Below are positions 1 through 64,000 of a stretch of 64,000 nt of DNA, piece after piece. The notes beneath the pieces are model-generated. The model did not search any database, had not been told where the DNA came from, and saw only the letters and a list, made by a program, of their open reading frames with translations. The position numbers and the translations under genes were made by a program. This DNA comes from Trichosphaerium sp. ATCC 40318 (lineage: Eukaryota; Protista; Tubulinea), in assembly GCA_038496445.1 (NCBI GenBank), contig JALMLS010000215.1, positions 124,001 to 188,000 of the forward strand, written 5' to 3'. Numbering within the stretch: position 1 is the stretch's first letter; each line of letters opens with the position of its first letter.

Positions 1-1047
1 TCAAGCCATACCCGCGCGCGACCGTTAGAGCTTGATCCAGTATTTAATTGAATTTCTTGTTTCAAAGTGTGGTATCTGTTATCATCTGGAAAACGCCATT
101 TGCCTCTTCCGAGAGATTTGCCATAGTTAGGATCGCAATGATTCTCAGGGCGATTACATACACTAAAACGCACAGATTACTTGATTGCAAAAAAGTAAAA
201 TCTACGCACGTGTTAGATGGATAAGGCATGTATCCGTAAATTTCTCCATCACCATCTCTGCCTAAATAAAAAGTTAGTACAAATCGTTTTTAGACTTTTT
301 CTTACGCCACATAAACCTAGCAGAATAGCAATTTCCTGGTTGATTACCGCCACTACATTGAGAGTTTAGGTTTGTGCTTCCAGTAGTGCCATAGAGACCA
401 GGTAATTTTCCACCACGATTAAACTCGAAGTTGCTTGGTACTTTTATCTTGTAACTAAAACTAGTGAGCACAAGATCGGTGTACTGGTACAAGTCAAGCC
501 AGCAATAAAATGTCAAAATAGCAGCCAGAAAACACGCGATGGTCATGCTATACGCATAGAAAACGTATCACAATCGCTGTCGCAAAAGGGAAAGCAAAAG
601 AACTGTAGTCGGGCTTTCTGAACACCCGATTGAAACAAAACAAGCGAGTTTTACGCCCAAACGTGTTATTTCGATGCTATTTAGCGTACCTGAGGCATAT
701 TGTACGATGTGAAGAAATGTCAACCGGTACAGCAAGCATCCATACTCCACTAGCAGCAGCATGACCCTTAAAAAAATGTTAAAAAACTATCACGTGGTAT
801 AACGCGCTTGCGCTACTAGCGCCTTTTTTTAACTTACTGGAGCGTATTTTACGCGTAGTTTATCACCTTCTACGATAGTACCACCGCCTGGTGCACTTCT
901 TTGCTCTATACCGCCATGTTCTACATTCCAGTTTGATTGCCAGTTACCACCAAAGCCTCCTGTCCAAAGCGTCGCAGAACTCGCAATTTGGACGAGACTT
1001 ATGACAATAACAAGTGTCGTTATAAGTTGTGTTGTTGATTTACGCAT
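1..1047 (-). CDS. Secreted polysaccharide lyase, PL14-like (multi-exon; 3' end beyond window start)
   Basis: Signal peptide MRKSTTQLITTLVIVISLVQIASSA at ATG 1047. Spliced exons give FSYKIKVPSNFEFNRGGKLPGLYG..CSGG..YSARFMWR, the PL14 signature. Confidence 0.8.
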
Positions 1048-1328
1048 TATTAGTGCCAACACGTGGTTTTTGGTACTTTTCCGAAGATGGGGTGTGGTGT
1101 TTATGGAGCGATATCTAAAATATGGACAACTAGCGAACTAAACTATGTGATTGACTCACTTTAGCAAGTATAGCGCGCTGAGTGTGTAGGGGTATAGACT
1201 TTATCCTTAGACATGTTTATGTATCTGAGCTGTAGACAATTTCGCAATACTAGAAAATTCACACAAGAATCTAGTTTACAAATCACGTTTTCAAAACCCA
1301 CTTCATATGGTACAGCGGTGGTGACTTA

Positions 1329-1366
1329 TACCATATGAAGGCAGCTGTACCATATGAAGGCAGCTG
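1329..1366. repeat. Tandem repeat, 2 x 19 bp (TACCATATGAAGGCAGCTG)
   Basis: Exact duplication read directly. Confidence 0.9.
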
Positions 1367-1639
1367 CCTATTTCAAGGTGTCTGAGATTGGTGTACTAAA
1401 ATGTCGAAAAAAATGTCGAAAAAATGTCAAAGTGATATTGAACTGTTCGCCACAAAGGGAGACAACTGGGTTATGGCGCTCAGTCGCCGCTAGGCTCTGC
1501 CCCCCCAACCTCCCCTGAAAGGGGCTTTCTAAATAGTTCCTATGGCATAATATAGGATAATTAGTGCCTACTTTTCGACTTTTTTTTTGACAAAGTTCTA
1601 CATATTTGGGTTTCCCCTGAGATTAGCCAGACACACTTG

Positions 1640-2191
1640 TAATATTAGTAAAGATTGTAGAGTGCTTAGAGCACTCAGGTGCTTCAATACTACTTGAACC
1701 TTTTATCATGTTACACCGCTTCAAGCATAGATCATTGACGTGTATTAATGCTTTTCCTTCATCTGAAATTGATTTCCCGTCAATTATGTCAACTTTTCTA
1801 GATTGCCAACAATGTATTTGATCGTATGTCTTCCTCAATCAAGCAAAGCAAGAACGCCTGAATCTGTTATTTTTGAATATGAGACATCTATTGAGTTAAC
1901 ACCAGAAAGACAAGAATAGTCCGCTTCTGATAGAGCTTCGGGTTCACAAATAATGCGAGTGTTTTTAAGTAATGGACTGCCTTTCAGAACATGACAATCT
2001 GTTGGTACGTACAATACTAGTTCGTCAAAGCCAATGTTATTGCGAATGATGTTATTAAATAAATGACAAACTCTTGTTGTGCTTATTCGCTCCCACTTGC
2101 CCAAGTGACTCAATATCTGTGTAAGCGTCTCTGGTGGTACGTGTTGAATAGATTTAATGTGGTGATCACAATGGAGATGTTTTAGCGACAT
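1640..2191 (-). pseudogene. Pseudogene copy of the F-box-like/LRR gene at 6102
   Basis: First 118 codons nearly identical to 6102..7304, then GGA>TGA stop at 1835-1837, an internal deletion of ~165 bp and frameshifts. The 3' limit is approximate. Confidence 0.85.
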
Positions 2192-2642
2192 GGAATAGCG
2201 TCAGAGATGTGCTTGAGATAATTTGGATTGTTAAGCTAGTTGATATTAGCGAATACTGTTACTGTATCTCAGGAGTTACTTTTCCGGTTACAAGAAAGCT
2301 CAGTTTAGGTTTTGATAGCCTACAACCAACTTCCTTGTACACCAAGAGACCCGAACTTATCCTAACATAGCCATACGCTTCTTAAATAACCGTGAATAAG
2401 AGAAAAAAGACAACATTTTAAGCATTAGTAGAAACGTCGAAGTATTGACCTTTTGGAGACTCCACCTACGTGTACCTTATAATGAACCTCATACCTCATT
2501 CATATATTAATTCATGATCTTGTTACATGACTGTACTCTATTTTTTTTAACATGCGATTGAAAAGTCAGAATTTTTTGATAAACTCAGTAAAGTCATGGG
2601 TTCTTTAGAAATTTCGTTTCTTTTCATAAAAACTTGCCAACA

Positions 2643-5356
2643 ATGCACCTCTTCCTGTGTCTTATTTTACTTGTTTTATCTACAAACGTTATATCACAAA
2701 CTATAACTACGTTACATAATGATCTGACGGTTGAAGAGCGTACTGAGTGTGATTCGTACTCATACTTCTCTTTCGAAGTAACCGAATACTGCTCTGACCT
2801 TCGTATACACATTGAAAGGATCGAAGGTATTTGTTGTCATCATATAACGTTGAAATCCTTAAAACTCTTAGGAGAACCCGATTTATACGTCAGTAAAGCG
2901 CCTATACGTTATCCCACGTTAGATCATTTAACGTGGACGTCTTACGGTTAGTTAAAACGGTTTGGACTCTAAAACGTTTGCTGACGTTATGACCTTAGAA
3001 TGGGGTGATGATGATATGATTATAAGCCACTGGGATCCTGAATTTGATATTGGCACTTTCTATATTGGCGTTCTGAGCTACTGTGGCACTGAAGTAAATG
3101 GTACCTCAAGTCTATTTTGTTTTATTGGTTTTTTCACTTTAAACTTACTGTCTTTAGATGGTAGACCCGCCATTTATAACATAACAGCTAGCTTAGTACC
3201 ACCAACATGTACGCCATTGCCTGTAGTTTGTTTCAACTGAGCGAATGGATGTTGTTTAACACTAACAACTTTGAATAGATAATATTTTACATGCCCCTAT
3301 TGTGAATAATCCTCTTGTTGCCAACGGCTACACCCACCATAAGTTCTGTGTTCCAAAACCTGCTTCTGAAGGTATGTTTAATCTATGTTTACTAGTGACT
3401 CTTTGCTTATTATTGATTGTAGACATATGCACAGACATTCGTGTTACTCTTGATAATGATCTGTCAATATCATTTCCTGAATTGCTTGTTTCGCAATCTC
3501 ATGTTGAACCACTATTGAAAGGTCATAGTTGGAAACTCGCTGATATTGTTAGAAGACATGTTGATATCAAACATAATGACCCTGACTTTCGATACGGACA
3601 CTATTTTGTATCAGGTAAGATCAAAAACCAGCACCTAAATATTTTTCCTATTTTTTTCAACACTCAATCTTGAGCTCACGTGTTCTTAAAATTGAGATGT
3701 AAAGTCATTTTAACGCTGACAACGTGGCTAATTTTATTGTAGTGTTTGGATGGTGTACTCCTGTTGGTGAGTGTGGCGTTCCTGATGAAAATTGTACTTC
3801 GAGCTGTACAAGAGTTTCTGAAGACGCCTACAACTTGACTGTTTCACTCACACAGATACCTTGTGAAGAAACACCAAAATTAGTACCTAAAAGTCAAGAA
3901 ATCCTCTTAAACGCAACAACAAAAACAGGAGAAGCTGATGTACGCTACAGTTAAGTCATGCAAGCCTTAATTATTTTGTTTTCTTAGTGTGACACCTATA
4001 CGTACTATAAGATTAAAGTATTGGAAGAATGTCATGATCTACGTATTCAAGTCAATACTATAGAAGGCCAGCCAAACTTATATGTAGGAAAGTACCCTGT
4101 CAAGTACGTTGAGGCGAATTTAGTTGTTTTTTCTTAACTTTTTCTTACATACTCTAGAAACCCTACCTTGGATCATTTAACATGGACTTCGTATGATTGG
4201 GGCGATGAAGATATGACAATATCTCATTGGGACCCTGAGTTCGAGAAGGCAAGGCTTTTATGAGCTCGCTTGTTTTAGTACTAACCCAAACAACTAGGGA
4301 GACTTTTACATTGGCGTTCATGCGTATTGTGGTGAAGACATAAATGACAGACGTCCCGCAAAATATAATATTACAGCTTCAATATTACCTGGTGCGTGAA
4401 TATATTATCGATTGGTTGCGGGATATTCCTGTTGAGGCGCTTTGGATGTGTTCTTGGCAAGGGATTTTTTTTAACTCTTTTATTTTTTTAGCACCATCAA
4501 ATGTACTGTTTGAACCGGTTGACAACAACCCTCTTGTAGCCAATGGTTTTGAATACCATCAATTCTGTGTAGATAGATCCGATAGAGATGTTTTAATAAC
4601 TCTCGAAAATGACCTCACAAAGTCCTTTCCAGAACTTCTTGTATCCAGGTAAAAGTTTGTTCCTTTTTTGTTTCTTTATTTAGCTCTGTTCTATTAGAAG
4701 CATTGTCAAGCCTAATCTGAATTCGCATTCATGGAAACTGGCTCAAATTGAAAGAAGACATGTTCTGATCAAACACGACGATCCAGACTTCAGACCAGGT
4801 TTGTCATAAATGTTTTGTTTTTTATTCTAAAACAAGTTCAAAGGACATTTCTTTGTTTCAGTGTACGGTTGGTGTACGCCTATAGGCCAATGTGGTGTAC
4901 CAGATGACCAATGTTCTTCATCTTGCAGACATGTTGCAACAGATTCCTATAACCTCAAGGCACGTGATATTTTACTAGTGAAGTTTCTTAAATTTTTCTT
5001 GTAAAAAGGTAGAATATGTCGAACCAGGAATGACAACGACCATTGCTCCAGTTGTAGTTAGTGAACCCGTCACTCCTCCGACATCAAGTTCGCCAGAAGT
5101 TATAATATCACCACAAGGCGATAGTTACAAAGGTACATCTATTTCTTTGCCAGCTACTTACGTGTATTGTAGGAGTAGCAATAGCTGCGATAATTATTGC
5201 TTTGATTGTATGGAATTACTTGAAAATGTCTCGTTCTCTGTGTTATCTTACCAACTCTTTTAGGCTGTAATCTTGGTGGGTTTTATGTTAGTATTTATGC
5301 GATTCCACTACATGAAAACACCTGCGAAGAATGTGGCCAGCATGCACGAAGTATAA
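2643..5356 (+). CDS. Type I membrane protein with a duplicated extracellular module (PPC-like beta-sandwich pairs), ~16 exons
   Basis: Signal peptide; two copies of ..DLRI..EG.P.LYV.K.P..PTLDHLTWTSY.WGD.DM.ISHWDPEF..G.FYIGV..YCG and NNPLVANG..SFPELLVS..HSWKLA..RRHV.IKH.DPDFR; S/T/P stalk; TM segment VAIAAIIIALIAVILVGFMLVFM; TAA at 5354-5356. Confidence 0.8.
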
Positions 5357-6101
5357 GACACTCAAGGAACAAGAACACTCAACTTTTGCATTTCTTTTAA
5401 ATTTTTTTTTTTGCAAGTCTAGAGGTGCTCTTTTACTAGCTTGTCAGTGATGATATCTTTTATCACCTGTCATAGTATTAGTAATAGGGCTGAGATTATA
5501 CTCTTTAAACCTGATCGTCGTAATTGGCGCGAAGGGAAGGCTTGCAAAGAAAAGGAAAACCAAAAAAAAAAAAACAAAAACAAAACAAAAAAAATAATAA
5601 TAATAAAAAACCTGTTGAGTGTTACGCGTGTTTCAATATCATTGTCAAGTATTGTCGCTAGATATATACGGTTATAGATATATAGTTTAGTATATAATAT
5701 AGTATATCTATATATGTTTAGAAAAAGTTTTACTCGCTTCTAAAGCCACGTTTTTGAGGATTATTGAAAAAGATTCCAACGTTTTGTTCTTTGAAAGCTG
5801 CTTAACTTTTTCTCAAATCTCGAACTCCTTTACAATACTTGCTCAACCCTCGCTGTAACATGATGCTAAAGGAAGTTTGTAGTAAATTGCGTCTAACTAA
5901 ACGCTTACACTACCTCCACATTCCCAGTAAAACAGTCATGTTGTAGCTCATTTTAAATAAAAATAAGCGCCATAAAAACCATAAAAAGCACATCACGCAT
6001 TGGGCGAGGTGATGAATAGCACACGCGAAAATTCGCGACCTGATTTTCCATTTTAACCCCCCATTACGTAATATATCGTAGACACGGAAATAACAATTGC
6101 T

Positions 6102-7304
6102 ATGTCGCTAAAACATCTCCAATGTGAAGAATACATTAAATCTATTCAACACGTGCCACCAGAGACGCTTACACAGATACTGAGTCACTTGGGCAAGTGG
6201 GAGCGAATAAGCACAACAAGAGTTTGTCATTTATTTAATAATGTCATTCGCAATAACATTGGCTTTGACAAACTATTATTGTATGTACCAACAGATTGTC
6301 ATGTTCTGAAAGGCAGTCCATTACTTAAAAACACTCGCATTATTTGTAAACCCGAAGCTCTATCAGAAGCGGACTATTCTTGTCTTTCTGGTGTTAACTC
6401 AATAGATGTCTCATATTCAAAAATAACAGATTCAGGCGTTCTTGATTTGCTTGATGGAGGAAGGCATACGATCAAATACATTGATTTGACAGACACACAA
6501 ATAACAGATGTTTCATTAAAAGCACTCAGAGGTGTAAAGGAAATTCACCTTGCGAGGTGTACGAATATTACTGTTCAAGGTATCAAGCACCTCAATAATG
6601 CACGTGATATTACACTCCAGAATCCTTTGGATTCGTGGCTTCAACACCTCGGCAATCTAAACAAAGTTGACATAAATAAAGGGGAATCTGTTTCAGATGA
6701 AGGAATCAAAGCATTAATACATGTCAATGATCTAAGCTTGAGATGGTGTAAAATGATAACAGACTCAGGCTTGAAGCAATTGACTGATGTACGGCACCTT
6801 GGAATCTTTCGCAGTTCTATGATTACAAGTATACCTTTGGCTAATCTCAGACACCTTAAAATATTCATGTGTGGTAATATCACGGATGAAGGTTTGAAGG
6901 AGTTGATAAATCTTGAGACACTTCATGTCGTTGATTGCCCGAAGATTACAAGCATAACATTGGCTAATCTCAGACACCTTAGAATGCGCAAGAGTGATAT
7001 TACAGGTGAAGGTTTGAAGAAGTTGGACAATCTTGAGACACTTGAAATCAATAATTGTGATATGATTACAAGTGTACCATTGACTAACCTAAGACACCTT
7101 GACCTATTCTTATGTCATGAAATTATGGATGAAGGTTTGATGAAGTTGATCAATCTTGAGACACTTAATGTCGTTAATTGTTACTATATTCATGCTGATT
7201 GTTTAAAACACTTGAAATCTGTCAAGCATATTTCTGCCTCTCAACAAGGCCATACTAATCCTATAAAATATGAAGCTGAGAAATTGGGTATCACTGTAAA
7301 ATAA
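6102..7304 (+). CDS. Intronless F-box-like + leucine-rich repeat protein
   Basis: N-terminal VPPETLTQILSHL..RVCHLFN (F-box-like); repeats such as LRHLxIxxCxxITDEGL. Confidence 0.85.
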   Translation: MSLKHLQCEEYIKSIQHVPPETLTQILSHLGKWERISTTRVCHLFNNVIRNNIGFDKLLLYVPTDCHVLKGSPLLKNTRIICKPEALSEADYSCLSGVNSIDVSYSKITDSGVLDLLDGGRHTIKYIDLTDTQITDVSLKALRGVKEIHLARCTNITVQGIKHLNNARDITLQNPLDSWLQHLGNLNKVDINKGESVSDEGIKALIHVNDLSLRWCKMITDSGLKQLTDVRHLGIFRSSMITSIPLANLRHLKIFMCGNITDEGLKELINLETLHVVDCPKITSITLANLRHLRMRKSDITGEGLKKLDNLETLEINNCDMITSVPLTNLRHLDLFLCHEIMDEGLMKLINLETLNVVNCYYIHADCLKHLKSVKHISASQQGHTNPIKYEAEKLGITVK

Positions 7305-7664
7305 TAAGGAGATCACAAACAAAAACATGTCAAGTAAACAATTATCAGCAAAAAATCAGTCTGTTTCTGTTTTTATCACTCAATAACCTACCTCTAGAGG
7401 CGTAAAAATAGTTGACGGCAATTATGCAATGACTACAATGTACTCGGAAAAGGTTGTGGTTTTATCGACTTTTAATGGTCTCAGCTTCGTGACCCAGCGG
7501 TCAGAGCCAAGAGAAGGTCATCCTCCAATCAGGTGTAGCTTTTGTGTGTAGCACCCAATGGGCGATAGGGATGTAACGTTTGAAAATTAACCTTAACGTC
7601 AACTCTGAACTTGCTAGATTGATTTTATTTCGATGCAGTTTCAAAAGCGGAACTTTGAGAAGAT

Positions 7665-7865
7665 GTGATGATGAAGGAATCAAAGCATTAATACATGTCA
7701 CCCATTGCTCCTTGACATGGTGTGAAAACATCACAGGCTCAGTTTTTAAGCTCTTAACTGAGCTATCGCACCTCATCTGCACTGTTATACGATTATAAAA
7801 ATGTGTTTGGCTACTCTCAGCCACCTTCAAATACGCGACAATATAACGGATGAAGGTTTGAAGTA
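7665..7865 (+). pseudogene. LRR remnant related to the 6102 gene
   Basis: GATGAAGGAATCAAAGCATTAATACATGTC is identical to 6696-6725; degenerate ITGS/TDEGLK pieces follow. Limits approximate. Confidence 0.65.
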
Positions 7866-7991
7866 ATAGGTTATTCTGGATACTGCAATGAATCAAAATC
7901 AGCATTGGTAGTGCTTCCATTGAAGAAGTTGCTTCTTTGTTGTTGTAGCACAAGGAAAGAACCATTCACTTCTTTTGATATCTTTATTTGT

Positions 7992-8681
7992 TTAAAACTT
8001 TACATGACACTTAAGACTCACAACTGGTTTAATCTCTTGTCCAATAGCAAGACGCCATTCTTTAATTGATTTAGGAAGAGCCAGAGTTTTCAAAGTATTG
8101 AACTTATCTTGATAGAACTGTAGGATACTCTTGTTAAAATCTAAAGTCAAATACAAAAGAATCCCAGAAAAAGTAGAAGCTTGAGAGAACCCACTTATAT
8201 GCTTAGACAAAAAGCTATCATCACAAGAAAGAACACCAAATAAACATCCTTTTCTTAAGTTCTTAAGGACCCACGTGATACTACCACTTCTGAAAGGTTC
8301 TCCAACCCAAAATTTATCAACTCTGTTTCCACCTGGCCTTATACTTTGAAGACTTCTGTTTTCTATAATCTTACGAGGTAGTAGATTGTATCTATCTATA
8401 ACAGACGCTAGTAGAATGTCTTTATGGCAATGTATCAATAATAGTGGTTCAATAAGCTGTTCTTGTATGCCTACGCCTCTGAGACAGTTCAAAACGGTGT
8501 TGAAAAGCTTTGGATCAACATCTAAGAATATTCGGTCATTATCGTCTTTTGGAAGGGTTTCGTCCCATCTACCACTGAACATTGATGATAAAAGAGATCC
8601 TGGTATTGCGCAGAGAGTAGTACGTGTTGTCGTAATAGTTTTCCCACCCACGTTCAGTTCTACCAGCTCTTTGTTTTCCAT
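7992..8681 (-). CDS. BTB/POZ (KCTD/T1-type) domain protein, intronless
   Basis: VELNVGGKTITTTRTTLCAIPGSLLSSMFSGRW..IFLDVDPKLFNTVLNCLR. Confidence 0.9.
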   Translation of the reverse strand: MENKELVELNVGGKTITTTRTTLCAIPGSLLSSMFSGRWDETLPKDDNDRIFLDVDPKLFNTVLNCLRGVGIQEQLIEPLLLIHCHKDILLASVIDRYNLLPRKIIENRSLQSIRPGGNRVDKFWVGEPFRSGSITWVLKNLRKGCLFGVLSCDDSFLSKHISGFSQASTFSGILLYLTLDFNKSILQFYQDKFNTLKTLALPKSIKEWRLAIGQEIKPVVSLKCHVKF

Positions 8682-9537
8682 TGAATTGCCCTTTCAACAA
8701 ACCCACGTGTTCTGGAGTTGCCCGAAAATATACGAAATCTGTTGTACTACGACTCTTTTAACTTACGTTTCATAGAACCCAAAAAGATAGATTGGACAAC
8801 ATTGTCAATATAAGGGATACGCGCTTTGGAGGAAAGGCGCTCAGTCTTTGGTGGCTCTAGCGTAGCCACACGAGCGGATTTATTCTACATTTAAGATTAC
8901 TCGTGTTTGAAGACAAATTTTTTGAAGAAAAAGAGAAAAGGATTTTAGGGTGACTCGCCATTGTCTTGTTGTCTATTGTGTCCTTCGATATTGAAAGTCT
9001 TGCCCAGTCCAAACGCTTGAAATGTTCCACTTCTTCATTACAGCATTGGTACTACACATTCCTATGTTTTTACAGAGTAGTTCTGGCTCAATTCATATTT
9101 CAGTTACCCAGAATAAAAAGAGAAGTATTGGTGGTTTATAATGCTCAAGTGAACAGGAGAAAGTTAGGCCTTGGGCAATTATTGAACACCATCGAATGAT
9201 TCCATTGCATTTAGCATAGATATTAATCCAATAAATTGAAGAAAACCTGTTTAAAACCCTCAACCTTCACTATTCTATTAATAGGTAGTTTTCAGGCTCA
9301 TTTTCTTCGTTTTATTTGCAGCCCATTTTCGCGTAATGTCCAATTTCTTTTTGAATCTTTCGAAACAAAGGTGTAAACAGTCATTAGCATGAGTGAGGTA
9401 AAGAGCAAACCAAATCAAATGGTAACCAACAAAACACTAGAAAAAGAAGCTATCGTTTAGTTGCACGTTTTACGAACCAAAACATCGTAGATAAGGTTCC
9501 TATGCGTGTAAATAGCTATTGCAAGCGTTTGTGAGCC

Positions 9538-9763
9538 TTTTGAAATGTGCATTATCCTATTTGAGTAATTGCAATAGAATTTCAGTGAAGTGGAACAATG
9601 CAACACCAGAAAAAGAAGTTCTCGCTTGCAGTCACGTTTTTTGAACCAAAACTTTGCTGCTATGGTTTCCAAGTGTTTAAATAGCGTGCACAAGCCTTCA
9701 CTAGCGTTTTGAAATGTGCATTATCCATATTTGAGTAATTATAATAGAATTTTCAGTGAAGTG
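9538..9763. repeat. Direct repeat of ~55 bp (9538-9592 and 9707-9763)
   Basis: TTTTGAAATGTGCATTATCC(A)TATTTGAGTAATT..AATAGAATTT(T)CAGTGAAGTG occurs twice. Confidence 0.85.
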
Positions 9764-10577
9764 CAGTCTGTATCCCACAATTTATTTCTGAGTAGTTTTT
9801 ATGGGTATAAAATGAAACGAATATATCTTGTAAATTGTAGTAGTTGCAGTGTGTGCGCCACGCGTGGGGCTTCCTAGCCATTTGGTCGAAAATATTTAAG
9901 GGAGTCCTCCGTCTAGCTTAGTGGGTGTATGCATTGCGAGGTGGAGTTGACAAAGTTCCATCTTAATCCGACGTAGTGTGAAAGCTTGAATCGTTACATT
10001 AGCCAGCATGTCCTCGTAAGTAGCACGTAATTAACTTAGGAACTCGGTCTGGGCCAAGAAAATTATAAGGTCCGATACAGAGGTGAGTTCTGCCGTTAGG
10101 GAAAAGCTCTATATAAACTTTGATTAGGTGATAATGCCTATGATCGTTCTTTTTGTTCAACACCATTTTATAAATGGTAAGACAAGAGTTTTCTATGTAT
10201 AAGCAGAACAATACGCAGGTTTTATTCTTCAAAAATCTTATTATCTTTACTGCTTAATCTAAAATAAAGTTTGCTAGTGATTAATGAGTATCCTTAAAGT
10301 GGTGCAGCTGTTTGATACATGGCACAATCAATATAAGTGGAAATGTTTGGAATTTTCTTGATTTGCAACTTCATTTTACAAATTCTCACTCGACAACTCT
10401 TCTTTTCTTTACTTTTTCTAATTAGTTCACTATGCTATTCTTGCTTTTAACAAAACATCGAGTAACAAGACTATCCTATTGACGACAACAATATCGAGAA
10501 CAAAAACAATATTAAACTATAGGTAATAATTGATGTATTAATATTTGTTGTATTTATTGAGTACATGATTTACTATT

Positions 10578-12500
10578 TTACACGGTTGAGCTTGCATCAA
10601 TAACCTCTTCAACTTTTGACCTTAAATTAATTGATTGTGATCTTGGTCTTACATGTGATAATTGTCCACTTGAGGTACTTGTTGTTTTGTTTTTTGGAGG
10701 AATGAAACTTACTGCTTGTGTGATAGAAAGTGCACTAAACAATGTGTGAACTTCAACTAACAAACAAACGTTAATGACAGGATTTGATTGATATGGCGGC
10801 CAGAATATCCACAACACTCCGTTTAATCCAATGTTAACCATAATGAATAACGTCAATGAAACACGTGTGAACAATCTTATCATCATGTTTCTATCACGAG
10901 CACTTGCATTCATACTTCTTAGTCTTCTCCATAGTTTGTATGCTATGATTGTAAAGTATGTCATTATACCCGTGTTTGCTATTGTGTGGAAGCCAGCTGT
11001 TACCACAAACGAGAGATTTGTTATTGGAAATAGTGCAACGCGTAGTATTGCCATTATAGTCTCAAATGCGACGATAATACCAGAAAAGATGTAAAAAGGT
11101 ATTGCAAGTTTTTTTAAATATGGTGTCACTTCAAGACTTAATGAAATCATCGATTCGTGCCAATAGAGGACAATCAAAAGGTTAGATATGTTAGAAAACA
11201 TTGTATTGTATATCTGGAATATCTCGTTATACCTAAAGGGATGCGTCAGTCATCTGTTTTAGTCAAAAACAAAGTATCCATTTTTCTACCAAATGCAAGT
11301 TCTCTGTTCTAAAATAGCGACTGGCACGTGCAGCGGAACGATTTGGCGCTGGTTGAGTATTTTACGCGTACCATCTGTAGACGAAGAATAAATGTCCGAA
11401 AGGATCAGGAACAACCCAAACCAGTCTCATAAAGTTACCACATATTTCGATAAACAGAGCAACCTTTGGTAGTGACACACGATAACCATCCCGAACTATA
11501 AATTGTGTCAATCTACAATGTTGTTAGTCTGAACTTTGTGTCTTCGTCGATTTTACGCACCTTACTAATGCTACAGTGAGTGCAGCAAGCGACGTTACTA
11601 TGAGAAATACCTGGGCAACTTGAAAGCGTAAGTAAGCAAACTAATAAAGACAATATGCTCTGTAGTACCTATAAGCCAGGGGCTGCTAAAGACAGTGTAC
11701 CAACGATTTTCATTGTACAAGAAGGTCACTGTAGAGTTATTTGGTATTGAAGAGAAATGTCTTTGAGCCATCACAACAATACCAAGGTCTGATAAATCAC
11801 CTATAGATAGGACATAAGACAGCTTTACAATTGGTAGAAAAGCATAAAATGGTAATCGTACTCAGCTTAATCAAAGTCCCCATGCCGATCCTTAAATCAT
11901 CTCTCGATTTAAAGTACTCTACAATACCAATAGCGCCTTGTGATTCCCATTCCTTGTACTTTTTTCGATCATCAGGGTAGATAGCAAACACCGCTTTTCC
12001 TAAAAAAAGACATAAATATAAAAATAATGACTTGTTGATGATGAAAATGACACATGTTTGCCATATCGAGCCTTAATTCGAATGTCGATCATAATTATTA
12101 CGACAAGTTTTTTATTCCGAAAACTAAACAGCCAGTTTTTGGGAGCTTTTTTTTTGAAAAAGTCCGATAGTTCTGTGGATAGTAGATTAAATAAATTAAA
12201 CTCACCGGTAATATTAACACCATCATACGGTCTTACAAGAGAAGCGTTGAATGATTCGAAAAAGACTTGAGCATTTCTTTCAAAGTAATACGGTACACCT
12301 GTATACTCCTCGGAGGTACCTTAAACGCTGTGTTTGTGACAAAGCGATCCGAAATACAAAAAAAAAGACAAATAGATTACAACTTGGGAGGCAGTTCTAG
12401 AGCGTCAATTGTGCTTTCCGGACGTACCATTGGTCGTAATTATTAAATTTGAAAGTGAAAAGCCGATAAATACACAGAGGAATAGATAAGGTTCATACAT
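10578..12500 (-). CDS. 7TM receptor-like protein with extracellular (PA-like) N-terminal domain, paralog 1
   Basis: Seven exons read by eye; signal peptide MYEPYLFLCVFIGFSLS; ~7 hydrophobic helices including LLIVLYWHE; Ser-rich tail. Confidence 0.8.
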
Positions 12501-12862
12501 CGATCAATCGCTCCAAATATGTACACTGAATCGTTCTAATGTGCTTTCAAGGTGTTTTGTGTGTGCCTTACTTAAGTGTTGACGTCAATCCACGAAATGT
12601 GTTGTGCTGTAGTAACACGTTATTTGTGAACGTATAGTACAGTCACGGAGTTCTTCACATGACTGAACCTATCAACTTGTCAACTTGATAAAAAATTTGC
12701 ATCTACTCGCGTAGTTCACAAGGTTTGCTTGCTATGACGCTTCTAGAACAGAAATATACACATTAAGGAGTTAGCTACAAAGTTCTTCGACAGACCTTAA
12801 AAATAAAGGTTCTCGCTGCAACCCGGATTTCATTTAAGGCGCAGTATTTAGAGCGTAAAGGG

Positions 12863-12934
12863 AAAATCAGGAAGGTTGGAAAATCGCCATCATACTTCCG
12901 TCACATTTCCAGATTTTCCAACCTTCCCGATTTT
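12863..12934. repeat. Inverted repeat, 23-bp arms with 26-nt spacer
   Basis: AAAATCAGGAAGGTTGGAAAATC / GATTTTCCAACCTTCCCGATTTT, 22 of 23 complementary. Confidence 0.85.
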
Positions 12935-13991
12935 ACCTATTCCCCTTTTTGAGACAATTCCAGAATTTTTGAAAAAAAATCACGTTGAGTACTCGGTACA
13001 ACATACAAGAATCGCATAAAGGTTGGCTACCAAAAGTATAGCATCACAGCTACATACTAAAAGTAGTGATCGAAGTGTAAGATAGTTCTGAGGCGAGTAA
13101 AATCTCAAAGATTCTCGAAATCCCGTAGATCGAAAATCAAAATGATAGTAAATTTCGAAACCGCCCCTTAATTTTACTTGGCACTTTTTGCGCAAGATTG
13201 CGTACAAAAGTCTATAGCTTGCTTGCAATTTCTCCACTGCTTGCTGTCAACTTTTAAGTAGATTACAAGAACCTCAATGTAACTTAGGTCCCAAAAAAAA
13301 GTGGGTACTTCGTATTAACAGGCTTGTTAGCGTTTGGCAAACCTTGAGTAATGGCCAAGGTTTACAAAGGCGCAACATAACCCAATTTATGTGCAACTTA
13401 CAGCTACTGCTCTCTTCGCTCTTCACTCTCTTCGCAAGTCAACTTAGTAAAGCGTTAGAAGGCCTTGAGGCAGAATTTTAAACATCTGATAAACAGCAAG
13501 AGATCCCCATAGAGGCAAACTATGATACTACACTTAACATAATCTTGTTTTTATAAGAAGTAACAAGAAATTTACAAGAACATGCCCCGTATTTAACAAG
13601 CGTTAGAGCTTCATATCTGTATGTGAGCGTAAGGCATTCATTAACAGTTCTTAGACCTAACAAAAATTCCCAGTTTTAGAAGAAATACCCGACAAATAAC
13701 AATCAACTTTTGAAAACAAAAGGACCGCCCAAAAAAGGTTAGTTGCGCCCAATCTTTTGTGTCTCGAGTTTAATCACATTGGAAATTATCAATTAATGAA
13801 CTTTGTGACGTCATTTACCGTCAAGGTGACATCGAGGTCGATCGTGAGGTTTGGTGTCACGTTGTATTGGGAGAAATTTGGTCAATTTTTACCACAAACT
13901 AAAAACTACATTTTCATTTAACTAAAATATCGCACATAACAACACCACACCTCCGCCCAAAAACGAAAATAATCGCATACAAGTTAAGGAA

Positions 13992-14577
13992 ATGAGCTTC
14001 ATATTTATAAGAAAGGAATTTAAGCAGACAGGAGGACACTATGCTAATAAAAAGAGCTTATCTATAATAGCTCACCACGACGTACAAGCTATAGTATCTA
14101 ATATAAATAAAGGGCTACAACAATATCAAATAGAAAATAAGCCAGTAAAAGGACTAACATTCGCGCCAGCTGGTAGTAGCTTCACGCTACAAATGAATCA
14201 CGACGTTCAAAAGGTACGAACCAACAAAAGTCGTTAACGACGTTCGTACCCACTCCTAAAAACGTGATATGGATATCCTTCTATGCACCATGTTTGGCGA
14301 GTTCTTTAACTAGAGAAGGACGAACCGCGATTCGCGCTAATTCTTCTTTTTTGGGTAAAAGACCCGTAAACTTTTTTTGGTTTTTTTTTTTTGGGAAGCT
14401 GACGTTTTGTTTTAATAGTACTTGGAGGAGGATATACTAATCACTGTTCTTGATAACTTTGGAGCTAATGGATATGATTTTATTCATCAGTACGATAACA
14501 CATTTCATTCGATGAAAGCTTTCAAAGGGAGCAGCATAACATCTAGAGAAGTCATGATAATGCAGAAAAAACACTAA
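13992..14577 (+). CDS. Hypothetical protein, 2 exons
   Basis: Exon 1 ends ..HDVQK/gtacg; exon 2 after aatag reads YLEEDILITVLDNFG..MQKKH* in frame. Confidence 0.6.
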
Positions 14578-14731
14578 AATAAACAACATGAATTTTCTTC
14601 AGTTTTCTGTGCCACATGTGCTTTGAACCGGTTTTATGTTTTGACGCAACTATCTCTTTGTTAAATACCCGTGTTAATCAAATACAAAGAAATATTAGCA
14701 TGAATTTTTATTTATAGAAGTCACGTGCAAG

Positions 14732-15582
14732 TTAGTCTGTATAAGGAAAACCCGTTTTAGATTTAATTTCTTGAAATTCCTCATCAGATATACTATCGCA
14801 CTTACTAATGAAACAATACTCTAGCTCCGGCATTAACCCATGAATACCTTTTGCAGTAACAGCAGGAGAACTACTAAGCGACAAGTTTTTGATACCTTTT
14901 AAAGGTAGAATACCTTCATCAGTTAATAAAGAAGCACTACTAACCTTAGGCTAGATATTCCAGCAAGTGCCGCAATATGTTCGTCCTTAACATTACTGGG
15001 ATTTGCTGATACATTCAAAAATAGCTTGTGTATGCCTGCTAGGGCTGCTATCCAAATCCCAGAGTATGTACGTAATGGATAAATACCAAGCACAAGAGTA
15101 TGAACACCTTTGAAGTAGTTTCTTCCTACACCATCAAAATTACAGGAACCATTCACTCTAACAGTGTGTGCACCACGGAGAGCCTTTAGACCTGAACCAC
15201 TTACTTTTTGTGTACAAGCCTGTATACTAATAGTATGAACACCTGCAAAGCATTTAACCATCTCATCTGTGAGACGTAAGCTGCATTCATAAGTGAAACA
15301 CACTTTTTTTAAACCTTTGAAGAGAAATATTGGAGCCAAATCGCAAAATCTTACCATAGAATGACGTACAATAGCCTTACAAGGTATAATTTGCCTACAA
15401 TTTTGTTCTGTAACTCTAACTGCGTGATATCCAACGTAATCATGTATTATAGAAGAAAAAAGCCTACAGCATTGTCCTGCACTACAACGAGTCTTGTCTG
15501 ATTCCATTTGAGTAAATATAGCGCATAGAAGCTCTAAAGGCATAATATCAATGATGGTAACGTTGTTTCCAGTAGTCGCCAT
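14732..15582 (-). CDS. Intronless F-box-like/LRR protein (GVH-type repeats) with a frameshift near 14940
   Basis: MPLELLCAIF F-box-like motif; AGVHTISI-type repeats; LRR text (SSASLLTDEGILPLKGIKNLSL..) continues in another frame to TAA at 14732. Confidence 0.75.
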
Positions 15583-15849
15583 CTTCTAGGCTGTGCTATA
15601 AATAATGGCATAAATCGGGCACAATGCTTAAGTCAGTTTCACTGAATTCAAATCTAGTTTGGTGGGTGTACGAAACACAATAAGCGCTCTAACCTGCATC
15701 AATCTGACCCCAGCCTTTGCAATATTAAACACTATCAACTTGTTCAATGCGTCATTGTCAGGAGAGCGCAATCAAGAGTTCAGAACGAGAAATGATTGGC
15801 ATTTAGATCGCCACTGCAAGAAAACAGGGTAGAATGCGTATTTATTAAT

Positions 15850-16761
15850 CTACAAAGACTTCAGCATTTCCTTCATTTTTTCCCTATCAGTTGTCATCAT
15901 TTGATGCATGATAATAGGCAGTTGGCTGAACTCTAATGCTTTTTTCATTTCAGATACAACATATTCTTTATCGTTAATTTTTCTTGCTTTTTTCCTTATT
16001 CCATCAAGCACTTTCTCAGTGGTTTTAATATCATTCTTATCAAGTAGCCCTTGCAATTCGGAAGCGTCTTTTGCAATATTGGTAATATACGAGTCATGCT
16101 TAGCCGTTAAGACCTACAATTGTTTAAGCATAAAAACTAAACTTTGTTGTGCTGTTTCACCTTTACAGCGTCATCTTTCTTCTTTAATTGCTTTTCAGAC
16201 ATTTGAAGCTTATCACTTACAGCATCTAACGATGAAAGGAAATCATACAAAGCGCCGACTGATGATTTATTGTCTTGGATATGCTTCGCCAAGGCAATGA
16301 AAAACATGATCTGAAACGAAAAAAAAACAAATCAGAAGTCGCTTAAACAAAGTCTCTACGTACGCGTTGGTTAGGTTCAAACACATTTTCAATATCATCC
16401 ATTGCTTTTTTCCATCTAGCATGCATTTGCTAATTATCAGTCAGTATTCGTGATCACGTGCTAACATTAAAACAAAGAGCGTACATCCCGGGCTTTATCT
16501 ATCTTAAGTTTTCTCTTGCCGATTTTTACTTGCCAACCAACTTTCTTATCTGCAATTATACCGTTAACTTCTACGACCAAATTGTTAGTGACTTCATTTT
16601 TAATAAAGAAGGGGCAAACCTTCAACAATCTTGAGGAGAGTAGATAAGAGCTCAATGGCATCTGTTAAAGCACTTTTCATGACAGCATTAATTTGTTCAT
16701 TCTGATCATCTGTTACTTGTGCTGATTCTGATACTTCGTTTAATACTTTGAAAAGATCCAT
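15850..16761 (-). CDS. Hypothetical helical protein, multi-exon
   Basis: ATG 16761 MDLFKVLNEVSES..; open segments bounded by GT/AG; terminal ORF 15850-16056. Confidence 0.5.
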
Positions 16762-17346
16762 GGATGTCAGGTTTTGTATTTATAAGCTGTTGCGCTTGTT
16801 TAGTATTTTGGGTTGTAATGGTTGGTCGGAAAAATCAAAATCTTACAAAATTCTTCTGTTTTGGACAAAATATTCTCCCGCTGTAGCTGTATGCTTTTAA
16901 TTACATTTAGGATATGTTTTAGACCTCAGGTAACTTAATACGGAACAAAAGTTTAGGCTAAAAGAGGGTGTTTGAGTAGTGACGTTTAACATTTAGCGGG
17001 CAAATTACAATCACCTAAACCCGTGCTGTTGCTACCCCCTAATAGCTTTTTGGATTGTATAAGTGGGCTTTTGAAGAATCACTTAGAAGTTTCTCTCATA
17101 AATTATTTACCCATTTACCCTACCGGGATAAATAATACAAAAAGTTTTGAAATTTCTTACATTGTTGCGAACGCTTTATCTTTGGATGTTTCACCATTGT
17201 TTGCTTATAGAAGTGTAATAATCTATTTATTATTATCATGGAAACAAGTACGTCATCAATGAGTACTATGGCTTGTAATAACAGAGTTCATTTTATAGGA
17301 AGTAAATCTTGTTTTTAAGTATGTTTATTATTTTTTTTTTTTCAAT

Positions 17347-18414
17347 CTAATGTTTATCTTTATCCTTGTTTGCATTTCGTCCTTGTCTTTCAAGGTACCC
17401 TTGTTCTAACATATAAGCGGGAGAATAAGAACCATCTGTATTAAGTAATTTTGGATTTGGAATAGTGTCAACCTTGCTTCCAATCGATGTGTATCTGTGA
17501 AAACCAAATGTCAATCTTTATGTCAAACAAAACAACAAAATGTCATGTTGATGGTCATTGTACGTACCCTTGGTCATATAATTTACAATATGGTAGTTTT
17601 TCTGATTTAATAAATGCCCATACATCAGAATAAGACCATTTAAGAACTGGATTAACACGCATAAAGTCACCCCAACTGGGATCAGCTTTTGTAAAAAAAG
17701 TTAATTTTTCTAAACAAGACGTCTGTCAGTTCTCCATAACGCGAATTTATACAATAAAAATAACGTGCGACGCACCGCAATGAGGGTCAGATGATCTAGA
17801 GCCCAAAATAAATGCTTTTACAGTTTGTTGAGACATTAATTTTTGTAATCCCGTCTGTATATTGCCTGTGTCTATAGTAACAGGGTGTACTTTATATCTA
17901 ACCAGTAGAACGTTCAGAAAACGCAGATAGGAAATCAGGAAATCCCAAAAAAAAAAGTTCGAGTTTTTGCTTACTTGTCTACTAAACTGGCTGTGAACGC
18001 GTCCACTTCTGTAAAGCTATTTTCTATACGGAAATACGCCGTTTTAAGGCTAGACATGTCAACATTTGGTGTTTCCTCCACGATGTGTGCTATTAAATGT
18101 AATATTATGACGCTATCTTTACCACCATTAAAGGCTAGTACAATGTTCTCGAATCTAGAACAAAAATAAATTCGTCACAAAGTTTTGTACACGGCTTATT
18201 ACCGCGTTGTAATTACCGTTAAGAAATAATGCGCATCAGGGTAATAGAAGACGCAATGAGCAAAGTGTAATTTTTTTTCGTACTACGTTTTTTTAACGTA
18301 CCCATATTCTGTTATAGCGCGCTTTACAACACTTACAGACTCTTTAACTCGTTCGACTAGAGTTTTTGACGTTTTAGTCTCCAAAGCATCAAAGTCTATT
18401 TTTCGATTAAACAT
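17347..18414 (-). CDS. FAD1: FAD synthetase (FMN adenylyltransferase, PAPS-reductase fold)
   Basis: Spliced motifs LAFNGGKDS, FGSRSSDP, DPSWGDFMRVNPVLKWSYSDVWAFI, PYCKLYDQGYTSIG. Confidence 0.92.
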
Positions 18415-18573
18415 ACCCTTAATACAAGCGAAACAACTGTATTGGGCGTATTGGTTATCCAATTATTTGTTATGTGAGGGAATACTGCAGAAAAACAAGG
18501 TTTTCACTCTTCGTTCAACTTCTTCACAACTGAGCTGTTATTTGAAAGCTTTGTTCACGTTGAATGTAGTACA

Positions 18574-21040
18574 ATGGCAACAAAGTCTAGGAGCTCCCGT
18601 ACAAGAAGATCTGCAGCTTCAAAAGAACAAGCCAATAGCTTGTTTATCGAAGCAAAAGAAGCGCACGAAGCGTACCTCTTCGAAGAGGCTATTGGCTTAT
18701 ACAAACAAGGTATCTAAATACGTCAGTTTACTTGGCTTACTTGTTTAAAAGCCATAAAACTACAACCAAAGGCGGCTGATACATACAACTGCCTTGGAAA
18801 CGCTCTCAGGTTCGTTAACGATTAAGCCTGTCAGTGTTACGTTGCTAAATTGTTTTAACCGTTAGGGATGGCCCAAAAGATTACGACGGAGCGCATGCGG
18901 CGTATTTAAAAGCCATAAGCATCAAACCAGATTTGTACACGGCGCACTTCAACTTGGCACTGCTTAGAGAGAAACAGGTATTCCCTAGCGAACGTGTGCT
19001 CAGTTGTAGTGTTTTCAACTGTTTTAAAGAAATGTTGTATTCGCGTTTTTCATTTTACTGTCTCTGTGCCGCTTCCAAACATTCGTAGCGCGTAGGACAA
19101 CATAAAGTAACTGAAAGAACGGTAAACTACATCGTCGTTAAACTAAACTCATAAAGGGAAACTTGGAAGCTTCAGAAGTAGCTATACGTAAGGCCATTGA
19201 GTACAATCCAGGATTTGGGATGGCCCACCAGCGTTTGGGCGATCTACTTCAACGTACAGCACGAGGTAAGACAGTTTTTCTTCTGTAAATATATACAAAT
19301 TTTTTTTGGTTAAACGCTGACACGTACTCAGGTGAGGAGGCTTGTAACCACTACGGAAGCGCTCTGATGTTAGATCCTACTGATTCAATGCTTTATTTTA
19401 AGCTTGGCATGGCCAAGTTCAGTCTGAGTACGACACCTTTGTAAGCCATGGAAAAAATTAACTTATTTTTAGAAAAGTACGACGATGCTATTGAAGCGTT
19501 TAGAAGAGGCCTGAAATTGAGTCCAAACCATATACCAACATTAATAACTCTTGGTGTCGCATTAACAGTCCGTCAAGATTATACAGAGGTGAGTTAAGAA
19601 GGTTTTATTTCGAAAAGAAAAGAAACGATTAACATGTCAAAAATCAATAAGAAAAAAAGAAGATTGTTCTTTCAAGTAAAGTCCTAATAATTCTAGGCGG
19701 TTAAAGTATATAAGCGTGTTATACAATTAGATAATACTGTTAATGTATACACAAACTTGGGTACAGCGCTAATCGGTCTAGAAAAATGGAAAGACGCAAT
19801 GAAAGGTAATTTTCGAATTTTTTTTTTGACAGCAAAACTTTAACTTTTCTTAGTGCTCCAGTTGGCAATAAAACGCAATCCTAAGGATACAGCTGCACTA
19901 ATGAACTTGGCTACTGTACTTGTAAAACTAAATCAATGGGATAAAGCTGTTGAAACGTACAAATACGTAAGCAAACAACTATTACTTATCATTTCTAAGT
20001 TGGCTTAATTACTTTTGTTGTAGGTTCTTCGTGTTAATCCTAACCTATCAATTACTGTCGCCATGGCGCTTGGAGATGGTTATTCAGAACGTAAAGAGAT
20101 AGAAAGCGCTATTGCTCAGTACAGTGCAATACTAAAAAACAGCTCAAGAGTTCGTATGAGCCACGCTGCACTAGAGAAGCTCTACGCAATGTACTCAGAA
20201 CGGGAAAGTATAGAAGATCTGGTACGTCTTTGAGCAGATTTATCAACAGTTAAATTGACTCTTGTATTCAGGAGTGTTTTTGCGAAGAGCTGAGCAAGTC
20301 TTCCCCAGTCTCACCAATTTATTATTCCATACTATCACTACTCTACAAAAAGATGAACAAATATGATAAAGCAATAGCGTGTATAACATCAGCAATACGG
20401 CTTGATCCTGGTACGATTCAGTACTATAAATACAAAACCGTTTACTTCATAATTTTTATTTCTTGTCTTTGTTTTTCGTCCATTTGTCTCCTGGTGCTTT
20501 GTATCGCGTTAATAAATGATGTAGTTTCATATGAGCACCGCGTAGACAAAGGGTTATTATTTACAATCAAAGAGAACTGGGCATTGGCTGAGAAGGAGTA
20601 CAGGCATGCTATGAACCTTAGCGTGGATAACAGCGAGATTGCTGTGAAACTGGCAAGCGTTCTTGAGCATCAATCGAAATACACAGAAGCTAGGTGAGTT
20701 ATTGGTTTTTTTGACACTTAGAATTCAATGAATTAAAAAGCTGCATAACGTGTACTCAAATTGATTGTTTTGGTTCTAAATGATCTGTCGTAGAGCGCTG
20801 TATTCCTCCGAGGATATGGATGAGCAAGTTAATCGGTTAGACGCTATTTTAAAAGAGGAGAGGGCGAAAAACAAACAAAAACCAGCAGAAAATACTACGC
20901 CTTCAGCTTCAACGACAGAGCCATCAAAGTCATCAGATATGTTACCTCTTTCTCATTGGGTAGTACTTGGTGGTTTAGCCATCGGATTGGTTGCACTATT
21001 TGTAGTTACCAGGAAGAAAACACCAAGTGCACCTTTGTAA
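18574..21040 (+). CDS. TPR-repeat protein with C-terminal membrane anchor, multi-exon
   Basis: Repeated TPR motifs (AIKLQPKAADTYNCLGNAL; AISIKPDLYTAHFNLA; AIRLDP); terminal TM WVVLGGLAIGLVALFVV followed by RKK. Confidence 0.85.
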
Positions 21041-21160
21041 ATAAACTAACAAACAAAAATGTTGACCATGTCGTTTTTATCACAAAAGTCAATTTTTGTT
21101 CTTGTAAGGTTCATTGCTTTTTCTCGCACTCTAGAATTCTCTTTTTTTCTTTATGTTTTT

Positions 21161-21360
21161 GGGAAGGCCGCCATCAAGGGCATCTACAGGCGAAGTAGGC
21201 CTGTAGCACCGCCCTTGGGCATCCTGTATTCCCCCAGAAATTCATTGTAACGGGTACAGGTGGAGCTATCAAACTACACATTATTTTCCTTACTCACTAG
21301 CAAATTGTGTGAGCTTTGAAAGGATTACTATGTGTAGGTTGACGTACTTAGTTTAAGGCT
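21161..21360 (-). ncRNA. RNU12: U12 minor spliceosomal snRNA split by an intron (exon 1 ~21360-21348, intron 21347-21297, exon 2 21296-~21161)
   Basis: Spliced 5' end AGCCUUAAACUAA|UGAGUAAGGAAAAUAA matches conserved U12 (human AUGCCUUAAACUUAUGAGUAAGGAAAAUAA). Stem IIa GUGUAGUU-UGAU-AGCUCCAC, Sm-like site AAUUUCUGG, long 3' stem-loop III with loop CCUACUUCG (human CCUACUUUG, the 65K-binding loop). Spliced length ~149 nt. Confidence 0.93.
21297..21347 (-). other. 51-nt major-class-like spliceosomal intron inside U12 snRNA
   Basis: GTACGT donor, GCTCAC branch-like motif, CTAG acceptor, same style as mRNA introns in this window. Its removal restores the contiguous U12 5' motif. Confidence 0.88.
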
Positions 21361-21777
21361 AAGCGATATGTAAAAAACTGAACTTGAAAATAGCGCTGTG
21401 GCGTTTATTTGTTGTGGTTTTGATGGTGAAAGACTGAAAAAAAAAAAATGACCACATAATGCCTGCAACGTATTACTCATGCGCGTTGTGTGATTTGTGG
21501 CGGTTGTCCGCGCCAAAGAAAATTGTGTGTATTAAAATACAACGCAGAGGTATTGTAGTCCATTAACGTAGCGTGAAGGAGCGTAATAAGTATGTTTTAG
21601 TCATTTTGAACGAACTATCTAGCTAGTGGGTTCTTATAGTCCTCGTTTGCGTAGACTAGATAGTAGATGTTGCTAGGTGGACATTAACAGGACATGTATG
21701 AGTGTTGTGAAGAAAAGCCACGACTGTTTTTTGCCAGTTCAGGTTTTCTGTTTTTTTTTTGAAAGACATTATTCACA

Positions 21778-22860
21778 ATGGCTGTCACTATTAGGCGTAT
21801 CCGCGTAAGTTTAAATCACTATACTCCTTATTGCGTCTAAAATTCAATATTAGACAGAAGATTTATTCAGAGTACAACACAGAAACCTTACATGTCTTCC
21901 TGAAAACTATCAAATGAAATATTACTTTTACCACATTCTAACATGGCCACAACTTTCATATGTTGCAGAAGACACTAAAGGACGTATTGTTGGATACGTA
22001 CTAGCAAAAATGTACGCAACAGATAAGAGCTACATACTATTTTGCCATAATCGCCGTTAATGCGTCGTTACCTCTTGTAAATCTCACCACCGTGCTAGGG
22101 AAGATAAACAAGATGAAGATGATAAGGATTGGCAACCACATGGTCATATTACGTCTATTGCGGTCATGGGTTCCTATCGTAAACTGGGTTTAGCTACAAA
22201 ACTCATGAGACAAGCTCGTATCCTAAACAGAAAGTTTTTTCTTTCCATTTTTAAACCCATCATGATCTCTTTTCGCTTATTTACGCCTTGACAACACAAT
22301 CAGAGTATTCAATGGTTGAATGTTATCATGCTCATTATGTATCTTTACATGTGCGCCGGTCTAACCGCGCAGCGCTTCATCTATACTCTATCGCACTTGC
22401 CTTTGAGTACGTATTTTTTTTGATAAGAATTTTTTTCTTACCATCACCCGTTTTGCCGTGTTATTTTGTGCGTTATTAATTCTGTATTTTAGAACGTATG
22501 ACATTGAAGAAGGTTACTACGCTGATGGGGAGGATGCCTTTGCAATGGTAAAGTGGTTTTTAGTGAAAATTGAAACTTTTTTGTAAAAACATTTATTATG
22601 TTCTTTTCTCCGCATAATCGTAAATTTTAAAACTCTCAATAACGCCACCAATACCGAGTATATTTTACATATCATCTATCACAGTAGAAACTAAAACACG
22701 CAATTTATAATGACATTAAATTGGTTTTGTTTCAATTTTTTGCTTTATTTTTAAATCGTTGTGTGCTCACTATCTTCTCTTCTAGAAAATGATTTTACCA
22801 AAAGATCCTATGGAAGTATTTAAACACATTGATCGCTCACACGTTCAAATACCTGAATGA
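21778..22860 (+). CDS. NAA10: N-alpha-acetyltransferase 10 (NatA catalytic subunit, Ard1), 6 exons
   Basis: [90 protein letters not shown]. Confidence 0.97.
22218..22303 (+). other. U12-type (minor) GT-AG intron in NAA10
   Basis: Donor GTATCCTA; branch CCTTGAC at 22286-22292 with the A 12 nt from the acceptor; no pyrimidine tract after the branch; splicing keeps the frame (..RQA-Q-YSM..). Confidence 0.8.
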
Positions 22861-23083
22861 ACTGTAGAACTTGCCAAAAAAAGAAAACGAGAATCTCAAA
22901 TTTTTCTTATTTGGCTTGGTTTTTTACTGGATGTACTGTACCGACTTTATCGTACAATTATTCGCGTGGTGACATAAAATAAAAATGTTCTAAATGGTAT
23001 ACTCGTTACCCTCTAATTGACTCTCTGTGTCGTGTAATGCAACAGCCTGCCTTAATTGCAACTTAAGCAGTGAATTTTGGCAA

Positions 23084-25570
23084 ATGCACCGCTTGTTTAC
23101 TCGTGCGTACAGCGTAAGCGCGTCAAACACCAAACATGAATGGTCTACGCACCAACAGGATATTTTTGACTTTATTAGCAACGGTAAAGGTCATGGTTTG
23201 GTTCGTTTCAGTTATAGTTTCGAAATTATGCTTATTTGTCGTAGGTTGACGCTGTAGCAGGATCTGTAAGTACAAACTGAGTTTAAGTTTTTTTAACTCG
23301 ATTGTTAACGCTTTAATTTGTTTTTCTGGCTCACTATGAAGTAGGGAAAGACATCTACGCTGCTTGCAGGTATTTTAAATTGAAGGAAAAAAATCTTCAT
23401 TTCAAGTCGTTAAACCGCAACGATTAGCGTCAAAACGGATTTCATTAGCGCTACAACAAATGTGCACAATGTCACTAACAATTTCACTTAAAACTAGGTC
23501 TACAGCGCGCAAAAGGCTCTATATTATTCCTGGCATACAATAAAAACATACAAGAAAACCTACAAGAGAAAATAGGATACCAAGAAAACGTTCATATTTC
23601 AACATTTCATTCGTTTGGATACAAGCTTTTATCTGAAAATAACCTCATCTCATATGGTTCTAAAGTTGATCTACAACGTAAATCAAATAAAATGCGTAAT
23701 ATGGCATCATCTGAGAGTAAGTATATTCACTTGTTAATGACCACCAGTGTCAAAAAGAAAAAGGTTTTTGATTGACTTTTTTTTTCTTGTTAAACAGATT
23801 CACCTGAATTAAACTTTCGAATGCAGTAAGTAATCATTCCCTCTTTCTATTTTGTTTTAATATTTCGATGCAAGAGGTATAGTTGCTTATATGTTGGGTT
23901 TTAGGTTCAAGGTTGCAAGCATGACATCAAAGCTATTGAATAGTTATGCAATAGACAAAGATTTATCAGTGATTGGTGAGGATATGTCACTTGATACAGC
24001 AATCCACAATACCATAGCTAGATACGCATTTTTTAATTCATTTTTCATAAAGAAAATATCATCAACAGTATGCTATCATAACAATTTAGTTAAAAAAATC
24101 ACGTGATCGCTTGAAAAAGAACAAGACTTTTTTGATATTTTTTTTTGTAAAGCTGACATTTTTCAGCACGTTCTCTCCTCATGTTCTTAAAAAGCCTGAA
24201 CAAGTTGATACCCTGAAGAAATATATACCAAAGCTTCTCTCTGATTGTATTGACGATGTCTCGTCTTATGATTATGATGATATGATATGGTTACCTAATG
24301 CTTTAAAGTTAACAAACAAGCAACAATATGATTGGGTTTTTATTGACGAAGCACAAGATATTAACTCACCACAAATGCACATGATAATGAGAGTACGATA
24401 ACATTTTATCCGAATTACTAACTTTATTCTTGCCAAGTGTATAGGACAAAACACAAGAGTAATGCCAGTAGGAGACAAACATCAAGGTATTATTGTATTT
24501 TCTTTTTTTTTTTTTTTTTTTTTTTCTAACTTGTGATCAGCTATATACGGGTTTAGAGGAGCTCATATTGATGCATTATCTAAAATGCATAAGCTATTAG
24601 ATAACCACAATAGTGTTAAGGTGTTACCGCTTTACACGTGCTATAGATGCCCTCAAAAACATGTTTCTGTGGCAAAGAAGATTGTACCACATATAAAAGC
24701 ATTCAAAACAGAAAAAGGCGAGATCGGTGATAACAAGAATACAGATGCAGCACTCAACGAGATGGAAGAGGTATAGAATATCGTATTTCGGTTTAATTCA
24801 TTTCCTATCTACACTATCACGTGACTAACACGTGTTTCTTTTTCAGGGTGATCTCGTTATTTGCCGAAGAAATAAACCAATGCTTCAACTTGCATACAAT
24901 CTTTTCAAGATTCAAAAACGTGTTTCTATTGCAGGAGAGCGTGAGCTTGCTCAAAAATTCATGAATCTTATTAAAGAGTATAAGACAAAGTCGGTTGGAG
25001 ATAGAGCAGGAGCGACATTAATACGAGTACAAAAGGATAAAAAAGCGGCAAGTTATTTATAATTTTTTATTTTAGTTTTTTGATTTTCTGATTCTCGTCT
25101 TTAGAAGTTAGCTCAGCTTCATAAGCAAAGATTATTTCATCAAGTACCGTTCTTGAGCGATTTTTATGATACTGTTTTTGAGATTTTACGTGATGAAGGG
25201 TCAGTAGAAGGCCTTGAAAAATTTGTTAAGCAAACTTTTCATGAAATGGAAAATCCTGAAATTGAAGGCAACTCTATTAGGTATACCGTCTTATAATTCT
25301 CTTAATATACCACGTTTATTTACACTTTACTATAGATGTTCAAGTGTACATCGTGCTAAAGGTCGTGAAGCATCAAGAGTATGGTTGGTTGAGCCATCCT
25401 CGACTTTTTATGAGTTTCCTAGTCATCCAAAAGATGTTAATGATTATGATATAAATCAAGAGAATAATGCACTTTATGTTGCTCTAACGAGGAGTAAGAG
25501 TGATTTATATATTGTAAATGATAGTATGAAAGAACTAAATGCAAAGTTCCATAGATGGAACCCTCAGTAA
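23084..25570 (+). CDS. UvrD/Rep-like superfamily 1 helicase with putative mitochondrial presequence, multi-exon
   Basis: VDAVAGS|GKTST (Walker A), FLAYNK, STFHSFG, FIDEAQD, VGDKHQAIYGFRGA, CYRCP, SVHRAKGREA, LYVALTRSK; N-terminus MHRLFTRAYSVSAS. Confidence 0.9.
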
Positions 25571-27152
25571 TAAAGAGATTTGCCGGTTTTAACGTTAAGC
25601 CTTGTTAGATTGTGATATAAGGAAAAAAAAACCCAATTCTTTGCATTATTTGTTGAGATTGATTATGTGAGTTACAGCTAATACATCTCCTGTTTTTTTA
25701 CAACTTTCATGTAAGGTAGGGGCTACTAAGGTCCCAACCATTTCTGGCTGCGCTAACAACATACCGTTATTTCGGGGCAAATTGAAGAGCAAATAAATGC
25801 ACTTTTATCTGAGACTCGACCTGTCGCATGACAGACTACCATTAGAAAAAAAAAAGTGTTAACACCAATTACTATCGTGGTACGACAGATATAAATAAGC
25901 TTAGCCTTGCAAACAATGTAATTTTTGCAAATGTCTCAAATGCACAATTTCAAAAAAAACGGTGCGTTGAACTAGTGGTAGGTTCATTCTTTAAAATTAT
26001 ATATAATATTCAAACTATACTTTACAATGCTAACGCATATTGTGATTGACTGTCTTTAGTACATAACACTTTTGAGGGTAATGCAAACTACATATGCAGT
26101 GCACAAGAATATCAGTACAGTGGACATCAGAAGGAATAATTTTTATTCGAAAGTACAAAGTCTAGGTGCTAGAGTTTGTCTTTAGAGGTATTCGTTTGAC
26201 CAACTAAAAGGCCACCAAATCCAATATTACTTGTTTCGGAGTAATGTCAGCGGCCAATAGTTGTTATCACATGTACACTTTTTTTTCAATAGAAAAATCG
26301 ATGGGCTTGTCCAAAAGATGACTCATCATTGGCAAGATATGTAAAGAAGTGTTCTTTACCGCCTTTTGGCTCACATGTAGGCTAGACTTCCTTATAGATG
26401 GTATTGGCGTTTAACAAAAAATAATTTAATTCAAAATACTTTGGGAATTATTTTTGAAAACAGTACTGTGAGATACAGCTTGAGGTTAGTAGAATAGCCT
26501 TATCTTGTTGATACCTTTTTGTTAAAAACATTGGCCCAACGTGTATAAGCTACACCTTGACCAACGATTTTAAAGGACAATACGTACGCGAAGGTCAGCA
26601 AAAGACATTTCGTCTGAATTTTTTTTTTTCTTTTTCAAAAACTAGCGTAGAAACTTTTCGTGTACATACATTGCCCCACTTTCTAACTCACAAACCGCTA
26701 CCCTTGCCATAATAAAAACATTGCAAACAAGCGGATAAATGGAGATTTTTGGTAAAACAATTAGCGACTCCCCGACTGTCATTCCGCGTATACTGGCCAC
26801 GTGGTTACTTACAATAAGTAATTTTATGTTTTTTCTAAATCAAGCGTATGACGCACTTGTTTTCAATCACAGAGCCTTTAAATAGTAAGGACAATATATA
26901 TCACGTGATCAACTGTTTTTATTTTACTTAGTAATTATTTACTTTTCGTTCGAAAGTTGTTACGCTTTCTCTAACTAGCGCTAGTAATTATTATTATAAT
27001 TACAAGTAGTAACGCGAAAACATTGACTGCCATAACATAATCATGAACTAGCGCTGCCGATGAAACCGTAAGTGCGCCATTCACAATACCTTAACCTTTT
27101 TTTAAAACTTCCCTGCTATAGCGATTGAAACAACACTTCCTCGCTTTCTATA

Positions 27153-28765
27153 ATGCAGAACCTCACGCTATTAGCATTAGCTTGCTTTATCGCTGTAGTT
27201 TACACACAATGGAACCCAAGACATCCCGGTTGGACCGATAGTTACTCACGTGGTGGCAGATGCTGGTGCCTATCAACTAACTTCGATCATGACCTCGATG
27301 ATATTACAAAAGTATGGTATGTAATTAACGGAGTAAGACGCAACATCAGAACGGTTTGCGAAGAACTAGATATGCATCCAGATAAATTACCCTTCAGAAA
27401 CGGCATCGATCCTCCGTACAATGACATTCAATGCGGAAATGGCCCACCTAACACTGCGGCTGATGAAACTGGGTGCCCTGGAAGAACCGATCTAGGACCA
27501 AGCGGATGTAATGTTATTGGTGACACGTGGGATACAGCATGGCTCGCTTCAAGACCAATCTTTGGTGGATCTGCAACACCTACGCCTTCAATGGCCCCTC
27601 CTGTGACCCAAAATAGCGCTCCTGGTATTATTGAAGCTGAAGATTTTGAAGGGTACTTTGACGGGACTGCTCCAAACAGAGGTACTTTTTTATGTCTTTG
27701 AAACAAACAGTCATCTTTTTTACCTGACAGAAAACGTTCATTTTAATTTTTTGAACTCCGGCTGCACGTGTTTTTTTGAACAGTTTGTTTGCTAACCTAG
27801 TTTTTTTATAGGTGGTCAGGCATGCGGAAATAGCCAAAGTTCCGGAAACCTAGTGGATATGCAAATCACTGGAGACTCTACTGGTGGTTGTAATGTCGGT
27901 TGGGTTGAAAGTGGCGAATGGTTGGAATATACTGTTAATTTCGCTGCTACTGGCGTTTACACTTTTGAACCTCGTGTTGCTGCCCGTAGTGGTACAAAAA
28001 CCCTTACTATTAGTATTGATGGAGTTGTGAGTGGTTCTGTAACATACCCAGCAACTGGAGGTATGCATCGTGAAACTTTAAAATTTTTAGACGCCAGTTA
28101 TGTTTTTTGTTCCTGTTCTCATTATTTTCCTAGCATGGCAAACATATACCTCTCCTTCAGCTAGTCTCGGTCAAGTGACCGCTGGAACTCATACAGTCCG
28201 TGTAACATTCACGTCAGGAAGTCAAAACTTGAACTTCATTGAGTTCAAAACTTCCGCGAGTTTTGTTACTCTACAAAAGGGAAACAGTATTGGGTTTGCT
28301 CTTGAGGGTGTATCAGGTAATGTACAACTCGGTGGGTTTGACGCTTCAAGTGTTACTCAACAATGGAATGAAATATCACGTGGTGGAGGCTTTTACTCTT
28401 ACCAATTGAATGGTGTCAATGAATGTATTGATGCTGGCAACGGTGGCTCCAACAGTCAAAATGTAGCCACAGCAACATGTGACAGCAGTAATCAAAACCA
28501 ACACTGGAACAAAGGTACGATTTAAATCGATTCATTCAAGAAACAAAGCTGCTATTAAGCCGAGGGCAACGATCTTTGCTTGGTTAGAATTTGGGTTGAC
28601 CCTTTGTTAGTTGCTTTGTCAAATGGAAGCTTCAGATTAGAGAAAAGAAACGCTGCTTCACATTCAATTGATGGACATAACGGCGCTCAAGGACAAAATG
28701 TATACTTGTGGAGTTCTGACAACAACAACGGAAATCAACAGTGGGTCATTACACCTGCTCCTTAA
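27153..28765 (+). CDS. Secreted protein: Cys-rich N-terminal domain + CBM6 + ricin-type beta-trefoil
   Basis: Signal peptide; PGIIEAEDF..NVGWVESGEWLEYTVN (CBM6); QQW/QHW repeats with CIDAG (ricin B-like). Confidence 0.85.
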
Positions 28766-29235
28766 ACAAATTCAATAAATTACCTTTAAGTACCTTCTGC
28801 TGTGCTACCTTTATTAATGTTGATAATCACGTGCGTTTGCCCAAAACAGAAAAAGTTCATTCAATTAGTAGTACTTCAAATACAGCTGGAGCTTTTGTTT
28901 GAGGTGTCCGTAGCACGGTCTTGTTTAAGCATGCTACAAATATTAAATTGGAGCCGAAGTCAATTTTTGTGCACAATTACGTAATTTCCATTTTACAATG
29001 TTTTACAGTATTTGTTTCAGTTGTAAAGCCGTGGCTTTTGCATTGTTGCTACAAGAAAAACTGTTATGGGTTCTATTCATTAGGTGCCTACTTCTATTGA
29101 CTTGTATTACGTAAGTAACAGTGCTACTTGAAGCAAGTAAATACCATAGGGATAAATAAATTTACATTGACTTGTATTACTTAAGTAACTCAGACGTTGC
29201 TCAAAGTAAAAGTAAATAACATAGAGATGCCTGCC

Positions 29236-31158
29236 ATGTATGGTGCTTGCCTGTTTCTATCCGTATTAATTGGGATTTCATTGTCAAAATTGATAATTAC
29301 TAATAACGGTACGACATTACAAAAAGAAACAGGGCTACTGTCAAAAAGGCTATTACTGTATAAATTAGTTTATTTATTACGGTGTAAATTGGGCTTTTCG
29401 GGGAGCTCACCTAAAACCTTCAGGTACCTCCGAGGAGTATGCTGCTGTCCCGTATTATTTCAAAAGAAACGCTCAAGTGTTTTTTGAAGCATTTAATGCT
29501 TCTCTTGTCACGCCACGTGATAACATAAATGTAACAGGTACAACATACATTTCCTCTTTTGAAACTCCGTTTATACTTTTGGGCTCCGTACACGTGGTGT
29601 AAGGTCTCCACTGTAATTTGGAGCATATAAAATACACGTTTATTATAGATGTCCACACGTGGACCACTTCATTACTAAACACATGCAGAAAAGTTGCGGA
29701 GAGCTGTATTTTTAGAACGCCAAGAATAGAAATTATCTCAATACTAAACACTTTGTAGGTAAAGCGGTGTTTGCTATCTATCCCGATGATCGTAAAAAGT
29801 ACATGGAATGGGAATCACAAGGTGCTATTGGTATTGTAGAGTACTTTAAATCGAGAGATGATTTAAGAGTTGGTAAAGGGACTCTAATTAAACTCAGTAC
29901 GAGAATTGGATTTCGTTGAGAAATATAATATGTATGTTTTCTTCTCTTGACGATATGTAGGCGATTTGTCAGACCTCCGCATTGTAGTGATGGCTCAAAG
30001 ACACCTCTCGTCAATACCAGATAATACAACAGTGGCTTTCTCGTACACTGAAAATCGTTGGTACACTGTCTTCAGCGGTCCATGGCTTATTGGTACTACT
30101 CACTAGTATGCTTTTACTCACGTGCGTTCTTTAGTAGCACAGGTATTCCTCATAGTACTGACGCTTGCTGCACTCGTTGTAGCAATAGTAAGGTGGGTAA
30201 ACTCAAGCAAGCGTGAGGCAAAGTTAAGTTGACTAAAGCATTGTAGATTGACACAATTTGTGACTCGGGACGGTTATCGTGTGTCACTACCAAAGGTTGC
30301 TCTGTTTATCGAAATATGTGGTAACTTTATGAGACTAGTTTGGCTCGTTCCTGATCCTCTAGGACATTTATTCTTCGTCTACAAATGGTACGCATAACCT
30401 TATGTACTAGTGCACTTGTTTGTTGAGCAGCAACTTAGCCTCAACGTTTTTATTTTCATACCAAAAACCAATAAAGTCTGACGCACCCCTTTAGGTATAA
30501 CGAGATATTCCAACTATACAATACAATGTTTTCCAACATATCTAACCTGTTGATTGTCCTGTATTGGCACGAATCGATGATTTCATTAAGTCTTGAAGTG
30601 ACACCATATTTAAAAAAACTTGCAATACCTTTTTACATCTTTTCTGGTATTATTGTCGCATTTGAGACTATAATGGCAATACTACGTGTTGTACTATTCC
30701 CAATAACAGATATATCATTTGTAATAACAGCTGGTTTCCACACAGTAACGAACACAGGAATAATGACATACTTTACAATCATAGCATACAAACTATGGAA
30801 AAGACTGAGAAGTATGAATGCAAGTGCCCGTGATAGAGGTATGATGATAAGACTATTCACACGTGTTTCAGTGACTTTATTCATTATGGTTAATCTTGGA
30901 TTAAACGGAGTTTTATATGTATTCTGGCCTCCTTTTCAATCAAATCCTGTCATTAATATTGCCTTATTAGTTGAACTTCACGTATTGTTTAACGCACTTT
31001 CTATCACACAAGCAATAAGTTTCATTCCTCCAAAAAACAAATCAACAAGTACCTCAAGTGGACAATTATCACATGGAAAAACAAAACCAAAATCAATTAA
31101 TTTGTCACGAATTGAAGAGGTTATTGATGAAACTTCAATAGTCCAATGTACTCAATAA
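29236..31158 (+). CDS. 7TM receptor-like protein, paralog 2
   Basis: Same exon structure and near-identical protein to 10578-12500; alternative ATG at 29227. Confidence 0.8.
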
Positions 31159-31800
31159 ATAAGTGGCAACATAAAATTAGATTTGTCAATACTGTAACAA
31201 GGAGAGGTGAATCTAGAGGAGGGTTGTTTGCTGCGGTTTTGGGAAGCTTACACAACCCTGTTGTTGTTATTTTCGTATTTCAAGAAACAATTTCTGATCC
31301 TCAGAAAAAGCTTACCACAACTGGAAGCAAATCCAATTCTAGAAGGTTTTCTATGCTCGCAAAAACGGTGTTACAAGATAGCCTTGGCATCTGTTACAAT
31401 AGATGGTGGATTAGCTAGTACATTTTCACGAACTTCTTGAATAAAACCTTTTGTTTAGATAAGGTGTTGGGAGTTTTTACCATCAAATAGCCTACAGGTT
31501 ATCTGCAACTTCTTTCAAACCAACAGTATCGCATGCTGTTACGTGTATTCCGAGTGGTTAGCTGGCTGAGATATCGTCCTAACTTTCCAATTGTTAATTG
31601 TCCTGCGTTCCTTTCAGCGAGCACAGTTGCAATAGACATTTGGTTTTTTATGAAAAATCAAGTATGGCTCTTTGTGTCTTCACGATTATGACACAGGTCT
31701 AGCAAAGTTGAATTGTTCCAATTTTTACATTGACTTGTGTTACTTAAGTAACCCACAGACGTTGCTCAAAGTAAAAATAAACAACATAGAGATGCCTGCC

Positions 31801-33705
31801 ATGTATGGTGCTTACCTGTTTCTATCCGTATTAATTGGGATTTCATTGTCAAATTTAATAATTACTAATAACGGTACGACATTACTAAAAGAACGAAGAC
31901 TACGCCCATACGGCCAAGTTACAAAGTTTAGTTTATTAATACGGTTTAAACTTGTGTTTTCGGGTGCTTACTCAAAACCCTTCAAGGTACCTCCGAGGAG
32001 TATGTTGCTGTACCATATTATTTCAAAAGGAACGCTCAAGTGTTTTTTGAATCATTTAATGCTTCCCTTGTCACACCACGTGATAACATGAATGTAACAG
32101 GTACGCCATTTTTTCCTCTTTTTGAAACTCCGTTTATACTTTTGGACTCCGTGCACGTAGTGTATGGTCCCACTCTAATAATCAAGTTCCTTTAATACTC
32201 TGTTTTCGAGTGCGATGATTAACACAACAGGAGACAATTTAGAAATTAAGACGTATCCACTTATGTCATTTAATGTTGCATCGACACTAATTAATGTTGT
32301 TTATGTGATAGGCAAAGCGGTGTTTGCTCTTTATCCTGATGATCGTAAAAAGTACATGGAATGGGAATCACAAGGCGCTATTGGTATTGTAGAGTACTTT
32401 AAATCGAGAGATGATTTAAGAGTTGGTAAAGGGACTCTAGTTAAACTCAGTACGATGAACAATCTTTGTTTCTTCCTCACCTATAACTTGTAGGCGATTT
32501 GTCAGACCTCAGCATTGTAGTGATGGCTCAAAGACACCTCTCGTCAATACCAGATAATACAACAGTGGCTTTCTCGTACACTGAAAATCGTTGGTACACT
32601 GTCTTCAGTAGTCCATGGCTTATTGGTACCAGTCAAAGTTTACCGTTTCACTAACATGCGTTCTTTTAGTAGCTCAGGTATTCCTCATAGTGACAACGCT
32701 TGCTGCACTCATTGTAGCTGTTGTAAGGTATGTAAACTTGAATAAGTGCTTGCTAACAACAGCATTGTAGATTGACACAATTTGTGATTCGGGATGGCTA
32801 TCGTGTGTCACTACCAAAGGTTGCTCTGTTTATTGAAATATGTGGTAACTTTATGAGACTAGTTTGGGCTGTTCCTGATCCTTTCGGACATTTATTCTTC
32901 GTCTACAAATGGTACGCGTAAAATACATCGAACCAGAATTGTTTCTTCAGCACGTGTGACACCTACTGTTCGATCAAAATAGTGTAGAGAACTCATATTC
33001 CATTTTTTGCTTCAACTGAATTTACCACCTCATTTGTCTGTTAGGTATAACGAGGTATTCCAACTATACAACACATTGTTTCCCAACATATCCAACCTGT
33101 TGATTGTCCTGTATTGGCACGAATCGATGATTTCATTAAGTCTGGAAGTGACACCATACTTAAAAAAACTTGCAATACCTTTTTACATCTTTTCTGGTAT
33201 TCTCATCGCGTTTGAGACTATAATGGCAATACTACGTGTAGTACTATTCCCAATAACAGATATATCATTTGTAATAACAGCTGGCGTCCACACAGTAACA
33301 AACGCTGGAATAATGACATACTTTACAATCATAGCATACAAGCTATGGAGAAGACTGAGAAGTATGAATGCAAGTGCTCGTGATAGAAACATGATGATAA
33401 GATTATTCACACGTGTTTCAGTGACTTTATTCATTATGGTCAATCTTGGCTTAAATGGAGTGTTGTGGGTATTCTGGCCTCCTTTTCAATCGGATCCTGT
33501 CGTTAATATTTGCTTATTACTTGAACTTCATACATTGTTTAATGCACTTTCTATCACACAAGCAATAAGTTTCATTCCTCCAAAAAACAAAACAACAAGT
33601 ACCTCAAGTGGACAATTATCACATGGAAGAACAATATCAAAACCAATTAACTTAAGATCAAGAGTTGCAGAGGTCATTGATGAACCCTCAATTGTGCAAT
33701 ATTGA
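31801..33705 (+). CDS. 7TM receptor-like protein, paralog 3 (tandem with paralog 2)
   Basis: Same exon structure; alternative ATG at 31792. Confidence 0.8.
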
Positions 33706-33789
33706 TGTGCTCAATAAATAACTTAGAAACTAAAGAATAAGCGCTGTATTAAATGCTTATTGTAGTGGTCTTTCTAGTGCTCATACCGT

Positions 33790-33919
33790 TTAACTTTGTC
33801 ATACTGCAGTAACAGACGGTACGCAAGCTCTTGCTGGTGTTCACATCGTTTACCTTGGTTACACGTTAGTAACAGCTGAAGTTAGGAAAGCACTTTCTGG
33901 CGTCAATGTAAAACATTAA
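33790..33919 (+). pseudogene. C-terminal remnant of a LAGVH-type LRR gene
   Basis: Translates as VTDG..QALAGVHIVYLGYTLVTAEVRKALSGVNVKH*, with no upstream body. Confidence 0.6.
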
Positions 33920-34068
33920 GACATCAGTTACAGGGGTTTTACTATGTAACGCTCTGGTTGCTACATTTACATTCATGCTCATATTTTCAAACCCTCGTGG
34001 TTATTACCCAGTATGACAACTCAACAAGTGTACTGGAACTGTTTGTTTTGAATAAAACTTAAACATGT

Positions 34069-35321
34069 TTACATGTTGTCAGAGTAAAATGCTAGTTCTA
34101 TGGAGTCTCCAGCCGTATATAAAGTAAGAATAAAATAATACGTTGTATCTTCAAGGTCTTTAAAGGTGCCATGACACTCTCCATTTACGTAAAATTGAAC
34201 CTATCAAAGAACAACATTAGAGGTTCCGTTTGTAAAAAGGAAAGTACACTTTTCTGATCCATATCTAACAGCGTCCCAACAACATCACCTGATTTTACTT
34301 CATGTGTATTATAATGTCTAGGATCTTCTCCAGCATGATACCTTAAAAAATCAGGCATAGCTCTGGTCATCATTGCAAACCAAAAAAAGAAAAAACGTAC
34401 AGTCCATAGTTGTTACAACAAAAACATACACCTTTCTTAAATTGCTAGTCGCTCTTAGCTTTCTTTGTAGTTTTTTTAATCATACCTTTGAGCCAGGGAA
34501 GCCTCCGCTTTGTTTAACAACATCTAGCGTATCTGATACACCAACGAATAGATAGCTATCTGTAACCCAAAGAACACGTGTTAGCCAAAAATGTCTACCA
34601 GAATTATATCCAATTCCAGTCGATGCTGAAGAATGTCCCATTGATGTAGCAAATCTCTTTGATAAGAACGACCCATTCGAAAATACTAGAGAGCTGTGTA
34701 ATTCTGATAACATAGTATAGCGCCTCAAACAGTCAATGTTAGACGCCAGTACAAGAAAAAAAAAACACTAAAAAAAACAGAATCATACATCTTTCTTTGT
34801 TTGTCCTCTAGTCTTGCTACTTGAAATCGTAGTCTGTTTAACGCCACTTGAATCTCTGCTTCTTTAGCTTCGTTTTGGATATTAATCAACTCAGCAACAA
34901 TCATCCCGTGATATTTTACAATCAGTTTTTTGTTACCCTAAAATATAACTATTAACCAAAAAGACAAACGACAAAAAATACGCCTAAGGCAAGTTTTCAA
35001 CCGTTATTTTGATCACGTGGGTAGGAAAAATTTTAATCGTACTACTTTTTTAAAGGAAACATTGTTGCCGTCTCTTAGAGCTTGGTACAGAATACCTGGA
35101 TCCAATGGTTGCGTTTTTAAGCTTGATGAGTGGTGTCAACAAAAAGTACGCAATTTACCATATCTTTTTACATCAAACGTTATTTATACGCACGTGTAGT
35201 TCTGACCGCTTAAAAATAGAGCAGAAACACTTAGTTTATCGTTAATCAAACTCATTTCAATATGAACTTGTTCTCCTTGCTCTGTATCATACTTAGCGAT
35301 CTCGTATGGCTGTTCTTCCAT
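34069..35321 (-). CDS. SPRY/B30.2 domain protein with coiled-coil, multi-exon
   Basis: SGRHFWLTRV..LFVGVS, VKSGDVVGTLLDMDQK, VQFYVNGECHG. Confidence 0.8.
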
Positions 35322-35429
35322 TGTAATTGTAGCCAGAACACTACCTGACTTAAAATGGTTTTACATAACTTAATTGAAATTGAGCGTTCTGCATGAGCTA
35401 CAAGTTTATTTACAATCAGGCAGTACAAT

Positions 35430-36029
35430 CTATAGTTTAGATGACTCGCTTATACGTTCTCCCGATCCACCCATTCTCTTTGGAACGTCCTACTTTGAGT
35501 TAAAGTATTTGAAAAATATTTGACTTTAACCTTAAACTTTGGTAGTCCATCCGGTACATCAAATACACGTGTATCATAGTAAAAATGAGCTGTAGGTTTA
35601 AGGTCATTAGGCAATGATCCTAAAACTTTATGCATCAAGGGCAGTGATACGCTAAACATAACTCCACCTATGATAGAACTTAAAACGGAAAACACAAACC
35701 AAATTGCGTACGAGGTGTTTTAAACTTGCTTACGCATGGAGAGCCACAAATCTTACAATGTCCACGACATAAATGGTCTGAACTTTTGAAGTATGTAATG
35801 TTGTCTTGTCCTTTGGATACTTTGAACTTGTTGCTGCTGTAAAAAGCCTGCACAAACAAATACAGTTAAAAATAGAATTATTTCTTTGATGTACCTCAGC
35901 TGCACATGGAGAACACGTGAAACGTTTACAAATAGTGCAATGACAATAGAAACTTGTAGCAGGTTTGCCTTGAGATTCCCATGCTACGGAACCACAGAAA
36001 CAAGAGCCTGTATAAGAAGCTTCACTCAT
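35430..36029 (-). CDS. GFA/CENP-V family zinc protein with C-terminal SKL
   Basis: YTGSCFCGSV, YCHCTICKR, LKPTAHFYY..DGLPKF; last exon DVPKRMGGSGERISESSKL*. Confidence 0.88.
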
Positions 36030-36601
36030 TGCTGCACTTTAAAATAATGATTTTGAGTGGTAAAAACATGTATTGGGAAAACCCATGTTACCGCCTAATG
36101 AAGCCCCGGTTAATCAATGAAAATAACTCTCATGAATTATATAAAGCAGCAATTCAAGAGTATGATAAAAAGCAGTTGTAATAACGATGCCTGAGCTTGT
36201 AGCTTTACTAATCTTGAAAAATACTGACAAGTTTTCGTGCAGTGTTCGTTCTTTGACTAACGGCTTTCCACGTGCCTTCACAGAAATGTAGAGATAAATA
36301 TTCTATGTCGGTTGCGCTGATAAGGCGAAGCTTGAGCATTCAGGCTCAGTTGAGCGTTAATAAACGTTACTAAGTGAAGTTTCAATACCAATACAGAAAA
36401 TTGTACGAAATAAGAATAGGTGGCTAGCCACAACCAAGGCACACATACAAATCAAAAAACAACAATACCACAAGTATGGAGATAATAACCAACAAAAGTA
36501 TTGCGAAAGTATAAGTGACATAGTGGTATTTATTGGTTGGTTTTTTCTTTTGGTCAAAATTATTTTTCCTATTCGAATCTGATTTCTCCTTCGCTCTTAT
36601 A

Positions 36602-37510
36602 TCACTTTAATTTGTTTGCAATGATATAATCAAGACCACCAACAACAGCAGCAACTTGAGCAACAATACAATCTTCATCAGTAACTTTATCACTGTCAGG
36701 ATAGACCTCTGTAGTAGTGGTATACTCAGCGCCAGTGAAGCTCATACAAAGTTGGTATATCTTTGCATCACAAACAACAACACCTTCTTGTTGTAGAGGA
36801 TCACCACATATACCACCTGATTCATCAGGAAGAGCAATATGAGTGACTTTCTTAACAGACTGAATGATTGCTTTCTGGAACTCTGGAACAGGTTTTTTGT
36901 CATCACCAACTGTATAGAACCCGTCAGGAATAGGTCCTGTTTCGACTTCTGTGCCATCACGTGCTGCTTTTGCTGGTCTGAATTCAGTGTTATCTGTATC
37001 CGTGGTCTCATGCAAATCGAAATGAACCAATACCTCCCCTAAAGGAAGAACTGCGTTCATGACAAGTTCAGCTTCTTCGCAATTTTCAGGTTTTTTCTTT
37101 GGAGAAAATGAGCGATTTGGGTCTACTGCTTTTGGGTTCCATCTGTTGATTGTCTCGAATCCCCAAGGGCTAATACAAGGTGCTACGACGATATTGAAGT
37201 GTTTGCTGTACTCTAAAGCTTTCGTTTCCAAAAACCTTACAGCGCCAAGTACGCCGCTCGTCTCGTAACCGTGTACACCTCCAGTAACGAGTAGTGTTGG
37301 TTTTTTGGCGTCCCAAGAGCGTGTTTTAGCCAAGTACAACGGATAATCTTTTGAGTAAGATAGTACGCCGTATTTCTCAACGTCAAACGATTTTTTCCAC
37401 TTCTCGACGCGTGAGACGACGTGTTTCTCGTATGATCGTTTTATCACTTGTTTTTCTCTCCAAGCGATCTTTTCAGCTTCTCCCCATCCTTTTTTAACGG
37501 CAGACATCAT
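36602..37510 (-). CDS. M14 metallocarboxypeptidase (succinylglutamate desuccinylase/aspartoacylase-like), intronless
   Basis: LVTGGVHGYETSG, NRWNPKAVDPNRSF, HFDLHET, TTTEVYPDS. Start uncertain (ORF is open to 37621). Confidence 0.88.
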   Translation of the reverse strand: MMSAVKKGWGEAEKIAWREKQVIKRSYEKHVVSRVEKWKKSFDVEKYGVLSYSKDYPLYLAKTRSWDAKKPTLLVTGGVHGYETSGVLGAVRFLETKALEYSKHFNIVVAPCISPWGFETINRWNPKAVDPNRSFSPKKKPENCEEAELVMNAVLPLGEVLVHFDLHETTDTDNTEFRPAKAARDGTEVETGPIPDGFYTVGDDKKPVPEFQKAIIQSVKKVTHIALPDESGGICGDPLQQEGVVVCDAKIYQLCMSFTGAEYTTTTEVYPDSDKVTDEDCIVAQVAAVVGGLDYIIANKLK

Positions 37511-37936
37511 TGAAAGTATTGTTGTTAGAAATGCAATCAAGACTATTATTAATGGTGTGTAGCACAAATAACGATAGAAGCTGTGTGTTGCTTTCTTGTC
37601 AGGCATAAAGGACTTGGTCAAGGCGAGTTATTCGCTTTTTTGGCTGATTTTCTTGATTGCGGACTTTCACCTGCTCTCGACGGCCTCAATACACTTGTAA
37701 AGCGCAACAACAAATAAAACTAACCGACGTGGACTATTTCTCACATTTCACCGTTTCCTTGTCTTTTCAAATCGCATACTTGCCACAAGTGTACGTAAAA
37801 CAGCGTGAGGAACGCAACGCAAATATTTAGGATGCGTAGTACACAAGTTACGTGAACTTATCGCAGAAACCCACTTCGCTTACCCGATAACTTAAGTTGT
37901 TATTAATGCCTGTATAACATATAGACGTTACACACA

Positions 37937-39680
37937 ATGGGCTGCAAGTTGTTACTCTTGCTTTTGGCAATGATAGCCTTATTAATACCATTGAATGCTT
38001 TTGCAGCAATGTTATGGGCTTTGGGCGCTGTTAGCGTACGTGTAAAGCAAGTAAATTAAATTCTAACCAAAAACGATTTAGCTAGTTGGTATAATTGTAG
38101 TCGTCGCTATGGGCATGTCTGGTATTGTTGGGGTATTTGCGTACATGTGGGCTTTCGCTTTGGATGATATGAATTCAAGTACAGTTATATTGCATTCAAC
38201 AACGCTAAATAGCTCTAAGGTTCATCGGATAAACGATTTAAAACAGTTCTATACTACCTATTGCCTGCAACAGCCTTACTTTGCTCCGCTCTTGCTGGTT
38301 CTGTTGTGGGATTCACCGGATACCCTTTCTACGCTTTTGAGAAGGATGGTACGCTAAAACCGTAAATAATTAAATGTAAAAATTTGTTTAAATTGGTTTT
38401 TAGGAGTTTCAACGATCGATTATGATATCATCAGTGACATTGTTAACTTTACAGGAGAAATTCCAAATACGTCGGCTTTCGGTTATGTATTTACAGAACC
38501 ATATGATGTTGCTACAAACCCAGCATTGCACGTGGTTTTACATAAAAATATCGTTTTAATTATTTAAAATGGTTTTTGATTTTTGGGTTTCGACTGTTTT
38601 TTGACTGTTGTATTTAGATGGGGTAATCACACGTATAGATGTGGTAAGAATTCTAGGTGCATGGCATGTGTGACACCGCTTTCATTCAATCCTGGGACAG
38701 AATCGCAGAACAAAACGGTAAGCACAAAGAATTTTTTTGATTTTTTTTTCTTAACAACGCATGTTTTCTCATTGATCGTGAAGGAGCGCACTGCTTTTTT
38801 CTTGGGTTGTATTATAAGTAATGTTGACGATGATGATGATTGCGTTAGCCGTAGAAATGGTTGTATCGATGATTGGTTTACAAGCAGGCCAAGAGGTGAA
38901 GGTGTTCGAATTAACAATAGAAATCAACTAGCTAAACAATACGACAACGCACGTGCCCCTCTTTTTTTTTTATTTTAATCGAAGTATGCGCAAACAATGC
39001 TGCAAAAAACCAAAAAAAAATTTACCTTTTGGAAACACGTGTACAGTTCTATTCGTTCAAATTCTTCGCTTTTGTGTACACCTTTTTGGCCCTTGAACAT
39101 TGTTTTCATAAGCAAAATACAATATTGGGGATAAAAAAAGTCAGCGTAATGAACAACAGTGTACATTGAAAACTAGAAAAGCACAAATGTTGAGGTTTTT
39201 TTTGTAGATTTCTCTTGTTTTCTAGTTTGCTTTGAACTGTAAATTATTAATCACTTTCTTTAGGCTATTTTCTCTAGAGGACTACCTCTTGTAAGTAACC
39301 CTATAACACTAGATGATAAGGATATTGTTGGTACATACGAATATTCAAAAGATGTGTTTATTGGTATTCTTGCTGCATTCAATATTTTGTACTTGATCGT
39401 AGGATGTGGTTTACTATACTGGACTCAAATACGGCATTACTGTTCGGGAGCAAGTATTAAAAAGTTCGCGTTTGGAAATGGCGGTAGCAGCGGTGGCGGC
39501 AGTAGCAGTCATAACACAAAATTGGAAATGAACATAGCGACTCCGGGTACTACGACATTCCCTGAACCTACTGGTGAGTCTACTAGTGCTTCGGATTCTG
39601 ACGGTGCACCTGGAGTCGGTATGGGCGCTGGTCAAGAGGATGGCGTAAGTCCATATGCTGAAGATAGTCCTTACGCATAA
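37937..39680 (+). CDS. Hypothetical multi-pass membrane protein
   Basis: Spliced model gives ~3 N-terminal hydrophobic helices, a Cys-containing loop, a C-terminal TM (VFIGILAAFNILYLIVGCGLLYW) and a Gly/Ser/acidic tail. Confidence 0.65.
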
Positions 39681-39912
39681 TATTGTTAAATAAAAAATAA
39701 GTTATTCCTCTCCCCACGTGTTTTGTGCACCTTTCTGACTGACGGCCGTAACAGCCATAACTATTTGATTATACAACAATGCAATGGGAAGCCCTGAAAT
39801 TCTTTGCGTTAGAATTAGAGTTCAAAAGAGTGGTGGTGTTCATTCGTTGCAGTTTTTTTGTCGGACATTTATGTCAGCGTATTTCTTGTTTGCTGTTCTG
39901 AGATAAACAACC

Positions 39913-40420
39913 ATGGGGTAAGTCTAGTGATAGTTTGTTTTACTCATTAGACTAGATTCATCACTTCTATCCTACTAGATAGCCTATTACGTACATTATA
40001 CGCTATTGTGATGATTATTAAAATATTTTAGTTACTACTGGCGCTGCTGGAGTTCGTAGATGGATGCACCTCTCGTATGTAGCATTTAGGCCAAAAATCA
40101 TTAAAATAACTGATAAATAGCTTACGAGGCTGGATAGAGCCAAAAATTGCAAACCCTTACGCCAGTTAGTACCAACACAGCAATTAAACGACTTTTTACA
40201 ATTTGAACCGACTAATATTTGCTAGAAATCGGCGTTAGAGGGTTTTTCGATGTTGGAGAGTTTGTAGTATCTAAAAGCATTAAATTTTTAGAAAACACAC
40301 GAGTGGCATCTCACATGCCAAAGATAAAAGACGCAGGTAACGTTATAATGATACATTTATATCTATTAGATATTATTAAGTGTACCATTGACATATTTTG
40401 TAGCAAGGAAAAAAGATTAA
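39913..40420 (+). CDS. Small DUF1748-like protein, 6 exons
   Basis: MGFITSILLDSLLLTTGAAGVRRW..IANPYAKIGVRGFFDVGEFVVSKSI..; family call from recalled similarity. Confidence 0.6.
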
Positions 40421-40886
40421 AGTCATTTTTGATTAATCATCGCCTTTTTTTTGGTGTTTTTTTTTTGGATTTTCACTTTAAGAAGAGTCATAACTCGATA
40501 AATAAACATCTATTCCTTATTTACATACATTCACTATAACCAATAGACGTTTAGTTATAATCTTAATATCATTTAACGCTTGCAAAGGTGAGCTCATTGA
40601 AAAGTACAAAAAACCGTTAAGAAAAACTGTTTACTTGTCTGTAGCCGATCTTCACGCGTCGAAACTACTATCTAGTGGTAGTACGTTTAGTGGTTATGCA
40701 TATGTATATCGACTATAGCCCACAAGCACCTTTGGAGCGGCTTGACGCAAGTTAAGTTTTTGTGAATCTGAATGAAATAGTTGACGCTATGCGACCATGC
40801 CATTATTCGTTCGAATTAAACAGTCCATAGTATATTCCTTGCTTGTGGTGTGCACGTTGGCGTCTTCAGAGTTTATTTTAAACGCC

Positions 40887-41959
40887 ATGGAACCTAAGAC
40901 ACAAGAACCAATTCTAATGCTCCCAGGACCTAAATACAAGTATAAAACAACCCTGGAAGCGCAGTATTAACAAATAAATAGAAGCGTTATTGTGGACTGT
41001 GAAGGTACTGTATCAATAAATGAGAACAGTGAACAGCGTCTAGGAACTGGTGGCATACTCTGGGTGAGTTCATAGCCTTTTTAGCTGGAATTGAATGTAC
41101 AGCGTCATAACATGCGTAATATCGTTTTAGGATGGCGCTGTAGTACTACTAGGCTGGTTAAAAAAGAATAGAGAAGCACTCAAATCAAAAAGGATATTAG
41201 AGCTTGGTGCTGGTACTGGCTTAGGTAACGCGCTTCTATGCATACATAAAATAATATTTTAGTCAGTTTCGATATGCTGCGCTCGCATTGGTGCACGTGT
41301 ACGTCCAAAAAGAGGATTTATGAGAAACTCAATTTTGAGTTGTTTCTTTAGGAAGTTGTTGCTACTGATGTTGCTGAAGTCATAGATAACCTTAGTGCAA
41401 ATTTGCAAACTAATTTAGAGTCTTCTGAAGTTGAATACAAAGCGTGTAAAGTTGATTGGTACGCTGGATGCCGTCATTTTGGTAGATGCTAAAATTTTTT
41501 TTGTTAAAGGGAATCAACAGAGAATGAAGATCTAGGTCATTTTGACATCGTTGTTGGTGCGATATAAAGTCTTCTTAATACATATGTATAACTTTGGTAT
41601 TATAGGATCTGATATTATATGGCTGCGACACCTAGTATTGCCACTAGTCAATACAATAAACCAGTTTTTAAACACAAAAAACTGTACGCCATTTTTTTTT
41701 TGACATTTTTTACACATTGTGACATGTCTTCAATATTTTTAGACAACATTCAACATTGAATGTAATTTTCTTACAAGTACTCCCAGACATGATACTAGCA
41801 CATCAAACGCGGTCCTTGATGGTCGATGATCTGTTTTTTTCAGAAATTAAAAAGACTTGTTCTGTGTCAAAGATACCCAATTCAGAACTTGCCGTAGAAC
41901 ACCAAAAAGAGGATAAAATAGGACTGTACAGAATTACAAAGCAACCAACTGAAAAATAA
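40887..41959 (+). CDS. Lysine methyltransferase, METTL21-like (family 16)
   Basis: GTGGILWDGAVVL, RILELGAGTGL, VVATDV, KVDW, SDIIW. Confidence 0.88.
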
Positions 41960-42031
41960 ATGATGCGAAAACCGTTGACTTTTACTGTTTGCTTTAATCT
42001 GTCATAGTCGCGTATTTGGGCAGTTGACGTC

Positions 42032-44946
42032 ATGAATGTATTGCGGAGATATGCAGTAAGAACTACAGGAGCATGTACAAAGCCGCACAAGCGTCAACGC
42101 CGAGTATGTGTAGCAAACCCGTCTAACCGCCAAAATGTCACTTACTATCATGCTACTACTCCAAGTAAGTGCTAAGAATACTTCTGTTGCTAAATTTGCA
42201 CAGAGCAAGCTTCATTCATGTCGTCAATTACAAGAAACGTATACGGAGGTATAAAACAGTCAATCTTATGGCTTTTGTAACGCTTTTGGTCTAAAACGGT
42301 TATCATCAAACAAAAACACTCTAAACCAAGTCAATTCGCGCGAACATAACGTAATCTAACTTGGTTTGTAGCGTTCGGCCTAACGTACTCACTAACAGAC
42401 AAACAACGTCGTCAATCTGTTGAATTGATGAAAAAAGATGATTTGAGCAAGACTACATCTTTCCCAGTTGCTGATGCGTCTGTTGAAATATGGCAAGAGC
42501 TTCACGAACAACTTGAAGCCAATAGTACGCACTAACCTTGTCCAAGCTGCTCCTTTAACTGTTTATCTAATAGACGTTGGTATACAGCACTATCATCGCG
42601 TATCATGGACTTCAGAAAAGTACACCGAAGGTAAGTTTGCGCTTGCGAAGTGTTTGAATTTATTTTTTTTGGTTCTGTGAAAATAGTTGCTTACTCTTAC
42701 TAGCCGAACACCCTATCATCATGAGATTTTGTGTGTACGCAGTATTTTTTAGAGTATTTATTTTACTTACAATGCAATCAGAGAGCGTGGTAGTAAATGT
42801 GTTGATGACAAAAACTATACTGGTGCAGTAAAGTACTTGACTGTTGCGAGATCAATTTTGAATGCGTAAGATTTATATCTTAGTTATACTCACTCACACG
42901 TGATCATAGAATTACTACACCTGAACTAGAGTATCATTATGAGCATGTCATAAGTCTATTTCATATGTGTGTTGCAGCCATGGCTATTGTTAAATCGAAT
43001 TCTTCACTTTCTAATAAAAGAAATGTACGCCCATTTTTTTACTTTTCTTTGCCTCTGTTATCTTCAAAAGTACACTGAAGACTGTGAATAGTAGTACAAA
43101 TCTAATTATAACAGTTAGCAAATGTGATGCCAGCATGGGAGAGCTTGAGCAGACAGGTTTGTGATTCTTACTTTTGTGTTCAAGTGTCGAATCAATTATT
43201 CTCATTTTGTGTAGGCGTGCTCTCAAGGGTTTCAATATTTATCAACGAATTTTGAAGAATTATGTGATGATCCTACTATGAAAGAAGAAGAAACATTTTG
43301 TGGTGAATTCCTAGGTAATAAGAGGTTTTTATTCTGCCTTCCACATATTATGTTTTGTTTGGTTTTATCTTGCTCTTACTCACCTCTGTATCTAGCTCAA
43401 TTACTTGTTGAAATTAATGAGGCTTTGAAACAACCATATGAAGAAATAGCACAACATTGTATTTCACTATGTGATCTAGCTCAGCTGAATAATATAAAAA
43501 ACTACAACAAACTTAGTTTAGAGGTTGATTGATTTTTTTTTTCTTGGCTCTCTAAAGAGGGTTGTATTAGTTTATAGTCGTTCTTACGTTTGGTTCTGTA
43601 GGTTGGAAAGATACTTATGAGCCAAGGTAAAATTGAAAGAGCAATATCATACCTTGATGCAGCAGCACAAGGAACAAGAGATTCAGTGGATGAAAACGTG
43701 GAGAAAAAGAGTTTGAAGATTGTTAACAATGCACACTTTTACTTAGGTCTTTGTTACTTTCATAAGACAGAATATAAACTTGCGTCACGTTATTTCCAAG
43801 GGGTAAGTATAAACAACATACGCGACAGTGTCAAGAACTCTTCCACGATTCCAAGAGCGAAGCTTTTTTTTTTAAAGGATTTTTTATAACTACTGACTTG
43901 TTCTTAGTTATCTGCTCCTGAGGGTAACTGGTACCTATTACTTATTTCTATAGCTACAAGAGATACAAAAGATGCAACAGAGCGTTTAAAGTTACATAAA
44001 GATGATAAGAATGGTAGCAAAGGAGACTATAAAGAAATCTTAATAGCAACTGAAAAGACAATACTATTATTAGAAAAAAGTTTAGATACACCCAAAGATG
44101 AACAAGCTTTTATAAAGGAGTTCAAAGCTATATTAGGTCCTATTGACGATATAGCATCAGAAACGATGGTCAGAAATTATTTAGTTCATATCTTAAATGT
44201 ACGATTGAGCGAAGAAACAAAACCGGAAAAAACTAGGAAAAAATTGGAAAACAAGTGTTTATGAATTTTTTGTTTATGCTTCTTTAGCTTTGGAGTGCCA
44301 CAGCAAGTGCTTTTATTGCTACACAGAATCCAGAAATCATAAAATTAGGACATGAATGTACGTACACAATCAGTTATTTCAACGATCATTAAAATCATTT
44401 TGCTTTGTCACTGATACAATCCCCAGTGTTAATGCAACAAGCGCTTGTTTGTTTGTCTAGTCTTTTGTATTTACCCAAAACCTAAGTAACATATTTGTAA
44501 ATTTGAATGCCTTGGTGCCTTTCAATTGTACCCTGAAGTGAGGTTTTTTTGAAACTTCGGACGAAATCTTGAAACTTTTTTTGATACTTTTTTTCATCTT
44601 TGACGTTGTCAATTCAAACAAAAAACACAGATAGCCTTGGTTTTGTAATAGATTAAAATTTGTTTATTTATTTTATTTAGTAATGTGGCGATCTGCTTGG
44701 CGTTCTTTATCAATTACACATCCTTTCTTGTTTATTCAAGTAACATGGAAAAGACTTGAGTCTATTTGTAGAAAAGAAATAGATGGTATTAGTAGAACAG
44801 GTTCTGGTGTTCGTTCTCATTTACAATGGTGGCGTAATAGTGTTGATCATGAGGTCGATCCTCTTGAAATTGATCAAAAAGTTCTGCGTCATGATCTACC
44901 AGAGTTTGTAAACTTTAAAATTGTCTCAAGATATTCTTGGAAATAA
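42032..44946 (+). CDS. Helical/TPR-like protein with possible mitochondrial presequence, multi-exon
   Basis: Arg-rich N-terminus MNVLRRYAVRTT; AHFYLGLCYFHKTEYKLASRYFQ TPR motif; exon chain not fully resolved. Confidence 0.55.
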
Positions 44947-45512
44947 AAAAAGAAACTGATGACTGTTTTTGGATTCGTTTCTAAGCTACGGCCGAATAAA
45001 TATACTGTGTCAACTCTATTGAAGCGGCAGTAGGCCTTATGCTCTTAATTGGGTTTAGATTTGCGGATCTCTTTGATGCCAATCATCTATTGCATTCGTA
45101 CTAAAATAACTGAAATACCGTTATCTGTATTGAGTTTAATATTGCTCATAGGCATGGTATACTCCATACAGCATATAAATCACATAATCTATAATATCAG
45201 AAGCAAGTAGGCTTATAACGTGGTGCCTGTAAGTGATTTCAATCCCAATTTTGTTACTTTTTTGTAATTGGTAAAATTGTTTTCGTGTTAAAGCGTTATC
45301 TCTTATAAATGACGAATGATACTTGTCAACGTAACAAAGCACAGGAACACAAAGAAGAAGTAAGTCACACATTTTGTTAAAGTGACAGCGTTGTGTTCAG
45401 TGAAGACAGTACATTTATAAGTGGAACGTGCTTTTTTTGGTTCTTGCGTCCGAAAACCTTTTCGGTCTCGGATTACAGCCGACTTAACAAACAAACTAAA
45501 AGTCACTTACGA

Positions 45513-46043
45513 ATGGCCACAACACCAGAAGAAACTTCCGTAACTTTGTCAGTACGTGTTGCTGGGTATTGGCGAAGTACTGAAGATGAAGACAGCGATA
45601 TGCCATTTCCAACACCCTCAACGTCTACACTACGCCCAAACGAAAAGAAGGCGCTTTTAGAGAGATTAGATAAAATCGAACAACTGGCGCATTCGTGGCA
45701 CTACAGGGGTTTTTCTCCATGTCGTATATGCGGGGAACCCAATGGAGCTAAAGAATACGCAATTGCTTGCTCTACAAAGACAACTGAAGAAGAAGTCAAA
45801 TCGCAATTGAATGGAGGTCCTCCTTTGAAGGTTTTCAGGTGGCCAGAAGGATATAAGCATTATTTGGAAGAGCATGACGTTAGATTAGCTTCTGACTTTG
45901 TTGATGCCATCAGAAATAATCAAGCAGAGATGTGGTGTAGTGTAGAAAGAGATGATGTTTTCTGGAATAGATGTACAGAAGAACAAGCAATTTATAATGA
46001 TCCTAACCCTCCTCCACCAGAGAGAAGATGTGTTATTCAATAA
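45513..46043 (+). CDS. Intronless protein with putative Zn-binding domain and CAAX box
   Basis: YRGFSPCRICGEPNGAKEY..WPEGYKHYLEEHDV; ends CVIQ*. Confidence 0.75.
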   Translation: MATTPEETSVTLSVRVAGYWRSTEDEDSDMPFPTPSTSTLRPNEKKALLERLDKIEQLAHSWHYRGFSPCRICGEPNGAKEYAIACSTKTTEEEVKSQLNGGPPLKVFRWPEGYKHYLEEHDVRLASDFVDAIRNNQAEMWCSVERDDVFWNRCTEEQAIYNDPNPPPPERRCVIQ

Positions 46044-46487
46044 AACACGTGTTTGTGTAGCACCTGAGGTCTAGTTTGAAAGACCTTTTAGTAGTTATAA
46101 ACCATGTTGTTGCAGTTACTTTTCTATCTTGTAGGCTCCACAGTTTTGTATGTTTACAGACCAATGGAACTACCGAGTGGAGAACAGAGGTTGCAAACAA
46201 AGTGGTATTTTAAATCCGCAAATATTGCAGTGGTGAGCAATAATTTTACGATAGAAAACGCTACACAGATGTACAGATCCCAGGGACTGACCCTGACCAC
46301 AGTATCGACTTTGTAGAACAATATCCTGCAAACAGGATTCTGATAATCCAATAAAGGTTACATAGAACTTTCTCATATGATTTTAGGCACAAACATATAC
46401 GCCAACAATCACGAGGAATTGAAAATTATTTTGTTGACCAATTCTCTTGTAAGGTTAATAGGTTACGTGTTAAAAAGTATAGTTTAT

Positions 46488-46922
46488 TCACGTGTGGGAT
46501 ACATTATTGGGCCATACAGTGTGAGAGTATGAGTAGTCCCTATTCACTACAACATACAGAGGCCTAATTCCCTTGCAAGGTATACTCCTCATCGATGGGT
46601 TTGATGGATTCTCATCTATTCTCATAAATTTTGTTCGTAGATTCGCAACACTGAAGTTGACAGCACGTGCTACAAGATTTTTGTAATTTATGTTTGTATC
46701 ATCGCTTGACTTGTATTTACTCCACTTCATTGGGTATGCTGTATGTAGGATTAATTTCCATAGATAATTTGCTTCTGTTTGTTCATGTAGGTGCTTGCAA
46801 GTTCTTGAGAGAGATGTAGCAACAGTTGGGGCTGTAAGATTACAATGTTGTATTATTTTGTACAGGCACTCTGTTGGTAGGTTATTAATACTGTTTGCAT
46901 CTGAATGTGACGTTGCTGTCAT
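46488..46922 (-). CDS. Intronless F-box protein
   Basis: INNLPTECLYKIIQHC..LSRTCKHLH..NYLWK. Confidence 0.75.
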   Translation of the reverse strand: MTATSHSDANSINNLPTECLYKIIQHCNLTAPTVATSLSRTCKHLHEQTEANYLWKLILHTAYPMKWSKYKSSDDTNINYKNLVARAVNFSVANLRTKFMRIDENPSNPSMRSIPCKGIRPLYVVVNRDYSYSHTVWPNNVSHT

Positions 46923-47793
46923 GTTGGAGGTGGTTGTAGTTCTGTTGCTCGTGTGCAACAATTTTTATGGTAACTTTCGACAAAGTTCGTTTAAACGGTT
47001 TTCATTGAATATCAGACACTAATGACAAAAGGTCTTGTCATTTTCCAGCCTTTGCTATTCAATGTAGACCAGCCAATGTAAGCATGTATATTGCTGTTCA
47101 CTTTCGCCTTTCTCTTGGGACAAGAACCTGTTTGCTCGCTAGTGGCGCACTCTGAGCAAAAAAAGCAAAATTTATATATTTGATCGTTTACACCTCAGAG
47201 TGCCGGAATAATTTTTCTTATATTCTTGAAGCATACACATTGCACTTTTTGGTTTGTATGCGGATGGGTGTTAGTTCAAATCCGCATGTAAACCAGAAAA
47301 GTGTTGCTGAAATTTAACAATTTTACTACGGCATCCTACGGTGCCCATACTTTTGTCACATGGCCTCCATGTAATATAAATGCGTCAACAGTAGTGATAA
47401 GGCGGAGAAAGATGGAGATTCTAAGAAATCGCCGTTTTCAATTTTTATCAAAATCACTTTGTTTTTGCAACTATACAAACTCTACACCACTTGAAAGGGG
47501 AGAATATATATACAGTAAAACGTTTTCACTTCCAAAATGTTTTTTGGCAGGCTTAGCTGGCCGCTAGAGCTAAATTACAAAAAAAAAAATTGTTCCGAAT
47601 TTTAGTGAATTTTCTGATCGAGCACAGAGTGCGCCCTTTAGAAAAAAATAAAATGATACACCTAAGACTTTGCATGTACCAGTTTAGATTTTATAGCCAG
47701 TCACTGTCACTACATATCAAGAATATACCATTTTTGTAACAACTATTATATTTATTTTCAAAAACTTTGAAAGGTTTACAGTTACCATTTAAT

Positions 47794-49211
47794 TCATTTG
47801 GTGGTATTATTCTTAAGATTTGTCATTTTAACAACGTGTAGTATTGCATTCTCTCGATAAAATCCATATAGCTCAGAGTTGTATGAAGCCATTGTCTTTA
47901 CACCCCACATCTTTGGATCACCAGAATAAGCGTAAGTAGTACCTTCATTCATCTCAATTTTACCCTTATAAGAAGCCACATGATCAGCAACAATATCAAC
48001 ACCGTCTGCCATCAAAATAGCTATTTCATCATGCGTATAGCCATGTGGTGGTATGCCTACTACCAGCTGAGTTATTTCGGCGCATCTTAGCATGATAGAT
48101 AAGGAATGTTGGGGGTCAGATTTTGTTCTTGGCACCTCACAGATGCATAAAAGTTGTTCAATGCCACCTTTATGTTCGAGAGTGATTGTTTTAGTATCAT
48201 TTCTTGCCAGATAGACGTCTCTCCACCAAACAGGTCCATACCCTGTACCAGTAAACACGATTGCAGGTATACCGTTAATGATTGAGTGAAAGGCAATCTC
48301 CATCTCATCTATGAAGAGCCACTCTGACTCAGCAAATATTTCTGTGGTGTTTTCTTCAAAGTTCCATTTGTAAACGAATACCTGCTTGTCCTCTTTATTA
48401 CCCAGGACATATAATATATTAGGTTCATTACAGTCACTGCAAAATGAAAGAATAGGGCTTCGTTCTGAAGGGGTAAATGCTTCGAAGGTCTTGAGAGTAG
48501 ATGTTTGTGCTGCCAAGTCGTAAAACTCGAACTTGTGGTTCAACTCTGGTCCATAATGTCTGTATATCAAGTACTTATCGTCACACGTGATACACGTGTA
48601 TGAAGGATACTTGGGTGCTTTAGACAGAAGTTTTTGAGGGCTATCCAAATCGTTTAAGTCGATAGAGTAAGGCAAGTGACCCGAAATATACGCCTAAACA
48701 ATGTTAATACGTATAGGTTTTCGAAGAAACTCCAAAACAAATTAACAAGCACGCACTATTCCTGTACTCGAAACTGAAACGTTACATTCCTTTGTGAAAC
48801 GACAATAAGGACCAGGGACTGGGAAGGAGTATTTTATGATATCTTCATTGTTGTGTTTTCTCTAAAAACAAGAAAACGTGTCAGAGAAAAAAAAATCTTT
48901 TTTTAGCATCAACAACACAATTTACTTTAAAAACAAAGTTGTTGTGACGGCTTACAGCGTAGTATTCAGAACATTCCACGAGGTACTTGGTGTATCTACT
49001 AGCACAACAGATCGATCTAACTGAGTTATCATCAAGGTAGTCAATAATAGGTATAGCAAGCTTATAATAAAACGTTCCGTCGTTGTGAAACGCTTTTGAA
49101 GTGAATTAGACGAAAAAATCGGTTATTTTGGTTGTACGTACGTAATCTAGGCAGTGGTGGAGGTGGGGGGCTTATGACATTGCGGATATAATCTACAAGT
49201 GATTTTAGCAT
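47794..49211 (-). CDS. F-box-like protein with beta-rich C-terminal region, 4 exons
   Basis: ATG 49211; LAIPIIDYLDDNSVRSICCASR exon; long terminal exon ORF 47794-48675. Confidence 0.6.
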
Positions 49212-49606
49212 GACTAGCTCCGCTGTTGTGGTTTTCAAGTATTACACTTTTTTTTGGACCAACAACTCCGACTTAAGTAGCAGGTTTCAGCGAACAGACA
49301 CCTTTCTTCTCACAACTTTTTTTAAAGGTACTTACTATTACTAATATGAAAACTTTTAGATTGCTTTTGAAATATACTTAGAGATGAGTTGCAGCATGCA
49401 AATAAATTTTGAGAGTTTTCTCATAATTCCATGTTTCGAAAAAAACCAAGAATTCTTCTTGCTGTACAAACCTTGTTCGGTTTTTTGTTTAACTTCTGTT
49501 TACAGTAGTGTGAGTGCAGTTCAGTTTAACGTTCAAACTGCAATTTACATTTTACCAAACCATCTATAGTAGAGTACAGTCTTACCCTACTTTTTTGTAG
49601 CACCGT

Positions 49607-49760
49607 CATTTTAGTACTCCTGCCAGCGCCTTGGTGCTGTCATCTGCAACATTAACTTAAATGAGTGGCATTCACCAAGCAAGGCCTTACCTTCGCTTCT
49701 CACCTTTGTGTAATGTAAGGTTATTGCATGAACTCCACCCAAAGCCTTAATACCTTCATC
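49607..49760 (-). pseudogene. Remnant of a LAGVH-type LRR gene
   Basis: DEGIKALGGVHAITLHYTKV..VADDSTKALAGVLK*, with indels. Confidence 0.65.
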
Positions 49761-50270
49761 TATGAGTCGCTTTTTGTGCAGTTTTTTAAGTTGCTAGGAT
49801 GATATCTAGGGATGTATCCAAGGTGAGTCGTAGGAATGCTTGCCAGAGATTTGGATGTATGTATCACTGACTACATAGATACCGTTGAAACAAATTGCAG
49901 AATATACAAAGTCCAACAAGGATCCCATTAAAGAATTGTTCATTTTACGCCTTGTTCAGTGACTTTAAAATGTAAAGTAGTATTTCTGGGCTCGTGTTGT
50001 TTGTTGTCAAGGTGTCGTTGTACTCAAACGCGAAAGAAAGCAGTAAAGTATGATAAGGTGCCGTCCTTTTGTAACGCGGCTGTGTATCACACCAACACAA
50101 ACGTCTGGCCGTCCCTAATTGATTCGTACTGAGGGTAGAACTTAAAGGCAATTAAGAGATATGTGATTGTTCTAGTTTGTGTGATAAACACGTGGGTTTT
50201 TAATTTTTTCCCAAATTAATTAAAAAACTCTTTAAGGCGCTTACCTTGACTGCATTGTACAATATCTCTG

Positions 50271-51077
50271 ATGACAACACACGAGGTAACGTGCTCGTTA
50301 TAATAACCTCTATAAATTAACGAAACAACGGTATAATAGATAATACCCATTCAAGAAGACCATCTTTGCTTGTTAAACATCCCTGTTGAGCTACATTATT
50401 GTATCACCGATTTAGACTATGAGGTGTATCTAAAGTGGCCACTGTTATCAAAATACAGCGCCACAACAACACGATTTAATGACGACCTTAGAAAAAGTGG
50501 GAACTGGTTGAAAAAAAGAAAGAAGTTTTCTGATCATCCAAGCAGCATAAGCAAAATAAGTCAAGATTTTGTCAATGGTTCAAAAGAAGGAGAGTTCAAG
50601 AGTTGGTATAATAACGGTCAGGTTTCCCATCAAGGTACCTACTCTAACGACAATAAGCAAGGTGAATACAAGTCCTGGTATAGCAATGGTCAATTATGGA
50701 TACTTTGTCACTATGTCAATGATAGATACGAAGGAACATGCAAGGAATGGTATTCAAGTGGCGTATTGAGTTCAGTCAGAAACTACATTGATGGTAACCG
50801 AGAAGGAGAGTGCAAGTGGTGGCACTCAAATAGTCAATTATGGCAGCAACGTAATTATGACAATGGTCAACAAGAGGGAGAGTATAAGGAGTGGTATAGA
50901 AATGGACAATTAAAGATTCATTGCAGTTTTTCTAAAAGCCAATTACAAGGAGAGTATAAAAAGTGGTACAAAAATGGTCATTTAGACGAGCACTCTCACT
51001 ACGTTAAGGGTAGTAGAAAAGGAGAATACACTAGACGGGATAACAAAGGCCAAATTATGACACGCTGCCATTGGTAA
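50271..51077 (+). CDS. F-box-like + MORN-variant repeat protein (one intron, 50286-50339)
   Basis: MTTHE|IIPIQ..LLNIPVELHYCI; about seven 24-aa repeats of the form GEYKxWYxNGQL. Confidence 0.8.
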
Positions 51078-51261
51078 CAGTCCCAAGGTATTATTCTCCT
51101 TAAAGTTTTAAAACACAACCTTTGTGATGTGAAGTTACTTGAATAAAACCCATATCACCAACTTTCACAATAGCTATTGTTTCGCCCATACATGATGCTA
51201 ACATAAACAACAAAGCCAGTACTGTCAATCCTTTATTTGGATAAGATGCAGATTTTGCAAG

Positions 51262-53509
51262 TTAAAAATATTTGCGCTTATAAAATTTGGAGAACATTTC
51301 ACTTGTGTACTTGCTCCCATAGTCACCTCCATCCACCTAATAGCACATTATACAACACCCAGATAGTTTACTTATTAAATACGTACTGCGGTACCATGTA
51401 ATTGAGGGAAACGACCAACACCATCACTAGGATCAGTATCTTTAATGCAACCTAACAACAATAAAAAAAAAACTCCAGAAGCTCCATGCGATTGACGTTT
51501 GTACCTCCTTTCCCGTCAGGTCCAAAATGAATACCATCAGGTTCCATGTACTTGCATGAATAAAAACCTTGTTCTAGATAAGCGACCGAGAGTGATAACT
51601 AATAAATACTGACCCCCTTCACTACCACATGCTTTTGTATAATTCGCACTTGAACAAGGATTTCCATTACAACTACCCAGCAATGGTGCACAATCATCTA
51701 ACGCCGTTAGTATACTTACAATTAGTGTCGCTAATTTTACATGCCTGGTTGAGCCCAAGCGCCATGGTATACCCACCTCTCAACGTAAGAAGAGTAAGCG
51801 GGATAGTTCCAAGTAGTTTCAATATCAGAAATTAAATTCATTATCAGCGCTGCAGCTTTCCATGGCTTTTAAATATAAATAAGTATTCCTTTAGTGAGAT
51901 CTTTAATACGTACTTGTGAGTTACAACAGAATTGATAAAAAGAAGTTGGATATGCACCACCATCAATTAGTCTGTAAGGGTCAGCGCAAATCCTACTAAA
52001 AAATGAGTTACATGAAACGTGATTTGCACTACTGAGCCCATTGATGCATGTTCATCAACGTGCCTGTTACCGTCTCCTGTTGCTGAAACCTTCCAATACT
52101 CTTCCTCTGAACAACCTACTTCCAATCCCCATAAGCCTACTTGATTATTGGCAGTCCCAAAGTAACACTCCTGACTACCAGTTAGTGTCTAACAAAAAAC
52201 AGCAACAAAACGTACTGCATCTTCTTGAAATACGTTTAACTTCTGTCCGACATTGCTAGATATTAAGGACTTCAATTCTGTATCATGTAGGAGCCATGCT
52301 GTAATCGCCAAAGGAAGTTTCCTTCCTTCATCGTGACCACCATTGGCTGGCCACTGCACAAAAAAAAGTAAGCAAAATTGACATATATTCTTAGACAGCA
52401 CCAACCTTCATTCCGTTTCGAAGCATTGAAGCAAAATCAATTCCTGCTTGTAGATACCTCACTAATCCACATAGACCAATGGATGACGATAAAACGTCAG
52501 ACTCCATTATACGTATACCAGCTTGTCCAGTAGCAACAGCGATATCAGCGCCCTAGAAGAACAAATAAGTGAAGAAACGTTAAAGCTAATATCACGAACG
52601 TATGCTGGCATGTTTTGGATAGGATGCATCTTACGCCCTTGGCTATTATAATGTTAAGTTCTTCATATTCTTATAAGTACAAGTCACGTACTAGTTTGTC
52701 CTGTGATCCAACTGAACCTTCTCAAACTGGTTTGCAACATAAGATAAATCGAGAGGGTTTGAAATGCCAGAAGAATCAAGTTTAAGCAACAAACTGGCGT
52801 CAACAGACGTTGTACTGATTTGTTTCTTATCTTTACCAAAGTAACCGGGTCTAAACGAAAGAGATCCATTGTTTGGGGGAATTGTCTTCACGACCGTTAA
52901 CACTGCGAAAGAGTTTGTTTCGTTTCATTACAGTTTTACTTAGTGCTAACCTGTTGCGACTTCAAGACAAGGCCTGCACTCCCCTGGGGCTACACTCACT
53001 GTTTTTACAACGGATGAATCACCTAGAGGTGTTAGTACGTTAAATCGTTCTTCATACTTACCCTCAACTCTCAACGGTAGTTTTGGCACAAGGGACGCGT
53101 TAAAAGTTGTAATACGACTATCAAATCCGTTCTGGAAGATTGAGCTCGGGTTTACTTCAAAACCATTTGCTGTCCCTTTTAGAAAATTAATCACGTGATA
53201 TGAAAAGTTTTTTGAAAAAAAGGAGCGAAATGACTTGCCAGTGAAGTCTGGGGTTATTTGGGTGATAGTGACAGGTCCAAGGACCCAGAAGTCGCCGTTT
53301 GCGTACTGGCCAACTGTGTACACGGTGTCAAAGACAAAAGTCATATTGTACTGCGTCACAGAGCGCAACCTTTGCGGTTGTGATAATCCCGGGCACTTTT
53401 ATTATTAAAAGTTAGTACGGCGAGTTAATTAATATGCATAGTGTACTTGAAGGTTTACTGCTGCACAAACTGCAACAACAAGAGTATAAAGCAATACAGT
53501 TGTTTTCAT
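51262..53509 (-). CDS. Secreted uncharacterised protein of bacterial-type family, multi-exon
   Basis: Signal peptide MKTTVLLYTLVVAVCAA; SVTQYNMTFVFD..VGQYANGDFWVLGPVTI, FRPGYFG, WPANGGHDEGRKLP, ADPYRLIDGG. Confidence 0.75.
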
Positions 53510-53549
53510 TGGAACTTTCTCTTGAAAAAAAAAAAATTTAGTGCTTACT

Positions 53550-53707
53550 ATTGTCCGTTTTAGTCAAGTTAGTCAACTAGGTATTTCGCCAGTAATTGTT
53601 CGCTCTGGAAGCACTTTATTCGTGTTGTAGTACGACCATTGGAGCGCTTTGTACGAGAAAAATAACTGACGAAATAACTAGTTGACTGACTTGACTGAAA
53701 GGACAAT
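53550..53707 (+). other. 158-nt imperfect fold-back hairpin
   Basis: ATTGTCCGTTTTAGTCAAGTTAGTCAACTAGGTATTTCGCCAGT pairs with ACTGACGAAATAACTAGTTGACTGACTTGACTGAAAGGACAAT, and inner helices continue to a 4-nt loop. Confidence 0.85.
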
Positions 53708-53986
53708 AAACGACTTGAAACCGTTGTTTTCTAAACACCAGTAGATAGCTTTTTTGCACTTTTGGTAAAGAATTTGAACAATTTGAACTGTAATGTTCAC
53801 AAGAATGGACCAAACAAAACGCACACGTGCGGTGTGATTGAATGAGATTGACTACAGCTATTCATCCATCCACAACAAAATATTAATAAATAAACAGACG
53901 ATCGAATAACACGTGACAGGTTCGTTTTTGCTTTTTGAGTGTTTACAAAAAGAAACTAACCTTCAAAACTGTTCAAGAGTGATTAA

Positions 53987-55447
53987 ATGGAAGAAAAAGA
54001 TAAATCCGCCCTTGCTACGCTGCCAATTGAAGCAATAGTACATATACTCAAACAAGGGACGTATACACTTCGTTCAGCACAGACATGCCATCTTTTGCGA
54101 GATATTGTCAACACCCACATTGGATATGGTCGTATCTTAGTTAAAAGTGAAAAAGAGATTCATATGCTTTCTGGGAGCCCATTACTCAAGAATACAAATA
54201 TTGACTTGGAGTATTACAAACCACAAACAAATGAGTACTGTATCAAAGCATTAGCAGGTGTACATACAATCAACTTGAATTTCAAAACAGTAACAAACAA
54301 GGGTATTGCAGCATTGGCAGGTGTACACAAAATTAGCTTGGCAACTACCAATGTGACAGATGAAGGTTTAAGGTCATTGGCAGGTGTACACACTATTGAT
54401 TTAAATTCTTGTAAATTCATAACAGACGAAGGTGTTATGGCTTTAACAGGTGTACATGAGATTAACTTGACAAATACAAAGGTAACAGATAATGGATTGA
54501 AGGCACTGGCAGGTGTACACACTATTGTCTTGAATGATTGTTATTCAATAACAGACGAGGGAATTAAGGCATTGGCAGGTGTACATCACATTGATTTATT
54601 GGGTACGAAAGTAACAGATGAAGGTCTCAAGGCGTTGGCAGGTGTACACACTATCGACCTATGCTATTGTAGATCAATAACAGATAACGGTGTAAAAGCT
54701 TTGGCAGGTGTACATAATATTGGGTTAACAAGTACAAATGTAACAGATGAAGTTTTGAAGGCTTTGGCAGGTGTACACACAATTAATTTGCAGCAATGTG
54801 CAATAGCAGGTTCAGGTATCAAAGCATTGGTAGGTGTACATGAAATTGACTTGTCACAAACAAATGTAACAGATGATGTTTTGAAGGCGTTGGTAGGCGT
54901 ACACACAATTGACCTATGCTATTGTAGATCAATAACAGATGATGGTATAAAAGCTTTGGCAGGTGTACACACAATCTATTTGAAGCAATGCAAATCAATA
55001 ACAGATTCAGGTATCAAAGCGTTGGCAGGTGTACATGAAATTGACTTATCAGAGACAAATGTAACAGATGAAGGTTTGAAGGCGTTGGTAGGCGTACACA
55101 CTATCAACTTGTACTATTGTGAATCAATAACAGACAACGGTGTAAAAGCTTTGGCAGGTGTACACACTATTGATTTAAATTTTTGTAAATCAATAACAGA
55201 TGAAGGTGTTATGGCTTTAGCAGGTGTACATGAGATTAACTTGACACGTACAAAGGTAACAGACGATGGATTGAAGGCACTGGCAGGTGTACATACTATT
55301 ACACTGTGTAGTTGTAGATCAATAACATATGAGGGTATAACAGCATTGGCAGGTGTACATACTATCAACTTTCGTAACATGCAACATATAGCAGATGATA
55401 ACCGTCTCCAAGCATTGGCAGGAGTAGTAAGGATAAACAGATACTAG
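53987..55447 (+). CDS. Intronless F-box-like + LRR protein with 18 LAGVH repeats of 21/22 aa
   Basis: LATLPIEAIVHIL..QTCHLLR; 18 GVHxIxL units. Confidence 0.9.
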   Translation: MEEKDKSALATLPIEAIVHILKQGTYTLRSAQTCHLLRDIVNTHIGYGRILVKSEKEIHMLSGSPLLKNTNIDLEYYKPQTNEYCIKALAGVHTINLNFKTVTNKGIAALAGVHKISLATTNVTDEGLRSLAGVHTIDLNSCKFITDEGVMALTGVHEINLTNTKVTDNGLKALAGVHTIVLNDCYSITDEGIKALAGVHHIDLLGTKVTDEGLKALAGVHTIDLCYCRSITDNGVKALAGVHNIGLTSTNVTDEVLKALAGVHTINLQQCAIAGSGIKALVGVHEIDLSQTNVTDDVLKALVGVHTIDLCYCRSITDDGIKALAGVHTIYLKQCKSITDSGIKALAGVHEIDLSETNVTDEGLKALVGVHTINLYYCESITDNGVKALAGVHTIDLNFCKSITDEGVMALAGVHEINLTRTKVTDDGLKALAGVHTITLCSCRSITYEGITALAGVHTINFRNMQHIADDNRLQALAGVVRINRY

Positions 55448-56484
55448 TTTCTCATTATTCAGAAATGAAACGAAAGCGCTATGACAAAAGTAACACTGGA
55501 ACAAACTTTAGAATCACAAGTACTGTAACTAAATCAAAGAATTGTTACCATCTTGGTAATAATAAATACTATTTTCTTTCTATTCCCACAGTGGGTAATT
55601 AGATAAACCCAAAATTGTATTTACAATACTATTCCTACTGTGTTGTTCACTAAAGCAACTGTTTTAAATAAGTAATAACACCATCGTTTTTGGATCAAGC
55701 CAGTAATGCACTCTAAGAACAAAAATAATCACGTGCCGATTGGTTGCTATTTGTTTCGCACAAGGCGTAAATATGAGCCGTATCAGGACATCTAAAAGAG
55801 AGCAGTGATGTCCGAGAAGGACTACATACAGCTAAAGAAGAAATAGTTGGCCCTGTTTCCTCTTTCAACCCAAATGTGGTTTATTATTTTTGATGGTTAT
55901 CACGTGCATGGTTGGACGTATGCACAATCGTACTGACGACTTATATTTGCAGAAGGGTTAAAGTTTGGCGTTTTCACATGCACGTGGCCATACCTTTCGA
56001 ATTCAGAGTAAATCATCAATAAGAACGACACTTGTACAATTGATAATATACAAAGTAAGCGCCAAAAACAGAAGCGATTGTATTGCCATCTACACAAGTG
56101 ATGGAAAGGGTAAATACAACATCATACTTTTGTGCATTCGATGCTCACTATTGAAGGGTTGGCTTTGTTTACGACTTTGCTTGATACCAAATCAATGGTG
56201 TGCTTGCGTTCGCTAGAACCTAGACGCCTAAAACACCATAGCAAAAAACCTCACAATTACAATGACATATTGTCCGTGTCATTCAAGTTTGCAACAGGTT
56301 GGTAGAAGTATCAAGTGTAAGACCTCGCAAGAACTAATAAGATCTAAGAACCAACAGAAGTTGCAAGATCTGTCAGATCTCTAAACACGAAAACCAAAAG
56401 TCACAAACAGCAAAAAAGTTGCAAAGTTTTGCAAACTTGAATGATACGGACAGTACTTTTCACAGTCACGTGTTTTAGAAAATT

Positions 56485-58470
56485 ATGAATAAAATGGACG
56501 CTCGTCTCTTTTATAAGAACTCTGTTGGTATGTCTGCACCTCCCGGGAGGAGTTCGTGCACGTGGTACCCGAAGTTCCCTTTCTACGTATGTCTGAAATC
56601 TCTAAATCATCGGAAAGCTCCGATCGTCCTACAGACGCAGCTTCATAACTTATTGTATGCGGTGAGTGTCTTTTTAAACAATAGTATCAAACTACAGCTA
56701 TTTCAAACTAGTCCGTTCAATGCAAACCAACTATGATGTGATAAAGTCTAGATTTGTAAGAAATGTGCACATCAAATATCAAAAACCAGGTTTGAATTAC
56801 TTTGACAATTTTGAAGATAAACGGTTTTTTTTTTTAGGACAGCTCAAATATCGTAACTACGTTATGTGGAGGGCGCTAGTACTATGCACGGATACAGTAT
56901 TTAACGTTTTAAATAACACCAATACAATAGTTTTAATGCCGTTATTGGTGACATGGAGCTACAACCAAATGTACTGGGACAAGCTGGATAAATTCCAAGT
57001 CATCTCAGACAGTAACAATAATTAATACTCTTTCACTGAGTTGCCGTCTAACGTATTGTTAGTCACGTTAACACCTATACGCGCATCAAAGCGGTTAGAG
57101 CAAGAAAAGTCCGTTTTGGTAATTAATTTGGATAACAATACGTCGTTACAGTTCACGTGCGTAAAGCACTCCGTTTTTAAACCAGATGCGAAGGTATTTT
57201 TTCGGGCGAAGTCGTTTTTTGATTATTAATGTACTCTGATAGATTGCTGTTCATAATGGAGTTAATATCACATATATGAATATACCTTCTAATACATACA
57301 AAGCAGTTGGAGAAAACCATAAGCATCTAAGGGTCACAACGCATGATGACGGTTCATTTTCGGGGTTTTTTATTTCGGACGAAGACGAGTGGATTCAATT
57401 CGATTCTGTGGCTAGGCACGTGCCATCAAACATAACTTTGTTTTTTATCTAACTGCTATGAATTCACATAGACACACTCAATTTATGAAACCTCATCACC
57501 TATCAAGCATTGGTAAAGGCAGTCATCTACTACTATGGTACGACAACAAAGTCTTAAAGTGAAAAAAACAAAATTACGCTAAATGGACCTTAAGGTCAGC
57601 AGTGAAGTCCGATGCCTCTAAAAAAGAATTTCCAAGCGGAAACACACTACCTTTTTCGCCACCACAACCACCTTGTCCTTCATCATTACACAAATACACT
57701 ACGGTACCATCAACTGATTACATGCTTTTTTTACACCAACGTTTAGACAATTGCGGCAAGTGTAGGTTTCTACAATTCAATCGGAAGAAGTATCAAACAA
57801 ACGATCAATTTTATGGCAGCTGGTACACTAACTTTAATACTTACACAATCTTTTTAACATCTATCTATCTCAGCGATAATGGGAGTCAATATATTCTTCG
57901 AACAAGACATTGTAAGTTTGCCAAAAAAAAAAAAAACTTGCGTACTAACTTCAATGTTTCGTTTAGAATCTTCATGTTACTATAGACAATGCAATAGTCT
58001 ATACATCGTCTGGTACTCTCGCTTCATAGATATTATTTGCTCCTTATAACATAACTTTAACAGGGAGTGTAGTGTGGAACAGTAAAACAGATGAACCTCA
58101 GTGTAATTCTAGACTTGTATTAAACTTCAGAGATAATTGGCCCAAGGATGTACCTCAATGTTGTGGAATGTCTAATGGAGGAATATTATTCCATAACTGT
58201 ATATTAAATAATCCAGGTGTCTCATCAGGAGCAGTATGCAATGTAAGTACTTGGTACTAAAAAACATTCTCAAACTTTTTTTCTCCTCAGGATGATCTTC
58301 CTCAAAGTACAATACTAAGGCATCTTGATCCATATGAAACAAGACGTTATATTGGTCAACTGATTTCTCTATCTTTTGGAGTACCATTTGATACAAACGG
58401 AATCATGAGTGGTGTATCTCCAACCCGGTATGAACTCAACTTGATTTTGCTTTTTCTAATTTCAATAAAA
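56485..58470 (+). pseudogene. Degenerate ADAM/reprolysin-like gene
   Basis: Prodomain-like HSVFKPDAK..LRVTTHDDGSFSGFFISDEDEWIQF and a degenerate catalytic-like IGQLISLSFGVPFDTNGIMS; apparent in-frame stops and a frameshift; no HExxH. Confidence 0.4.
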
Positions 58471-58676
58471 AGGGACATTAGATACGATAGGTTTTCGCGA
58501 GTTAGTCAAACCGCAATGTGTCAAGCAATGGCTCCATTACTTGGAAGCACTTGTTTAAAAACTTATAGCTAACACAAAAAAAGAATGAACATTGTCAGTT
58601 TTTCACATTGCACCTAAATAAATTCTTTAACAGTTTCAAACTAATAAAGTCTTAAAAACGGTTATACTGAACTAGC

Positions 58677-58877
58677 ATGGGTGAGACCTTCATAAAGCAT
58701 GGTGAAAGTAAGGTATGTTATGAAAGTGGAAAACTTAAAGGACAATGCATATGGGTTGAGGATGCTGGTGATTGCAAACACTGGTATGAGAATGGACAAC
58801 TTAAGTCCCACTGCTTATGGATTGATGGTAAACAACCACGGACAAAAAACTTTTTGAAAGGGACTGTAAATCCATAA
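58677..58877 (+). pseudogene. Short MORN-variant repeat fragment
   Basis: HGESKVCYESGKLK..GDCKHWYENGQLKSHC. Confidence 0.6.
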
Positions 58878-59118
58878 ATATCACTAATTCATAACAATAT
58901 CAATTCTCTTTTTTTCTATTATTGTATAGTACAAGGGTTGTGAAGGGATGTTGTGAGGGGAGGTCTATTTACAGCACAAAAGTTGGAGGGAAAAAACAAA
59001 ACTTTTCACCTCAGCTCTTTTTTTTTGTTTCATGTTTTTTAAATCTGTTTTGTCGGTTTGTGAAAACACTCAGGCTCAAACCAGGACCACATGTAATGTA
59101 TAGGGGATACAAAACATA

Positions 59119-62100
59119 TTAATCTTCTTCTCTACGTCTTAATTTTGACCAAGAACGGCATACAACAGCATGAGGCGCCCACTTGTTAAAAAGTTCAACA
59201 TCCTCTTTGCTGATGTACATTGTGTTCGTTGCAGAAATATCAAGCAACTGAATGTTTGGTAGCTCCCTAACAAGCTTCAAGAGTCCAGTTGCAGTAACTA
59301 ATATAGTTGATAAGTAATCTATATAACAGTAGAAGACATCTAAGCGCGAAAAAGTCTGGAGCCGAAAAAAAGAAAAAGACTTGGGTTTTTTCCTTTCTCG
59401 TACTTTTTGAGCAATGTGCAACTACTATGATGCTAAGGTCAACATGACGCGGCATCAAATCGAAAATATCATCAGTTACACGGTCAGATCCATTAAGAAC
59501 AATAGAATGCATAGACACAAACTTTGACCATCGATCTTTCCACTTGTCTTTTAACATAATTTGAAAAGTCTTATTTGAGTATGTATTACCTGTTAAAAAA
59601 AATCACGTGTTAACAAAAAAATCACGTGAAAAACATGTGAGTTTGTGATGAAAAGTCTTAACTAGCTTTAAATAACACATACCACTCAATGCGATTCGTC
59701 GTAGATTAGTACACTTATTAACAATAGAGTTGATTGCTTTCTCTGTAATATGAATACATCCTTGAATTTGAAGTTCTTTAAGCTCTGGACATGCACCTAA
59801 GGAATCTAGTTAGTCTACTGTATACTACTGTCCTCAAAAAAGATTTAAAGCCATGATACCTAAGTTTATAGCTGAGACATCAGTTATATGCTGAAGTTGG
59901 TATAAATTTATTCGTTCAAGCTTCTCACTAACACCCTTAATGATGCCATTCAAGTTCTATCAAAAACAATTGTTTAGTATGAGGTAACATCGTACTACAT
60001 ACCGCATCATTGATGTTAAGACAACTCAAATCAATAGCCTTCAAGTTCTTACAATACGCAGCAATGTCCTAGAATAGCAAGTAAGTTAAGTAAGCTCTTC
60101 CAAAAAGAAAAAAGTAACAAAAAGGACAATAAAAGCAACGCACCAATGCAGCCTGATCAGTTATCTTAGAATGATCACGCATATCCAAAAACCGTCTCAA
60201 AGATAAATTATTTAACTTGGTGCATCCACGAACCTAAGAAAAATGAACATAAACACCTCAATCATCAAAAAAACAATTTAAAAATATGTTATACCAAAGT
60301 TCTTATGCCAGCATCACCAACATTAGGACAGTTCTCAAGGTCCAAAAACCTAAAACACGTATAAGTACGCATTCCAAGTAATAACATATGAATAGTAACG
60401 TACTCTAAGTCAGGGCAATAATTACCAAGCTTACCAAGAACCTTATCATCAATTGATTGACGATGAGATAAACTCAAACGTTTCAACTTTGGCATATGCT
60501 CAACCATCTAAACAAAAAAAGGGGTCACTATTGTCGCTTTGTACTATAGTAGGTAGTACCTGAAAAGCCCAATCTGAGTTAGGGAATACAACAGAATCTT
60601 TTACATGACGTAATCCTCCTTCAAAGGCAGCATCACAAGAGAAGTAAAAGCCCATTAGTCCAGGATTATTTTTACCAAGTTTAGTCAAACATTCAGTGTC
60701 AAAAGTAGCCTTGTCTCTATGTTTCAACAAAAAGTCAGTTTCGTGTCACGTGCGGATTTAATTAAATAGAAAGAAAGACGTACATTGCAATATTTGAAAG
60801 ATCAATGAACTGCTTATTCTTAATCTTGCTTATGATTGCAGGTGTCACGTGAAGACAATTTGATAAATCAATGAAAACCAATTCTCCACCGAATTCTTTC
60901 ACCAAAGTTACCAAGTCCTCAGTGGTAGCGTCTAAATAATATATGTTATTAAAAACAAGCGACAATCTGTGAGTAAGTTGTTATGACGTACGATTAAACA
61001 TGCCGAGGAATTGTAAACTAGGACAATTGAATGCAAGAGCAAGTAAGGATTGATTCCCAAGTTTTTTGCAACCTTTGAGGTTAATGTACATCAGTCTCGT
61101 CTTAAGGGTCTCTGCAAGATAGTTTATGCCCTGTAATGTACCGTGTTATTTAACACGTCATTAAAATATTTAATGTTTCACGTGCCTTATCAGTAATATT
61201 TGTGTTTGCAAGATCAAGGCTTGAAAAGTTAGGAAAGTCAAGTGTTAAGCTTCTCAAGACGTTGTCAGTCAATTCAGAGGCATTCCTTAACTCGCATTTC
61301 TCAAACTGGTTATCTTTGTTATAAATATTGTATACATTACCAAACTAAGCATGTTCTTTAGAAGAAAGAAGGAAAGTATTGAATAAAAAAAGTACAAAAA
61401 AAAAAAGTGAGAAAAAAAGATGCCTAGGTCAACAAACTGGTCAAGGATGGAACGTACGCCAGAGTATTGCTCGATAAATTGATTGAAGTTAAGCCTTACT
61501 GAGTTTGCGTTCCCTTAAGTTAACGTGGTAAGTCATTAAACATCATCGAGTCCTTGTGGTACCTTTTTGATCAAGCAAAAATTCCATAATATTTTTTAGG
61601 ACCTTGGAACGATTACATATAGATACAAGTGAAGCTAAGTCTCTATGACTGTCCCAGTGAAAGCATTTACCAAATAGATGGATTTCATTTGATGCATCAT
61701 CAGATAATAACTTGGTAGCTTTCGAAAATTTGACTACAAACCAAAGTCAAAAAAAAAAAGAGATAAAACAGAGGCAATGCTTTGTTCACTAGTGGTAATA
61801 TCGTAACATCAGAATACTGTGAGAAAGCAATTATTTTGAAATTCGCGATTTAATAAAAATATGAAAAAGCACGTGACACGCACGAGAAAAAAAGTTACAG
61901 AAATAAACAAAAAAAAAAATTACCTGAAACCCTTCCACGGAAAATAATATTAGCTATTGTCATCTTACTCTTTTCGAATGGAATCAATTCTATAACCCAA
62001 CATTAAACAATACCAAAAATCTCTACCGTACTTATTAGAATATATTTAGAGCAAGTTTTAGGGAACTGCTTTACAACAGTTCTCAGACTCTTGAGACGAA

Positions 62101-64000
62101 CGCCAACAAAACTATAGGATTCCTAAAATAGAAAATTATTACTAGTAAGGTGTGAAAGAAGAAGCTTCTTCAACGTACTTCATCATCATCAACTGCAATA
62201 TTTTTGTTTGTATTTTGTAGTGTCTCCATAACCTTATTGATCTTTGTGTTTTGCGATAACGAAGGACTTGGCACGCCTAAAGACAGTGAGTGAGTCAAAT
62301 ATTGTTTTTTCATGAAAAAAATTTCTCTATCGAGTGGCCACATAGATGATGTCTTTACGCCTTAACACGCTATCATGTATTGATTTTACTTACCGTCGCA
62401 TAGAATGAACATAAGTACACCATCAGCAGTATTTTTTTGAGCTAATTCAGAATATACTTCAGCTTCAGACAATGAAAATTGTCCAAAGTCAAACTCTAAA
62501 AGTACATCCTTCTGTTTATCCGTACTAAAGTACAAACTGTTTCCATTAAACATATTCAAAGGAACATTTTGAGATGTAGGATTATGATCAGTTGAGTTTT
62601 TGATTGTAGGTGTTAAAATACGGTCTTGAGGAACCTTGAAACAAAATAGTCAAAAAAAGGCAATGACGAGAAATTTTATCAGAAAAAAAAAGTAGGTCAT
62701 GTGTTTGAGGTTCGCCCCTTCAGTACCTCAAAAGTTGTTTGCTTCGAAGAGTATTCGGCAGCATTGTTCCTTGATCTTGTAGTAAGAGCAGTATTCTTAG
62801 GTCTTCTTGTACCACGCCTACTCTTAACCTTTTCTTTCTTTGTTTTTACTGATCCCTTTATACTTGCAGAAACTATACTAGAAGCTGTTCCACTGACAGA
62901 TGACGCGCTACTTGATACAGCAGTGCGATGGGTTGAAGGTATGATTGTATTTGAAGGTCTACCTGACCTCTGACGCATATGAGCACGTCTTGTTTTTGTG
63001 AGATCTTCTCTGGTAAACCTACAAGCAAGAGATTAACTGACTGCTGTTTAAACAACAACAAAAAAAACGTACGTCAAAGTGAATGTTCTAGCTCCATTTC
63101 GTTCTTCTCTAGAACTAAGCTTATACCATTTCTTTCCGTCATATAACGTAGGCTTCTCTTGAATAGCTGCCATCTCTAGTAATTGAGCTGAACGCAAATA
63201 CAAGTTTTCTGCTTCTGTGTTATCAGGATTTGTTTCAGTGATGAAAATAGCCCACTGCCTAAATAAACAGTCCCGTGTTAGCATAACAAAAAGGGTTTAA
63301 AACAAAAACGTGGTGATTTCACAAATCTATCACGTGATAAATTTTGATGTGGATTATCTTACCGGAGTATATCTGCGCAAATGGAAAGTATTCTAGGCGA
63401 TTGTTGATACCACAAGAGAGCACGATACCATGTAAAAGCTCTAGCAAAAGATCTAACGGCTGTCTCAGCCTCGTATTTAGCTAATTCGCCGCCCATATAT
63501 TTATACTTGTATCGCTTGTAATTAAGAAACTTCAATAAACCCAGTGCAGGAAGAACTACGAAAATAGTTAAACGCTGAACAAAAAAAAAAAAACTAAAAA
63601 TGATTACCTCTGAATCTGCAAGGTACTTTGTGTACTTCGTAATTAGCTACAGCTTGCTGTTTTATTCTCCCAATATAGACTGGATGTTCTTCACATAATA
63701 GCTTTAATTTGGCTTCAGCCAACATCATATAATGATGACGCTTAGTAGATCCTTCACCTGAGTTTGAAAATAGTTAATAAATCATTTTTGAACCAAATAA
63801 TTACCATGAAGAAGAGCCAAGTCAACAAGGAGCTTCGCCCAGTCGAATAGACCTCTATGCTCTAAAGAAGCTTGTTCGAGTTTTTTGATAGCATTAAGTA
63901 ATCTTTCACGTTGCTTAGTGCCACTATACAAAGAGCTTTCATGAAACAAAGCCATAGCCCACTTATGCCTGAAGTAAAAAAAAGATAAGAAAACAACAGG
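59119..64000 (-). CDS. Large multi-exon protein: TPR-like N-terminal region + C-terminal cysteine-containing LRRs (5' end beyond window)
   Basis: FLDLENCPNVGDAGI, FIDLSNCLHVT, LDLANTNITDKGINYL; helical AENLYLRSAQLL; stop at 59119. Confidence 0.75.

Follow-up and report, generated by a model that had tools for sequence, protein, structure and literature searches.

The 64-kb stretch of DNA analysed here (referred to below as the window) has on its minus strand the layout of a U12 snRNA gene, in which two exons are separated by a short insert with the signals of a U2-type intron. Exon 1 (positions 21360-21348, 13 nt, AGCCTTAAACTAA) corresponds to the U6atac-pairing 5′ region (AGCCUUAAACUAA), with the 5′ end of the RNA placed at A21360. 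The intron (21347-21297, 51 nt) is of the GT-AG, U2 type and ends with CTAG; its 5′ splice site reads GTACGT (21347-21342), its branch sequence GCTCAC (21314-21309) contains a branch A predicted at 21310, 13 nt before the 3′ end, and its 3′ splice site is TAG. Exon 2 (21296-21161, 136 nt) starts with TGAGTAAGGAAAATAA and includes the branch-recognition sequence GUAAGGA (21293-21287, GTAAGGA in DNA) 3 nt after the intron, stems IIa and IIb, an Sm-like site (21242-21234, AATTTCTGG; AAUUUCUGG in the RNA) and stem-loop III (21206-21184) with the loop CCTACTTCG at 21199-21191 (CCUACUUCG in the RNA). The spliced RNA would be 149 nt long versus 200 nt for the unspliced form, and the intron falls between U12 nucleotides 13 and 14, separating the U6atac-pairing 5′ region from the branch-recognition sequence. 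The 12-mer GCCTTAAACTAA occurs once in the window; this copy is on the correct strand, sits right in front of a GT and lies 51 nt ahead of the U12 body. Both intron borders follow CTA plus a purine (ACTAA|GT at 21344-21351 and GCTAG|TG at 21293-21300), a direct repeat of 3-4 nt that could be due to chance or could mark an insertion by break repair.

On the plus strand, a gene for a GNAT (NAA10-like) protein, with its GNAT domain in exon 3, is arranged head to head with the U12 gene at a distance of ~400 nt. RNA contigs of the GNAT gene begin at 21761-21765, and the ~400 nt in between (21361-21760) are the presumed promoter region shared by the two genes; no promoter elements were identified in this interval. 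Convergent with the U12 gene is a plus-strand TPR gene, whose last intron lies at 20694-20793 and is followed by a stop codon near 21038 and an AATAAA. Farther away, the window holds a match to the TPP riboswitch aptamer (5411-5554, plus strand; 52.5 bits against a gathering score of 54.3, E = 2e-7), around which Pfam gave no hit on nearby ORFs. It also contains an ORF without introns (36602-37621, minus strand) that encodes an M14/AstE-AspA-type metallopeptidase; nearly all of its nearest Atlas clusters are bacterial, and gene transfer is possible. Two single-exon LRR ORFs are located on the plus strand (6102-7304 and 53987-55447), of which the former alone has an F-box; the latter, the only LRR ORF searched against the Atlas, has mostly giant-virus proteins in its nearest clusters.

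At gathering thresholds, Rfam returned no match in the whole 64-kb window. When E-value thresholds were applied instead, the U12 model (RF00007) matched the genomic copy at 21303-21161 with 39.2 bits (gathering score 53) and an E-value of 4e-6 on 801 nt, or 3.2e-4 on the whole window; the alignment covers exon 2 and lacks the 5′ stem I. The effect of removing the 51 nt was evaluated with a profile HMM derived from 33 of the metagenome U12 genes, which scored the intron-removed sequence at 68.3 bits versus 48.8 bits for the genomic one (a gain of 19.5 bits). A natural truncation control is provided by the metagenome contig L007, which starts exactly at TGAG and receives 65.7 Rfam bits, while a full-length copy (L006, identical at 140 of 141 positions) receives 96.1. 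By this estimate the missing 14 nt would be worth about 30 Rfam bits, and the spliced form of our gene should score near 65-70 bits, above the gathering score of 53, a value extrapolated from the truncation control rather than obtained in a model run; another metagenome U12 gene (L003) scores 69.9 Rfam bits, close to this estimate. Of the individual U12 features, GUAAGGA is present and can base-pair with UCCUURAY, the branch site of U12-type introns, and the Sm site and stem-loop III with its CUACUU loop, both common to the metagenome U12 genes, are in place as well, while the U6atac-pairing and stem I element, GCCUUAAACU(A/U)A right before UGAGUAAGG, appears only once the 51 nt are removed.

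The metagenome collection was obtained with a scan whose pattern was anchored only in exon 2; it yielded 57 loci, 45 of them real U12 genes. All 45 are intronless at the corresponding site and carry xTGCCT[T/C]AAACT[A/T]A directly before TGAGTAAGG. A scan of the metagenomes for U12 genes with a GT..AG insert of 34-64 nt at this site gave no match. Exact-protein look-ups with five ORFs, the majority located at or next to the U12 gene, turned up no second assembly of the organism. Over its whole length, the intron-removed sequence can be aligned to 37 distinct metagenome U12 genes; the closest share at most 75% identity with it, and there is no close relative among the 45. After intron removal it also has the composition of the RF00007 family, with GCCUUAAACUAA at the 5′ end, GUAAGGA, stems IIa/IIb, the Sm site and stem-loop III with its loop as given above. 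It differs from this family in that an intron follows nucleotide 13 and the genomic form scores below the gathering threshold, and in that the 5′ end of the RNA reads AGCC rather than AUGCC and is one nucleotide shorter; it is also distinct from the U12 of Physarum polycephalum, which reads GCAAAGAA. Two metagenome contigs from sister samples (L007:1-141 and L017:1-72) both begin exactly at the TGAGTAAGG of U12, that is, at the position of the intron in our gene; their shared start probably reflects a break in the assembly of a multicopy gene. The first-pass annotation, made from the letters of this stretch, had recognised U12 hallmarks here and had proposed that the gene is split. All of its coordinates, sizes and sequence elements were found where it had placed them, the Rfam match to exon 2 (E = 4e-6) supports the U12 identity, and the HMM, the alignment and the truncation control agree that removal of the intron restores a full-length U12.

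The insert has the properties of a major-class intron, namely GT-AG termini, a GTRNGT-like donor, a CTNAC-like branch sequence within 10-40 nt of the 3′ end and a length usual for the locality (51 nt versus 49-100 nt for the RNA-confirmed neighbours). Among these neighbours are the introns at 21805-21853 (GTAAGT, 49 nt), 22012-22098 (GTACGC...CTCAC...TAG, 87 nt) and 20694-20793 (GTGAGT, 100 nt), and the insert resembles this U2-type set, the intron 22012-22098 in particular, with GTACGT and CTCAC in place of a U12-type donor. The fourth confirmed intron, at 22218-22303 on the plus strand (86 nt), is of the U12 type and reads GTATCCTA...CCTTGAC...CAG. A U12-type classification of the insert itself was considered and rejected, as its donor is GTACGTCA and not (A/G)TATCCTT; despite this non-minor donor, an UCCUUUCAA element occurs 20 nt from its 3′ end. 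We likewise rejected the possibility of a repeated ‘introner’ element, the insert having no second copy in the window. Its removal would fall to the major spliceosome.

RNA data consisted of three small unstranded runs in the form of assembled contigs. We take these runs to derive from RNA, since the GNAT gene appears in all of them free of its three introns. One of these introns is the U12-type GT-AG intron 22218-22303, which is skipped in the contigs of all three runs and whose branch site CCTTGAC is complementary to GUAAGGA. Minor splicing is active at this neighbouring gene, and the intron would be a substrate that needs the U12 encoded in the window. More generally, a genome with U12-type introns needs a working U12.

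For the U12 locus itself, the key observation comes from contig 6 of run X2 (512 nt). This contig covers 20801-21300 and then continues with 12 letters, TTTAAGGCTCCC, that disagree with the genomic sequence. These letters are the reverse complement of GGG followed by AGCCTTAAA, so that on the RNA strand exon 1 is joined to exon 2, and the junction is continuous with 360 nt of the 3′ flank of the same locus. The GGG in front of AGCCTTAAA is non-genomic (the genome has CTT ahead of AGCC) and fits a non-templated addition at a capped 5′ end, consistent with a start at A21360. The alignment places the four letters preceding TTTAAGGCTCCC on the palindromic CTAG at 21297-21300, and of the 3 differences counted for this contig 2 were listed; we infer that the third is a C>T at 21297, giving TTAG, the reverse complement of the CTAA of exon 1. 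The evidence for the spliced junction is thus one assembled contig with 13+3 letters past the joint, one junction letter being assigned in this way. A second contig (X3 contig 8) has its end precisely at 21296, where one would be expected if spliced and unspliced forms branch in an assembly graph, an agreement that we regard as only suggestive. Compared with the window, the X2 contig has 3 differences in the flank and the X3 contig has 10 (within 461 nt), and exon 2 is free of differences in both; the contigs come from a strain or species 0.6-1.7% divergent in the flank.

The same two contigs cover the region downstream of the U12 gene (minus strand, 20407-21160, the lower bound being computed from contig extent) without a break from exon 2. 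They run more than 700 nt past U12 and through the last intron of the convergent TPR gene, here in its unspliced form. The captured RNA is probably a U12 read-through transcript, antisense to the TPR gene, or a merge of the two convergent transcripts, and not the mature 149-nt snRNA. The proposals of the first-pass annotation that the insert is a major-class intron and that it is spliced both find support, the former in the resemblance to the intron 22012-22098 and the latter in the exon 1-exon 2 junction that it had suggested looking for in RNA and that X2 contig 6 carries at the exact borders. Overall, we consider it very probable that the locus is a real, expressed U12 snRNA gene with a spliced 51-nt U2-type intron.

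The following course of events can be proposed. The transcript would start at A21360 and run divergently from the GNAT gene, and the major spliceosome would cut out the 51 nt, joining AGCCUUAAACUAA to UGAGUAAGGAAAA and producing a canonical 149-nt U12. Only after this step would the U6atac-pairing 5′ end adjoin the branch-recognition sequence, as it does in other U12 RNAs. The unspliced precursor should be inactive, because its two functional elements lie 51 nt apart and because the intron is predicted to pair with the start of exon 2 (see below). The minor spliceosome would then probably depend on the major one for a working U12, which would amount to a built-in hierarchy with the major spliceosome acting first and the minor one second.

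This dependence holds only if the locus is the sole functional U12 gene. It would not hold if the cell were supplied by an intronless U12 elsewhere and the locus were a pseudogene or a spare copy, dispensable even if it is sometimes spliced. Such an arrangement is made conceivable by the multicopy nature of many snRNA gene families and by the scope of our search, which was the 64-kb window; yet transcription of the locus begins at a defined 5′ end, its RNA is spliced and its functional elements are all intact, as a result of which we consider a spare copy unlikely.

A further property of the precursor is that its intron is complementary to the opening 29 nt of exon 2. The intron arm involved (21343-21309, minus strand) includes a UCCUU (within 21324-21318) that faces the AAGGA of U12. 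The duplex has an energy of −25.2 kcal/mol versus −13.8±2.8 kcal/mol for dinucleotide shuffles, only one out of 2000 of which was as good, while the plain local alignment score is weaker (it was reached by 63 of 5000 shuffles, p about 0.013). The predicted fold of the 200-nt precursor has an energy of −71.1 kcal/mol (z = −4.3) and contains pairs of GCUCAC with G|UGAGU and of UCCUU with AAGGA. If formed, this predicted hairpin would mask the branch site, the 3′ splice site and the U12 branch-recognition sequence at the same time. The complementarity may be a functional mask of this kind, or it may be the trace of a local inverted duplication, an origin that can be read from it because the intron is not repeated elsewhere in the window.

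A functional role of the pairing would make the precursor regulated or self-sensing, in that either the hairpin mask or a mature U12 snRNP bound to the UCCUU of the intron would let the rate of splicing tune the supply of U12. The excess over dinucleotide shuffles, the fold z-score and the two predicted pairings are all in keeping with such a mechanism, albeit the weaker result of the plain alignment and the possibility that the complementarity is a mere relic of how the intron arose speak against it, and overall we find regulation of this type quite improbable. The remaining alternative, a presence/absence polymorphism in which the X2/X3 strain is intronless, its contigs copy DNA and the insert in the window is perhaps a recent, gene-disabling one, draws on the 3-10 flank differences that mark these contigs as another allele or strain, and an intronless allele in that strain would give the same contig sequence; we nevertheless consider it very unlikely in view of the full and locally typical splice signals of the insert, the exact restoration of the consensus upon its removal, the end of X3 contig 8 at the position expected of a spliced/unspliced branch point, the use of U12-type introns by a genome that requires a functional U12, and the absence of differences in exon 2 against 10 in the flank.

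Returning to the reading of the locus as an expressed and spliced U12 gene, the origin of its intron deserves a comment. The usual account of introns in snRNA genes is reverse splicing close to the active site. This origin fits poorly here, since the major spliceosome does not contain U12, and the case points instead to an origin of the intron at the DNA level. Taken together, the observations could be combined in a single scenario, in which the split gene is the sole source of U12, the intron is an inverted copy of the branch-recognition region and not a product of reverse splicing, and a self-masking hairpin, or a decoy branch site that gauges the level of U12, determines how much minor spliceosome is supplied. 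The scenario in its entirety appears doubtful, and we give it little weight; if it were true, every gene with a minor intron in this organism would rely on a step carried out by the major spliceosome.

A practical consequence concerns genome annotation. The first-pass annotation had warned that covariance-model searches could miss split genes such as this one. For threshold-based annotation the warning holds, because the genomic copy falls under the Rfam gathering score, and pipelines that apply this score would call U12 absent although the genome clearly uses U12-type introns. On the other hand, it does not extend to all searches: exon 2 is still found with an E-value cut-off, and a single-family cmsearch run in this way would probably find the gene.

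To our knowledge, no intron has been described in the RNAs of the minor spliceosome. In the literature that we searched, with most subscription journals outside its scope, we found no report of an intron in U12 or in any other minor snRNA. Studies that surveyed minor snRNAs in hundreds to thousands of genomes make no mention of introns in these RNAs (PMC10639083, PMC11347168, PMC2396436). According to a review (PMC5855946) and to citations in a further paper (PMC2396436), mRNA-type introns occur in U6 of Schizosaccharomyces pombe and other fungi and in U2, U1 and U5 of Rhodotorula hasegawae. Introns are also present in the U3 snoRNA genes of yeasts (PMC5832005), and the named cases of snRNA and U3 introns that we found are all fungal (PMC5855946, PMC5832005, PMC2396436).

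Compared with the fungal introns in major snRNAs, the case presented here is similar in that a short GT-AG intron, removed by a spliceosome, sits in a conserved and functionally central stretch of a spliceosomal RNA. It is different in that the host is an RNA of the minor spliceosome, outside the machine that would remove the intron, and in that the intron resembles an inverted copy of the adjacent exon. With the U3 introns of yeasts it shares the placement of a spliceosomal intron near the 5′ functional region of a Pol II-type gene for a small structured RNA, although U3 belongs to a different class of RNA with a different function, and its introns establish no link between two spliceosomes. 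A link of this kind is known from the USSE feedback, in which the U11/U12 di-snRNP binds to protein-coding pre-mRNAs (U11-48K and U11/U12-65K) and steers the choice of a U2-type splice site (PMC8329584). The split U12 gene would be, like the USSE, a point of cross-control between the major and the minor spliceosome, with the difference that feedback is hypothetical in our case and that the snRNA precursor itself would be the substrate of the major spliceosome.

Follow-up and report, generated by a model that had tools for sequence, protein, structure and literature searches.

A U12 snRNA gene of Trichosphaerium sp. with a major-class intron complementary to its own second exon

Introns in snRNA genes have provided early evidence on the catalytic centre of the spliceosome. 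They have been documented in the U6, U2, U1 and U5 genes of fungi, for example in U6 of S. pombe, in many other fungal U6 genes and in U2, U1 and U5 of Rhodotorula hasegawae (PMC5855946, PMC2396436). A review of these introns calls them "otherwise not conserved in sequence" and mentions no antisense relation to a flanking exon (PMC5855946). In this work we focused on a stretch of 64,000 nucleotides from Trichosphaerium sp. ATCC 40318 (the window), in which an earlier note had described a U12 gene whose intron is antisense to the exon that follows it and could lock the precursor in a hairpin. The locus raises the question of whether such a relation is a relic of the way in which the intron arose, a device controlling the supply of U12, or an accident. 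Full-text literature searches found no published intron in a U12 gene, and an snRNA gene whose intron is antisense to the functional core of the RNA it encodes appears to be a new combination.

The minus strand from 21360 to approximately 21161 is the expressed U12 snRNA gene of the organism (Table 1). An Rfam scan of the whole window at gathering thresholds gave no match; a local scan of the genomic DNA matched the U12 family (RF00007) at 21161-21303 on the minus strand with 39.2 bits (E = 4e-06), against a gathering threshold of 53 bits. In this alignment the branch-site box, the Sm region and the 3' stem-loop fit well and 7 positions of the 5' stem are deleted, the low score in genomic DNA coinciding with the displacement of the 5' segment by the intron. 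The segment missing from the collinear match, GCCUUAAAC, which corresponds to helix I with U6atac and to stem I, lies 51 nt upstream and is supplied by exon 1. The gene reads exon 1 (AGCCUUAAACUAA), intron (GUACGUCAACCUACACAUAGUAAUCCUUUCAAAGCUCACACAAUUUGCUAG) and the start of exon 2 (UGAGUAAGGAAAAUAAUGUGUAG…), and joining 21348 to 21296 yields AGCCUUAAACUAAUGAGUAAGGAAAAUAA, which is the U12 family consensus less one base. The branch-site box near the 5' end, UGAGUAAGGAAAAUAA (GUAAGGAAU-like), is canonical, showing no mismatch to the RF00007 consensus. In the map of human U12, nucleotides 1-13 form helix I with U6atac, nucleotides 14-17 (AUGA) are a bridge beside the AGAGAA box of U6atac, and nucleotides 18-24 bind the branch site (PMC3201867). 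The intron lies between the A and the UGA of this bridge, i.e. at the junction of helix I and the branch-site box.

An identification as Physarum U12 was rejected, the published Physarum box being GCAAAGAA and the box found here canonical. Nearby Rfam matches to snoR27, TUG1, the Lig thermometer and STnc180 (E = 0.4-10, far under gathering) were set aside as chance. In a standard annotation of the window no U12 is reported, this genuine U12 being pushed under the gathering threshold by its intron. Surveys that use covariance-model matches to judge whether a minor spliceosome is present or has been lost (method in PMC10639083) could miss such genes, the intron having lowered this U12 to 39 bits.

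Table 1. Coordinates of the U12 gene, its parts and associated features in the window
Feature	Position	Strand	Content or role	Evidence
U12 snRNA gene	21161..21360	-	precursor ~200 nt; mature ~149 nt once spliced	Rfam RF00007 local match and RNA contigs
Exon 1, AGCCUUAAACUAA	21348..21360	-	U6atac-pairing segment (helix I) and 5' arm of stem I	fits Rfam consensus 5' end after joining to exon 2
U2-type spliceosomal intron, 51 nt	21297..21347	-	GUACGU … GCUCAC … UAG	X1 spliced versus X2 unspliced contigs
Intron arm of inverted repeat	21320..21347	-	intron nt 1-28, including 5' splice site	repeat search; pair probabilities 0.68-1.00
Likely branch site GCUCAC	21309..21314	-	branch A 13 nt before 3' splice site; apical helix with G|UGAGU	
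Hairpin loop ACAAUUUGCUA, 11 nt	21298..21308	-	no U12 counterpart	MFE structures
Exon-2 hairpin arm	21265..21296	-	UGA of AUGA bridge, AAGGAA box, linker, stem IIa 5' arm and loop	pair list; U12 map (PMC3201867)
Branch-site recognition box AAGGAA	21286..21291	-	within exon-2 hairpin arm	
Sm site AAUUUCUGG	21234..21242	-		aligned to Sm region of U12 model
3' stem-loop III	21170..21220	-	apical loop CCUACUUCG fits conserved 65K-binding loop	CM alignment gccUACUUUgc; stable in all folds
A-rich tract AAAAACAUAAAGAAAAAAAGAGAA	21142..21160	-	genome-encoded; begins ~2 bases past U12 3' end	
U12-type intron of NAA10 (third intron)	22218..22303	+	GUAUCCU … CCUUGAC … CAG	joint 22217|22304 in 4/4 RNA runs

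The intron, which has GU…AG ends, is of the major class (U2-type) and is removed in vivo. Its 5' splice site, GUACGU, resembles those of the verified neighbouring introns at 22012 (GUACGC) and 22407 (GUACGU), and CUCAC or GCUCAC is also found near the 3' end of the RNA-verified introns 22012-22098 and 22548-22785. A U12-type class was rejected, the 5' splice site being GUACGU and not RUAUCCUU, and the true U12-type intron in the neighbourhood differing from it. The latter intron, in NAA10, is spliced in the same RNA runs, and the minor spliceosome is in use. As the intron of the U12 gene is U2-type and removed in vivo, maturation of the U12 transcript requires major-type splicing.

Splicing and the 5' end were read from four public runs whose Logan contigs, which show presence and not quantities, were aligned to positions 20300-22700. 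All four are RNA, since their contigs lack six introns of the neighbourhood. One run, X2, contains a 213-nt contig (record 6) that is unspliced, collinear with 21167-21360 and runs on into CCCGTACTCTGCGTTGATA, the complement of the SMART template-switch oligonucleotide. This oligonucleotide abuts 21360, and the 5' end of the U12 RNA therefore lies at that position; the contig is a 5'-complete, capped, unspliced precursor starting there. A second run of the same sample, X1, contains a 512-nt contig that aligned as far as 21300 and continued as a loose end, TTTAAGGCTCCC. Allowing for a single mismatch, at 21297, this contig (record 4) reads …CCTTACTCA|TTAGTTTAAGGCT followed by CCC, which corresponds to 21296 joined to 21348; the loose end can also be given as TTTAAGGCT plus CCC after …ACTCA TTAG, the spliced RNA reading AGCCUUAAACUAA|UGAGUAAGG. 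Both contigs stop at 21360, before CCC in the one and the SMART oligonucleotide in the other. We read the X1 contig as a spliced, 5'-complete capped RNA with the junction 21348|21296, which was recognised by eye in one contig, with no automatic joint call and a short side of 13 nt.

A non-polyadenylated snRNA precursor probably occurs in oligo-dT/SMART libraries because of the A-rich tract just past the gene (Table 1), which, judging from its letters, is probably an internal oligo-dT priming site that brings in 3'-extended U12 precursors. The X1 contig is unbroken from 20801 to 21360 and comprises the last exon and 3' UTR of a convergent TPR gene, the spacer and the spliced U12; the 3' ends of the two genes are only about 120 nt apart. 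The contig represents either U12 readthrough of at least 360 nt or a merging of overlapping convergent transcripts by the assembler. Single-base differences between RNA and window were seen at 21023 and 21061 (C>G, G>A) in X1, the former also in the run X6, all in the spacer or 3' UTR, and none over the 194 nt of U12 and intron covered by X2. The strain or allele behind the RNA runs differs slightly from that of the window, by too little to inform on the hairpin.

Like the fungal snRNA introns, that of the U12 gene is short, has a canonical 5' splice site, branch site and 3' splice site, lies in the functional core, is removed by the spliceosome and interrupts a working gene copy. It differs from them in three respects: its host is U12, a minor-spliceosome snRNA; it is of the major class, so that a core RNA of the minor spliceosome depends on the major one for its maturation; and it is antisense to its own exon, a relation that PMC5855946 does not mention for the known snRNA introns. 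Its position at helix I and the branch-site box extends to the minor spliceosome the argument that snRNA introns have supported on the catalytic centre.

The antisense relation itself withstood re-examination. The earlier note had counted 23 matches in 29 positions between the intron and the reverse complement of the acceptor G plus the start of exon 2, two of the differences being G-U pairs; a recount returned the same 23/29, with one 5-nt gap, and two of the six differences do place an intron G opposite an exon U. A repeat search delimited inverted arms at 21269-21291 and 21320-21342 (23 nt, 78% complementary, 28 nt apart). The pairing is longer than had been stated, reaching from the GU of the 5' splice site to the branch site. 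According to the partition function, 27 bp (p = 0.68-1.00, duplex −24.4 kcal/mol) join intron nt 1-38 to exon-2 nt 1-32, from the 5' splice-site GU down to A38·U1. The hairpin is found in the MFE and centroid structures of the 198-200-nt precursor (−67.7 kcal/mol for 198 nt, z = −4.05), and the ensemble energy loses 23.6 kcal/mol when the intron is barred from pairing.

In these predicted folds the hairpin buries GCUCAC, the G of the 3' splice site, UGAGUAAGGA and the 5' arm of stem IIa. The claim that it would hide AAGGA, the 5' arm of stem IIa, the branch point and the 3' splice junction is thus borne out in the predicted MFE and ensemble: the unpaired fraction of GCUCAC, the 3' splice-site G, UGAGU and AAGGA does not exceed 3% in the precursor ensemble, and the branch site is more than 98% paired. 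Folding of growing prefixes predicts a branch site that is about 84% free until some 8 nt of exon 2 have emerged and less than 5% free thereafter, as the helix zips outward. In silico, the splice signals are covered by a stable structure that is better than that of the controls. The apical 6 bp of the helix arise where two motifs under separate constraints, GCUCAC as the local branch consensus and the universal UGAGU of U12, happen to be complementary.

Comparison of the pairing energy with shuffled introns, which the earlier note had put forward as its first check, left the real intron at the extreme of the distribution. When the intron interior was shuffled, 1/2000 sequences reached −24.4 kcal/mol (mononucleotide and dinucleotide shuffles), and 1/5000 did as well when GUACGU, GCUCAC and UAG were held fixed. 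The unconstrained arm alone (−16.9) was equalled by 7/5000 shuffles, or by 22/5000 when pairing was allowed anywhere in mature U12. Plain DNA identity is less striking: the alignment score of 13.5 was reached by 36/5000 shuffles (p≈0.007) and by 0.36% of genomic 53-mers. Among pseudo-introns picked by regular expression, only 1 of 283 equalled the pairing of the U12 intron. Fold-backs are modestly enriched in the window (57 vs 37 per 8000).

Real sequence is a more lenient background, and it is here that an accidental origin finds its arguments. A short, pyrimidine-leaning intron carrying the local branch consensus would lie beside the purine-rich, invariant 5' region of U12, and the remainder would be luck. 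Real 51-mers of the window were as good against the same exon-2 target in 0.30% of cases, at 28 loci in the window alone, many of them through the G+C-rich end of the target; any 51-mer against its own next 40 nt was as good in 0.7-0.8% of cases, and random genomic pairs in 0.5-0.8%. For three of the seven RNA-verified neighbouring introns, the duplex with the exon that follows has −21.7 to −23.1 kcal/mol, and the pairing of GCUCAC with GUGAGU is forced by the two constrained motifs.

Against luck stand the 1/5000 obtained with composition and signals fixed, the 7/5000 of the unconstrained arm, and pairing that is collinear across nearly the whole intron. Matching for composition, moreover, gave z values of −2.8, +1.3, −0.5, −1.9, −0.1, −1.7 and −0.1 for the seven neighbours and −4.85 for the U12 intron, for which 0/1000 shuffles were as good. 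It removes most of the excess of the neighbours and not the U12 signal, and the proposal that all introns here pair with their downstream exon was rejected on this ground. In our judgement the complementarity is genuine, and its rarity is of the order of 10^-3, a figure to be read in the knowledge that the relation was noticed post hoc, as one among many features scanned, and that part of it has a trivial cause. Chance as the whole explanation seems to us somewhat unlikely.

Our preferred reading, held tentatively and at rather less than even confidence, is that the intron began as an inverted copy of the U12 sequence beside it and is in decay, and that the hairpin slows splicing as a by-product. 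An inverted templated copy of the adjoining U12 sequence would have been inserted into the gene at a break or by a template switch, and the insert would then have gained or kept its splice signals (5' splice site, branch site, 3' splice site). A pyrimidine tract and an ACUCA-like branch motif are already present in the reverse complement of UGAGUAAGG, and that of UGAGUAAGGAAAA would likewise give both at no cost. Neutral decay would since have left the copy with about 79% identity and one 5-nt indel. The hairpin would keep the precursor from pairing with minor-intron branch sites and would probably slow its own splicing, with which the capped unspliced RNA is consistent; this RNA is one contig, from a poly(A)-primed library that enriches unprocessed RNA, and contigs are not quantitative.

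For an origin by copying rather than a preservation by selection speak the position of the copy, inverted and directly adjoining its template, and the tolerance of a 5-nt bulge and four disruptive mismatches. The share of G·U pairs among the mismatches, 2/6, is about the neutral one-third, because only A>G and C>U keep pairing if the intron side alone mutates. Against it, the identity statistic, which is the one relevant to duplication, reaches only p≈0.007 (shuffles) and 0.0036 (genomic), and is weaker than the statistic for pairing energy, the direction expected if pairing and not ancestry had been preserved. The 11-nt loop and the GUACGU 5' end are untemplated, having no counterpart in U12, and a single snap-back step is therefore insufficient.

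Templated inverted insertions at breaks, of the snap-back or template-switch kind, are made in end joining by polymerase theta, and recent intron gains of Daphnia exemplify intron gain through break repair. As in such insertions, the U12 insert measures tens of bases and would be an inverted copy of the sequence beside its insertion point. It departs from them in its identity of only 23/29, its 5-nt indel and a loop and 5' splice site that were not copied from the flank. The two intron junctions share only a trivial 3-nt repeat (CUA). As an inverted copy, the intron would be a concrete, datable candidate for intron gain by inverted templated insertion; the other outcome of interest is a simple RNA gate on snRNA supply.

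Such a gate would be a hairpin maintained by selection that holds pre-U12 inert and makes its splicing dependent on a helicase, temperature or condition, so that the supply of U12 would be tuned and the minor spliceosome coupled to the activity of the major one. The pairing energy (1/5000, z −4.4 to −4.9) is far more unusual than the identity (36/5000), as this idea would have it, two of the mismatches are G·U, all splice signals and the functional box are occluded in the predicted fold, and the branch site is predicted to stay accessible for no longer than it takes about 8 nt of exon 2 to be made. Spliced and unspliced capped U12 RNAs were moreover assembled from different runs of one sample. 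The G·U share, however, is the neutral expectation, a 5-nt bulge and four non-pairing mismatches interrupt the helix, capture bias can explain the unspliced contig, and contigs give presence and not ratios. We regard a selected gate as distinctly unlikely.

Splice signals hidden by local structure are familiar from the thermosensor intron of yeast APE2, the stem at MAPT exon 10 and riboswitch-controlled introns of fungi. As in these systems, the branch site and 3' splice site of pre-U12 are predicted to lie within a helix that would have to be melted or opened by a helicase, with a kinetic window for recognition. Unlike them, the predicted U12 hairpin has the functional core of the mature RNA as one of its strands, its host is a non-coding snRNA, and it involves neither an alternative splice site nor a ligand.

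A further proposal is that the intron acts in trans: its arm, with UCCUU opposite AAGGA, would be an extended branch-site mimic bound by the mature U12 snRNP, on the precursor or on the excised intron, with feedback on U12 production as the result, or the complementarity would once have guided a foreign intron into U12 by reverse splicing. Between the arm and mature U12 the pairing energy is −18.3 kcal/mol, over a region that is single-stranded in the snRNP. Decoy splice signals with feedback have a precedent in the USSE of the U11-48K and U11/U12-65K genes, which are protein-coding and in which conserved tandem U12-type 5' splice sites are bound by U11 (PMC8329584). Like the USSE, the intron would be a minor-intron signal mimic in the gene for a minor-spliceosome component, open to recognition by a minor snRNP, which could steer its own pathway by way of a major-type splicing event; unlike the USSE, it would imitate a branch site, sits in the very gene for U12 and has pairing in cis as a simpler fate. 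For introns of U6 and U2, an origin by reverse splicing has been put forward (PMC5855946), an argument echoed by the insertion in a bridge of the catalytic core; it fits in part, agreeing with the insertion site and disagreeing with the intron class. Since pairing in cis is kinetically and entropically favoured, the mimic departs from the canonical bulged-A geometry (a U and not an A comes after UCCUU), the arm is unusual against whole U12 only at 22/5000, and reverse splicing in the minor spliceosome should leave a U12-type and not a U2-type intron, we hold this proposal to be very improbable.

More generally, that the self-antisense intron is a selected control device, in which pre-U12 would fold on its own branch-site box and splice signals and be gated by the major spliceosome, a helicase or temperature, or sensed by the mature U12 snRNP through the mimic, seems to us improbable. 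If true, it would be a direct regulatory link at the RNA level between the two spliceosomes.

Relatives of the locus were searched for in several collections. No orthologous U12 locus was found in metagenome or genome collections or beside NAA10 homologues. Scans of metagenomes for an intron-containing U12 gave 0 and 26 matches; none of the 26, inspected by eye, has a GCCUUAAAC-type exon 1 or a recognisable U12 body, and they were discarded as chance. Bacterial and archaeal genomes gave 0 matches to an intron-containing U12. A search with the exon-2 peptide of NAA10 returned only fragments 77-87% identical, none from a close relative, and four loci with NAA10 homologues held no U12 at E≤0.1. 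The window also contains single-exon F-box/leucine-rich-repeat ORFs at 6102-7304, 14923-15582 and 53987-55447, of which the one of 486 aa has its best relatives (59% identical over 38% of the length) in a marine protist transcriptome set. Matches so distant indicate that the protein collection holds no close relative of the organism.

On the other side of the U12 gene, the gene for the N-alpha-acetyltransferase NAA10 (21761-22860, plus strand; six exons in the RNA contigs) lies head-to-head with it, the start sites being about 400 bp apart. A minor-intron gene therefore shares its promoter region with the U12 gene. On the opposite flank, intron 1 of the TPR/tail-anchored gene (20410-20523) inversely matches the start of its own downstream exon (20524-20554, plus strand), with about 16/19 positions in the best block, a duplex of −23.1 kcal/mol and 23 intron:exon pairs in the local MFE; its composition-matched z of −2.8 (11/1000) makes it weaker than the U12 case.
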